DNA of 62,912 nt, counting the filler, from Rhabdomonas costata (Eukaryota), in NCBI GenBank assembly GCA_019059605.1. It is 30 parts of 30 records of this genome, joined end to end, with 100 filler letters (N's around TTAATTAATTAA, not from the genome) between each part and the next. Parts side by side here need not be neighbours in the genome. Positions count along the whole stretch, not along the records: positions 18,918 to 20,918 come from JAHMHO010006548.1; 29 more parts are not named here. One strand, written 5' to 3'. Under the pieces are notes generated by a model. It saw only the letters and a list, made by a program, of their open reading frames with translations. It was not told where the DNA came from and did no database searches. Positions within the stretch are counted from its first letter, which is position 1. Every line of letters starts with the position of its first letter. Shown here piece by piece: positions 1 to 62,912 of the stretch. The position numbers were made by a program, and so were the translations under genes.

Positions 1-403
1 GGGTTTGCAATAGCCTCGCTCCGCGGCCCTGAATGAAAGCAAGTGGGGGGGTGTGGTCACAGGTTGTTAGGGTTGTCATGCCAGAATTCTGTTAAAGGCC
101 CCTTCTTCCCCTAGCGATTTCATTTAAGGAAAACAGAAGCTTTTCACATAAATACACCACGGCTTTTGGTTCTCGGAGGTTCCGTCATTGGTGGATGTCG
201 GGCGTGACAGTCATGTACTTCCACACCGAAACGGTGTCATTATTATATTGCCGAACGGGTAAAGTCTCATTGCCCACCAAAGAGGAGCACAGGCGTTGCA
301 ACACCCTTCAAGGCAGTCGTTGTCTCGCTTTGCTTTGACCCCCTTGTTCTTCTTGTGTTTGTGTGCTTTCTGTGTGCCTGCGCGTGTGCAAATAGCGCGT
401 GCA

Positions 404-1387
404 GATAGATCGAGAAGTATCACGGCAATGGTGATAGGGGATAGCCCGCCCCCCAAGGGCATGTCCTCCTCCGTGGTGCGCGAGCGGTACGTCGACGTGT
501 GCTGCACTCGGGACATCCTGCAGGCCCTGCTGGGCCCCTCCCGATGGGCCCGCGGTGTGCTCTTCCGTCAGCACGGCGTACTGGCGGTGCCCCACGCTCC
601 CAACGGCAGTGGCGGCGGGAGCGAGTCCCAGAGCCCCCACGCCCCTGAAGGTGGGGTTCCCTCCGGGGTAGATTCCTTGCCGTGCTTCCCCGGCAGTCCG
701 GCAGCCAACCCCCTGGAGGGGTTGATCCAGGGCTCCGTTTTTGTTGTCGAAGGTGCCTTCCACGCTTTTTCTCCTTGCTCTTTATATTCATGGATGCAAA
801 CCCGACAACGTTTTGACTAAGTATTATCCATCATGTCACATCTCTTCCAGCCTGGTTTCTTTGCTTCATATCCGCCCGCCCGCCTTCCCGCAGTGGCTTG
901 GCACACGCTTTGCTAAACTGACTGTAAATAGATGTAAATTGTAAAGAGATTCCTTCACTGTGTGCATCACCATTTCTTTGATGTTGCACAGCGACCCGTG
1001 CGCTTTTGGTAGGACGAACGCGAGCAGAAGCTCCCTTTTTTGTTTTCTCCCATCACACCGCCATCTACGGCTTTCAGGTGGTTAACAGCACCAGCACCCT
1101 CGCACTCTTTGGGGCACCCCTAGTCTGGCCCCTCGAAACCACTTTGGGTTCTTTGGTTGCTGTCAGGAAAACCGCTCTCCCAGGGGCAGCAGAGGTGTGA
1201 GGTGTGCTGCAACAGCCCTGGCCGGCCTGTGCCCTCCAGCATCGCGGAGGTGCTTGGCGTACCCTCTCCCGGGAGCCCGAGCCCACCTGAGCCCACCGGG
1301 GTGGCGGTGGGCGAAGGAGGCCCGTGCAGCAGCGGCTCAGCGCCTACGAAACTGTACATCTGCTGGCTTCCGGAGTCCATGCTTAAG
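404..1387 (+). CDS. Probable exons of an unknown protein (fragment)
   Basis: GC-rich open segments at about 404-752 and 1184-1387, bounded by AG/GT-like sites and pyrimidine-rich flanks. No recognisable family motif. Confidence 0.3.
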
Positions 1388-1427
1388 GTTCTGGAGTGAC
1401 TTTTTGTCATTGTGTGTGTGTGTGTGT

Positions 1428-1501
1428 GTTGGGTTGGGTCCAGAGTTGCCTTCAGCTTAACGCCTAATCGAGACCAGCGCGTTAGACGGTGATATGGATT
1501 C
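1428..1501 (-). repeat. 74-bp dispersed hairpin element, copy 1
   Basis: Its reverse complement aligns ungapped to 22476-22549 at 63/74 positions. Flanked by (TG)n tracts. Confidence 0.8.
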
Positions 1502-2002
1502 GAGCCGACTTCGGTGCCTGACTTGACACCCAGCTCAGTTTGTGTGTGTGTGTGTGCACGGGGCTCGCCAGTTTCGAGAGTGCGGGCTTCAGTTACATAA
1601 CCTATTCAAGTGTATAACAATAATATTCGGCCAATGTTATCTTTCCACTGGAAATCCCCCAAAGAAAACCTCATCTCTTTCCCTGGTCCCCCTGTGGCGC
1701 CAATTTTGTCGTCCACACTAACCGCAGCTAGCCCTCAAAATAGCTGACCGGCCGTGGAAGGCCAAACTTTCGCCAACACGTCGAGTTCATCAGACATTTC
1801 TATCCGTTCACATGAGGTTATTGTCGATAAGCCAACACAACGCAACACTCCCAATATGTGCATCCTGTCAGTGTTCGTACCCATTGCGATCGATAACTGA
1901 CGTCAGTTGCACGCGCCGCGCGACATTTTTCCGTTACGCTGGACGAAAAAAAAACTCTGATGGGTTAGGTCATCAACCCCGCGCTTCTTCTGCCCCACCA
2001 CA

Positions 2003-2102
2003 NNNNNNNNNNNNNNNNNNNNNNNNNNNNNNNNNNNNNNNNNNNNTTAATTAATTAANNNNNNNNNNNNNNNNNNNNNNNNNNNNNNNNNNNNNNNNNN
2101 NN
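2003..2102. other. Artificial contig spacer N44-TTAATTAATTAA-N44 (first of 29)
   Basis: Identical 100-nt linkers with stops in all six frames start at 2003, 4108, 6209, 8311, 10407, 12508, 14609, 16717, 18818, 20919, 23028, 25130, 27231, 29331, 31438, 33539, 35639, 37739, 39827, 41927, 44027, 46124, 48223, 50324, 52424, 54521, 56620, 58716 and 60815. Confidence 0.98.
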
Positions 2103-2679
2103 TATACAAAAAAAAAAAGGAGAGAGAGCAGCAGCCACAATGAGCCGAAAATCAGCTAAGTGAAAACGTGAGGAAGTATCAAAGCGAGCAAGAGCGAGGT
2201 GGACAATATTTTGGGGTGCAGCAAGCCAATGCGCGGCTACTTAACAGCAGCTTAACTCCTGTTCGTATGTCCGAGTGAGTTGGGCTCTCAGGCTGTCGTT
2301 TGGGAAGTAAGCGGTGGTGGGGTTGCAAAAACGTCCTGTGCCAATGAGAAGCAATCTTGCACCTTTGCCTCGGTCGTGGGTTGTCACATTCACAATTGCC
2401 CGTCTGAGCTGCGGGAGAGGGTGCCTGTCGGGCTGTGTAAAAAGTAGACCTTTAGAACAAGTCGTTGATCTTGGCAATTGTGCATTTATTTTGTTTCTTC
2501 TGATAATTTAACCTCGTGCCACTAGAAATCATCGCATCCGAGAACTTTCCCGGTCAGACCACATCAAAGAAGACGGCATCTTCAACGTACACAGTTTCAA
2601 TGAAAAGTACACTGCGTTGCCTGGGACGTTCAAACACAATAAGTGAGGTGAGAACAAGACAAAACGAGTCTCCATCTGT

Positions 2680-4045
2680 CTACATCTGCCGGCGGAGCTG
2701 CTCCACTTCGCTGAGCAGTTCCGCAAGTTGGGGCGAGCTGGCGTTACCACTGTTCCCGGATGAGGGCTGCGCCATAGTTCGTGAGCTGAACTGGAACTCC
2801 AGCGCTATCCTCTGTCCCTGCCCCTGCCCCAAAGAGTGAGCAGGAGGCTCCCTGTTTTCCTCCGTGGCAACGTCTGGAGGAAGCCAGCGACGAATGCCCT
2901 TCAAGGACTTGGCCAGGGAAGCAGAGCCTGGTTCCTGGCCTGCAAGCGAAGCCCCACCAACCATAAGGAAAGCAGTGGCCCTCAGGCTAAGAGAAATAAA
3001 GACTCATGTTAGAATCAGAAACAATGTCCCTTGTTGAGCAGAAAATCAAGCATAGAAGCAAATATAAGAGTGACGCAGTGGGTGACTCGATGCAGATCTC
3101 GATACATGACATGACAGAGACATGGGATTAATTCCGGGTTTGGTCAATATTTCACGCAAAACGCAAAGGTGGACAGCGAAATTGTATGCAAAAAAAACGT
3201 CGAAAACCTGCACAACGTTAATTAACAAGAAGATCCCACAAAATAACACTTCCGCGAACGCAAACGTAAGCGGGTAAACTGCAAGACATATGCAAAAAAA
3301 AAGACCATAAAACAAAGCAAACCGGTGCGTCTCGGTCCGCTCGACGATGAAGTCACGATCTGTGAGTGTGTGTGTGTGCGGAAGAGGGAACAGAGCTTTT
3401 CTGAACTATTTCGAAATATCTGAATTGAGAGGACTCTATTAATGTGGTGAGCAGGGCCTCGAAAAGCTCAAAGGTGAACACGTGTTCTTGTTCAACCTTC
3501 GGTCAATGTCCAAACAGAGAGAAGGTGCGGGATTTCTGCAAATGAGCAACAAGGAAAGAACCCCCTCAACCCCAATACAAAGATGCAATATCAGCCGCGG
3601 GAAAGGGAGCTTCTGTGATCTGACGACTGTTTGCACAGTTCCAACAATGGCACAAAATATCTAATTGGAGCATGATGACCAAAAAGGCGCACTGGCATTA
3701 AGGGGACCTCCTATCAAGTACATTTCGGGGAACCCCCCCCCCCGCGTTAGCGGTGCATTTTACGGACCCCAGGTATTGATTTATTGAGGGTGTTGGGCGG
3801 GAGGACTCTGCCCCTTGCACATCTTGCAGATCGGAAAGCTGAGCAGTCTGGCGACCAAAGCGCCACCAAGTAGAATCAAAAAGGGAACCCCTGGTAAGCC
3901 AAACCTCAGCGTTGCCATCTTCGTCGGTCTCTTCGCTCTCTTCGCTCTCCGAGGCAGCCTTGGGGCTTGAAAAGCTGGTTGCACCGGGAGTGTACCCTGT
4001 CACGGGGACCTCATCCCGAACAATGCGCTCGGCGAAGAAAAATTC
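2680..4045 (-). CDS. Probable 3' exons of an unknown protein
   Basis: Exon-like segments at about 4045-3906 (ERIVRDEVPV...ESEESEETDEDGNAE|gt) and 2980-2680 (...LAELLSEVEQLRRQM*). No family recognised. Confidence 0.3.
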
Positions 4046-4210
4046 CTATCACAAAGGAAACAGCAAGCGAAAAAACCTGAACAAATGAAAAAGGACCACA
4101 CCACCACNNNNNNNNNNNNNNNNNNNNNNNNNNNNNNNNNNNNNNNNNNNNTTAATTAATTAANNNNNNNNNNNNNNNNNNNNNNNNNNNNNNNNNNNNN
4201 NNNNNNNTTG

Positions 4211-6107
4211 TTGGGGGGAGGAAGTACTGCAGCGCGATGGTGTCTGGCAGCCACACGGGGGCTTCGTCCTGGCCCGAGCGGGGGTTGGAGTACCCAATGA
4301 AGTGCTTCAGGGTGGCCGCAACCCGAAAGTCCTCGGAGGGGTATTTGCCTATAGTTGGAGGTGAATGGCGTGATGGCTGATCTGCGGCTCATCTCTGGGA
4401 CCTCTGATGATCCCTTGCCTTCTGTTGCTGCGCATAAGCTTGGAGTCTGCCAGCTGGGTTGATGCACATGCTCACCTCCGCAGCCCTCTGTAACGAAGAC
4501 GTCACGGGGTGCTGGTGAACCGTCCACCTGACATTGGTGGTCTTTGCCACGCACAGTCTGTCACCTGATGTACTGGGCTGCCCCTTTGGTAGTGCCTCTG
4601 TTGCTGTCACTCGGGCCTCCTGTACCTTCTCTCCTGTACCTTCCAGGGGTGCTAGGTTCTATCCAGTTGCAGCGGTTAGGCCTCCTCAACTATGCTGTGA
4701 TCCAGGCAAACCTGCAGTTTGTTGCACGGACGTGCTTGTGTGCAGCACACCACATTTCATTTGAGAAGGGCTTCTGAGCGTCGGGGGAGGGAGGCCGGCG
4801 GTGGGGGTGCACCTGGGACAGGGCCCTGCATCCCGGCAATCATCATCGCACCCATCACGGAGACCTCGTGGGGGTCCTCTCCAAACGTCTCGTAGCCCCT
4901 GGGCCACACTGGGAGACTAAGGATGTCCACATTGGGACCGAAGATCCAGTGCATCCCCTGGGGCAAGTTCATAGGTTGTGGATTGTGTGTTGTGTGTGTG
5001 GATTATCTCACACTGTTTTAACTTCCTCAATGTTAGAGAGCCAACAGGTCGCCCATCTTAATTGGAGGTTGCATATGTGAAACGGAACAAGAGCAGTCTA
5101 TTCGCACAACCCTTCGGTAAAAAATGGCGGGATGGTTGGTAGGTGGGTATGTGGGGGGACAATACAACAACCGCTGCACGAGTCTCCTTTGCAGTAATCT
5201 CCCCGCACAGCCTGAGGAGAGAGTAAAACGGTGAACATGGGGTGAGTCCTTCCCCCGCACCCAAAAAGGCAATCGCGAGTGCGCATGCCGAAAGCTAATA
5301 CTCACAACCGAATCCAACCTCGGGCAAGACCTCCCACTTCCGCGCTTCAAGACACCGCGTACAAACAGTGCAACAACGATGAGGTCCACGGCTACATCAC
5401 AGGACGATGGAGGCATACCAGCCCACTCCGAAGGCAGAGGGGCGCCAAAGGGCAACCTCGCCAAATCAGGCCGGCGCAGGAAAACCGAAAAGGAGGGAGA
5501 ATTCCGAGCTCACCCGGGAAGAGAACATTGCCATTTTGGGCAAGATTAAGGACAGGGGAAAGGGGGAGGGGTCGGTACTTAGAGCTGGTTGGGTTGAAGG
5601 TCGCGGCCAGTCCAACTTGGTGGGGGAACAGAGTGGCGTTCTGGATGTACCCCGCGCCGTGGAGAGAGTCCACCCCGAACAGGATTGGGATGTGCGGGGG
5701 GGTGGACCGCGAGACTTTCCAGATTGTGGTCATATACTCCCTCCTGCACATCGAGAGAGAGAGAGAGAGAGGGGGGTATGGTCCCCTATTTTTGAACCTT
5801 TTGAACATCGCCTAGCCGCCTCGCTTCACCGAAGGCTCCATCAATCTTTCACGGTTTAAACCTAATGTTGGCAATGATCAAACGAGAAAACCCAAGGTGC
5901 CCATTCGCCACACACACACACACGAGCGCGCTCGCTCACAAAGCGTTCAACACACCACTGGCGCAACGAAGGTGGATCGATTGGTGGCCTCAAAAGGACC
6001 TCCTGCACGCCCATCGACCGCAGAGGGGGAAGAGGCTGCGCACTCCGCAGCTGCTCCTCCACGGGGTAGCACTTGTCCGCGTCAATGCAAATCAGGATGA
6101 AGGTAGC
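4211..6107 (-). CDS. GH3 beta-glucosidase, N-terminal domain (5 exons: 6107-5956, 5743-5579, 5211-5172, 4957-4813, 4348-4211)
   Basis: In-frame GT-AG splicing gives WREYMTTI...IPILFGVDSLHGAGYIQNATLFPHQVGLAATFNP...GEITAKETRAAGMHWIFGPNVDI...WPRGYETFGEDP...VAATLKHFIGYSNP, which are classic GH3 motifs. The first exon is less certain. Confidence 0.93.
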
Positions 6108-6760
6108 CTGCGGATGGTGTGCGAAAACTGTCTGTCGTGCGCCAGACCAATCGTGGCTCCTCCCTCTCTCCACTTCACAGAGATGCGAAGGAACTTAGAA
6201 AAACAAAANNNNNNNNNNNNNNNNNNNNNNNNNNNNNNNNNNNNNNNNNNNNTTAATTAATTAANNNNNNNNNNNNNNNNNNNNNNNNNNNNNNNNNNNN
6301 NNNNNNNNGTGTTGGGTGTGGTTGGTGTGTGTGTTAGAAATATAGTGGAAGAATGAAAAAGGGTTTGAATGCGTGAAGGTGTGAAGGTGTGTGGGATTAG
6401 TGGGGTAATGTAGTGGTCAGTGAGGTAATAATGTGGGTAGGGGGGGGGGTATGTAGTGAGCAGTGAGGTAAGATAGTAGGCAGTGGGGCTATGTAGTGAA
6501 CAGTTATGGGGTAATGTTGTCGGCACCCGCTTCTCCTGCTCCGACTTTTTTGTGGCACACCTGCACGCACAACTGCTTTTTTCTGTGCTTATCCTGCTCT
6601 TCCATTCCCTCAGTTCTTCCACTCTCCTCTCTTCTCCGCTGCTGTGCCGGACTTTGGACTCTGGTCTTTCATGAATTGGGTGAGGATGGTGCTGCGGTGA
6701 GGGTGTTGTCATCAGTTGGGTTAGGATGATGCTGCGATCGTTTGAACGGGGGCTGTACAG

Positions 6761-8252
6761 CACCTGTTTGGGGACGAGCCGCCGTCGATTCCAGAGGCAC
6801 TGTACTGCGCCCGGATCGGGCGGACCGTGGAGCGGAATTTCTACAATTTCACCCCAGAGGTGGAGAACCGCTTGGCGACGTTCAGCCGACTGGTGATCGG
6901 CACGCACATCCGAGACTTCGAGTTCTTCATCTACGCCGAGAATGACATGGTGCGGCCAGCGCTTTCCTTTTCGCCTGCCACCTGCAGGGCATCAGAACGC
7001 TTTGACCTCCCCCAACTGGCGGATCTTTTATTTCTCACGCAGGGTGTCCCCGATGTGCTGGAGGATCCGCACGAGGGCCTTGCGGGCCTGCAAAGGAGTT
7101 GTCGGGGAGGGCTAGCTGGCTTGCTGTCGGCGTCTTGCAAATGCCTCAATTGTAAACTTTGCTAGTTCCGGTGTGAAAACGAGAAAACAAACACACGGGC
7201 AAGACTCGTGGAGTTGCTTTTGTAAATGATCTGAAGGTGGTGGTGGTGGGGTTAAGTACACTGCGATGGCGCTGCATATTGCAGGCAGACAACCAGCACC
7301 GGCCTCGCCAAAAGTGGTGGTATTTGTGAACCGAAGCATGATTGTGCTGATCACCAGCAGGTGCTCCTCCTGCAAGTAAAGAAGCCCATACAAATTGCCT
7401 TCGCGTCTCCCTCCTCCTCCCACAACACAACATTCAACTCCACCACGCGCTGCTTTTCCTGTGGGAAACCGCGCTGCTGCCAGGGGACTACCTCCCTGGG
7501 CTACAGCGGTACGTCTACCACGAGGGCAAGATGACCACCCCGGCGGTGGAGTACGTTGCATGGCAGGGCAGCGATGTCACGGTGATCCACGTCGACGGGC
7601 GATGGTACAACCACCCCGTTAATCCCCACCAGGTAGGGCTGCCCTACCCGACAGAAGGCAGGCTGCGGTGATCGGTGGCTTTCTTTCGCGTACAAACCTA
7701 TTCAAACTCGTGTAGTTTCCCAGTCGCCCGAGCGTTAGTGGAGGGCACCGTCGATCGAACAGCACCAGTTAAAGAGTTTGCGGTACGGTTGCAACACATC
7801 ATGACGAAACTTGGTAAGGGACAGGATGCGTATAATATGCGTTGAACATCAAGGGTGTTGATGTCGCTTGTGGTGGTGGGGTCGCTTGGCCACAATTTCG
7901 GCACCACATTGGTTAACCCCCCTGCCCCGGAAAAGTAACGGAAAACAAAAAACGACGTGACAATGGGGTGGACTCCTTCTTGGTGCTTAACAGATGTGCT
8001 GTCCAAAAAATGGCCCTAGCTCGAAATTGCTACTGCTATGTGTCCATCCTTGCCAGTCATCCTGACCGGCATCCCCTCCCTCCTGTACAGTCCCACTTCA
8101 TGCTGACGCGGCAGCAGGTGGAGGCCCTGGCCCAGCGGTGTGGTTTCCTGGACACCTCCCGGACGGCCTGCAACCCGCTTTACCTGCGGGAGTTCATGAG
8201 CAGCCTGCAGATCTTCGGAGACTTCCTGTGCCCGGCCTGCAACCTCACCAAG
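6761..8252 (+). CDS. Uncharacterised glycosyltransferase-like protein (exons 6761-6949, 7484-7632, 8091-8252; a middle exon is needed to keep phase)
   Basis: FEFFIYAENDM (DxD-like), DYLPGLQRY and NPHQ|SHFMLTRQQV. GC-rich exons with AG/GT ends. The function is inferred. Confidence 0.55.
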
Positions 8253-9607
8253 GTGGCCCCCTTCACACTCCCGCACACACACACGGGCAAACGACCACAC
8301 TCCGGCCAGCNNNNNNNNNNNNNNNNNNNNNNNNNNNNNNNNNNNNNNNNNNNNTTAATTAATTAANNNNNNNNNNNNNNNNNNNNNNNNNNNNNNNNNN
8401 NNNNNNNNNNGGTTTGGGGTTGCCGACCAAGTCGAGCCTTGCCTTTTTATTCTTGTGATTTCGCAATTCCGTTTTGCCTTCTCGCTGCAACCTTGATATG
8501 TCTCCAGGGATGCTATTATTACTCCGTTTGTCGGAGTCGGTTTTGTTTGGAGTTGTATTTTCGGAGCTTCCGTCCTGAAGTGTGTGTGTGTGTGTGTGAT
8601 TGTTTTCGAGTTTCCCGGTGCATCCACCCATCTTTCATTTTTTTCCGCACATATTCACACAAAATTTTTACGCTCACTTTTCACACACAAACGCACACAC
8701 AGACAATACCAGACACTCGTCTCATTTTCGCGTAGTTTTCGATGTTTGAAGAATATTGGGTTTGAGCGAGGGGATGGTTGCGGTGTTGCAATTTTCAAAT
8801 CGTCAGTTGCGGGCCTCAGTGTATGACTGCATGCCAGTCGGTTTTTTTCAGAATGAGCCACGAAGTCCAAGCCTTTAGAAGGTTCAGAAGGTTCAGGATC
8901 GCGTCGTGGAGGATGAGGTGTTTCGCGTCGTGGAAGCTTTGTGGGCTTGATACAGTAATCATTGAGCTTGATGTGCTAATCGCTGCGTGTCACTTTGCAT
9001 CATCCGGTGAGACTGTGAAGAGCGTTTTCTTCGAATAAATGGTTTTGTTTGCACAGATAAGGTTCACCGCTCAATTTCTTTCGCCGTTCGCCCGTCCATT
9101 CTATCCGCCGAGGCTGGGCCCGGGTCCTTCGAAATGCCTGTGTCCGATCCCCGGTCTGTAGACTTCCGGTACTGCTTTTTGGCATTGCCATACATTTTTA
9201 GGTGTTTTGTCGGATAAAGCTGTGTTTTGGTCATTGCCGCAGACCCAATCTAACTGAATTCATTTGAATTTTCCTGTTGGCATTTTTCCACACTCAAACA
9301 AATGGGAACAGTGGGAGCTGTCCCTGTGGATCGGAGCAGCTTATTTCTGTGGCGGTTCTGCTGTGATGTCATCCAAATTCAATTGTTCTTCGCCATGCAG
9401 AGGATTTTTTTCGTTTCGACGCAAGGTTTGTGCTTGGCAATTTACCTTTCATCTGTTGTATCATGACTAATGTAGAAGAATATGCGAATGTCGGAGAACA
9501 GCATTGCACCCCTCCTTAGCTTTGGGCAACCACTCTTCTGTTGCTGTTAAGTCGTGCACCCCCTCCCCCAGTTGGTGTGAATTCGTAATTCTGCCTTTTC
9601 TCTACAG

Positions 9608-9951
9608 CTCCGCAAGTGCCTCTGGATCTCTGGAGAAGTCTTCCCCAGTCCTTCTCGCGGAAAGCTGTGGCTCACTCTCCACGACTCCTGCCCTGCGGGT
9701 GTACATCGTGGATGATAACCCGGTGAACCTACTAGTCCTGCAGAAGATCCTCTCTATGGTTCTGGTGTGCGAGGTGAAGTGCTACGACAGCGCTGAGGCG
9801 TTCTTGGCAGAGCTGGCCAAGGAGCCGCCCAGGCCCACCCCCCACTACCGGGAGATGCTCTTCACCGATATACAGATGCCCCAGATGAGTGGCCTGGAGC
9901 TTGCCTCGGCACTCAGAGTGTCGCACTCGGTCACTGACTTGCCCATCATTG
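9608..9951 (+). CDS. Response-regulator receiver (REC) domain exon
   Basis: LRVYIVDDNPVNLLVLQKIL...MLFTDIQMPQMSGLEL...LPII shows the DD pair and the phosphoacceptor D-x-x-MP. Bounded by tacag and gtaga. Confidence 0.9.
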
Positions 9952-10509
9952 GTAGACGCATCCCTACACCTTTCTGCACCTTTCTGTCCCTTGTAAATTG
10001 GATAGGGCATTGCTTTCAGGATTGCACACCAGGCTCACGCGGGGAGCACATCAGATACTCGGCTCACTCAACAGATTTTCCCCCATGAGGCTCCGCTTTT
10101 CAGTCAAAAAAAGGCCAAAAAAAAGTCGTCTTCATTTGATGTGAAAGGCTTCAGTTGCCCTGGTAGTTGCCATTACTCGGGGCGCGTTAGCGAAAGCAGC
10201 ATGTCTGCTGAACGTTTGCAGCGATGCAGCGATTTTCTGATTGGTTCCACTTCCCATTGGCTGTGGTGCTTTTTGCTAACGTTTGAATAGAAAAAGGGTG
10301 TCCTCTTCCAAATATAGATGAAAGGTGCAATAATCAGAATGAGATACGAACGAGCGAATATAGGGCTTGTGTGCATCGTATTGTTCTTCCCTGTCACACC
10401 CACCACNNNNNNNNNNNNNNNNNNNNNNNNNNNNNNNNNNNNNNNNNNNNTTAATTAATTAANNNNNNNNNNNNNNNNNNNNNNNNNNNNNNNNNNNNNN
10501 NNNNNNTGT

Positions 10510-12507
10510 GGTGGGGAACAAAGCCCTTTGAGAGAATAAGATCAATGGCCAGAGTGTAGCTCCCCGCTATGACGGGCGTGTACGTGAAAGTCACCGCCAG
10601 GTTCGAGCCTACGCCAATTATGCCCATCACGGTGTCTGGCCCCTCCAAAGTGGCATACGCGAACAACACATCCTTCAGCACCTTGGCGTGCTCGAAGTGC
10701 ACAGCGAAGCTCGCGGGCTGCCCTGAGGTGAGCAAAGAAAACCACATTCTGGTGCAAAGTGTGCACTGCCATTGCAGTCAACTTGTCAAATGGGCCCCAG
10801 CATTCGAACCAAAATCCCCCCCCCTTCCTTTCTCCACGTTGAGGCCAACTACGTGTGTATAATCAATCAACTGGAAGGAGTGTCAACAGCGGGGGTTGGG
10901 AAAAAAAAGGAAAAAGGAAAGTTTGGCAAAGTAATGCGGCCAAACTATTGGCGTCCGCAAAGAGCCATCCTGGGCATCCTTTTTTTAAAAAAAGGAATTG
11001 TCCCGGCACTGGGGCACAGGCACAAGTGTTCGTGAAGAGTCCGGGGTGCAACACAAAAAACAAATTACAAGAAGGAACGCGTGAGAGATTTGCAGGGGAA
11101 AACCAAACACAAAAGAAACAAAGACTATAATAATAATAGCCTTCATTCAAAATAAAATGGGGTTATCGTCTCTTGAGATTGGGCATGTGCGAATCCACCT
11201 CTTCTGTGAATGATGCACCGCTTTGTATTGTACATGGGGGAAAACAAGGACTTTGAAGGGTGTCTTCTTCTGCCCTTCTGGCGCACCTGTAACGGCACGA
11301 AGATGACCAGTCCCAGTATAGTTCACCCACAACCTCTGCCCTCGTTCCCTGAAGGGCTTCGAGTAATGCTCCAGAGAAGGAACGTAGGACTGCAGCACTC
11401 CCGGGTTCGGGGCAGAAGCGTCCGCCACAGGATTTTCGAGGGGGCACAAGTGCATGCCACTGCGGATATCCAACTTCGACGCATTCCTGCAGTAGTTGGG
11501 GCATTCACCTTGACGGTGTTCCAGGATGACCCGGGGCGCTTCCTCTGACGTCGGCATGTGGTTGAAGCACTGCAACTCTGGTCGCGGAGTCGCGAAAAAC
11601 GGAAGAAACCACTTCCGGCAGTCGGTGCACACCCGCAGGGGGTGCGTGGCGAACATCGCATCCCGCTCTGCCGTATCGCGCTGCCTTCGTAGTCCCGCTG
11701 GTTTCAGCCCAAGGGCAACGTTAAAGGTCATCTGAGCCAACATATCGGTGACAATGCCACGGACCGACATCTGAGTGACTTCGTTCCAAGGGTGGACTTC
11801 GTGCCAATGAAGAGACATCGGCCCCACCCCCCATTCCTTGTATCGATACCATGGCAAAACGATGTCCAGGAGATCCACAAAATGCACATGCCGCCCGAAG
11901 GCCTCAGCCAGCATGGCGGCCATCCTTTCCACAGGAATCGGAGGCAGATTGCCATATTCAGCAACAGTCCGGAAGCTCATGACAACAACCTCACCTGGAA
12001 AGTCCTCGGGGATGGCCAACAGCTTAGCAGCAACCGAAGCCTCGGTGATACCAAACGGGCACCAATCGATAACCAGCGAAGTCGGTGGCCCCCAAGGGTC
12101 CCGCAGCAAGTTGGGGACAATTTGGGTGGTGTTGAACTCAAGCTGGGAGTAATTGGAGGAGTACAGAGCATTCTTGGAATAGCTGCACAATCTGAACGAG
12201 TGTTGCCTCAAGCCCATGGAGCGATGACTGACAAAGATAGCCCGGATGTCCACGTAAGATAGGCGAACGTTGCCAAGTTGTACGTCCATCCTTCCCCAGC
12301 ACTTGTGCAGAGTGTCCAGACCAGCACCCAACCGATTGATCAGCAGGTCCACGGCGCTCAGAAACACCCCGCGGATTTTACTGGACCCGATGTAAACGAT
12401 CCACTGGCGCTTCTGGCTCTCCACCAAGCTTAGGAGCTCGTCGTGGTTCCATGTCTGGTAGTGGCACTGCTCAGGACGAAACACATACCCCCATCGCAGG
12501 CACTCCT
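10510..12507 (-). CDS. SGNH/PC-esterase (NXPE/TBL-like) domain followed by a filamin/Ig-like repeat (exons 12507-11287 and 10722-10510)
   Basis: Long open exon with YVFRPEQCHY...WIVYIGSSKIRG (a GDS-like block). A phase-1 GT-AG intron at 11286-10723 joins GTGHLRAVT to GQPASFAV...LEGPD...YTPVIAGSYTLAI (filamin repeat). Confidence 0.7.
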
Positions 12508-12798
12508 NNNNNNNNNNNNNNNNNNNNNNNNNNNNNNNNNNNNNNNNNNNNTTAATTAATTAANNNNNNNNNNNNNNNNNNNNNNNNNNNNNNNNNNNNN
12601 NNNNNNNGATGTCTTGCTGTCGGCTAGAAGGATGTCATTATGGGTTTCAGGCTCGTCGGTTGATTTTGGATTTTGGCCTGCCTTTCTTGCCTTTTCGGGG
12701 ATTGCCCTGTTCCTGTCCACACCGTTATAGGGGTGTGCTTTCTGAACCTGTGAATGACGAGGAGGCGCTGGTTTCCCTTTTTTTCTTCCCTGCCTCAG

Positions 12799-14497
12799 AT
12801 GACTCGGACCAGAGGGCTCGCACCATTGCGGCGCTCGTTGCAGAGATAGCGCAGTGGAACCCAGAGTTTCCCTTGAAGCTCTCCCTCTACCTCCGCGATG
12901 ACCTGAACATTCGCAGGTTGTGTGCCTTTGTCTGTGTCAGTGCTGTGCTTGGAAATGTGCAGTATTACAAGAAGGCGTGGTCGGAGGTTCACTTGCGCCG
13001 GAGCGGTTGCGTGAGGGGCCCAAACACAGCAGCATCTTTTCATAATCTATTTTATGGCCGCTGGAACCAGAAAAGTGAAGTGAAAACCGGTGAGGAGATA
13101 ACCCTGGTGAACATTTTACTACCACCATTTCCCTCATGCGCCATTACACCGAATGCGATGGTCCCACCTGCCACTCACTTGCTGATTTTCTCTCAGCACG
13201 GCCAACTTTGTGCTGGCGTTGTCTGCAATGGCTGAGCCCTGTCGGCCCTACCTGAAGGTGTACCTTCCGGCCATCATTCGATTGCCGTCGGACTGGATTG
13301 AAGTCGCGAAGTACGTTCCCGGTCCCGCTCCCCCCTTTTGCACGGTGTATTTTTCCGGAGAAACAGTGGGTCTACCTTTCGTTCCCATGTAGAGGTATCC
13401 GCTGTATTTATATTTTGTATTGGGGTAAACGGCACTCAGATCCCCAGTCGAGCGAGTATATCTTTTGCGCTGGCGCCGGATGTATTTTTTGTGTTTTTTT
13501 TTGGCGGGGGGGGCTGCATCCGTTACATGAACAATAGCTGCAGACTCTTTTCTACTCTGACGACATTTTTCGGGTTGTGCGTTGGACAAGCACTTTGCTG
13601 TGGGCTTCCCAAAGGATGTGGCGAAAAGTCACGGCGGATGATCCCAAGGGGCTTCCCGTAGCTCTTCGAACGGCAATGGCGGAGAAGTTTGCGTGGTTTG
13701 TGGAGTTCTCTCTGGCGAAGTACAATAAGGTTTCACTTCCTGCTGGGCGTGACTCTGCTCAGCTCTTCCCACCACTTTTATTCCGTAACAGTTTGATTCA
13801 CAGAATTTTTCCGTCCTCAGCACTCTTTGCGTTCTGCATGAGACGGTATGGATTTCAGTCACACCCATATCTGAGGGCAGTGTTCTCGGCTCTGGTATAT
13901 TGGTGACGCTTGGTGAAATTTTGATATTGTTTTTACATAAACACCTCTAAATTCGTGTGTGAATATTTTCGTGAATTGGCTTTGCGAGAAAAGAAGCGGT
14001 GTTGCTTTGGAAAACTTTGTCAGTCACGTCCTTTCCGGTGGAAAGGGATCAACTCCACGCGAAGCTTGGGCGTGCGGTGGGGTCACGACGTGAGTCTAAA
14101 AATTACGACCTGTTTTCGCTTCAACTCGTCCTGCCTAAATATTGAGCTTTCCCCCGACGGTTTCTAGCCTCTGGTCGTCCCGTCCTTGCCCTTCCTCCAG
14201 GCCGGACGCCCTGTCGCAGCTCTCACCCGACCAAGGCACCCTTTCCGTCATTACCCCATTTCAATCCACTCTCACTTATAAGGGATATTGCTCTTCTCCC
14301 CTCCGCCCGTGGTTGATGAGCACCCCCTTGCTACGAGCACGCCCTGCACCGAATCCGAGAATGTGGTCTTTGCGATTGTACCGCTGTGCCTTGTTTCTTG
14401 CTGCGTGCCTCTGAACTTTTTTAACAGGAGAAAAGCATTGCCAAGAAACACAAACGCGATCGTGGTCGTGAGGGGGAACCCTCATCTGCCAGCGAAG
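12799..14497 (+). CDS. TEP1: TEP1/p80-like TROVE-domain protein (exons 12799-12916, 13197-13310, 13615-13729, 14428-14497)
   Basis: NPEFPLKLSLYLRDDLNIRSTANFVLAL...CRPYLKVYLPAIIRLPSDWIEVAK...LPVALRTAMAEKFAWFVEFSLAKYNK closely parallels the TEP1 TROVE domain. Splices are in phase. Confidence 0.88.
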
Positions 14498-15217
14498 GTG
14501 AGAAAGGCGCCACCCGCCACCCCTTGGAGACTCTGAAGCAGGTGCGCGGTGACAACACGCCGGTTCTGAAGGGATATACACACAACCCTAGCGGCATTTT
14601 AAAGCGTTNNNNNNNNNNNNNNNNNNNNNNNNNNNNNNNNNNNNNNNNNNNNTTAATTAATTAANNNNNNNNNNNNNNNNNNNNNNNNNNNNNNNNNNNN
14701 NNNNNNNNAGGGGGGGGGGGGTGCTAAAATTTGACAACCCTGAAGTTTGAATGGCCTGAACCACTTAACGGTTGCTCTGAACCCCATTCTGCGCCCACAA
14801 GCGAACAGGATTATCATCGGACACAACTGAGCAAAGAAGCAGGCTCTTCCATAATTCTGTACACCGTCCTATGACACAAAAGCAAGGAAAGAGCGCAGGC
14901 ATGAGCTTACAAAGGGCACGCGACAGGGAGGTCAGGGGTCAGTGGGTGCGCGGGGCACCATCGCTGAATGCCCACAGGCAGCCAGTTGGAGTGGCGAGGG
15001 AGCCCCCCTTCATGGGCCAAGCTGCGCACGAAGGGGAACCACATTCCAGGCAACAGGAAATTGGAGGACACAGCCACAGTGTTGCGAATTTCCGCATTTT
15101 CAGCACAGAGAAAGAGAGAGAGAGAGCAAAAAAAGCCTGGCGCAGGCTCAGGCGCGGGCCACCCGAAGCCCTGGCCTACACTTCCCCTTTCCCAGTAGGA
15201 AAAAACACAAAAACGAA

Positions 15218-15245
15218 CGTGTGTGTGTGTGTGTGTGTGTGTGTG
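15218..15245. repeat. (TG)n microsatellite
   Basis: Seen directly. Confidence 0.9.
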
Positions 15246-15992
15246 CGGAGGGAGGCACTGTGGTTCAGAATCTCGAAGTCTTGAGAAGTGAGAGGGGAGG
15301 GAGAAAGTTTCAGAACCACGGAGTGGTAATATGACTTTTTCTGCCCGACCCCTCCCAAAGAGGGTGATCACCCTACCATCCCCACCACCAACCACCACCA
15401 GGCATCACCTCGTTTCGTGGGGATGCTCGCGAAGAGGTGAAAAGGTGGCGTTATACACAGAGAGCGAGGGCGCGAGACCTGAGCATCGCCGGGAACGGGA
15501 TCCTTGTGAAGAAGCACAAAGGGTGCCAAGCACCTAGCCTTCTCTCCTCAATCCTTTTCCCCCTCCCATGCCTTATTCTCTCGCCCAGCGGTGGGGGTCA
15601 CGAACGTACAGAAGCAAACATGCAAATTGGTCATGCATATGAACATCATACACACACACCCAAAAAAAAGTAGGCACGATTGAAGGTCTCTCACTGGTCA
15701 GGCCTGAAAAAAGCAACTCATAAAAACGAGTGCTGACCAACATCAAAGAGAGCTAGGGACGCCGATTCTCAGAACCGGAAATATCATAGACTACAGCAGA
15801 ACAGCGGTGCGCTGGTAGCAAGTTACTTCCAGACTCATCCCTCCTCCCGACCGCGGCACCGCATCCCATTCGCCCGTTTCCGCAGGAAGAACACGGATGG
15901 TCACGACTACAGCAGCAGAGAGGTGCTGCAAGAGCTGTGGGTCAGCGTGTGTAAATACTGACCTATCGTTGATGAAGATTGAGGTTAAACCC

Positions 15993-16527
15993 TCAGACGC
16001 ACCCCCCTCCCTCCAATCCAAACCAGTCCGTATTCGCGCATACAGATCATAATTGTATATTGTCAATATCAGCCTTGTTTAGAGATTGAAGCAGTATCAC
16101 GTTTCCATACCTCCCGCTGCGGCAGAGCCGCACGATTCGTCACCGCGGCCGCTGGCCATCACCGCTAATAGTCTTTAATCTGCAATATCTTGGGAATCGT
16201 TTTGCACCCATGGCAACTTTCATCCTCGAAACGCCAGCGTGTATTCCAAAGTTATATTCTTAACACAAGGGCGCTCAACGGGCGAGTTGCAGGAAGCATC
16301 TGCAATCTTGGGCCGCTCCAGCGCGTTCCAGGGCCCAAAAACAATTGGGCAAGTTAACCTGCCAAAAAATATTCGAGAGGAATCCCGGGGGGGCCACGGG
16401 GACACCTAAAGGGATGTGCGTCACTATCAGATCACATCTGACCTGATGCGGGAACCCAATCACTTAAATTCAATGTCTTTCAACAGTGATCAGTTTCCAA
16501 CAGCGCATGGGGGGGGGGTGCGTCTGA
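15993..16527. mobile_element. Candidate MITE with 15-bp terminal inverted repeats
   Basis: tcagacgcacccccc (15993-16007) and ggggggtgcgtctga (16513-16527) are perfect inverted repeats around a non-coding-looking interior. No clear TSD. Confidence 0.45.
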
Positions 16528-17298
16528 AGGACATGAGGGACAGAACCCCAGGATTACAAGATGTACTGCGGTGGGAGGCCACAGCCCACAAAAAAAATGC
16601 CCACAACATTCGCAAGTAGGGAAGAGGTGACGCGCCACGAGCTCGTGTAGAAATCCTCCCGAGAACAGGCGCGCCAAACGGGGGCAATCGAGGGAAAGAC
16701 TTGCGCTGGTAAACAGNNNNNNNNNNNNNNNNNNNNNNNNNNNNNNNNNNNNNNNNNNNNTTAATTAATTAANNNNNNNNNNNNNNNNNNNNNNNNNNNN
16801 NNNNNNNNNNNNNNNNTTTTGTCGAGACTGTTATGGACGGTGAATACCATGGAGCTCGAGAAGCTCAATGAGATGTTGCTTTTCAGGTGTTCAACGTCAA
16901 CAAGTGAGATTCAGGGATCGAAATGAGCACAGTGAAATCAGGGGCGAATAAGGGGACGTCTGTTTGAGGAAGCACGGATGGGCGTGAGCTAGCATGGACC
17001 CAGGCTGTGCCGAAGCGTCGCATCTTGGCTTTTTTGCATTCGATTTCGACTTTGCCACCAACAGGGCAAATACGCAAGAATGCACAAGTGGTTGAGCAAG
17101 GCTGGTGCGGCTTGAGGTGATAGCATTTGGGTATGCACAATCAATGAGACCATTCCCGTAATAGCATTCGCGCAGCGCCACTCTTGAACACCCCGCAAAG
17201 TTCCCACGTTCCGCTTTGAACTCTTCCGCGCACATGAAACGCCACTTCTTTCCAGATTTCCCCACCGACGGCGGCGAGGGGGGGGGGCAGACAGGCAC

Positions 17299-18139
17299 CT
17301 TCCGTTGAGGCCCATGTACTCGTGGCCGTAGGTGAAGGTCCCCGTGCACTGGCGGATGAGGCAGTTATCCGCAGTACGGTCCCAGTAGAACCGGAGCTGG
17401 CTCTCCCACTCGAACTCCCGGGGGTCCATCACGCTGTCCCTCACAAAGCGGTCCACGATGTCCCTGGCGTGCACGTCGATGATGATCATCGTGTTGACCT
17501 TCTTGCGGAACTTCTTCTCGATGGGCTTGTCCATCTCCCCGACCAGGTCGTTGAGCTGCCGCGTCAGCTTCATGGCGAGCTCCTACGAACCGAGTACCAC
17601 CCTTACCAAACGTCTGCAGGGTCGGGAAGGTATTCTCTTGAAGGCAATGATCCCGCTCCATGAATTCGAAATACCTTGCCACTGCTGAGAAACCAAAAGA
17701 GAGAGAGAGAGATCCACAGTCAGGGGCTACCCACGTCACAAATCCCTGTTGTCAACCCTTGCACAGCCCTCCTTTAGAACTTTCTCTGTGTGTGTGTGTG
17801 TGTGTGTCTCCGCCTCTGCGCTTATATCTTGGTATCCTCACGAACGGTTAGCATTTCTGTTCGGTTTTGGGAGCGGGACACCTTGACGGCCTGCTTCTTG
17901 CCCTGCTTGACCTTGCGGAAGGCGTCCTCAACCTGGAAGGTCCACCAAATGCTGGAGCCGCAGCACGCCACCATGCCGTGATACTTCTGGATCCACTCCA
18001 GGCGGTCCGAGCGGGGGTAGAAGAAGGTCCCCTCCTTCAGGATCCTTCGCAGGGTCTTCATCGACTCCCCCAGCACCACCGTCAGCCACTTCTCCACCGG
18101 CGCGTTCTCCGCAGAGACCGGGGTCAAGAAGGTGAGTAC
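17299..18139 (-). CDS. DNAH10: Axonemal dynein heavy chain, DNAH10/I1-alpha-like (exons 18139-17882, 17582-17299)
   Basis: VEKWL...SIWWTFQVEDAF...RKKVNTMIIIDVHARDIVDRFVRDSVMDPREFEWESQLRFYWD...FTYGHEYMGLNGR, the linker just before AAA1. The subtype is less certain than the family. Confidence 0.92.
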
Positions 18140-19831
18140 CTGGCAAGGTGTGAGAAAAGCAGAGGAAAACCCCCGACTTAGCATCTTTAACCATTCTTTT
18201 TTTTGAGGTGGTGGTGGGGGTAAACGTTATAATCCCGTTACTCGTACTAGCATCGCCACGTAGGACCGAAATCTACCTCCAGCAACAACCCCGCCACAGC
18301 CGCCCGCTCCGAACAACCTGCCCTACTTGCAAGCAAAAGCCCAGCAAGGCATCAGTTCTCATCAATTATGGTAACCAACGAGAAAGACCCGGAAAGGCGG
18401 AAAATCCATGAACGCCGCAATACGTTATTTTGTATACGGTATGACGCTGTTATACAGTATAACCACGGCAAACCGTTTGACGCCCCCCCCCCCCACCTCC
18501 AAAGAAAATAGACCGGACCGGTATCTTTGGTGAGCTGTTGCCTCATTCCTCATTGCGACGCACTGACGAGGGCTAAGCCCAAGCAGGCCTGGGGTCTTTT
18601 GCATATACCGTTGACTCCTGAGCCGCTTATCAGCTGCATTGTCGATTTTGAAGTCAACGGAGGTACACTTTGGCGGACGCGTGATCTTCCTCGGCACCCT
18701 TGCATGCACGGTAACGTAAGGGAAGGGTCCTTTTACTCAAGGAAGAAGCCCAACGCACCTGAGAGCCCTTTGCTGTGCAGCCTTGTGACGACGGTGCACA
18801 AAGCCATCACCACAACANNNNNNNNNNNNNNNNNNNNNNNNNNNNNNNNNNNNNNNNNNNNTTAATTAATTAANNNNNNNNNNNNNNNNNNNNNNNNNNN
18901 NNNNNNNNNNNNNNNNNGGTGGTGGGTCATCTGGGTGAAAAAAATCGATCTCTCGAAATTCGGTCTTTGCTGTTTCGTTGGCCTCAACGGGGGTATTTGA
19001 AAAAAACCCCAGAAAACCATGTGGCACCGAAGCTCAAATATTTTCGTAAACCATGCCACGCCGAAGGGTCCGCTTTATCGAAGCATCTTTGGTAGGGCCC
19101 TGCGCGCTGGGCCCATACTTGCGTACGAAGAAATGGCAATGAGATGGCAATTTAGATTGCAGATTGAAAGTGCCTGATCAGTTTCCAATTTAAGGGGGGT
19201 GGTCTTGGTGACCGAATCCCTCCCACCCTTCCACAAGATATTTTTGTTTTGGGTCCTCTCCGCCTCAGACGTCTCCGCCCCCCAGTCTTTTGACTTAACG
19301 CTTCAAAAGCACAGGCACGCCTAGCACCATTCGCCAAGAAGGTTCACTCTTCGAGCGATAGGCGAGCCCACTCCCGTGGCGTAGGTGTCGATGTTCCGCC
19401 AGCTTGCCTCAGCCTCGCTGCTGCGAATGGCTGCGAATGTGTGAGGCAACATTTTGAGTCTTGGCACTGCCGCCACCGCGGGTTCACTCTTGGACAACGA
19501 ATAAAGAAGAAGCCCACGGCGTGACATTTTTGTGTTAGTTTTCCAATTCTGCTCTTTTTTGAGAAATTAGTGAAGTCGGGCTGTCCTGGAACGTTCCCAA
19601 AATGAGATTTCATTGTGAGCGAGCTCCGCAATGTCATTTTGATTGGTTATTATTGCAATTGGTTCAAACAAGTTTGAGAACGAAAAAAATAAGCATCCAA
19701 TAGTTTCCACATCATTCAGCAGCTGACAAAACTCGATTTAAAAAGGGGCCCATGACTGTTGAAAAAATGGACAAAAATTGGAGTTCTTGCATACAAGTCC
19801 TCTCTCGTTCCCGTTTCCCCCCTGTTATGAT

Positions 19832-19871
19832 GGGGTCTCAAGGAGAGTTTCGGGTCTCAAGGAGAGTTTCG
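19832..19871. repeat. Short tandem duplication (gggtctcaaggagagtttc x2)
   Basis: Seen directly. Confidence 0.8.
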
Positions 19872-20374
19872 AAAATATTCAACTTCCACTCGCAATGACC
19901 ATATTTCCCCCCTTATTTTCGACTATTTTTGCCCTTTTGGGGGCCCATTTTGCCTGGTTTTGCCCTACTTTAGGGTATTTTTCACTCCAAGTGATGCTCG
20001 AGTCCCCCCATACAGTGATTAAGGAGTCCGAAACCTTGATGGCAGAATGTCCCATCGGGACTTGCGCCTCGCTGGCCTAAATATTGCCCAGTCAGAAAAG
20101 GGAGCACCGAGTTTCAGAATTATTGTCCACTTCAAAGCCCCTTTTTATTTTTTAATTTTGTCAGCTCTTCCGCGTGGCTACTCAGACCCTTTTGGGAATT
20201 GGTGAAGCCCGTGAGGCCTCTCGGCGAGAGGGTGCCGATTCTGCACTTTCGACTTGTCGTGGCACCAATTTTGCACCAATTTTCTACTTTCCACTTTGTC
20301 TTGCGCAGGTCTTTTCAATCTTCTGCCTTTGGAGAGCACTCAGTTGCCCAGGTGTAAGTACCTCTCTCGACAAA

Positions 20375-20914
20375 ATGAAGAGGTTGCCTACCTTAGGGCT
20401 GCTTCTTTGGGCGATGGTCCTTGGCTGCCAAGGCCTCGTCCACCATCGAAGCCATGAGCTGGGCTTTCATCCCACGGTGCTTGGGGAGAGCGACGAGCTG
20501 GTGGTGGTGGTGCAGGCCAACCCCTCGACGGGGTATGGGTGGGAGCCCCACTTCGACGACCGCGTGATCGCGCACAAGAGCTCGTCGTGCGTGTACGCGC
20601 GCAACGACATCGTCGGGCAGCCGTGCGACCTGAAGCTTTGGTTTGTGGGGGCTTCGGTGAAGAGCTCGACGAACCTGACGCTGCACTACCGGCGGTCCTG
20701 GGAGAAGGCTGCTCCGCTGCGCACGGTGAGCATGCCGGTGACCTCGCTGAGGCCGTACCGCGGCACCCGGGATTTCGCGCCAGCCCAGGCCCCTGCGCAG
20801 TTCTCGCCCAACATCACCCGCTCGCAGTCCGGGCACCCTTTTGTGGCTCCCCAGGCGTACCCCTCGGTTTACGACCCCCGGACGACCACGGGCTTCCCTC
20901 CTATTAAGAACCAG
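20375..20914 (+). CDS. Signal peptide + chagasin (I42) inhibitor domain + start of a papain-family (C1A) protease domain; first exon
   Basis: MKRLPTLGLLLWAMVLGCQG signal; chagasin loops NPSTGYGW, IVGQP and YRRSWE; then YPSVYDPR...FPPIKNQ|gt, which matches the mature papain N-terminus (LPxxxDWR...TPVKNQG). Confidence 0.8.
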
Positions 20915-22378
20915 GTGTNNNNNNNNNNNNNNNNNNNNNNNNNNNNNNNNNNNNNNNNNNNNTTAATTAATTAANNNNNNNNNNNNNNNNNNNNNNNNNN
21001 NNNNNNNNNNNNNNNNNNGGTGGTTTCCCAAGAACCTTCCCCCAGTATAGGCAGGAAAACGCGAGCAAACCCACACCACACAAACAGTTGAAGACCAACC
21101 TGAACAAGACTTTGCTCGCGCTTTCCTGCCTATACTGGGGGAAGGTTCTTGGGAAACCACCAGGAATATGCCGTTCGAAGGATTCCAGCATGTCAACGTT
21201 GAGCTCTTTCTGTGAGAGCAGCCGGATCGGGGGCTCGGGGTGCTCACTTGCGCATCGCTATTGTGCAATGTCTCAACGGTCATATGCGATTCACGCCAGA
21301 GAGGAGGGAGAAACAGGAGAGAGCAAAGAACAAGCAAGAAGCTGCGAAGTCTCCTCTGCTTTAGACATGCTGCATCATCGCCTGGCATCGCTGGTGCCCT
21401 AAAACTTACCTGGACTCGAAGAGCTGGATGGCCTGCAGATGGGCCAAGTCATACACCGTCGGGGCATAGGGATCCGCCGGAAAGTAGTCCACCACAACCG
21501 TGCGGCCGGGGTAGTCCACCGTCTGCTGCTACAGAAGCACGCAGTATCAACCGCAAGTGCAACAAACCAGTTGCTGGGTTATTGGTTTGAGTGAGTGGGA
21601 CAGGTATACAACAAATCGGCTCAGCCAATGACGCCACGAAACGCACAAAGCTTGTGGACCCCAGAAAAGGATCGTAGCGATTTCCACACTGCCCTGCATC
21701 TTGTCGCTATCCAATGAGATGGTCAATAGCAAAAGAAAGCGACACCCAAGGGCAAACAGCGCTGCGGCAGCGGTGGCCTGCTCGACACGTACATCACGCG
21801 TAAACTCAGAACACACGCTCGGTAGCATGAGTACGTCTGACACGCACAGGTGCCAGCCCATCGGCATTTCAAAACGCCCCAAGGACTTCAACTGAAAACT
21901 CGTAACATGCTTAAATCGGCGCTTCGGCTTCGGGGTGTAACTAACCTTACCACCACAAAAAGGATGGGCACGGCAAACCATACACAAACGTCAAACACGC
22001 GACTACTACAAGGCGCCACACCGTATTGTTTGAAGTCGCCCGCCCCGTCCCCAGACAGCCGAGCAGGGTCAGAACGAACAACCCCCAGCGCACCACGCAA
22101 ACCCGGAAGCAAGGGGTCTCCTCCATCAGCTCAAAAGTGCATCAAAGATCAACAAACTACTGAAGAGGAACGGAGAAAGCTGCAGTCCTCGAAACAGACA
22201 CCTTCTGGGTGCTTCTTTTTTACGTCCTCAGATGTCCATCTGAGAAAGGGGAATTCAGAAGACGCTGTCTCCTTCGCTGGTGTGTTCAAAGTTACAGCAG
22301 TGAACGTGAACCGCTAACGCAACTTTGATTGAATTTGGGCACCATGCATTTTGAACACATTCACTCACTACACACCAC

Positions 22379-22444
22379 ATGTATACACATGTGTACACAT
22401 ATACACATATACACATATACATGTATACACAGATACATACACAC
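22379..22444. repeat. Degenerate (TACACA/TA)n simple repeat
   Basis: Seen directly. Confidence 0.85.
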
Positions 22445-22475
22445 AAAGATTGGTGCGACGGAGAACACTGGTACG

Positions 22476-22549
22476 GAATCCATATCATGCCCTAACACGC
22501 TGGTCTCGATTAGGTGTTAGGATGAAGGCATCTCTGGCCCCACCCCAAC
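22476..22549 (+). repeat. 74-bp dispersed hairpin element, copy 2
   Basis: 63/74 identity to the reverse complement of 1428-1501. Stem cctaacac/gtgttagg. Confidence 0.8.
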
Positions 22550-22685
22550 GAGGACTTCACCTGTGGAACAAGGGGACCAGCGGGTACCTGGTTGGGAACA
22601 TAAGTTGCTTGAAGATGACGTCTCGAGCAGTCTCGAGAATAAGACTTGCTGACTGAGAAAGGTCCGTCTCTCTCAAGAACATACA

Positions 22686-22688
<3 letters not shown>

Positions 22689-22734
<46 letters not shown>
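22689..22734. repeat. (CA)n microsatellite
   Basis: Seen directly. Confidence 0.95.
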
Positions 22735-22737
<3 letters not shown>

Positions 22738-23127
22738 TCAAAGCCCGTATGCTAGGGCCAACGGGAAGCCAAAGTATTCGCAGACGCACCAGGGCGAAGA
22801 GTCAGTGAGGCAGCCTCGAGGTACCGGAGGCTCAGCGGAAGAGGTCAGGAATAGCCCGTAACGCAAAGACAGAGCGAGGTGCTGGAACGGCGACGCCTGC
22901 AGATACCGGTGCTGCCCGTTCACCCATCCGAAAGAAAAGCTCCAAGAGGCGTTCCCGCGAGAAAACGCCCCAGCCCCCCAAGGAAGGAAGGAGTGGAGTC
23001 GCAGAGACCTGAGCCGCAATGGAGCAANNNNNNNNNNNNNNNNNNNNNNNNNNNNNNNNNNNNNNNNNNNNTTAATTAATTAANNNNNNNNNNNNNNNNN
23101 NNNNNNNNNNNNNNNNNNNNNNNNNNN

Positions 23128-23232
23128 ATCATATCATATCATATCATATCATATCATATCATATCATATCATATCATATCATATCATATCATATCATATC
23201 ATATCATATCATATCATAAGATATCATATCTT
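23128..23232. repeat. (ATATC)n pentanucleotide satellite at contig start
   Basis: About 18 perfect ATATC units, then degenerate. Confidence 0.95.
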
Positions 23233-23790
23233 ATCTTAACCCTATCTTGCACAAGTATGTCGGATTAGAAGACAGACGAGAATAATGACTTTGCATGTAA
23301 TTATAGAAGATTTTCCCCACAAATCATCTGGACAAATCTTGAAGGTTGTTGGCAACAATAATAGGTAACATTTCAATGTCCCACCAAGGTAGCAGCAATG
23401 ACGTTTCAATTTCCTATGGTGCTCATTTTTACCAACGCATTTTAAGTGTAATTTGGACCGCCAACAAATACTGCAAGCTTGTACTGCACAACAACATGAC
23501 CCTCCATTTATGCAACTTAATCAACATGAGAACCTTCGCTCTGGCGATTGTGATAATAGCGAATAGCGCAGTCTTTCAGAGCCATTATTAAACTCAGCAA
23601 CACCCATATCTAGTTCGCTCAAGCTGACGCAAAAACACCAAAAACAAACAGCATCATAGATAATGATCCATTTTCAGTCATAAGTACTCAAACTGAAAAC
23701 AGCAAACCCTCTCGCTTTGAAAGCACAGATTCACAAGCATCACAAAACCCCAATTAGCGTGCGGGTTTTTTGTTCCTTCCTTCATTTCAC

Positions 23791-24399
23791 CTATTGAGGA
23801 CTTGGCTGGCATTGTTCCTTTTTCTTTTCGTGTCGGCGCCTTTTGGGACCTGCGAGCTTACTTTGATGGAACTCGCAAAACCCCGTTTCGAGGTACCTCT
23901 TCTTATTGAGGCACTTGCGCTTCACCTTTTGTTTGGTGTCTTCGTCGGTTACTTCGGTTTCTGCGTCGCACGTTTCTTTACTGTGCACGTTGCAAAACCC
24001 GTTGAACCTTTTTTTTCTCGCGCAACGGATGCCTCTGTCAACGTCTATTACGTGAGAGCAGTAAGGCCACGGATTGGGTGCGACTGACGAGGAGGAAGGA
24101 GGTAAAGACGGAACGGGGACATTCACATCGTCAGAAACACGCATACCCTTCAACACCACCTTCACAGTAGGTGATACCAAAGAGCCCGTGGAGGAAGAAC
24201 TCTCTAAAACCGTATTTACAATTGTGCCATAATCTCTGGGAAGGGCTGTACAAAAAGACCTCTGCCTTACAGGGGTCAGCTGTTTTACATTCCGCATCAG
24301 GTTCGGCGACCTCATCAGATCCTCCAGGTTGCTACAGGTGTACGGGATGATGAGCATCTTTCCCGAAACTGTCTCTGCATCAACGTCTCCAAGCAGATA
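23791..24399 (-). CDS. Unknown protein with two C-C-C-H putative zinc-binding repeats and a basic tail (terminal exon)
   Basis: Open frame from a tag acceptor near 24400. C-x11-C-x9-C-x2-H and C-x18-C-x11-C-x2-H motifs; KRRRHEKKK tail. Confidence 0.55.
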   Translation of the reverse strand, partial: YLLGDVDAETVSGKMLIIPYTCSNLEDLMRSPNLMRNVKQLTPVRQRSFCTALPRDYGTIVNTVLESSSSTGSLVSPTVKVVLKGMRVSDDVNVPVPSLPPSSSSVAPNPWPYCSHVIDVDRGIRCARKKRFNGFCNVHSKETCDAETEVTDEDTKQKVKRKCLNKKRYLETGFCEFHQSKLAGPKRRRHEKKKEQCQPSPQ

Positions 24400-24689
24400 C
24401 TAATTAAACAAGGCATGCCAGAATAACCACATCACATAATTTAGCAAAGAAAGCTCTGCTATCGGAACCATTGTCAAAGTTCATTCAACAATAATGCATG
24501 AGCCTGAATATTTTAGGATTTTTCCACAAGCAGACATGCTTTTCAAAAAGAAAATGAGAAGTACCACACTCTTTCAAAAGATCTTTTACTAACGTTCCAG
24601 TGCATGAAAAAATGTTTAACACGCCGTATTGCGGTTTCCTGCCATGTTCGCGGTCACCACATGAAGGTAAACCGGAGATGCTCCATCTT

Positions 24690-24733
24690 CGGAGCTGGAG
24701 CTGGAGCTGGAGCTGGAGCTGGAGCTGGAGCTC
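24690..24733. repeat. (GGAGCT)n hexamer repeat; possible poly-Ser in a minus-strand first exon starting at ATG 24747
   Basis: Seen directly. The minus strand reads MSATPSSSS...EDGASPVYLHVVTANMAGN. Confidence 0.75.
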
Positions 24734-25889
24734 GGCGTTGCTGACATTTTGCTCGTATAAAGTCAGTATCAGTTCCAGAAAAAATCGCCACAAGCCACCA
24801 CACAGACCAGCATTTTAAACCTGTTTACATGCTACTACTCTAATATGACTAACACGAGTTTCCACAACAACGGCTTTTGAAGGCTCTTCCTTTTCTTTTC
24901 TTCAAAAAGAAAAGGAAGAGCTGATGGTATAAGTCATCTCGTTTCAGATTTCTTGTGATCAGTTATAAAATGATGGTTCTCGGATATGTTGCTCGTGTTC
25001 ACCCGCAACAATCATTCTCTAATCTCAAACATCGCAGTTTCTTTTTAACAGCACCTCCCCACAACTTCTCACGATGCTATCCCATTCCCTTGCGGACAGA
25101 ATTGCTGCTTTCCACGCAATTCCAGGGGTNNNNNNNNNNNNNNNNNNNNNNNNNNNNNNNNNNNNNNNNNNNNTTAATTAATTAANNNNNNNNNNNNNNN
25201 NNNNNNNNNNNNNNNNNNNNNNNNNNNNNGGTGTCTGTGGACATCCACATTGCCGTACATCTCGGCGCGGCTTAGTCTCTTGTTTCTCTCATCCATTTCT
25301 CTCCTCCAGCAACCCTTCAGATCGGTCAGGTTGGCCATTCGTTGCATGCTACTCGCCACCCGATAACGCCCATCTACCCTGCTTTGAGACTCGAAAGTGC
25401 AATTTCAGAAAGGACGGTTTCACCGAAGGCACTCACTCCCCAAGACGCCCAGCCTGCTCCGTTTCATCCGGAACGCGTGGGATGGCTGCAGCAGTTGAAG
25501 CGACGGTGGACAAACTTCCCATGGATCAGTGTCAACGTCCTCAGCAGTAAGAACACCCGAGGAATACGAGTGCACTGGGCGGAGCATGCACGCAGCGTAG
25601 TTAGTTGAGAACGGTGTGAGCGATTGCGAGCCAGTGCTGTTGTTTGGCATTGTTGGACTGCTTTTCTGTTCGCCTTTCTCGGGGGGCCTCTGCACCAAAT
25701 GGTCGGCTGGGCCCTTTTGCCTGCACGTGCCCGTTATTCTGGACTTCGCTTGCTGGAGCCCTGGCATATTGCGCACTATCCGGCCAACAGACGTGGGAGG
25801 GGGGGCTACAGTTTGCGTTGGCAGCGGTGACCACTCCCCCCCCCAACGTCAATTGCACCCACAATCCCAGGCCTCCCCCGTGGTCACAG

Positions 25890-26765
25890 ATTGAGCGCGA
25901 GGTGGCGATGCTGATCTACATGGTGCTGGTTCTTATCTTCATCGCGGCAGGTTTCTTCCAGGTCATCGAGAAGGACCACATCGCAACTTTTCTGGACAGC
26001 GTGTACTACGTCACCGTCACTATCGCTACCGTGGGGTTTGAGGGGCTTCTCTCTCCCCTCCCCTCCCCTCGCGGGCTGAACCCCGGACTGCACAGTTTAC
26101 AAAACAGTTAAGCAGTTCAAGCTGCATCTCGTTTTTGCAAAAAAAAAAAATCCAAAAAATTCATTTTAGATTATCGATCCGATAATTGCGTGTGCAGAGG
26201 TGACACGCGACGCAGAAAGAGAAAGCTCAGAAGCCTGGATGCAGGTTTACTTCTTGGTAAACTTGCATTCAATGTTGTAGCACATCACCCTGCCCTGTGC
26301 AGAGGAATTCCCCGATAATTTCCATTCCGTTTCCTCCGTTGGTCGTTGTGAAGCATGGCGTAAGAAGTATGTTTCTGTTGGAGAAAGTTCATGCGTTTTT
26401 GGTTTTGCTAAAGAAGCTAATCCGTACTCCGAGAAGCCATCCAGAGGGAGAGTACTCGAAAGCCCGCTCCGCTGGGAGAAGAATAGACCTCCACGAAAGC
26501 AATACATTGTGAACATTGAACAGGTGGATTCTGTCCCATGGTCATACTGAAAGGCCCAGGTTAGGCCTAGGTGAAAGCGCTTATCTGAGTTTCCCCCGCG
26601 GTTCAGGTACGGGGATATTGCCCCGATCACGGAGCTGGGGCGGTTCTGCGTGTGCGTGTTTATTGCGGTGGCTGTGGTGCTGGTGCCGATGCGGATGAAC
26701 AAGCTGCTGGCCGCGCTGAGCCTGCGCTCGCCCTATGGAGGGCCTTTCCGGCCTCTCTCCACATG
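25890..26765 (+). CDS. Potassium channel pore (BK/Slo-like), exons 25890-26035 and 26607-26765
   Basis: S5 helix, FLDSVYYVTVTIATVG|YGDIAP (the TVGYGD filter is restored by a phase-2 splice), S6 helix, then LRSPYGGPF as in BK-type linkers. Confidence 0.92.
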
Positions 26766-27330
26766 GTGGGTTACCCTCCTGTTGTGTCATTTGCAGTATT
26801 CGTTCTTGTACTTTCCACACACACACACACACACACAAACAAACAACGCGCCACACAAGGCACGCTTACGCACGCATGCATTTACCATGAAGTGCTGGTG
26901 AACCGAGCTACCCACCTGCAGGAGTGCGGGTTTTTTTCTTTTTTCCTGCATCTTCCTTCCCTTGTGCGTCGCCGCGTTGACTGGTCTTCGATCCGCTCCG
27001 TCTCTTTCGCTGAAAGACAACAGTTTCTTTGATAAACCTGAGACGAGCTCAGCATTGCTCAATTTTGAAACGCTGTGCCCTTGCGAAATCTGTGCTACCC
27101 CTCCTCCTCCTCCTCGTTCCCCCCTTATTCCTCTATTCCCGGGTACTTTTGTTGCCTTTACACCCATTCGGAACCAGTACGTCCACTCCGCTCGTTTTCT
27201 TCACGTTTTCCCTCATTGGTCACTTCACCANNNNNNNNNNNNNNNNNNNNNNNNNNNNNNNNNNNNNNNNNNNNTTAATTAATTAANNNNNNNNNNNNNN
27301 NNNNNNNNNNNNNNNNNNNNNNNNNNNNNN

Positions 27331-27458
27331 CATTTGTTTCAGCGATCCTTCCCAAAGCAGGGCATCTAAAGGACTTCCTCAGGTCCAAACGAATGAGGCT
27401 TTGAGACCACCAGCTTCGTCCCCGTCAACTGGTGGTGATAGGTTGTCCAATACTGATC
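27331..27458 (+). repeat. ~130-bp inverted repeat, left copy
   Basis: Reverse complement of 29174-29308, apart from a 7-nt indel and one substitution. Confidence 0.93.
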
Positions 27459-27763
27459 TCTTGATAGGGCGATGGTCATTCATCTCTTCGGGGATGGATC
27501 ACTTTTTTTGACCTTCTGTCTTTGCACTGCAGGTCGGGTTTTGTTCCATTGTTTTTTGTTTGATTAGAGTTTTCGTCCTCGATCGTGTGGTTTTATGAAA
27601 GCAGTGCGAGACTTGATTAAATGGATGTTTCCGCATTTCTCAGGCCAAATACATCACTGCTATCTTTATTCCCCTTTTTTTGTGCTGTGCCTTTTTCCCG
27701 CGGACTTCTTTCCCTCCCCTTCCCTCCCCTTTTTCCGTGTCGTTTGATGTCTCACTTCACATA

Positions 27764-28297
27764 ATGAGTTTCGTAAGGAAGGCTCCGGCGAAGCTGGACG
27801 GTGCTCGAGCAGAACCCGCTCCTCCCCCGGACAGGAAAGGCTCCGCCAACGGCGAAGCCGCCTCTGTTGTGTTGCAACTCAAGGTAGGGCTTTCTCATTA
27901 CCCCTTTGGATCCCATTTTGACTTTCCAACCGTAATTTAAGCTTTCTCCCATGCTTTGAATGCCGCCCCCCCCCCCCCAATCTGCCGCGTTTCTGTAGCT
28001 CTCACTTCTCCTTTTCTTTTGGGTTGCACAATCCCAAGGGCGAGGATCCTTCCAGGCTTCTCGGCTGTTTATTGTTCTGGCACACAATACTGAGGCTATT
28101 CTTCTCTCTGCCCAGGGGGGGAGGTGGGCTGAAATTCGTTTGTTTCGCCCTCGACGCAGGAGCTCTTTCTGTCCGTCTCGGAAAAGAACCAGTCCGCCGA
28201 CGTGCTGTTCGATGGCATCAACCAGATCATCACCAAGCTCATCGTCGCTAAGGACCGAGAGCTCCACAAGGCGAAGCGAAGGGCGGAGCAGCTCGAG
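27764..28297 (+). CDS. 5' exons of an unknown coiled-coil protein (about 27764-27883 and 28160-28297)
   Basis: MSFVRKAPAK...VVLQLK|gtagg...cgcag|ELFLSVSEKNQSADVLFDGINQIITKLIVAKDRELHKAKRRAEQLE|gt, in phase. Confidence 0.6.
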
Positions 28298-29173
28298 GTT
28301 TTCGCTCTTGTATACATCCTTGCACTCGCCGCATGCGGTGCAACCGATCCGATCCGTTCCGATAAACATGCTGAACGAGTACCCTTGCCATGAATTATTT
28401 TTTGTTCTAGCTTTCTAACCAAAGTAAATGCCCCTTACCCCAGCAACACCCATCCAGCGAATAATTTTTTGAACACACGGCGTACCTGCCCCCATCAGCA
28501 GCCTGCGTTTAGTGAGTTATAATGGGGCGCTCTTTGCCCCCAGCCCACTCGTTCCCATCTTCTCTCCACCCATTACAAATCCATTCCCTTCCTTTGTCCT
28601 GTGGAGACCAAACTTTCCCACATCCTGGCAATATCTGTTTTGCCAATGGTGCTGAAGTCATTTGGGGATGGTCCACCATCAAAAAAAAAAGGCGAAACTG
28701 ATGTTTCACAGCTTTCCCCGACTCTCTTACCGGATCACACAATACAAATTGACCTTATGTTCCGGTATTCTTTCCCACCCCATGTTGTAGACAGCATGTG
28801 CCGTCACGGCACCATTCAGTGGCACACCATGATCTGCTCCTCGAGCCATTGGTTATGAGACGAATGTCCTTTCCTGCCTTCTTCTATGGCGTAACAAAAA
28901 GTTTGCGTTGGCAGACAGTGAAAAACCCACAAAAGGCACCCCTGCTGATTAAGATGGGAACAGTGTAGATGGAGTGCGTTGAACAGTGCTCCAGCAGGGC
29001 TGTGGTGGACGAGTGGGACAGCATCAGCTGGCATGGCTGAGGACTGGGCTGAACCTGAACATGAGAAGATTCGCAGTCCCAAACGTTTGGCAGCGCTAAA
29101 TTTTAACACCCCCAAAAAGAAACGTTGAGAAAAGAAGTCAGTGTTTCTCGAAGGACCGGGTGGGCCCAATAAT

Positions 29174-29308
29174 GATCAGTATTGGACAACCTATCACCAC
29201 CAGTTGACGGGGACGAAGCTGGTGGTCTCAAGTCTCAAAGCCTCATTCGTTTGGACCTGAGGAAGTCCTTTAGATGCCATGCTTTGGGAAGGATCGCTGA
29301 AACAAATG
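29174..29308 (-). repeat. ~135-bp inverted repeat, right copy
   Basis: Partner of 27331-27458. Confidence 0.93.
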
Positions 29309-29554
29309 GTTACAGCGCCTTGGCCACAACNNNNNNNNNNNNNNNNNNNNNNNNNNNNNNNNNNNNNNNNNNNNTTAATTAATTAANNNNNNNNNNNNNN
29401 NNNNNNNNNNNNNNNNNNNNNNNNNNNNNNTGCACGAAGACTGGTGCTTCATCCAAATAAAATATCTATTTGTATTTCTCCGCGGCGTTGACCTTCTTTC
29501 CCCCCCCCCCGTCGCCATAGCATTATTATGCGGAGCCCAACTTTTCCCTCGTAG

Positions 29555-29845
29555 GAGCAAAAGGACGCCACCCAGCTCAAGATACTTTCCTACGAGCTGG
29601 GGGTGCTTTTTCTGCCATCAACCCTTGCCCGCGCTGGCACTGGAACCGAGGGGGTGGTGCTGCGTGTCGGGACCGGCCCTTCCCCCTCGGCTCCGAAAAT
29701 TCACCGGCAGGACGGTGACCTAGCAGAATGGTGGTTTCCGCTACCCTACGACATCCCCCCGCAGGCTTATTGCAAAGACGACCTTCCGTGGGCCTGGGAC
29801 CGAAAGTACACAGCAAAGGACGTGCTGGGCAAGACGTGGGCATAA
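29555..29845 (+). CDS. TDP1: Tyrosyl-DNA phosphodiesterase 1, last exon
   Basis: EQKDATQLKILSYELGVLFLPS...FPLPYDIPPQAY...LPWAWDRKY...DVLGKTW* matches the TDP1 C-terminus. Confidence 0.9.
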   Translation, partial: EQKDATQLKILSYELGVLFLPSTLARAGTGTEGVVLRVGTGPSPSAPKIHRQDGDLAEWWFPLPYDIPPQAYCKDDLPWAWDRKYTAKDVLGKTWA

Positions 29846-29993
29846 GTCTCGTGTGCCTGCTGGAGGGCTGAGGGCAAACTTTGTCGCGTCTTCATATCGG
29901 TCGCAGTCCGCGTCGGGACTGCTCGGCGCTTTAGTACACGGTCGTTTGCAATTGCACGCCTGTGAGGTTTTCACATCGTTGAGGAAGCAGTTA

Positions 29994-29996
<3 letters not shown>

Positions 29997-30036
<40 letters not shown>
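29997..30036. repeat. (CA)n microsatellite
   Basis: Seen directly. Confidence 0.95.
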
Positions 30037-30038
<2 letters not shown>

Positions 30039-31599
30039 CGTGCGTAACGATCGCTACACAGCCTGGGATTTCAGCAAGATTTTTCAGGGAAGCCAGAGGG
30101 TGGTGCTTGTTTTCCCCGACAACCCGGCGGTTTATCCAGCACGTGGTGTGTCATCCAGAGCAGCGGAACAGGGCGGTATCTCAGGTGCTTCCAGTAAACT
30201 TGAAGTTTGTACCTGTGTCTGGACTTCCAGTACACGTTGCGAATTCCAGATGTTGACATGCCTTCTGCTCGCTACTTTCTGCAAAGATGCGTTCTTTTGC
30301 CTAATGATGTTGAAGAGACCCCGGGTCTGTTTCGGCTTTGCACGCCGCGTCGTAAGGGTAGCAGAGAGTGAGGCAGCTAATATCCGCGTGAATAAAGGGT
30401 TGAAACGAAGCAGATGAGATGTCTTAAACACTTTGACGAGTCAGGGCATGCTTGCCCAATGTTGATGGGGGGTGTCATCGCCATCTCTCCATTGGAGCTG
30501 TTCGAAAGCATTCTGAGACAAAGTCCAGTGATGTCGAGGAATGCGATTTTGGCTGTCTTTGCGTATGTATCTTCCGCTTCGACTCTCGGCCATACCCCAA
30601 TTGGAGGGCGACCGATTTCCTGCTTTAGCGTCATCATGTCTCTTTTGGCAGCCCTTATCTTGCTCTTCGTTGTCCCTCAGCAGGCCCAACGCTTCGACCA
30701 GTGTCAGATTATTTTCAGTAACATGTCTCAGCGGTACTCCTTTCGCAACCCTAGACAGTTGTCCTCCTCCAATGCGGTTCCCTCCAGTTCTGCGCCGGCG
30801 GAGGACCTGCTGCTCGGTGGTAGCGAAGCCTACGAGAGTGATTCACAGGCGCATTCGGAGCCCCACTCCGGTCCTTGTGTTGTCAACGTGCGATGGAGAA
30901 GGGATAGCGTTCCAGTGGCAAATACACAGATCGCTGGCCGAGGACAACTACCAGAAACGTTGATCCCCGGCTTTGAATTGTCTTCTGCTGACGCTATCGA
31001 GTCCGTGTCACCCGGGTGATCTTTTTGATCTTATACTCCAAAGTTGAGGAAGGGCGTATCATCGATAACATTTTCTTTGCCACGTTGACCACTGTTGCTG
31101 TAACATCGTTCGCATGTTTCACAGGTTCCGCAGATTCGCCAACTCCGAAGAAAGCCCGTTTAAGTATTCGAAGGCGAGAAGAACCGCCCTTTTCTGCAAT
31201 AGCTGTGCGGGGCAGCGGCATTTCGACACAGAGCTCCTCCACAGTGCATACTGGAGTGGTATCCGTCTAGCCGTCTTATTGCTCCTGTTTGTGGACTCGG
31301 ACAATGGGCTTTCCATATATCACGTTTACAATTTTCTTTTGCACTTTGACACAGTAAAAGACACACACACACACACACACGCAACCAAGCCCAACCCCAG
31401 GTCCTCCGCGGGTGAAGGAGGATAGGCCAAAAAACCCNNNNNNNNNNNNNNNNNNNNNNNNNNNNNNNNNNNNNNNNNNNNTTAATTAATTAANNNNNNN
31501 NNNNNNNNNNNNNNNNNNNNNNNNNNNNNNNNNNNNNAGGCTGTGCTTTGCTTGATTTGTGTGAGCGGGGGTAAACGCACCGTTGTGAGAAAGGGGGCG

Positions 31600-31685
31600 C
31601 AGGTGTCCTGCGGGGAAATGTGCTGGGGCTGCTGCGAGGGCCTTGGCAGAGGCTCAGGGACATAGCGGGAGGAAGTGCAGCCCAT
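31600..31685 (-). CDS. Probable first exon of an N-myristoylated/palmitoylated protein
   Basis: MGCTSS start after a long pyrimidine-rich upstream tract. Confidence 0.45.
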
Positions 31686-33029
31686 TGTCAGAAGGGTTTA
31701 TCCCGAAATAAGAAAAAAGAAAGAGACAACAGAAGATGTGACGAGAAAAAGGGGTCGTACACAAAAAACAAAGGGGGATGGTAGCGGCCAGGCGGGGAGG
31801 AGGTTCGAGGGTTCGGAAATAAAAAAGTTACATAGTGGGAAGGTAGTGCGGGTGTGGCTGGGGAGAAGTCGACAAAGCTCGACGACGTACGATGCTTTCA
31901 GAGAAGTGATTACGAAGGTGAAGTTAAGAACATTATGGGAGAGAAAAAACCTGCAGAGAAGAGAGAAGAAATAGAGAGAAAGATCGAAACGCCCGATGAG
32001 CAGATGTCGCTGAACACAATCAAATACACCGTGAGTGACTCCTAGCTGCCGTCCCCGATGCTCGACCTTTGGCGCTCCTTTGGCGAGTTACCTGCACTCA
32101 CTCTCGAGGGTATATATACAAGATGACGGGGGAGTGTTTCTGGTGTAGTGCGTGCACCTTCAACCCCAACCTTCAACCTGATTTTGTAGCGCTCAGCCCT
32201 GGAATGTGTCCTCCAACTGCTCTAACAAAAGTACCAATTTAAGATAGGGCCTGCTATGCAAAAGTTGGGAGGGTGCTTCGCACTACCACGAGAGGGTGGT
32301 TCGACTTTTCTGGGTTGACTTTAATGTCGTAGCATTTTCCCGGTCAAATTCTTGACTAGCTCCACTCGTATACGTACACGCTTGAAGAAACGTTCTTGAT
32401 TTTGACAGAGGGGGAGAATAGCTGCGTTGAACATTGAAAAGGGTACGTCCGAAAATTTGCGAACATCAAGGGAAAGCTGGTGTAAATAACAAGTCCTTGG
32501 GCCCCCCATTTGACACCACCTGGAGGGAACGGTTCCTAGGTTGCTTGCTTATGGAGACAGGGATCCAAAAAAGCCCGGTTTCACCAAACTTTGAATCAAG
32601 TTGGAAATAATGGTACTTGTGTGTGAAGGTTGTGCTCGACCAAGTGGAAAAAAGGAGTTCCTCATATCGATCAGAAGCCCTCCTGTGGGAAATCACCCCA
32701 CCAAGGATATGTTGGCACAAAGCGACGCCAGCGGGTAAACCGGGCAAAGTGAGCACAACATAACACAGCGCAGCGGGAGAGCAAAGTGCATTGGGGTTGA
32801 GACAGACACCTGAACCTGAACCTTGGACTCACTGGGGTTGGGGTGTGGGGTTACTTTCATCTTTTAAGACCTCACCACGGCGCCGAGAAATCCGATTCCA
32901 AACAAAGACATCGGCGGGTTTCTGGAGATGAGGGTAGAAATCGGAGCTCAGCCTCGCAGCGACACGCCCTACACACAGAGATGAAAGCGACAAGCGGAGA
33001 AAACAGTGCATTCCCTCCGCAACGCACAG

Positions 33030-33085
33030 CGAGGTATACCATTGGCCGGGGCCACGAGGTGAGCAACCTCGTCAACGACCTCAGC
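33030..33085 (+). CDS. Possible FHA-domain micro-exon
   Basis: cacag|RYTIGRGHEVSNLVNDLS|gtagg resembles the FHA IGR...NDxSVSR block. Very short. Confidence 0.35.
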
Positions 33086-35207
33086 GTAGGGCATTCCCCC
33101 TTAAAACGCAGCACAACGCAGCCTGTACACGCAGAGTCTATTGACCCTCTCTACTCTCCCACAAACAGCCACTCCTCCTGTTGCCGGGGGGAAAAGTAGA
33201 GAACGGAGGTGTGGGTGGGGGAGCACTCTACTTGCCTTCTACTTTCTAGTGCTGCATAAAACAAAAACCTCACATGAATCGCTGGCATAACTGACCCGCA
33301 GCGCCCGCCCTCTTTCAACCACCGGTCCAATTGGGTGAGAAATGGGACAACGGGGAGGCTTTTAGGAGAACGAGACGGGTTCAAGTGCGGACGGTGGCGG
33401 GCCGCTGAAGGCCACAATGTTAGCCGTCTCCAGCTCCTGAACGCGGAAGAAAGGTACAGCATGGAGGTTTCAATCTCCAGTTGGATGTCTCTGACAGCGG
33501 GTTGATATGAGCATTTCAACAGAGTACTACAAACCCCCNNNNNNNNNNNNNNNNNNNNNNNNNNNNNNNNNNNNNNNNNNNNTTAATTAATTAANNNNNN
33601 NNNNNNNNNNNNNNNNNNNNNNNNNNNNNNNNNNNNNNTTGTGTTTGTCTGGGTCTGATGCCGATGTCGCTTCGCGGCGGCTGGCCTCCGCCCCTAATGT
33701 TGTCCCAATCGAATCACAATGTCCGAAACGTTTAACGCCCCCCCCCCCAATACAATTGTCCCAAAGTTGCATTGTTAATTGCAAGTATCTGCGAAAAACA
33801 CTGTTGACTTCATACGCGATTGCGTCTGCAAGACGGAGGTGGTGCATGCTAAAGCTTTCTTCTGTTGGAATTCAAGAAGAGGATCATCTCCAGTGAATTT
33901 GGGCGGAGGGGGGTGGGGTGTCTCGCTCCGCAGGCCAGTTTGAGCGATGACTCCGCTCCATCTCAATCTGTTCCGTATGTGGCGTGTACGGGTGCGGGGT
34001 TGTTTTCAATCTTTCATTCTCGCCAAAACTCTCCAAGCAAGACGGAGGGCGCCCATCCTCAAACACCCGTTGAATGGATTGTTGCTACTCAGCACGAGGT
34101 GTTTGGCGCACGGTGAATGAGCGTTCTTGTGAATGTCGGTTGCTGTGAGAATCTTCCCTTTTCGTCATGTTTTACGCCCTTCGTCGTCCGCTGATGCATA
34201 CATGTCACACCAAAAATCTGAGTCTCGTCAGAGGGTTTGGTTTAGCACACCCACTCACAAAGCATATTCGGACCCTCAGGCCACCCTCACCGTCACTCAA
34301 CTCATACTGGGTTTTCGTTCGCGTTCTGTAAACTGCTTCACGCCTCTCGTTGAGCCCTAGGTAGGCGACGGGTGTAATATCGCTGGGAGTGCCTATCACA
34401 TCTGCCTGCACCTGATTGCCACACTGGAGGTGATAGTTTGCCCTGTATTTGCCTGCACGTGATTCCGGGCTTGGATGTGCATGTGCTTGGGGGCGCAACA
34501 GTTCTGAGGAGCGGTTGATCGGCCTTCGCGTTGGTCGACGAGCAGCGGAGAAGCCGTGAGGATGGGATCCGCCACCGCTCCTTCGAGTTGTGCATGCCGA
34601 TTTCTTCCCGAACTTCACTGGCCTGCATACACAACTACACAGACAGACACACTCTAGTGCGCCACTGTGCGCTTGGCGGACGGGATAGCAATAGGGTGAG
34701 GGCGAGAGCTGTAAAGTATTCTGTCCAGCTATGCTATTTAGGATGCTATCGGCCCTCTATCCTTGTGTTCCCACCTGCGGGGATGTGCCTGCGTCGGGTT
34801 ATAGATATGCGGATTCAGAATACAGTTGCAGTTCCCTCTCAGTTTCTAGCGATGGGTCGGAGCTGTGTGATTGGGCTGAGATCGTGTGGCCTTTTGGCCC
34901 TCTTTCCGGTTCAGGCTGGGAAGATGTGGGTAGGTTTGAATTTTCCTGCCGTGATGCGGATTCCAATTTTTTTAGATGAAGTGTTGGTTGAATGGTTTGG
35001 GTGAAGCCAATTAACGTGCGTTATCTATTCTTTTTCTGGTCTTAACGTGCGCTAGATTTGTTTGACACTTATCTTTATGGTCTCGTCCCCCCTCCCCCTC
35101 CAAGTCCATTGTCATCAGGGCAGGGAGGGGTAGTGGATCAGTCATTTGTTGACTGAGTTACCTTTGGTGGTATGTCATGACAAATGGACGGCGTTCGGAA
35201 GTCCAAA

Positions 35208-35284
35208 TTTATTCATTAATTCAAGTGTTCATTAATTCAAATCATTAATTCAATTCGTTAATTCAGTTCAATTCATTAATTCAA
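35208..35284. repeat. Degenerate tandem (ATTCATTAATTCA)-like repeat
   Basis: About five TTAATTCA-containing units, seen directly. Confidence 0.8.
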
Positions 35285-36022
35285 TGTGAAGAAAGAGCAC
35301 GTGAGTCGTTGGGACGGCTTTTGACGGCTTAGGGGCTCCTTTTTCACTGCTTCCTCGTCTCTTTCCACTTCTGACACCCTCACGCCCTCTTCCATCTCGT
35401 TTCAAACACACGATCTCTTTTCTCTCTTCTCTTTCCTTTCGGGGCTCACCTCTGTGAGGCCTGTCCAGTAGACACCACGAGCACCTCCAGAATGGACAAA
35501 CTTGGCGGCCGCAGCCGGGACTTCGCCGCGAGGGTGCAGCCAGTGCGGCTTCTGGCGCGCTCGGACATGCCGCCGTCCCCGACGACTCGGAAGCCCTGGG
35601 GCCTCAGCCCCTCTCCCAGACCCCAAACACACCCACAANNNNNNNNNNNNNNNNNNNNNNNNNNNNNNNNNNNNNNNNNNNNTTAATTAATTAANNNNNN
35701 NNNNNNNNNNNNNNNNNNNNNNNNNNNNNNNNNNNNNNTTTGTTGTGGCGAAAGCAAAAAAGGCTGCGAAGCAGACCTTGAATGCCTTGAGGTGGGCGAA
35801 CATAAACTTGACTTTCCTAATTTCTTGTGTACCCTGTATATCTTTCTTGTGTGGGGTTGGTATGATAACCCAAAACATGGTGGGGGACAGGGGTCCCGTT
35901 GAAAAACGTCGTCACCATATTCCGTTAAATCATGCTCACGAAATCACACAAATCATCACGAAAAATTGGAGAGAGCGCCAACCCTCCACTCCTATACAGA
36001 GCAGTGATTGTATGAACGCCAC

Positions 36023-37300
36023 CTGTAGCGAGGATTCTTCCAGCAGCCCGGCGGCCATGTCGAAGGCCTCCTTCCAGGGCTGAGGCCTCAGCACAGCCAG
36101 GGCGGAGTATGCCGGGGAGAGCCGCTGGTCCCGCCAGTGATACCAGATCATCCTTTGCCGCAATTAGTTCGAGCACTCGCCCACCCACACCCAGACAGCC
36201 AACCACAATTCGCAAACGACAGGAACACATGCAAAGAGACGCCGCAGCAAAGTACAGGGGAGTGATAGAACGTTCCAGTAATAATTTGATGTTTTGAAGA
36301 GGATCATGCAAAAGATATCGGCGATCTCGAAATCATTGCATTTTACTGAGTGGGGGTGGGGGGCAGAAGAAGAAGGGTGGAGGCCAGCCGTGACTTTTCG
36401 CGAATGTTGTCTCCACACAGACGAATTTCCTGAACACAAAATGCCACTTCACGGGGCGATGACCCCGGGGCTACACGTTCAAAACAAAGCGACCTCCACT
36501 TTGCAGTCTTGAAGATCTGCAGCTGTGTGAGAATCTCGGTGGCGACCGCGACCAAGACTTCCTGGGTGGCCGCCTCAAAGATGGCATCGATCTCTCGCTG
36601 CAGAGCGGCAGCAACTGCCTCAGCTGCACAAACACACATGGGCCCACCACACACACAGGAGAAAATGCGGAGAAGGAATGGCCGTGGGCGGTATTCGGCC
36701 ACAACCTGGCATCCACTTTTTTGAAAGGAAAACTTGTCGGAAAAGCGACTCGCTGCCCATTGAAACTCTGTGGACGATGTGTTTGCCGGGACAGGCACAT
36801 TTGAGCAGAAAACACGGGTGCAACCGAAAAAGCGTAGCAATTCCTCAAGAACACAAGCCACCTCCACAGCAGCTCATTCACCTGCCACCCCGTTGGCAAT
36901 TAAAACAAACACGTCTGACTTTCCATAAAATCATAAAGCGTTTCCCCGTCAAGAGGCACAAAAAACCTTCCGTGGGCAAGAAAGGAATCCATACACAGGA
37001 CAAAGCTTTCGAGAGAAAGAGGCTGCCTTTCCTTCCTGCTCCAACACCTGCCCCACCCAGGTAGCTGCAAAGCCATTGTCCCTGTGATGCAACACCTGCC
37101 CGGACCATTTCCTCTGAGAATGGACCGAAACGCTTTCTACGCTTTCTATAACTCCAGAAGCAGACCACACCCCAACTACGAAGAAGCTCGTGGTGGGCAG
37201 CCTCCCAAATCCGCTGCCTGTCCTGCAGCAGCGCACACAGCAGGGCAGCGGCACCCCGGAGGACAGCAAGGTCAGTGTGACCCCGAACGGCAAGCACAGC
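36023..37300 (-). CDS. Exons of an unknown alpha-helical protein
   Basis: GC-rich segments AVRGHTDLAVLRGAAALLCALLQD, AEAVAAALQREIDAIFEAATQEVLVAVATEILTQLQIFK and PQPWKEAFDMAAGLLEESSLQ|gt. Confidence 0.4.
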
Positions 37301-37955
37301 ACGAGTCCTGATCTGTGGGGTGGAAACAGGAATCAAGACAAGAGACCCAAGCTCGGGGAAGCAAAAGAAAGAATCCCCACTCCACCCCACCCCGCCTTAA
37401 TATCGGTACTTACACTGCTTCGTGCTTCGGAGCAATTACGAAACGCACAATCGACGGATGTTATGTTGTTGTTCCGGAGAAGGTGCAATCAGCAATCGGC
37501 TAGCGATCGCTGCCCGAAAAAATACATTTTTTAATGGAATGCCAGTGCTCGTGATCAGGCCAGAGCTTATCGTCGAGTTTTCAACTTTCTTTTAAGACTG
37601 ACTGTGTATCCACGCTTCCTTCTCTTCAATGGGATCTGCTTCTAACGAGCACCTGGTGCTGATATCAGCGCGAAAGTGACAAGGTGTCAAGGTTAGCTCT
37701 CTCCCGACTTCGTGCAAACGTGCCATCCACAAAAAAAANNNNNNNNNNNNNNNNNNNNNNNNNNNNNNNNNNNNNNNNNNNNTTAATTAATTAANNNNNN
37801 NNNNNNNNNNNNNNNNNNNNNNNNNNNNNNNNNNNNNNTTTTGGTTGGTTTTTGCACGAGCCATTCATCCCGCAAAGCCGTACTTGCATAGGGGCAAGTG
37901 CGCTTGTGTGTATACGTATACAGTTTTTCTTTGTCCTTGCATTCTTCACTTGACC

Positions 37956-38423
37956 ATGCCTGCTTCACCGCATCCTTGTGAGTTCATTGACCCCGTGAAT
38001 AGCATTGTGGAGGGCAGGTTGTATCTCGGCAGCCGCTACGCCGCCTCTGCACTTGACATCCTGGTGGGGCTGGGAGTTACCCACGTGGTGAATGTCGTGG
38101 CGGAGCAGCCCAACTTCTTCACCGGGAGGTTTGTTTACTACAACTGCAACCTCAATGAGGCTTCGGTGGAGCAGGTCGACTTCGAGGGCCCACTTCGGTT
38201 CATGCAGGACGCCCTCTCGCGTGGCGGGGTGGTTTTCGTGCACTGCACCAGTGGGGTGAGCTGGTCGGCTGCGATTGTCATTGCGTACCTCATGAAGAGC
38301 TGTGGGCTGAGCGTGTTAGATGCAATACAGCAGGTCCGGGAGCGCCGCCCATTCATCAGCCCGAACGCAAACCATCTTCAGCAGCTCAGTAGTCTCGAGG
38401 AGAAGCTTGCCGGAAAGGTATGA
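37956..38423 (+). CDS. Dual-specificity phosphatase-like protein with a degenerate active site (HCTSGVSW)
   Basis: LYLGS, GVTHVVNV, VFVHCTSGVSWSAAIVIAYLM, VRERRPFISPN. May continue through a GT donor just before the stop. Confidence 0.92.
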   Translation: MPASPHPCEFIDPVNSIVEGRLYLGSRYAASALDILVGLGVTHVVNVVAEQPNFFTGRFVYYNCNLNEASVEQVDFEGPLRFMQDALSRGGVVFVHCTSGVSWSAAIVIAYLMKSCGLSVLDAIQQVRERRPFISPNANHLQQLSSLEEKLAGKV

Positions 38424-39926
38424 GTTTGCCCACACCCAATGGTAAAGCTTGGGCAGGGCCCCCCAATGTTTTAATGCTTTCACGTTTCTGAAAGTCCCTG
38501 GTTTGGGTTTTGCTCCCCGTTCTTAATATTATTATAGGGTGGCGATCGAGCCCGCCGCATTTTGGCAGAGCCGCTGGAAAGGGGTGCAATTTTAGTGATT
38601 CCATTTAGATTTAGCAATTCGAGGCACTGGGGCCAGACTTTTGCAGCTGCTGGCCAAACGGAAAATTTTTTCAGGCCTTCCAGGAAGACCAAGATGGGAT
38701 GCAACAGGCAAAATCAGATTGAAACAAGAGGTGCACGGTGGGCGTGCGTGAGAATTCTGCAACCTTGCAGTGAGACTCAGACCTGAACAAAAACGTTCCA
38801 GTATTTACAAAATTGGATGAGGAGGAGAAATCATTTCATGAGTCCCCGGCGTTTCAACCACCTTGGCCAGGCCAGCCCTGACCGTACCCCACACAGCCGC
38901 TGGTCATATTCCTCCACCCTCCTTTCCCAACCAAATGCGAAGGGCACCCGCCGATTTTTGCTTTGACGTTACGCAGTGGGTGACCCCAATGGGGGACAGT
39001 GTTTTGTTTTCTCACAGAAAAGCGGGGGCTTCGACACTCCCTTTGCGCGAGGCGTTCGGGCTTCCGCGTAATTTCAATAACAAGCGCAAGAGCTCAAGGC
39101 CCCAATTACTCTCTGTGCGTCCCATCCTGTTGTGCACACCCTTGCTTTTCTGCACCACTCCTTAGTAGTGTTTTAATCCGAACCATTGCTGTGCCATTGC
39201 TCCGATCTCCTCCGCCGTGCTTTTCTTTCCACACAAATTTGCGCTGGGTGGCAACCCCCGTGTTTCTACCTGCGGGTGTGCTTGCTCCTTTTTTGGGCGC
39301 TGCCAGGCCCCCACCAACACCGATTCGACTGCACTTCATCAGTCCTCACCGTGTGCCGTCCCTCTCCACGTGAGAGACGGCGACGCCAAAGCAAAGGCAA
39401 GGATGACTTTGCTTACGGATGTCATGGATGTGGAGTCATGTTCATGTGGGAAAGGTTGTGCTTTTAGGCGCCTGCTCTGGATGCATCGAAATACATTGTG
39501 GCTGTGTGAACTGGGAACGTTTGATGTCGTTACTGTTCCTTTTTTCTTTACTTCTGTGTTCTACTTCTCCGTCTTCCCCACAACGTTTTCAGTCTTATTA
39601 GCACTTTCTGGGGTAACGAGCTGCAGTGTGACAATCCTGAGCTGTCAGTCGTGACGGCACCTTAAAATGTAGTGCGTATGTTATAGATTATGGGGTTCAG
39701 TGGATTATTCTCCTGCACCTTTGAAACCGCTTTTTTGGGGGGAAACTGAAACTGAAACTGTCATTGCTTCAAAAGTTAAAGTTGTTGCGGCGATTCGAAA
39801 GGTGCAGGAGAATAATCCACAAACACNNNNNNNNNNNNNNNNNNNNNNNNNNNNNNNNNNNNNNNNNNNNTTAATTAATTAANNNNNNNNNNNNNNNNNN
39901 NNNNNNNNNNNNNNNNNNNNNNNNNN

Positions 39927-40125
39927 TTTGTTTGTGTCTGTCTGTCTGTTTGTCTGTCTGTATGTCTGTCTGCCTGTCTGTGCGTCTGTGGAAAAAGTGA
40001 GCTGCGCTTTTTTGCGCGACGTAGTCGACGTTGTTTGTCTGTATGTATGTATGTCTGTATGTCTGTCTGTCTGTCTGTGCGTCTGTGGAAAAAGTGAGCT
40101 GCGGTTTTTTGTGCGACGTAGTCGA
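39927..40125. repeat. (TGTC)n/(TGTA)n microsatellite with a duplicated ~45-bp core
   Basis: gtctgtggaaaaagtgagctgcg...gcgacgtagtcga occurs twice, each time after TGTC tracts. Confidence 0.9.
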
Positions 40126-41591
40126 AGTTTCAAGCCCACGTATGGCTTTCAATACCATTTTTGTTTGGGTGGGCTATCCGATGGAAAACCTCCCGGGCAA
40201 AAGTTGGATTTTAATTTTTTAAAACTAAGCCCGCAGACATTGCCGACTTTTTTCTAAAAAAAACGCTAAAAGTGGCGTTTTTGTACTATAAAACTAAGTG
40301 GACTTCGATTTCAAGCCGGAAAATGTTATGTATACACCCATTTGGGATCTTAGAACACGAAAACATGCTTTCGAGGCTCGAGTCAACAGATTTTAGGCAG
40401 AAAAGACCGATTTGAGAGCCAAAATGACCACTTTTAGAGCTTTAGGGCTTTTGCAAAGATGACCACCGAAGTTTACTGACATGGGTCGAAAATGGGATCT
40501 TCGGGGTTCTTGACCCTCCGGAGTTTTTTAGGTTGTTGGTTCGGAAAAACTGATTTTTAGGTCGCTTTGAGCTGTTTTTGCGGTTGTTTACAGCGGTTTT
40601 TAGCCTACTTTTGCCTCAAAAACAAGCTTTTTGAGCACTTGAAAGCCCTTGAAAAGGGTCAGAAATGGGGTTTGAACGGTGTGAAAAAAGTGGGCTGGTG
40701 TGTGATGAAGGGGGAGAAACCGGGGTGAGGTTCAGTGGAATGGGGTGTCCCCTCTCCGCGGAGAATGTGGAAACCACGTGGCCACTCTGCGGGGTCCAGA
40801 GAAGAGAATACATCATGTAACGTCCACGAATCGAAAACAACCAATAAAACTCATACTTGTGCGTTTGCTTTGCTTGGTTCGATTTGGTAAATTCTTCCGC
40901 ATTAAGAGCAGGTTCGTTGGGAGGTGTTGCACGCACTCTCTTCTTGTCTAGTCTTGTTGATTGGTGTGTTGCGGATGTTCCCAAATTGAAAAATGAATTG
41001 ATAATTGTTTGTCCTTCACTTCTTTGAGCGCTCTTTTAAATATTGGTCGTTTCTATCTGAAGCCCTATGTAAAACTAATGCCCATTAATGCCGAGTCAGA
41101 CCCCGACAGAGACTGGCTGGTTTAGGTAGACTATTTCCATTTTGACCACTGCACAAACTACATGGCCATGGCGCGGCCACAGACCGCCTACCCGAACGGG
41201 TTCTTCATTGGAGTTCGCCACCATTTACTTCACACAGAGGATTTTTTTCACCACAACACGTAAAAACATTGCACGCAAAAGCTTTCTTTCGATATTTTGT
41301 GGGTTTTTTTTTGACAAAACGGAGGTCTGTTCAACTAGGTTTTGTGAATTTGTGGTGCAAAGAGCGATCACTCAGCGCACAGAAAAAGACTGTCCCGAAT
41401 TTTCGATTGTACAGCCCCCACTACAGAACACCACCACAGTGCAATGTAAGCGCATGTTTTGCTAGAAGACTTCCCTTCAAATAAAAAATTTGTGTTAATT
41501 CCTTTAGCATACTATCGTTCAGCTTTTTGTTCATCTTGTTGTTTGTCCTGGTACGGCCTAAAAACTAGCAGTTAAAAAGGGAACCTTTTTG

Positions 41592-41885
41592 ACTGCACTG
41601 TTTGGTGTCGGATAATGCGGCAAATTTGATGGAAGGACTTTGATACATGGGTCTATTTTGTCGTCAAGAACGTTTTTACATGCCGACCTCGACATCCAGC
41701 TTCTTGCAGGGTAGTACACTCTGCAGATGCCCTGCAATAATATGAGCATATAATACGCCAAATTTCAAGCCTACCGTGAGTACATGAACATTGTGGACTA
41801 GCAAACACTCATCAATGCTTTGTTCGATGCCTGGAGCCACTCGGTAGCCACAGTTGGACCTGAAGCGCTGGATGCGGCGTAGAAT
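41592..41885 (+). pseudogene. Possible decayed transposase-like frame
   Basis: One frame reads CGKFDG...SRTFLHADLDIQLLAG*YTLQMP...*YAKFQAYREYMNIVD*QTLINALFDAWSH with five TAA/TAG stops. Only loose similarity to CxC/KDZ-associated domains. Confidence 0.25.
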
Positions 41886-42238
41886 TCTAATTTGGGACCA
41901 TTCACTTCTTGAAAGTAACACCAACCNNNNNNNNNNNNNNNNNNNNNNNNNNNNNNNNNNNNNNNNNNNNTTAATTAATTAANNNNNNNNNNNNNNNNNN
42001 NNNNNNNNNNNNNNNNNNNNNNNNNNTTTTTTTTGGCGTTTGGGAAACAGGTCAAATCGGTTGTGAAAACCGCCTGTCGTTGAAGACGTCCATGCACGCG
42101 CCGCTTCTCTTTGTCGCGAGTAGGTTCTCGTTTCGATGAAAACCTCCTTACGTCCTTAACCTGCGCTTCATTCATCGCTTGCGGTTGAAACACAGCCGCA
42201 AGAAAGAAAGTAGAGTGCTTGGGTGTCGCGAACCGCAC

Positions 42239-43867
42239 GGTGGTGTCCTCGGAGCCCGTGGCTATGAGGTTGTCGTCGAAGGGGTGGAAGGCCCAGTCCA
42301 GCACCGGTGCGGTGTGGCCGGCCAGGCCATTGGGGTTGGAGGGCAGCCGCCCCAGCTGCTCCAAGGGGTGCACGACAACCTTACCCGCGCCCGTGGAAGC
42401 CCAGGCCAGGGCGACGTACCTGCAAGGTGGTGAACGTTGCGGGGGACAAAGGCACTCTGCTGAAGCCATTCACAATGTATGGCAAAACTCTGGGATACCT
42501 TTTCGGTATTTATTTCCCAATTGTGAGCTTTCGTGAGCTTTCTCGTCGCCTAACAGCTGATCTTTCGAGTCTTAAGTCGATGTAATCCACAATTGCGTGA
42601 AATGGAGGTTGCCCCCCCTTCCGATTGAAGACTATGTTAGTTCCAGGAAATGCAAGCAGCGTGGCCGCAACACTTTCTTCTTACCAGAGGGAGGGGGGGA
42701 TATTATTCGCATGTAATTCCAGATGATCATGCAGCGTTTGCCACATATAATAGTTTGTTTTGGGTCCCCACCGTGCCTCTGTCGCCCATCTGCATCTGCA
42801 CGACCACAACCACTTTCTGTGTATGCCTGCCCTCCGACTGCTCGAGCTTTTCTCTCCTCCCTTCCCTTCCCTTCCCTTCCCCGTCTTCTTCCGCATGCTG
42901 CTCTGTCCGGCTGGAATATCTCCGCACTTGGCTGTTGGAGGTGCCCGGAAGCGTTCGAACAAAAAAGCCGCTAGCAATTAGTTCTGAAAAAGGACCGAGA
43001 TGCATTTCTTAAGACTAAGACAGAACGATGAACACCAGTGGTTCAGGCTAAAATGGAAGGATTTCAAGGTGTCCGCAGGAACTGAATCTGAACTAGACTA
43101 GTGGCCTGTGTGGCGATGCGTTCCTGGATAGAGAGGCCGTACTGGTTAAGCAAGGACGCATTTATCATCGGGATATTGGACAGGGAGTATGACACGAGGC
43201 GATGTTATGTTTCGGAGGGTAGAGGGAGGGTAGATGCCACAGTCAGTCGGGCGCAATCGTAACCTCTGTTCACGCAAGATTGAGCATTGAGCGGTGTTTC
43301 CTGTAATTAATCAAATTTTAGCAGCAAGCAGAAAAACGCGCTGGGCGATGTCAAAGTGAAAAACATTTCACAACCCACACACTACTCAAACCCAGAACAG
43401 GTTCCTTTGGAGCTGCTAGGCAGCAAAAATTGCTTTTAGCGACTCCAAAATCACGAATTGTATAATATATTGTATAATCACCACATACGACCAGCAAATC
43501 CTCCAGGTGACGGAGGTATCATAATCACAAGCATACCTTTTCATCTGGACGGTCCACCCGGCGACACAAACAACTTTCATAGCGTCACCAAACAGTGACT
43601 CATCTGTATTCCCTCACATCACCCGCCAACTACCATTCGAGAGATTACTCCACCCCCTCTTCTAGCGTCCAGCCCATAGATTATTTCTCTTCCTCACCCT
43701 CCAATCCCGTTCCCGTCTCGCTCCTCACAAAAGAACTTGCTGTTCGCCGCCAGGAGGTTGCCCACGTCCCACACATTGGAGCTGATCCGGATGTCGCTGT
43801 ACTGGGCCTCCGCTCGGGCAGGTTCAGCATAGACGTGCTTGAACTTGCTGTGCGTTGAGCTTGCCAT
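42239..43867 (-). CDS. Coronin, first two exons (43867-43737, 42419-~42239)
   Basis: MASSTHSKFKHVYAEPA...VWDVGNLLAANSK|YVALAW...GRLPSNP...GHTAPVLDWAFHPFDDNLIATGSED. Confidence 0.93.
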
Positions 43868-44385
43868 GAAGGACCCTACTCCACCTCACACAAATAGAAA
43901 GCACCACGCCCTCGACGACGACCCAGGGTGGGGCACCAAAGGACGGAAGCAAGCACAACAGAGAAGAGCAACGTGGAGGATAGGAAAATCGATCCAAAGA
44001 ACACAACTCAAACCGTCAAAACCCCCNNNNNNNNNNNNNNNNNNNNNNNNNNNNNNNNNNNNNNNNNNNNTTAATTAATTAANNNNNNNNNNNNNNNNNN
44101 NNNNNNNNNNNNNNNNNNNNNNNNNNGGTTTTTGTGGGCAGCGCATGGCAGAGGTGAGCCGGACACTTGGAGGGGTGCCACCAAGGAGTCACAGACATAT
44201 TTCTGTGTTTTGGGGTATATTTATTTTGTATAAGTTTCTTTTTGTGGTTTTCCTTTGTGCGTCCTGATTTGTTGCTCGCTGTGACTCGACCGATGACCCG
44301 CGCGTGACGCGGGTTTTTGGTTCCCAGCATGCTGAACGTTGGAAGATTTTACGTCCGCGTGTCACTTGTCTGCCCGTATTTGCAG

Positions 44386-44734
44386 GATGTATACCATCGA
44401 GGACACCATGCGGAGCCACCAGCCTACCCAAGAGCTGTTTGAAGCCTACCTCACCCGTGCCCGGGGCATGCCCCCGAATAGCCCAAAGTCAAAAGTTCAG
44501 CATGGGAGTCCAAATTTGCTTCACCCTCGGACGTCTTGCGAGCCTTCCAACTCTGGGTGTGGTGCAGAGCCAACTTCTGCAGTGCCTTTGCCACACACGG
44601 ATCCGCTGTGGGCATGCTCCAGTCCGGAGGCACCTTCGTCGCTCTCGGAGATATCAGCCAAAAACTCTTCGTGGAGGCTCAAGAAGGTAATAGAAGCCTA
44701 TCCCGCTGGTTTGGAAGTGCCTTACCCTATTTAG
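44386..44734 (+). CDS. Probable last exon of an unknown protein
   Basis: Open frame from a tgcag acceptor to TAG (MYTIEDTMRSHQPTQELFEAYLTRARG...). Confidence 0.4.
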
Positions 44735-45572
44735 TGTGCTAATTGCTTCTAGAGACGTCATGGGGTTGGGATCGTGAAGTGGATGGGTTGTGCACTGCTG
44801 GTCAAAGCTGTGCATTTTTTTCTCGTGGTGTTTCACTCGAGTTTTGAATGTCCTGCCTCCGTTTGCCTGCTAATGTATGCAGTGTGCTCTGAACTTTTTG
44901 ATGCAATCCTTGGGGGACGTGCGTGTAATTGAGCACGTGGTACGTTTGCAGGTTTTTGTGTGAAATGCTTTGATTCTTTGCTTGATTCTTTCCCTGTATC
45001 TGAGTGTTGACATCCTAGTTCTGGGTGTCGTGACTGCTTGATGTAAGCTTTCCCGTGTTCTTTGTTTGCCATTTTGATGTCCTCGGTATTCTGACCCCGA
45101 GCTTTATCTAGGAAAAGGCCCACAACCCTGCTCGTGGATTTTATGATGTACACCAAGCAAAATACCCGGATACTGGGATGAACCCCAATTGGGTTCACCC
45201 ATGCCAAGTTCAATCATGGTTTTTGAGAATCAATGCCATGTGTCACCCACACCCCTCCCTTCTTTCCCTTGGGGACTGCTAAATTGTAACCTGTATGCCA
45301 CTGTCTGTGGCTGAGGAACGTCCGACGTGTTCGTTTTTGCCGGGAGGGAGGGAGTCTTGTAGAAAACGATCGCTTCACGGCGTAGCCTGCAGGATAGATG
45401 TAGACGACGAATCGATGTTTTTTCAGTTGGTACGTAGAGCCTGCCTACGGGGTTTGGGTAGTGGATGCGGTAGTTGGCTATGGTCGCATGCCGTGACAGC
45501 TCACTGAGAATCCTGTCTGCTGATGAGTTCTGTTGCTTGTTTTAGATATTGTACTTTTCTACCTTTCAAACG

Positions 45573-45873
45573 ATGGACCGGTCCTCTGTTCGAATCATTT
45601 CGCCCACCCCAACCAGCCCTGGCTGGAGGTTAAGCAATGTTCACTTTCCTTTCTGGCTGCTGGTTGGCGGGCTTGTAATATTCTCTGTGGTGGCGGTGGG
45701 GCTGCTGGCCTTCCTGCCGGTGTACTTCCGGACTCAAGCTACGATGGACTCCGTGGCGTCAATATACAGAGAGCTCTCGTTTCTCGCCGTGGAGAACAGT
45801 GTGGAGGATCTTCTCCTGACATGTATTAAGCTGGTGGAGTTGCTTGCAGAAGAAGCTGCCACCTTCACGAAGG
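45573..45873 (+). CDS. First exon of a membrane-anchored receptor-like protein (possibly nucleotide-cyclase/sensor type)
   Basis: ATG, a long hydrophobic helix (FWLLVGGLVIFSVVAVGLLAFLPVY) and an amphipathic helix as in Cache-type sensors. No catalytic domain is visible. Confidence 0.5.
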
Positions 45874-46238
45874 GTTCGCATCCTTTTGGCTGCATCGCTC
45901 ACTGAGCTGCGCGATAAATCCGTTGAACATGGAGCTACCCCACCCAGGATCCCTGCATAGTGCTCACTATCCTGCCAGCAGTTGTCGATGCCACCCCTAA
46001 AGTACAATTTTCATCAATCCGACAAAATTTATGTGCGTGGTGCATTGCCTTTTATCCTGCCAACCCCCGTCAAGCCCAAGACAAGAAAGCCTGGCAGGGG
46101 TGTTTCCCATCCCGCAACACACCNNNNNNNNNNNNNNNNNNNNNNNNNNNNNNNNNNNNNNNNNNNNTTAATTAATTAANNNNNNNNNNNNNNNNNNNNN
46201 NNNNNNNNNNNNNNNNNNNNNNNGTTGTTGGGTGGGAC

Positions 46239-48222
46239 CTCTGGAGCCAGCGGCCGGGGCAGACACAGGGGAGGTTGCCCTTGCCTTCGGCTTTGCTTTG
46301 TCTGGCGTAACTTTTCCCTGCCCTGCGGGCCGCTGCTGCTGCTGGGGCTGCAGCCGGAAGGTCACAAGAACCTGTTTTGGTTTGACATCATCCCTCCGCA
46401 CACACACATCTCAACGCTATGCGCCGGCGCGAGGGTAAGCTGCAGTGCTGCCAGCACTGATTTCAAGAGGACTTTCCGTTCGTTCCCGGATAAAGCGTTA
46501 CAACGCGTCACAATGTCCAGTGTTCAAAGTCCAGCCCAAGCAACAACAGCACAGTAGCGAAAAAAGAAAGAAAGAGAGTAACGTTAAGAACTTTAAGAAC
46601 CCAGAGAGGTGCAAGATTCGGTCGTTCCGCACGAGCTGGCCGGGCGCAGGGAGCGTCCTTTACCCTCTGACATCTGCTTCTGGGATAGATTCGGGTTCTC
46701 ACTATTGAAATGTGCAGTGTTCCCCACAGTCCAAAATTCACGTGTGCTTGTGTGGGAGTCAAGAGGGGGGCGTCCACCTCCTGTCCGGCGCAGCCCAGTA
46801 AGCAGTGCGCGGGGGTGAGGCCCTCTAGGAGGGGCTGACGGTTGACTGCCACCAGGACGTCCCCGGGGCGGACCTGCGCCCCGGCGTGGGCCAGAGGCCC
46901 ACCGTGCCCGTGGCTCCAGAAGTCACCCTTGGAAGTCACACGCACACATAGGTACACTCACTCCGTCCAGGCCAGAATAAGTTTCACGCACTGGCCCTTT
47001 CCTCTTCCGAGTTCTCCGGTGACATCCTGGATGACATCATCGTTGCTGCACATCTGTGTACCCGGATGCACCTCTCCCACTGCGCCTTCGTGGTTTGTGC
47101 TCAGAGTTCAAGAGTGTGAGCACAAAGCTTCCTGTGCTAACGTACAGGTGCTTTGGGCCCACTCCCCGTCAAAAAAGTGCACTGTCCCCTCTGTCCCAAT
47201 TCCAAACAATTCCCACAAGACCATGGGGTCCCCACCCAAACCCAATCCCCAGAGGTGCGGACCTTGACGACATGAGTGACGCGGTATCCCTGGCTGGCTT
47301 GGTCCCACGCATAGTCCGCACCCAGCACCCCAACCGCGGCGCAATGAGGCAGCTCCTCCGCCTCCGGAATGGCAGAGGCTCCTCCGCTTCCACTGCCACT
47401 GCCTGCAGAGGGGGCGCCAAGATAGCAGTGAGAGGTGCCCAGCTCGGCCAGCATTTCCGCCAGGAGGTCCCCAAGCTCCCTCCGGCACCGAACTCGGGGC
47501 ATAGCCTCCCGATACCTGAGAAACCCCATCCCGAGAGTAGTACAGTGGCATAGGAAAAAAAGAAGAGGTGGCCCACCCCATCCCAACACCAGCCACAACA
47601 GCCAAGCAGGCGCGTAACCACTCTGAATCCTGAAGCCTCCGAATCTGTTCCCGGTCGTCCAAACCCCTCCTTTCTACGCTTGAGCCGTGAGAATCCTTCA
47701 GGGCGTGTTAAGAACGCCTTTCCTGGGCACCCAGCCCACGCCGCACCCGTACAACTGGTGTCTTGCTCGGACCCAGCCGTGTGATATGTGGCATCAGGTA
47801 GAACATGTCTGTTCGAAACCAAAGTCCACTCAGACGAAGGGATCGATACACTAACATGAAAGTTCACGGTCTAGCCGCACCTCACAACGCAAACTTGCTC
47901 CCTTTATTGGGAGGCAATTTGAATAAGGAATGACATGGGTCTCGTCGCCTGCCTGTGTACGTCGGAAAGGCACATCACCTGCTAAGTGGTTCCCCCGTTG
48001 CTCCTGTCTGAGCTGCTGCTGTGAGCCTTAGCACTGAAGCAGCCCAGGCTCCCTATACATGAAGCAACCGATGCCACATCATGGTGCGTGCTGTGGTGGT
48101 ACCTGTGGAAGCAGGCCCTCCAGTCCAGCGCAGCGCAGGCCTTCCCTTCGGTGAAGGCTGCCGCCGCGACCAGCGCGGCGGGGCACCAGAATTTGTCCCG
48201 GACGGCCCTCCACACCACACCC
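46239..48222 (-). CDS. Tricorn protease (S41) C1 + PDZ region, exons 48222-48103, 47515-47263, 46927-46778, 46371-~46239
   Basis: VWRAVRDKFW...LDWRACFHR|YREAMPRVRCRRELGDLLAEMLAELGTSHCY...GVLGADY...YRVTHVVK|GDFW...GPLAHAGAQVRPGDVLVAVNRQPL...LLGCAGQE|VLVTF. Three in-phase GT-AG introns. Confidence 0.9.
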
Positions 48223-48590
48223 NNNNNNNNNNNNNNNNNNNNNNNNNNNNNNNNNNNNNNNNNNNNTTAATTAATTAANNNNNNNNNNNNNNNNNNNNNN
48301 NNNNNNNNNNNNNNNNNNNNNNGGTTGGTTTGGAGTTCGGTGTCATGATCCAGGCACTCGCCCATTAACCGTCCACCACTTCCTCTGGCTGCCTCTCTCT
48401 TTCTGTCTTCTTCTCTCTTCCGATCTCGCGTCTCGGCAGAAGTTTTTTTCTGCGACCCGGCTCTCCAACCCTGCCAGGCGCGTCGCCATGAGCCCTTGTG
48501 GTACTTGTGCAGATGCTCGTTTCTGTATTGCTCCTATTTTTCTGCTGCGTTTCCAACCTTCACTTGTGTCTATCGCCCTCTCTCCCACAG

Positions 48591-49615
48591 GTGCTGACGC
48601 AGGCTGTGGGGCCGAGTGCTGATCTGAAGCGGCTGACCTACCTCAACCTCATGGGCTCCTCGCTGAAGCGGATCCCTGGGCCCGTGCTGGCCGAGCTGCC
48701 CGCGCTGAGGGTGCTCTCGCTGGCCTTCAACGAGCTGCAGAAGCTTGAGCACCTCGAGCAGCTTCCCGCGCTGGAACACCTCGACATCTCCTTCAACGCC
48801 GTACGCCGGCTGGACACCCTCCGGGGCTTGCCTCGGCTGTCCTTCCTAGGTTCTTCCGCACCCCCCCTCCTCCATTTCACCTCCATCGCAATGCCTGCAT
48901 GTACGCCAAGCATCCGTGCTGTTGCAATGTGTACTGAGCAAACCTAGTCCCAAGGCCTTGTCTCGTTTTCCATGTATTTAACGATATTCAACCTGTTTTT
49001 GAATGCCCAAAACTTGGGCACAAAAAGCAGACAGACATTCATGTTGTTTTTTCCTCGGGAAAACGCTAAAAATGCCAAATGCGTGCGTCTTTGAACATGC
49101 CTCCGAGAAATGTTGGTTCCATGAAATTGCCGACCCACCTCAAACATGATATCCTTCTCGTTGCAAGGTTGCAAGGGACGCTTTGTGCCTTTGTTGAGCC
49201 AAAAGTGGTCAAAAACAAGACCTAACAGGTCTAGGGGGCTTTTTCCTAGCTCTGTATGTGATTTGAATGGCATTTTTAACATGTTGTGATGCGATTTTAT
49301 CAAAAATCAGCCATACCATACTTAGCTTTTTTTGTGTCCCCAGAGGTGCAGTCCAACATGTTGCACCGCCTGGAGGACCTCAACGTGCTGAAGCGGAGCC
49401 TGCCCCAGCTGAGCAACCTGAGCATCGCGGACAACACGCTGTGCGAGCTAAAGGGCTTCAAGTGGCTCGTGCTGCGCAGGTTGTTCTTTGTGCCTAGCAT
49501 GTCTGCAGAAACACACCTCTGTTCTCTTTTCTTCCTGCACACCACCTTTCCTTTCAGGCTGCCCACCTTAACCAAGCTGGATGGCAAGCCTGTCACGGAG
49601 GAGGACCGAGCACAG
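48591..49615 (+). CDS. SDS22-type leucine-rich-repeat protein with LRRcap (LRRC9-like), exons 48591-48849, 49344-49479, 49558-49615
   Basis: Repeated LxxLxLxxNxL units and a LPTLTKLDGKPVTEEDR cap. Splices are in phase. Confidence 0.85.
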
Positions 49616-52600
49616 GTGTGCCGCTGGTGGGTACTGCCTTCCCTCGTCGCCGTTTTAATACGCAGGACCAACCAACCGTAGTGCCTAACATCGGGATATG
49701 TCCCAGTGCGGGGCGTGTGCGAAGCGGTCACAGCCGTCGCTGTTCTAAAGATGCAGGGCCGGTAAGATTCCGGAAGTGTGAACCCAGTCTGGATCCCGAG
49801 CGGAGTATATTTGTATTTGGCATACCTTCAGCAGTGTATCTTTTTTTAGGGGAGACGTGCATCGCCTCCTCACCCCATGCGAGACGAAATATCCTGATCT
49901 AGGGACACGTGCATCGCTTCCTAACCCCTAACCCCCTGAGAGATCAATAAAAGGACTTAGAGCCCTGAAGGGAACCGCCCATAACAGCCGCCACTCTAAG
50001 GCGCCACTTCTGGCCAGTGCACAACAGGCCAGGCTTGCCCCTGTGCACACTGGCCTTCAGCTCAGAGCCACATTTGGTGCACTTGGAAGGCGGCTCTCGG
50101 AGAACTCCATAACCCCTTAATCACTCTCGGAGCTTTGCTTCGTCACTGCAGAGCTCCAGGACATCGTAAAGTGTCAACATGAGCAATGAAAGGAGCCTTA
50201 AAAAAAGGTACACTGCTGAAGGAGTGCCACAAATTTATACCACCCAAACCAAAAGAACTGACAACATCAAACCAGCTTCTCCCTTCCTTCTCACCAGACA
50301 CGCAAGACCTGGCACCAACCCCCNNNNNNNNNNNNNNNNNNNNNNNNNNNNNNNNNNNNNNNNNNNNTTAATTAATTAANNNNNNNNNNNNNNNNNNNNN
50401 NNNNNNNNNNNNNNNNNNNNNNNTACGTCGCTTGTTTTGTCGAGGACAGCCACCGCGAAGACATGGAAAAGCACCGCGAAGGCAATCCCCGGAAGAAGAG
50501 GAAGAACGACAGGCAAAAAAGTGGCGAAAAAGAGGCGGATTTTCATCGTCCCGGGCCACTCTCCGCAACAAAACACAAAACACACACGCACACGCAAAAC
50601 AGCGCAAACCCTGCAAGAAATAACAGTCACACAACTCTTTGCACCAAATGTTCAACAGGAAAAAAAGTGGTTCAGTGGTTTTTCGCCGGAACGGCTTGAC
50701 CGGATAGAAAAGCACCACAAACACAGAAGCTTGTGACACGACGCCTCCTTTCATTTCGTGTTCTGGAGGGCGGAGAGCGAAAGACCAACGAGACGAGGAA
50801 TGGTGCCAAGTTTCCCGCATGTGCCCGCAAGCAGCAAGCACATTGGTCCACGAGTCCCGTTCGCTGAGCCAGCAATATACGCGCAGTTACCAAAGGACCG
50901 GGGGGGTGGCACGTGCAGACAACTGGCGGAAAGCCATTTGGCAAATCGGGAGCTGTTGAAGGTTTAGGTACCCCACCGAAGCTCTACATTCAGCAAACCT
51001 CAAGGATGAGCTTGCTGACAGGTCAAGTTTGGAAAACGGTTGCGGGGTCGGAGCTAGCGGCCGAGACGGGGACGTTTCAGAGGTGTGCACCGACGAGCTG
51101 TGCTTCTGCGGCTTGCGAAAAAAAGCTTTCACTCGGAACCACTACCCCTTCCCCCGCCCTCTTTCCAAGCTCAGGTAATGTGTGGAATGACCACAGCCAA
51201 AGGACCGAGCAAGTGCAAGGCGCCCAAGGAGGAACTCGATGAGCGGAATTAAGAGAACGGTTTCGGAAAAGCCATCCGGCCAATGTTGGCGTGGATGGGC
51301 TTCAGGCGGGGGGAATTCATCAAGAATGCGGGTTTAATAACGCATGCACGGTATAACATGTACAAAGCTGAGCGATTTACGCACCCACACACCCACACCT
51401 CTTTCTTGAAAAAACAAGACTACACAAAAAATGAATGTGGGAAGGCCACAGAACTTCGGGCACCACAGGTGAACCCAATCCCCCCCCCCCCTTCACGCAG
51501 GCCGCAGCAAAGACCATACGGAATCCCGCACATTGGATCACAACGAAGGCAATTATAGCACGACTTTTTTGGGGAGCGAAAATCTCAGGGGTGGGGGCGA
51601 AGCAGGCCTGGTGTTTTTTTTATGCAGAGCAGGTCTCCTGAAATGCTGCGTGAGTTTCCTGACCCTTTCAACTTCGGCGGGTTGTGGTGCCCCTTGACGG
51701 CACTGGTAAATTAGGTGCTCTTAGGCACAAGAGTTGGCTAAATAGCAAAAGGAGGGAATTGCCCTGAACATGTGGAGACTATTTTTCGGCAGGGCCATAT
51801 GTTCGACCGGAGGAAAAGCCCGCTACGAACTGCACAGGGGGATTAGCGTCTTACCCGTCTGCTCGTTGGGACAAATCATTTCGTTTTCTTCCCTGACGAC
51901 GGCTTTGGTTGTGTGTGTGTGTTTGTGCGTGTTTGGCACACTGCAAGAAAACTTTACCATACACTCTTTTTAGCAGTAACATAACAGGGCACAGAGCATG
52001 ACCGAACATATCATCCATTCATCGACGACTACGGAATCGTAGTTGGCCCCCACAGTGACCTGCGTGCATTCGAAACTCCATAAGGCAAAAAAAAAGAATG
52101 GAAGCACACCACAAGGGAACCCAGCGAAGAAATCCCATTACCGAAGGAAAATGGGACTCGATACACAAGAAAAGAAGCACATAACACGAAAAGTCTCTTA
52201 ACTGGCCCCTTTTTCTAAGCCCTTTCTACACCCATGTTCCTTTTCAACTCAACGCAATACCCAGCAAAGCTAAAAGAAGAAAAACGAAATGGGGTTGTCA
52301 TCGCAATGGTACGCTGGGCAAGCAAAGCAAAAAGCTGAGGAAGGAAGCAAGGGTGGAGGAAGATAAACAAAAAGCGATCGTTCTTGACACACACAAACCA
52401 CAACGTAACAACAAAACAAAAAANNNNNNNNNNNNNNNNNNNNNNNNNNNNNNNNNNNNNNNNNNNNTTAATTAATTAANNNNNNNNNNNNNNNNNNNNN
52501 NNNNNNNNNNNNNNNNNNNNNNNGTTGGTTGGTTGGATGTCCAAAAATTTCAGAATTCGCAATTAGAATTTATGTGAAGCAGGCCATACATTACACAAAA

Positions 52601-54925
52601 TGCAGAGGAGCAGTGATGGGTGGACACCCAACGAGGCATTGCAAAGTGCAGGAGACCAATCCACTCACCTTCAAAGTCGCGTCACTCAATCGGTAGTTCC
52701 TTGGTAGTTTTAATTGGTAGTTCCTCTTGTTTTGCTTTTCCTTTCGAAAAAAAAAGTAGTTCCTTGGGGGAAATTATGCTCAGCCCCCGCCCCCCAACGA
52801 GATTAGAACGTTTCGTTCCCACGAAAGCGGCTGAGAGGCCCAATCAAGCAGAAGCGGAGGGGAAACTGTGCCTCAAAAATCCTGAAGTCTGATGTATTCA
52901 GAGGGCCGTCAAAGCGCACAGTAAACTCGGTGGCCATTGCGCGAAACCCCCCCAAAGAAAGCAGTCCTTCTGCAGGAAAGAGTGAGATGATTCACATGGT
53001 CCGGCCCACGCATTGCGGGGACAATGGCTGTCCATATGACACCTCGTGGAGATTACCAGACCAAAACTACAATCCACACCACGACGGTTTTTAAAGTGAT
53101 GATTCCCTCTAAAGCGTCATAATTGCGGATGCAAAGTGACAAGAATTTTGATTTGCTTGGGTCGTAAATCTAAAATCTTCTATCATAAAACTGAAGTAAA
53201 ATGCAGGAGGTTTTTTTTCCGTTTGCATTTGCGCTATGCTGGAGAATTTACCGAAGCGTGCAACCCCAAATATTTCAGCCGGCGATATCGGAAGCAGGGA
53301 TTCGCAGGTGTGTGCGAAGCATATCAGGCACATTTTGACCAGTTGCGTAAATACATGGCAACAACGGAAAGGAAAGCTTGAACCCTAAGCCCGTTTGGGC
53401 TTGATGTGATATCAGGGCACCCCCTCCCTTTCCCAAAAGGCCCATCCATGTCTGTACTATACTTTTGTTATTGTACTTGCCTCGTTTCCAATGTGGCCCT
53501 TCTCAGCAATTCAGGCATCGCATAACCCCCACCCCCTCCCACCCCGAGCAGTCCTTCCGTCCGTATGCCACATGAATATCAACACAGGGTGAGCACAGGT
53601 ACAGAAGGAAAAGAGCAGTGGTGAACAAAACCCTCCCTACAAGAACACGCTGTAACCAAAGTTGGGGAGAAGACTAACGCCCCCCTATAGAAACGCCGGC
53701 ATGGCATGTACAGCAGAGGAGCGGGTTTTACTTTCGCTAAAGCATCAACAAAATAAGAAGCATTCACTAAAAAGGGCACTGAGCACCCAGACACTGCACA
53801 GGTTATGGGGGAAAGAGCTGAGAGAAAGGAAAAGGCAGCGAGGGGGTACGACAGCGGCTCTGCAGCGATGCACTTGGTTATACGGATTTCCAAAAGCCGG
53901 TAGAGGGACGTAGCTATTCTGATTGTGGAATGATTGTTCAATCATCCTGATTGTGTATGGTATACATGGATCGCGGCTTCGGGCGTTTAATGCTGAACTT
54001 CTAGAAAATCTCCACTCGACGTTCCTTGTAAAATATACTAAACTGTGGGCAACGTTCAAGGCTACTTTTTGGTGTTTTACGAGCACTGGGGGAAATTGGG
54101 TGTGGCGGCATTATGTGAATCATTATATTTGGACAAGGGGAGAAGTGAACTGTTCCAGAGCAGTTTATGTCTAAGGGTGACAGGAGAATTCAAAACAGCA
54201 ATAAATTTTCACTTCGTGTTAAGACGTTTAACAGTGTATGTAGGGATAATCAGTACGCAAGCTTTCGCTGCAGAAAAGGCTGAAAAGAGAGGAGCACACA
54301 AAAAGACAGATGGATGAAGACAAAGATCCGCTGCTCGCAAGTGGCAACGCAGGAAAGGGCACAACGAATAGCAAAGGGGACGGACTCCGTGAGCGACCTT
54401 GCGGACACTCACGAGAGAAGTAAAACTGAGCTTTACAAGACCCTCCCGCCGTTCCACACCAAAAGAGCGCAGTCTGCACCAGCACTATGGCATTACTACT
54501 TCCCACACGCCGTAGGATTGNNNNNNNNNNNNNNNNNNNNNNNNNNNNNNNNNNNNNNNNNNNNTTAATTAATTAANNNNNNNNNNNNNNNNNNNNNNNN
54601 NNNNNNNNNNNNNNNNNNNNTGTGGGTTTTCATAAGGAACCTGGGTTACAAACTCTTACAAGCCTTTTACGATTGCAAAGCCGCGGTCAGGATATGTAAA
54701 CCACACAACCGTACGTAAACCCCTGTAAACCCCTAACAAAGCGTTAATTGAAATGCTAGCGCACTAAACCACCGAAGCAATGTGCCCAGATGCAAATAGA
54801 GGTGATTGTGCGTGTGCGGTGAAGGCAGGTGTGTGGTGCCAAAGAAGTCAGCAAGCAGACTCAAAGTAGCAGGCGGACTGCCCCGCAGCTCCGGGAGAGA
54901 GGAAAGGGGAAAGGGGGGTGAAGGT

Positions 54926-56027
54926 GAAGCCACCCTGAGCTGCAGCTTGAGCTGTGAGAGTACTGTGCTCCGGCGCAGGTGTTGCAGCACCAGCCGTACC
55001 CTGTCGTTCAGGGTGCAGCCTGCGGGGTAACACGGCGGCGGGGCCTGGGCTCCGGGCTCGCCCTCCTCGCAGCAGCACCGCTCAAGCTCTGCCGTGTCTC
55101 CGGACAGAAGTTCCGGAGCCATCCACTCCCGATGCATTCCTCCACCAAAAATAACAAGAGCGCTGGTGAGTGAAAAAAAAAAGAAAACAGTGAAATAAAA
55201 CCGAGCCAGAATCAACAAACTCGGGCATAGATAGTATATTCTTGTTGCGTCGCCACGAGAGTGCCCAGAGGTAGTAGGTGCTTGGTAAGCTGAAAAGACC
55301 GAAGTCAAAGAAAAATCGGCCGACGCTGTCAAGGGGCTGAGTCGTGTAGTGCCACACAACAGCAAGTCAGCGAGTGATTGGCCTGGAAATAGTGGTTTTG
55401 TATCCAAAAATGGGGTAGGAAAAAGAGCAAACAGATCGGGTCCGTGCGACGACAACACTGCACGTCCGCAGCAAAGGGCGGGTAAATATGGAAATATGTG
55501 TGGATATGCTAGGGACTTCCAGCCCTCGCTGACCCCCTGGACTTGTTTCAGGGCGTCTTGCAAAATGAAAGACTTTGCAACAGAGGGCACCCCAGAAGGA
55601 ACCAAGACCGCAAGGTGCGTTTCAGAAGGTAGAGTGGCATGGCCCTGACCTTGAAACAATGACACTGCGGCGTGAAACCAAAACCCAGGTGAGCGTGCAT
55701 GAGAGTAATAAGTGGCCTACCCGGAAAAGGATCGACCACCATCTGTTTTCCCTCATTTGGTTCGATCTCTTGTTTTTCATCCCGAGGTGAGGAAAAAATT
55801 GCTTTCTTCCTCCGTCTCTCAGCATCGCCACAGCCCCCCTTTATCGGTGTATCAGTTTTACGGAGATAGGGAAACCCGAAAAGGGCGCGGTCGCCAACGC
55901 ACGAGCTGCACAGCCACTTTTTCCCCTTGAAGAGTGCGGTGTCGGCACACCCGCAGGAAGCGCCACGGAGCATGCCAGACAAACCGTAGTCCAAAAGTTG
56001 ATAGTGAAATAACTGGTGACCAATCAT
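54926..56027 (-). CDS. Exons of an unknown protein
   Basis: GC-rich exon-like blocks (HREWMAPELL...DRVRLVLQHLRRSTVLSQLKLQLR|gt; GQGHATLPSETHLAVLVP). No family recognised. Confidence 0.35.
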
Positions 56028-57507
56028 TCGCCAAAAATCACTTGAGCAGCACTCAACATCTCACATGAAATCACACACAAATAGAGCCACACTAACAAGC
56101 ACGAAAACACAATAAACCACAAAACATGCACTCGTTTTGAGCTCTCTGGGCATGCATGAGCTTAAGAGAGTGGGGCGGACGGAGTGAGCATGCACAAACA
56201 GAACGAACCAGTCGACATCATTCACATCGAAAGAGAAGACATTAGACGAGCCATGAGCTAGAAACGAATAATTCTAACTGCCCCCCCCTCCAACTACCTT
56301 ACATTCCAATCTTGTGCCAAATCGCGCGGAAGGTGCGGTAGTCAAAAGTCTCGGACAGCACGGCACCATGCTCGGTACTCCGCTGCTGCCCAGAAGCGCT
56401 CCGAATCTTAAACAAATACACACAAAATGTGTGCGGAGGAACACCAGCCGCAGATCAAGACAAAATCATCCAGTCCTGGCCGTCCCCCACCTTCCAAATT
56501 GCTCTGTCGGCAAAATCCCGGGTGCACTTTCACCACCGGCCCAGAGCAGGAAGCGATCAGCGGCTCACAGAACCAACAGGAAAGCAACGCATCTGCTTAA
56601 AGCGTTCACACCCCTTCTTNNNNNNNNNNNNNNNNNNNNNNNNNNNNNNNNNNNNNNNNNNNNTTAATTAATTAANNNNNNNNNNNNNNNNNNNNNNNNN
56701 NNNNNNNNNNNNNNNNNNNTTTTTGTTGGTATGCGCTCTTCTTTTTCACAGTTTTCTTGTGTGTGAACTACCGGAATGGCTGCTATTGTGAGAAGTGTGA
56801 CTTCTTTTTCGGTGGGTACTTCCAGGGGCACCGGGGAATCGCAAATCGGCCTGCGTCTTTAACTCCAAATGTCCCGTATTTGCGTAGTTTCTGACGTGCA
56901 CAAGTCACCGGATGCAACCGTGATTGGTAGAGGCCGTGGGGTCGTGTCATCTTTGAGGTAGATTTCCATGGCTGTGGGCACGTGTTGAAGGAAAAGGCGA
57001 CAAGTGGCGCAACGGCACAGTATCTGAGGCTCCACCTACGGCGTTCAATTTGGTGATGGCCTTGGCGATTGTCTCGTGGGGGACGGATTGTCCGGCAGAA
57101 GATAAGGGGCTCGGTGTTGCCGCAGCTTGGCTCAGAAGAAATCCAATCCAATGGGAACTGGTCAGATGGCCTCTGCGGCCATGGGACCGTGCGCCGTTCG
57201 AAAGAGTTTTCTCAGGAAAGAGGTTGTGGAGGTGGGCTAGCGCCCAAGGTGTTTGGATTTTTGTTTACGTTCGGGGGGTTTGGGTGGAATCAGGTTCAGT
57301 TGAGGGTAGCGTTGTGTGTCTCTGGCATCGAGCAATCACACTGCCCTACACCAAACCTGTGATCTTCCCTCCGCCCGACCTTGAGAGGGGATGGTGGGTA
57401 GCCATAGCGCAACTCCGTGGCGAATCCATGGCGAATCGCAGAACTGACTTGTGCTATGGATGCCGTGGATGAGGTTGTCAGGCACGTATTTTCGTCATCT
57501 TCGTGCT

Positions 57508-57578
57508 TCGCCAAGCTCACCTACTTAAAATTGTGCTGTAACGAGATCAGGGATGATGGAATGGAAGCGTTCGCTGCA
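57508..57578 (+). CDS. Single RI-type LRR fragment adjoining the LINE
   Basis: KLTYLKLCCNEIRDDGMEAFA fits LxxLxLxxNxIxxxGxxxLA. Confidence 0.5.
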
Positions 57579-57579
57579 C

Positions 57580-58715
57580 CCTCGTTCTTCCCCAAGGAGG
57601 CTGTCTCGGCCCTCACAGCGACTATCTGGACTGTCGACTCAGCCCTTGTCACAGTCCAGCCCGCCCGGCCCCGGCGGACCACCCCACCGCGTGGACCCGC
57701 ACACCTCCCAAGCCGATGCCAGCGCCAATGGGTCCTCCGGCGCCTAGACCCTCCCCGACCGAGTTCCCTGCCCTTCCCACATCAGCGGGGGAGCGTTGAG
57801 GAGTCCCTGACAAGCGAGCGGCAGAAGCTGCAGGACGAGCGCGCGCTCCAGCGCAAAAAGAGCCTTCGCGAAGGAACGCAAAGCCCAGCATTCTTCTCTA
57901 GTCCCTCAACAGCACCCCCATTCTGAGTCCCCGACCTCGGCGGCGCGAGTCACGCCCGCAGCCCTCCCTATTCCGACTTCTTCCCCGGTGACTCTTCTGC
58001 CTCCCCGGTGGGCTGCCGAACGCGCGGAACTGCTCCAGAGGATTGCGGCGCTGGAGGCGCAAGTGGCCACCCTGGGCTCCTCCTCCGCCAAAGCCAAGCG
58101 TCCCCACGCTCCCTCCGCGACCTGCACTCCCTCGAAACCCGGCAGGAAGAAGCAGGCCCAGGAGGCCGCAGATGACTCCGGACAGGAAGCAGAGATGTCC
58201 GAGCCGAGACCCCCCTCCCCGAACCCGGCGCCTTCTCAAGGAGGTCGCTCCGTCAGGCGAGACTCCATGGACGATGACGACTCCTAGTCGTCATCGACGG
58301 GGTGGGCCCCCCGGCTCCGCGGCGGGGCGTCTGGACGTGGTGTCGGCCAACGTCACCTCGCTGAACTCCCAGTTCGAGGCGGTGGTGGACTTCCCGGGGT
58401 CCGTGCTGCTGCTCCAGGAGACCCGGCTTGGGGAGGTGGGGCAGCGCTCCATGGTGGCCCGCCTTCGGGAACGCGGATGGCAAGCTGCCTGGGGGAAGGC
58501 GCAGCCGCTGCTGGAGGGCTCCCGCAACACCTCTGCTTGGTGCGTGACTGCTGGTGGAGTAGCCGTTCTTGCACGCCAAGGGCTTCCACTACGCCTTGTT
58601 CCTCCGCACGGCGACTTGGAGCGGCAGCTCTGGGATACGGGTCGGTGGTGCCATGCCACTGTCCCCCACGGTTCTGGGCGCCGCCTGCTCCACCTCATGA
58701 GCGTGTACGGCTACG
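57580..58715 (+). mobile_element. Non-LTR retrotransposon (LINE): disrupted ORF1 tail and ORF2 APE endonuclease (from ATG 58274)
   Basis: ORF2 LDVVSANVTSL...VLLLQETRL...GGVAVLAR...GRW...HLMSVYG are APE motifs. Upstream lies a Pro-rich/coiled-coil ORF (AELLQRIAALEAQV) ending at 58287. Intronless and GC-rich. Confidence 0.85.
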
Positions 58716-60919
58716 NNNNNNNNNNNNNNNNNNNNNNNNNNNNNNNNNNNNNNNNNNNNTTAATTAATTAANNNNNNNNNNNNNNNNNNNNNNNNNNNNN
58801 NNNNNNNNNNNNNNNTTGTTGGGTGGGTTTGGTGTTGTGCGTAGGTGTGGTAGCAGCAAGGTGGTAGTATTCATAGCTTCCGAAAATAAACAATCTACCC
58901 CACCTCCTGCTCACCCTCCGATAAACAAAGAAGGAGGAGGAGGCAAATGTCGACGAATGGACAATCCACAAGCGATAGGGAAGGATGCAGGAGCACAGCC
59001 CGAGAGTTAGAGAGAGAGAGAGACAGAGAGAGTCCCGCCCATGGACAGAATCCGCTATCGGGCTCGCAGGGACCAGGCGGGGGTTGTGATGCGAGGGACA
59101 AGGTATGTGTAGCGAAGGAGGGAGAGGGACGGGGGAAAGGAGTGATTGAGTCAGCCACCGGCCGCAGCTGTTGGCGCATCAGCGGTTATCCCCTCGTCAA
59201 TGGGAGGGTACACACACATTGTTCGGGCAGACTTGGAATCCCCACACCACGCAAACTTACCTGAGCACAAGCAGCACAGCGAACAAGCAGATGCCGTGAG
59301 GCGTGGACACAGGACCCCCCGCGAACCGGCGAAGGGGAGGAGGTGATGGCCGGGAGAATTCAAAATGAGGGAGGGTATCAACGCAGATATAAAGCAAGGA
59401 GACACATCGTCAGAGCAAACTTATTGAGCAATGGGGGGCGGGGGTGGCAGTTAGCGCTTGGATGCAGGATGACGGAGCGGTGGAGAGGTGAGGAGAGGCC
59501 CCCTGCCACGGGAGGCCCACAGTGACACTCTATGGCACCAAATCACCACCCACACTGTCCCAGCTATCCTCTCACAGAGAGGTGGGGTCCCCCGGGGAGG
59601 TCCGTTCCGGGGAGTAAGGGAGGGCCGAGCTGGGAGACACGCACGACGACGAGCCCGCCACAAGCGAGTAAGCAGCCGAGGAGGAGCTGTGGGCTCTGCC
59701 GCAAAAATACCCACATGCTTTTTCAAAACCGGCAAAATGCAGCAAAAAGAATGGGGGGCGAGGCAAACTATCAAGAGATGGAAAGGTACCGACCCATGAA
59801 ATATCATGCCCCGCCACATCGCCATCATATACTATCGCAGCACTACTCAGAACTCATCTGTCTGCACTTGCAGTTTTGGATTAGTGCCCGACTTTTCTCC
59901 ACTGACGACGGCTTTTTCTGTGCTTCTGGCATACTGCGTCAGGGAAAGAAATCATAACAACACATCAAAGGATGGAATTTCTAATTTCTTCTTTGACTTA
60001 GGGACAGAAAGATGGAATAGCTAGGGAATGCTTCCACAAAAATACATGGTCCATCAAAAGAATCACTTGCATCTCAATCCTCAACAAAAAGCTGCCTTCC
60101 AAACCCTGGCCAAGGTACAACCTTTGACTTCGTGAAGTTAACCCCATTATGACGGGAGTAGCGTTGAAATGAATGGGGGAAAGGGCCACACAAAGGGTCC
60201 ACAGCATTGCAGTAGGCCCCTACCCAAGTTTCCTGGGCTGTCCGGGGAAAAAGTTGTTTGACAAAAACAATGTCACCTCAATGACAACTGGATGCAAAAA
60301 CTTGTTTGACTGCTTTCATGAAAAAGGCCAATTCAAGACATTGGAAGATAAAACAAGCGATGTAGCATATATAGCATAGCTGTTCCAAATGCAGAGCCCG
60401 TTGCATTCAGTCAGTTTGGGGCCGAAAGCTGTGCAGAGCGGTGTAAAGAGCATCAACTTGTCCCCACCGGAAGAGCCATCAAGGGCATACCTTACAGCCG
60501 AGGATGAAAAGACCGGCCCATGTGGCTTTAAGGAAGGCCTTCTGTATGCTTTTCGCTTTGTGTGCTTTTCCCTCGTCCCTGGTCCCTTAAAGGCCCACCG
60601 CAGCCTTCAACCCCCCCAAAAACCTGACCTTGAATGTTTAATCCCCAGAAACACCGCATTGGAAAAAGGCTTATCTTCATTACCTTATGGAATTGATACT
60701 GGGTTGCGTAACACACAGGGACCCGGAAGCCATACTTCCTCTTCGAAGACACCCCCTTGGCCTTCAACCAGCCCTGGAACTCTTCCAGGGCGCCCTTCTG
60801 AGGCTCTAGGAAGGNNNNNNNNNNNNNNNNNNNNNNNNNNNNNNNNNNNNNNNNNNNNTTAATTAATTAANNNNNNNNNNNNNNNNNNNNNNNNNNNNNN
60901 NNNNNNNNNNNNNNGGGTG

Positions 60920-62912
60920 TGGGTTGCCTGGGCTCAGCGGGAGGGGCCCCAGGCTGGCAACAAGCGCGGCGGCCGCGGCGGCGGCCTGCTGCTGCTTGCG
61001 CTTAGCGTTGAGCTCCTTTGCGCGGGCCAGGGACTCCTCCAGCATCCTCACCTTGTACATCTTGGCTTGGGTGTTGGTCAGCGCTGCGAGCAACGGCAAG
61101 TCGAATAGTGAGCATTCGGGGGTAGTGAAGGGGGTAGTGAAAGAAACAACGACAAGGACTCGTGTCAACGTAAACACCGAAACAAAACAGAAACTTCAGG
61201 TGGAGATGAGCCAATAAGGACCGAGGTTATCAGAAAACAGCAGCCAACCAGCACACGCATGCACACACCCATACACACAACAATTACATCGAGCATCGAA
61301 CATCAGAATCAAAGGGGCGCGCCAAAACTCGCGAGTATCGCGAGTACTGAGTATATGAATGCAACTGCCAAATTATGTCCTTTGTGTTTTCAATTCGTCT
61401 GCACAGAGAGAGAGAGATGCAAAAACTTTTCTTCGCAGTCTCGGACTTCCCGGGGTCCCGGTCCTTCTTGCGCAGCAAGGACTTGTAGAACGTCATTTCG
61501 TCCTGCTCCAGCCACTGCCGCGCTTCCTCACTGATCTGCTCGTGCTGCTGCTCCACCGAGGCTTGCCTCTGCAAACATTCACCCCATTCTTTTTTTACCA
61601 ATGCCACGCCCAAGTCAACCAGAACAGAAGTCTGCTCCAAAGGACGGGAGGGGAATGGACCAGGAAGGGGTAAGCCCCCCCCTCCAACTCGCCACACCGA
61701 AATTCAGCATGAGGGAGCATTCAACATAAGGTTTGCAAAGAATCATAAAAGTGTTCCGGGGCACAGAAATAAATGAGATATTAAAAGAAACGGTGAGTGA
61801 GAGTGTGAGAGAGAGGGAGAGAGAGATCGACAAAGTACACGGTTGTGGGGAGGAAAACCAGAACACAGACTGGCTGCCACAGCGTCGGTGCATATACGAG
61901 GCTGTAACTCTGCCGGATACAATTGAAAAGCGCGCTGGGCGAGGTCTCCTCGCACAACAACAGACGATGCTAAGGGAAAGGGAGAGTGTGGGGTAGAACA
62001 GCGGGCACGCTGCAGGACGTTTCGACACGAGACCTGCGCGCGAGCATGCTCCACAGCGATGAGCCGAGCTCGGTCAGCGGAGGTGGGGCGTATCCCCTCC
62101 GATTCCAGCAGCCGTTCCATGTGCTCCCATATCCTGAAAACCAGTACACACACATACACAGACACACGTACATGAACAAGCCTGCCTTTTTGTTTGTGTG
62201 GGGACAAAAACAACCATCTCAATAGGTAATTTCCAAAACAGAACCAAGGAAAAACACCGATCGATTTCGGGGTTGTGCAGTAAAACATGGAAGACAAACT
62301 TGTTCTTGCGGTTCTCGATGTGAGCGGCGATGTCCACCATTGCCTTCTTCTCGTTAAAGTCCAGGCTGCAGTGGGGCTCAAACCCCAGCTTGGCAAACAT
62401 GCAATATATCTGAGAGAAGAGACGAATAAGAGAAGAGAGATGAAAAAAATTAGATGATCAACTCTAACAATGCTGTGAGCACTGAAACCAGGACACACCA
62501 ACCAAACAACATGTTGGCTGTGACATCATTAGCTCGGAAAATCATAGGGGAAGAAATCGTGCAAGGAAGCGTTACTTTGGATCGTGGGCTGGCGTGTAGG
62601 TCTTTAAGGAGCCTGTTTTGGAGAATTAATCAGAAGATTAATATAAAAAAGTCAACCCAAACGAGTATCATTCATTAACACTGCATTGCAAAAGCGGAGG
62701 ATATGCTTTCTGACCAGAAGACTACCGTGTAAATGGCAAATCCAAAAATACCCCTGAAGCAGGGGCACACTGTCAGAGATTCTCCCCAAAGCTCGACTGA
62801 TGAAGCAAAGCGAACCACCCCCCTACCACTTCCCGAAGGCCCGCGCTGTTTCTCACCTTGGTGCGGAAGTCCGTGCTTTGGACGACGGCCTGGATCGCCG
62901 CGCTGCCCAGCG
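60920..62912 (-). CDS. Multi-exon unknown coiled-coil protein
   Basis: Exon-like blocks: LGSAAIQAVVQSTDFRTK|gtgag; IYCMFAKLGFEPHC...LLHNPEID; IWEHMERLLESEG; QQHEQISEEARQWLEQDE; QAKMYKVRMLEESLARAKE. Confidence 0.55.

What the first reader, a model, noticed from the sequence alone, without database searches (positions are those of the whole stretch)
20375..20914. Secreted chagasin(I42)-papain(C1A) fusion: a protease apparently carrying its own inhibitor in place of a propeptide
Seen: one exon encodes a signal peptide, a chagasin domain with all three binding loops (NPSTGYGW, IVGQP, YRRSWE), a Pro/Ala linker and YPSVYDPR...PPIKNQ ending at a GT donor. Known: chagasins are usually stand-alone inhibitors of papain-family enzymes, and eukaryotic C1A zymogens normally use an I29-type prodomain, which is absent here. 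Inference: a self-inhibited zymogen whose released pro-domain could also inhibit other proteases. I have not verified how widespread this architecture is. If it is mainly prokaryotic, this would be an HGT. The catalytic Cys lies beyond the contig end.
Basis: partly seen in the sequence, partly recalled or inferred. Interest (0 to 1): 0.8.

Follow-up and report, generated by a model that had tools for sequence, protein, structure and literature searches.

The report
Euglenid protease with chagasin pro-domain
This is the first exon of a spliced euglenid gene for a secreted papain-type protease that carries a chagasin-type inhibitor domain where the usual propeptide would be, an arrangement common in uncultured bacteria and here expanded into a gene family in one protist.

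Summary
Confirmed. The 180-codon exon encodes a signal peptide, a chagasin (I42) domain (fold), a linker and the papain N-terminus, ending at a GT donor where the contig stops. The missing catalytic part exists: a near-identical copy (C14723) and paralogue C20451 continue into the catalytic-Cys exon, and Rhabdomonas costata EukProt proteins give spliced, full I42-C1A chains with Cys, His and Asn. The genome holds 19 contigs matching exon 1, with intact, frameshifted, stand-alone and lipase-fused versions. The fusion is common in prokaryotes (39 of 78 GTDB loci); I found no other eukaryote and no paper on it. Most likely a self-inhibited zymogen acquired from bacteria: spacing is constrained and a paralogue folds as one compact unit (pTM 0.84), but binding in the active site is inferred, and trees place the euglenid clade beside, not inside, the bacterial group (AU p 0.5). 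The scan found this family before on another piece of this genome (e1-7217529) and in bacteria.

The parts
20280..20308 (+). Polypyrimidine tract ending in AG upstream of the ATG; probable splice acceptor (cis or trans not tested)
   Evidence: sequence; inference
20375..20434 (+). Signal peptide, residues 1-20
   Evidence: hydropathy peak at residues ~4-20; helix 5-16 in model; conserved hydrophobic N-terminus in paralogues; cleavage site inferred
20435..20779 (+). Chagasin/I42 Ig-like domain, residues 21-135 (Pfam core 40-114 = 20492-20716), with a Cys72/Cys84 pair typical of the euglenid copies
   Evidence: pLDDT 92-98 over 21-130; EhICP2 E 6e-12, chagasin 2nnr E 1e-6
20519..20536 (+). Loop L2, NPSTGY (chagasin NPTTGF)
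   Evidence: PMC2607524
20609..20626 (+). Loop L4, IVGQPC (departs from GXGG; EhICP2 has MVGFP, bacterial fusions mostly GAP)
20687..20704 (+). Loop L6, YRRSWE (Arg107 and Trp109 kept, Pro replaced by Ser)
   Evidence: PMC2607524
20750..20776 (+). Post-domain motif RPYRGTRDF, of the [YF]xG type shared with bacterial I42-C1A fusions
   Evidence: 28 of 83 fusions, 3 of 58 I42 domains of proteins without C1A
20780..20857 (+). Variable, Pro/Ala/Ser-rich linker, predicted flexible; probable activation-cleavage zone
   Evidence: pLDDT 58-64 at 141-160; unconserved in paralogues; cleavage inferred
20858..20914 (+). N-terminus of the papain-family (C1A) domain up to the oxyanion-hole Gln180; Pro163 corresponds to papain Pro2 (numbering recalled)
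   Evidence: P163 and Q180 nearly invariant in 47 aligned proteins; continuation in P0086 and C14723
20915..20918 (+). Phase-0 5' splice donor GTGT; contig ends here
   Evidence: 7 of 8 family loci read have GT and 1 has GC right after the [ND]Q codon

Best explanation
The exon begins a multi-exon gene of the euglenid Rhabdomonas costata (species named from EukProt matches) for a secreted papain-family cysteine protease: signal peptide, chagasin domain, flexible linker, C1A catalytic domain, and in relatives a variable C-terminal extension. SHOWN: the fusion, the splicing, an intact Gln/Cys/His/Asn set in paralogues, the family expansion. INFERRED: after signal cleavage the tethered chagasin domain folds back and plugs its own active site with loops L2/L4/L6, doing the job of the I29 propeptide; cleavage in the loose linker just before Tyr162-Pro163, and probably degradation or pH-driven release of the tight-binding domain, switches the enzyme on outside the cell or in a digestive compartment. 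INFERRED: the gene came ready-fused from a bacterium, gained introns and multiplied, plausibly to digest external protein for this osmotroph.
For: Fusion: C20451 has exon 1 (58% identical) plus the ACGACWAF exon on one contig; C14723 shares the last 79 nt with the window at 100% and goes on to ANCGSCWAF...SEQ and YLTSC...GCG exons through GT-AG introns; C24148 likewise. P0086 matches window residues 121-180 with 2 substitutions and runs spliced into the Cys exon. P0003, P0005, P0007 are I42-like + Peptidase_C1 with His and Asn; C673 carries Cys, His and Asn exons in order. Cis-inhibition: L6-Trp to Gln distance 60-82 residues in 33 of 34 fusions with both loops matched, 71 in the window; P0005 model pLDDT 86.4, pTM 0.84, well above my estimate of about 0.55 for two independently placed domains; S/T-G-Y and R-x-W are kept in the protease-type copies but all three loops are altered in the one copy fused to a lipase-like gene. 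Bacterial origin: the 28 best non-self hits of P0005 and 11 best of P0003 are I42+C1 proteins from metagenomes or bacteria; a GxxxHDY-type motif is in 4 of 4 euglenid, 45 of 78 prokaryotic and 0 of 80 viral or plant C1A domains; profile scores favour the prokaryotic I42 group (190 vs 153 bits for P0007); eukaryote-type cathepsins form a separate clade, 100/98.
Against: The window contig's own second exon is not on its contig, and one synonymous site separates it from C14723 and C81162, so its exact downstream partner is unproven. L4 and L6 depart from the chagasin consensus, and P92 of chagasin makes enzyme contacts (PMC2607524). A picomolar-type inhibitor would not leave after linker cleavage alone, so release needs an extra step that I have no evidence for. 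The euglenid clade lies beside, not within, the sampled prokaryotes, and the AU test does not reject grouping it with eukaryote-type cathepsins (p 0.5). The [YF]xG motif is in only a third of fusions. The lipase control is a single, genomically inferred gene. Window versus C42802: 7 synonymous, 5 non-synonymous codon changes in 145, only weak purifying signal.
Confidence: 0.72

Rival explanations
1. The I42 domain is not the zymogen lock but an appended module: a folding aid, a targeting or binding domain, or an inhibitor aimed at other (competitor or predator) papain-type proteases while the enzyme itself stays active.
For: L4/L6 departures from consensus, with L6 position 108 variable (P, S, H, N, L, R) among paralogues; the same module exists stand-alone (P0012, C3844) and on a lipase, so it can serve other ends; half of the related prokaryotic C1A proteins lack I42 altogether (39 of 78).
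Against: Tight lower bound on spacing, compact two-domain model, no I29 motif to do the job instead, loops lost where the partner is not a protease.
Confidence: 0.15
2. The fusion is old and vertically inherited, or arose independently in euglenids from a separately acquired chagasin and a C1A gene, rather than arriving whole from bacteria.
For: Euglenid clade not nested in bacteria in three trees; AU p 0.5 for a euglenid + eukaryote-type clade; long stem branch; eukaryotic sampling here is limited to viral-borne cathepsins and one plant protein.
Against: No other eukaryote among the hits; shared catalytic-domain signature, linker motif and spacing with bacterial fusions.
Confidence: 0.15
3. 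This particular copy is a decaying or truncated duplicate, or an assembly-level allele, and makes no working protease.
For: Contig ends 4 nt into the intron; frameshifted exon-1 copies exist on C2357 and C73680; at least four near-identical exon-1 ends but three near-identical exon-2 copies were found.
Against: Intact ORF, signal peptide, motifs and donor; GC3 0.84 against 0.48 GC upstream; a near-identical spliced protein is in EukProt (P0086).
Confidence: 0.07
4. The sequence is bacterial contamination in a protist assembly.
For: Closest relatives are bacterial.
Against: GT-AG introns split the catalytic domain into at least five exons; spliced products exist; only 30-41% identity to any bacterial protein.
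Confidence: 0.01

Closest known systems
Prokaryotic I42-C1A fusion proteins (unnamed; Chloroflexota/Anaerolineae above all, also Myxococcota, Bacteroidota, Thermodesulfobacteriota; JGI labels such as 'C1A family cysteine protease/predicted secreted protein')
   Same: Domain order, spacing (60-82 residues), catalytic-domain signature, post-domain [YF]xG motif, secretion signal, varied C-terminal add-ons.
   Different: Intron-split nuclear genes; multi-copy family; YDPR in place of FNWC at the mature N-terminus; Cys pair and GQPC at L4; 30-41% identity only; different C-terminal extensions.
Chagasin / ICP / amoebiasin (MEROPS I42; PDB 2NNR, 2NQD, 3M86, 2WGN)
   Same: Fold and L2 loop; Arg and Trp of L6 kept.
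   Different: Described members are free-standing inhibitors acting in trans (PMC2607524, PMC7863939 passages); here covalently joined to a protease; L4 and the L6 proline differ; nearer to EhICP2 (23%) than to T. cruzi chagasin (11%) in the structure alignment.
Cathepsin L-type zymogens with I29 propeptide (ERFNIN/GNFD), e.g. pro-rhodesain 7AVM
   Same: Signal peptide, N-terminal inhibitory region, C1A catalytic domain.
   Different: Pro-region is an all-beta Ig-like chagasin, not the helical I29 domain; no ERFNIN/GNFD. The genome also has an I29 gene elsewhere (1 match).
[quoted passage not shown]
   Same: An inhibitor-family fold fused N-terminally to a C1A domain in eukaryotes (PMC7549167 passages).
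   Different: Cathepsin F keeps a cathepsin L-like propeptide behind the cystatin-like domain; here the inhibitor domain replaces it.

Membership tests
Chagasin family I42 | Pfam PF09394 over cut-off and Ig-like fold | tested here: met
   37.8 bits vs 27.2; Foldseek top 10 all ICP/chagasin
Chagasin family I42 | L2 NPTTG motif of correct length | tested here: met
   NPSTG; T31S was near neutral for cathepsin L in PMC2607524
Chagasin family I42 | L4 hydrophobic pair followed by GXGG | tested here: not met
   IV-GQPC; the strict motif is also absent from EhICP2 (MVGFP) and most bacterial fusions (GAP in 51 of 104)
Chagasin family I42 | L6 RPW/F | tested here: inconclusive
   RSW: Arg and Trp kept, Pro lost; RSW in 5 of 104 prokaryotic fusions, RPW in 76
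Chagasin family I42 | Tight-binding inhibition of C1 peptidases | not testable with these tools
Papain family C1A | Gln, Cys, His, Asn in order within a Peptidase_C1 domain | tested here: met
   Gln180 in the window; Cys in near-identical C14723 and P0086; all four in P0003, P0005, P0007 and C673. For C6548 itself only Gln is on the contig
Papain family C1A | Proteolytic activity | not testable with these tools
   needs assay
Cathepsin L/F-type (I29) zymogen | ERFNIN/GNFD propeptide | tested here: not met
   no motif in residues 21-162; no PF08246 match in the exon or in P0003/5/7
Prokaryotic I42-C1A fusion family | I42 directly before C1A with 60-82 residue Trp-to-Gln spacing and the GxxxHDY-type signature | tested here: met
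   71 residues; signature in 4 of 4 euglenid proteins
Prokaryotic I42-C1A fusion family | Phylogenetic nesting inside the bacterial fusions | tested here: inconclusive
   sister or unresolved; AU p 0.5

The most novel reading that the evidence does not exclude
Chagasin is used as a genuine propeptide, a separate class of papain-family zymogen control that bacteria use widely and that one eukaryotic lineage imported, split with introns and expanded into a secreted digestive family; in the same genome the module has been recycled as a stand-alone inhibitor with intact loops and as a loop-degenerate front domain of a lipase, giving a natural series from propeptide to free inhibitor to inert scaffold.
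Probability: 0.45. Interest if true: 0.7.

Novelty: new variant of a known kind. Interest (0 to 1): 0.55.

Why it matters
Both parts are textbook, but their union is not described in the literature I could search, and all solved papain-family zymogens that came up use other pro-regions. If the chagasin really locks its own enzyme, it poses a clear biochemical question (how a tight-binding inhibitor is shed) that can be tested with one recombinant protein, and it explains a large unstudied bacterial family. The eukaryotic occurrence adds a bacteria-to-euglenid transfer not among the five cases listed by Kordis and Turk 2023 (PMC10380794), and points to how an osmotrophic euglenid may digest protein outside the cell. 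It is not a new kind of system: the architecture is plentiful in public sequence data.

Tried and rejected
Search for longer relatives with exon 1 alone found none among 397 candidates; weak evidence, overturned by the profile search. ESM Atlas gave only generic papain clusters at 0.82-0.83, below its trust level. Metagenome scan with the exon-1 profile gave no relative above 41% identity among 80 kept of 238; I did not inspect those loci for introns. Viral contigs: 0 of 79 C1A ORFs carry I42. The careful mixture-model tree did not finish; one search is the quick tree; domain windows there were cut at fixed length and two euglenid rows were partial; one search used every third GTDB locus (26 of 78), 5 database fusions, 22 eukaryote-type and 5 prokaryote-type viral-contig rows. 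In one search, proteins whose loops my patterns missed were left out of the spacing count (34 of 110 C1A proteins counted) and one outlier of 281 residues was kept in the list. In one search the L4 strings printed for L004 and L014 came from wrong frames and were ignored. No solved structure with both domains among the hits shown (best 60 of 175; top 50). Literature searches listed no paper on an I42-C1A fusion; (PF09394 + PF00112) found 0 papers; Rigden 2002 was not held and subscription reviews were not searchable.

Full report
Observation. The window is a chain of unlinked ~2 kb contigs. The finding lies at the right end of one of them, window 18918-20918, G000:C6548. The frame 20375-20914 is open for 180 codons and is followed by GTGT and the contig end. 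Pfam gives Inhibitor_I42 at residues 40-114, 37.8 bits against a cut-off of 27.2; the best PDB sequence matches are P. aeruginosa-type ICP 2WGN and amoebiasin-2; the AlphaFold model is confident over residues 21-130 and matches EhICP2 and chagasin. The three loops are present; L2 is canonical, L4 (GQPC) and L6 (RSW) depart from the GXGG and RPW/F motifs given in PMC2607524 (parts 1 and 2 of 3 read). There is no I29-type motif.

The missing catalytic domain. A search of the own genome with the exon gave 23 matches on 19 contigs. C14723 shares the window's last 79 nt exactly and continues through GT-AG introns into ANCGSCWAFATVG...SEQ and YLTSC...GCG exons. C81162 shares 127 nt at 99% and has another intron, so the window contig ends where near-identical copies diverge; a synonymous site (CCT, CCC, CCG) shows at least three sequence variants among four contigs. 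Paralogue C20451 holds the whole first exon and the Cys exon on one contig; C24148 holds the linker end and the Cys exon and overlaps the I42 contig C19568. The intron sits at the same phase-0 place in all 8 loci read, 7 GT and 1 GC. C673 carries Cys, His and Asn exons in order and then a C-terminal extension exon. The Cys exon matches 15 contigs (I read 9 of them), the middle exon 10. A profile of seven first exons against 1.84 billion proteins returned as best hits proteins labelled Rhabdomonas costata in EukProt: P0086 matches window residues 121-180 with two substitutions and runs on, spliced, into the Cys region; P0003 (745 aa) and P0007 (786 aa) are complete, and P0005 (380 aa) lacks only the end; all three have Cys, His and Asn. 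P0004 is 100% identical over 105 residues to a G000 exon, which ties the genome to this species. The fusion is therefore shown for the family and for near-identical copies; for C6548 itself it is a strong inference.

Distribution. With P0003 (residues 1-410), 11 of 13 non-self hits carry both PF09394 and PF00112; with P0005, 47 of 90 do, including the best 28. None of these is from EukProt; named ones are bacterial; most are unnamed, so I cannot prove that all are prokaryotic. None of 79 viral ORFs does.

Origin. Euglenid catalytic domains share a GxxxHDY-type signature with prokaryotic ones (4 of 4; 45 of 78) that 0 of 80 viral or plant domains have, and score higher on the prokaryotic I42 profile than on the eukaryote-type profile. 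A [YF]xG motif just behind the Ig domain is in 28 of 83 fusions, all three euglenid ones among them, and in 3 of 58 other I42 domains. In trees the euglenid proteins form one clade (99-100) on the prokaryote side of a 100/98 branch that sets off eukaryote-type cathepsins, but they are not nested in the bacterial sample, the donor is unresolved, and the AU test does not reject euglenid plus eukaryote-type (p 0.5). Transfer of the ready-made fusion is the most economical reading (about 0.8 to 0.85), resting on shared architecture and signatures more than on topology.

Mechanism. The distance from the L6 Trp to the oxyanion Gln is 60-82 residues in 33 of 34 fusions counted and 71 here, as expected for a tether that has to reach round the enzyme. 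A paralogue folds with pTM 0.84; two well-predicted but independently placed domains of these sizes would give about 0.55 by my estimate, so the model holds them in a fixed pose, though I could not see which. The linker at 141-160 is low-confidence and variable, a likely cleavage zone; the YRG segment is ordered even without the enzyme, so it belongs to the Ig domain. On C1950 the same module (42% identical to the window's) is joined by a 207-nt GT-AG intron to lipase-like exons and has lost all three loops, whereas protease-type copies keep them; this is one gene inferred from DNA alone. Stand-alone versions also exist: P0012 with intact loops and a tandem pair on C3844 with altered loops. 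I conclude that the I42 domain most likely serves as propeptide. How a tight-binding domain is released is unexplained. R. costata is a primary osmotroph (abstract start, PMC8219788), so external digestion is a plausible role; this is inference.

Known work. Kordis and Turk 2023 (PMC10380794; term search, parts 2-3 of 7 read, the one held supplement searched) never mention chagasin, I42 or euglenids, state that prokaryotic multidomain C1A proteins were not analysed, and list five bacteria-to-eukaryote transfers, none euglenid; the held supplement was only 3,965 characters, so fuller supplementary lists may bear on this. Passages of PMC7863939, PMC2784779, PMC5014320 and PMC8219788 treat chagasins as separate inhibitors or do not mention the fusion. 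Cathepsin F is the nearest eukaryotic parallel but keeps an L-type propeptide (PMC7549167 passages). Eight searches listed no paper on the fusion; subscription literature and MEROPS pages were out of reach. Papain numbering and the dynein label below are recalled.

Verdict. Real, correctly read, and now completed with its catalytic half. A new variant of a known kind: common in bacterial sequence data, apparently unstudied, and found here as an intron-bearing, expanded family in one eukaryote. Earlier notes of this scan reported the same family on another contig of this genome and in bacteria; my tests were run independently and agree.

Noticed in passing
L020 (G000:C1950) 2545..2, minus strand: Signal peptide plus loop-degenerate chagasin-like exon (Pfam 23.5 bits, under cut-off) joined by a 207-nt GT-AG intron to class-3 lipase-like exons (GHSLAG; Lipase_3 E 0.005, under cut-off). 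The contig also has a 126-bp internal duplication with an N, probably an assembly artefact.
   Followed up: partly
L331/L341 (G000:C3844) and P0012: Stand-alone chagasin-like genes of the same lineage: P0012 (150 aa, loops intact) and a tandem pair on C3844 that stop shortly after the PY[RK] motif and have altered L4/L6.
   Followed up: partly
L053 (C673) last exon, L064, L082, L083, L089: C-terminal extension exons of about 90 residues with a G-x-P/S-Y-Y motif, repeated in tandem on C2095; no Pfam match over threshold. P0003 ends in a hydrophobic tail that may be a membrane or GPI anchor signal.
   Followed up: partly
window 19900-20165: Dispersed repeat of about 265 bp upstream of the gene, with roughly 30 matches at 71-93% identity among the 40 scored in the genome.
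   Followed up: no
L021 (C2357), L019 (C73680): Frameshifted, pseudogene-like copies of exon 1 that share the 5' UTR with the window gene.
   Followed up: partly
L024, L025, L028, L031, L038, L039, L048: Intron-less C1A genes of a different, short prokaryote- or giant-virus-like type on other contigs; several lack the usual Trp after the catalytic Cys. Possibly endogenised or contaminating DNA; observed only.
   Followed up: no
window 16989-18226, minus strand: Exons that look like a dynein heavy chain (recalled resemblance; Pfam gave no match over cut-off), on a different, unlinked contig.
   Followed up: no
L072 (C495) 3141-3233, minus strand: Cys exon reading CWGCWAF with no third exon seen in about 3 kb downstream; possibly a broken copy.
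   Followed up: partly
L010 (C64206): The family's first intron starts with GC rather than GT in this copy.
   Followed up: no
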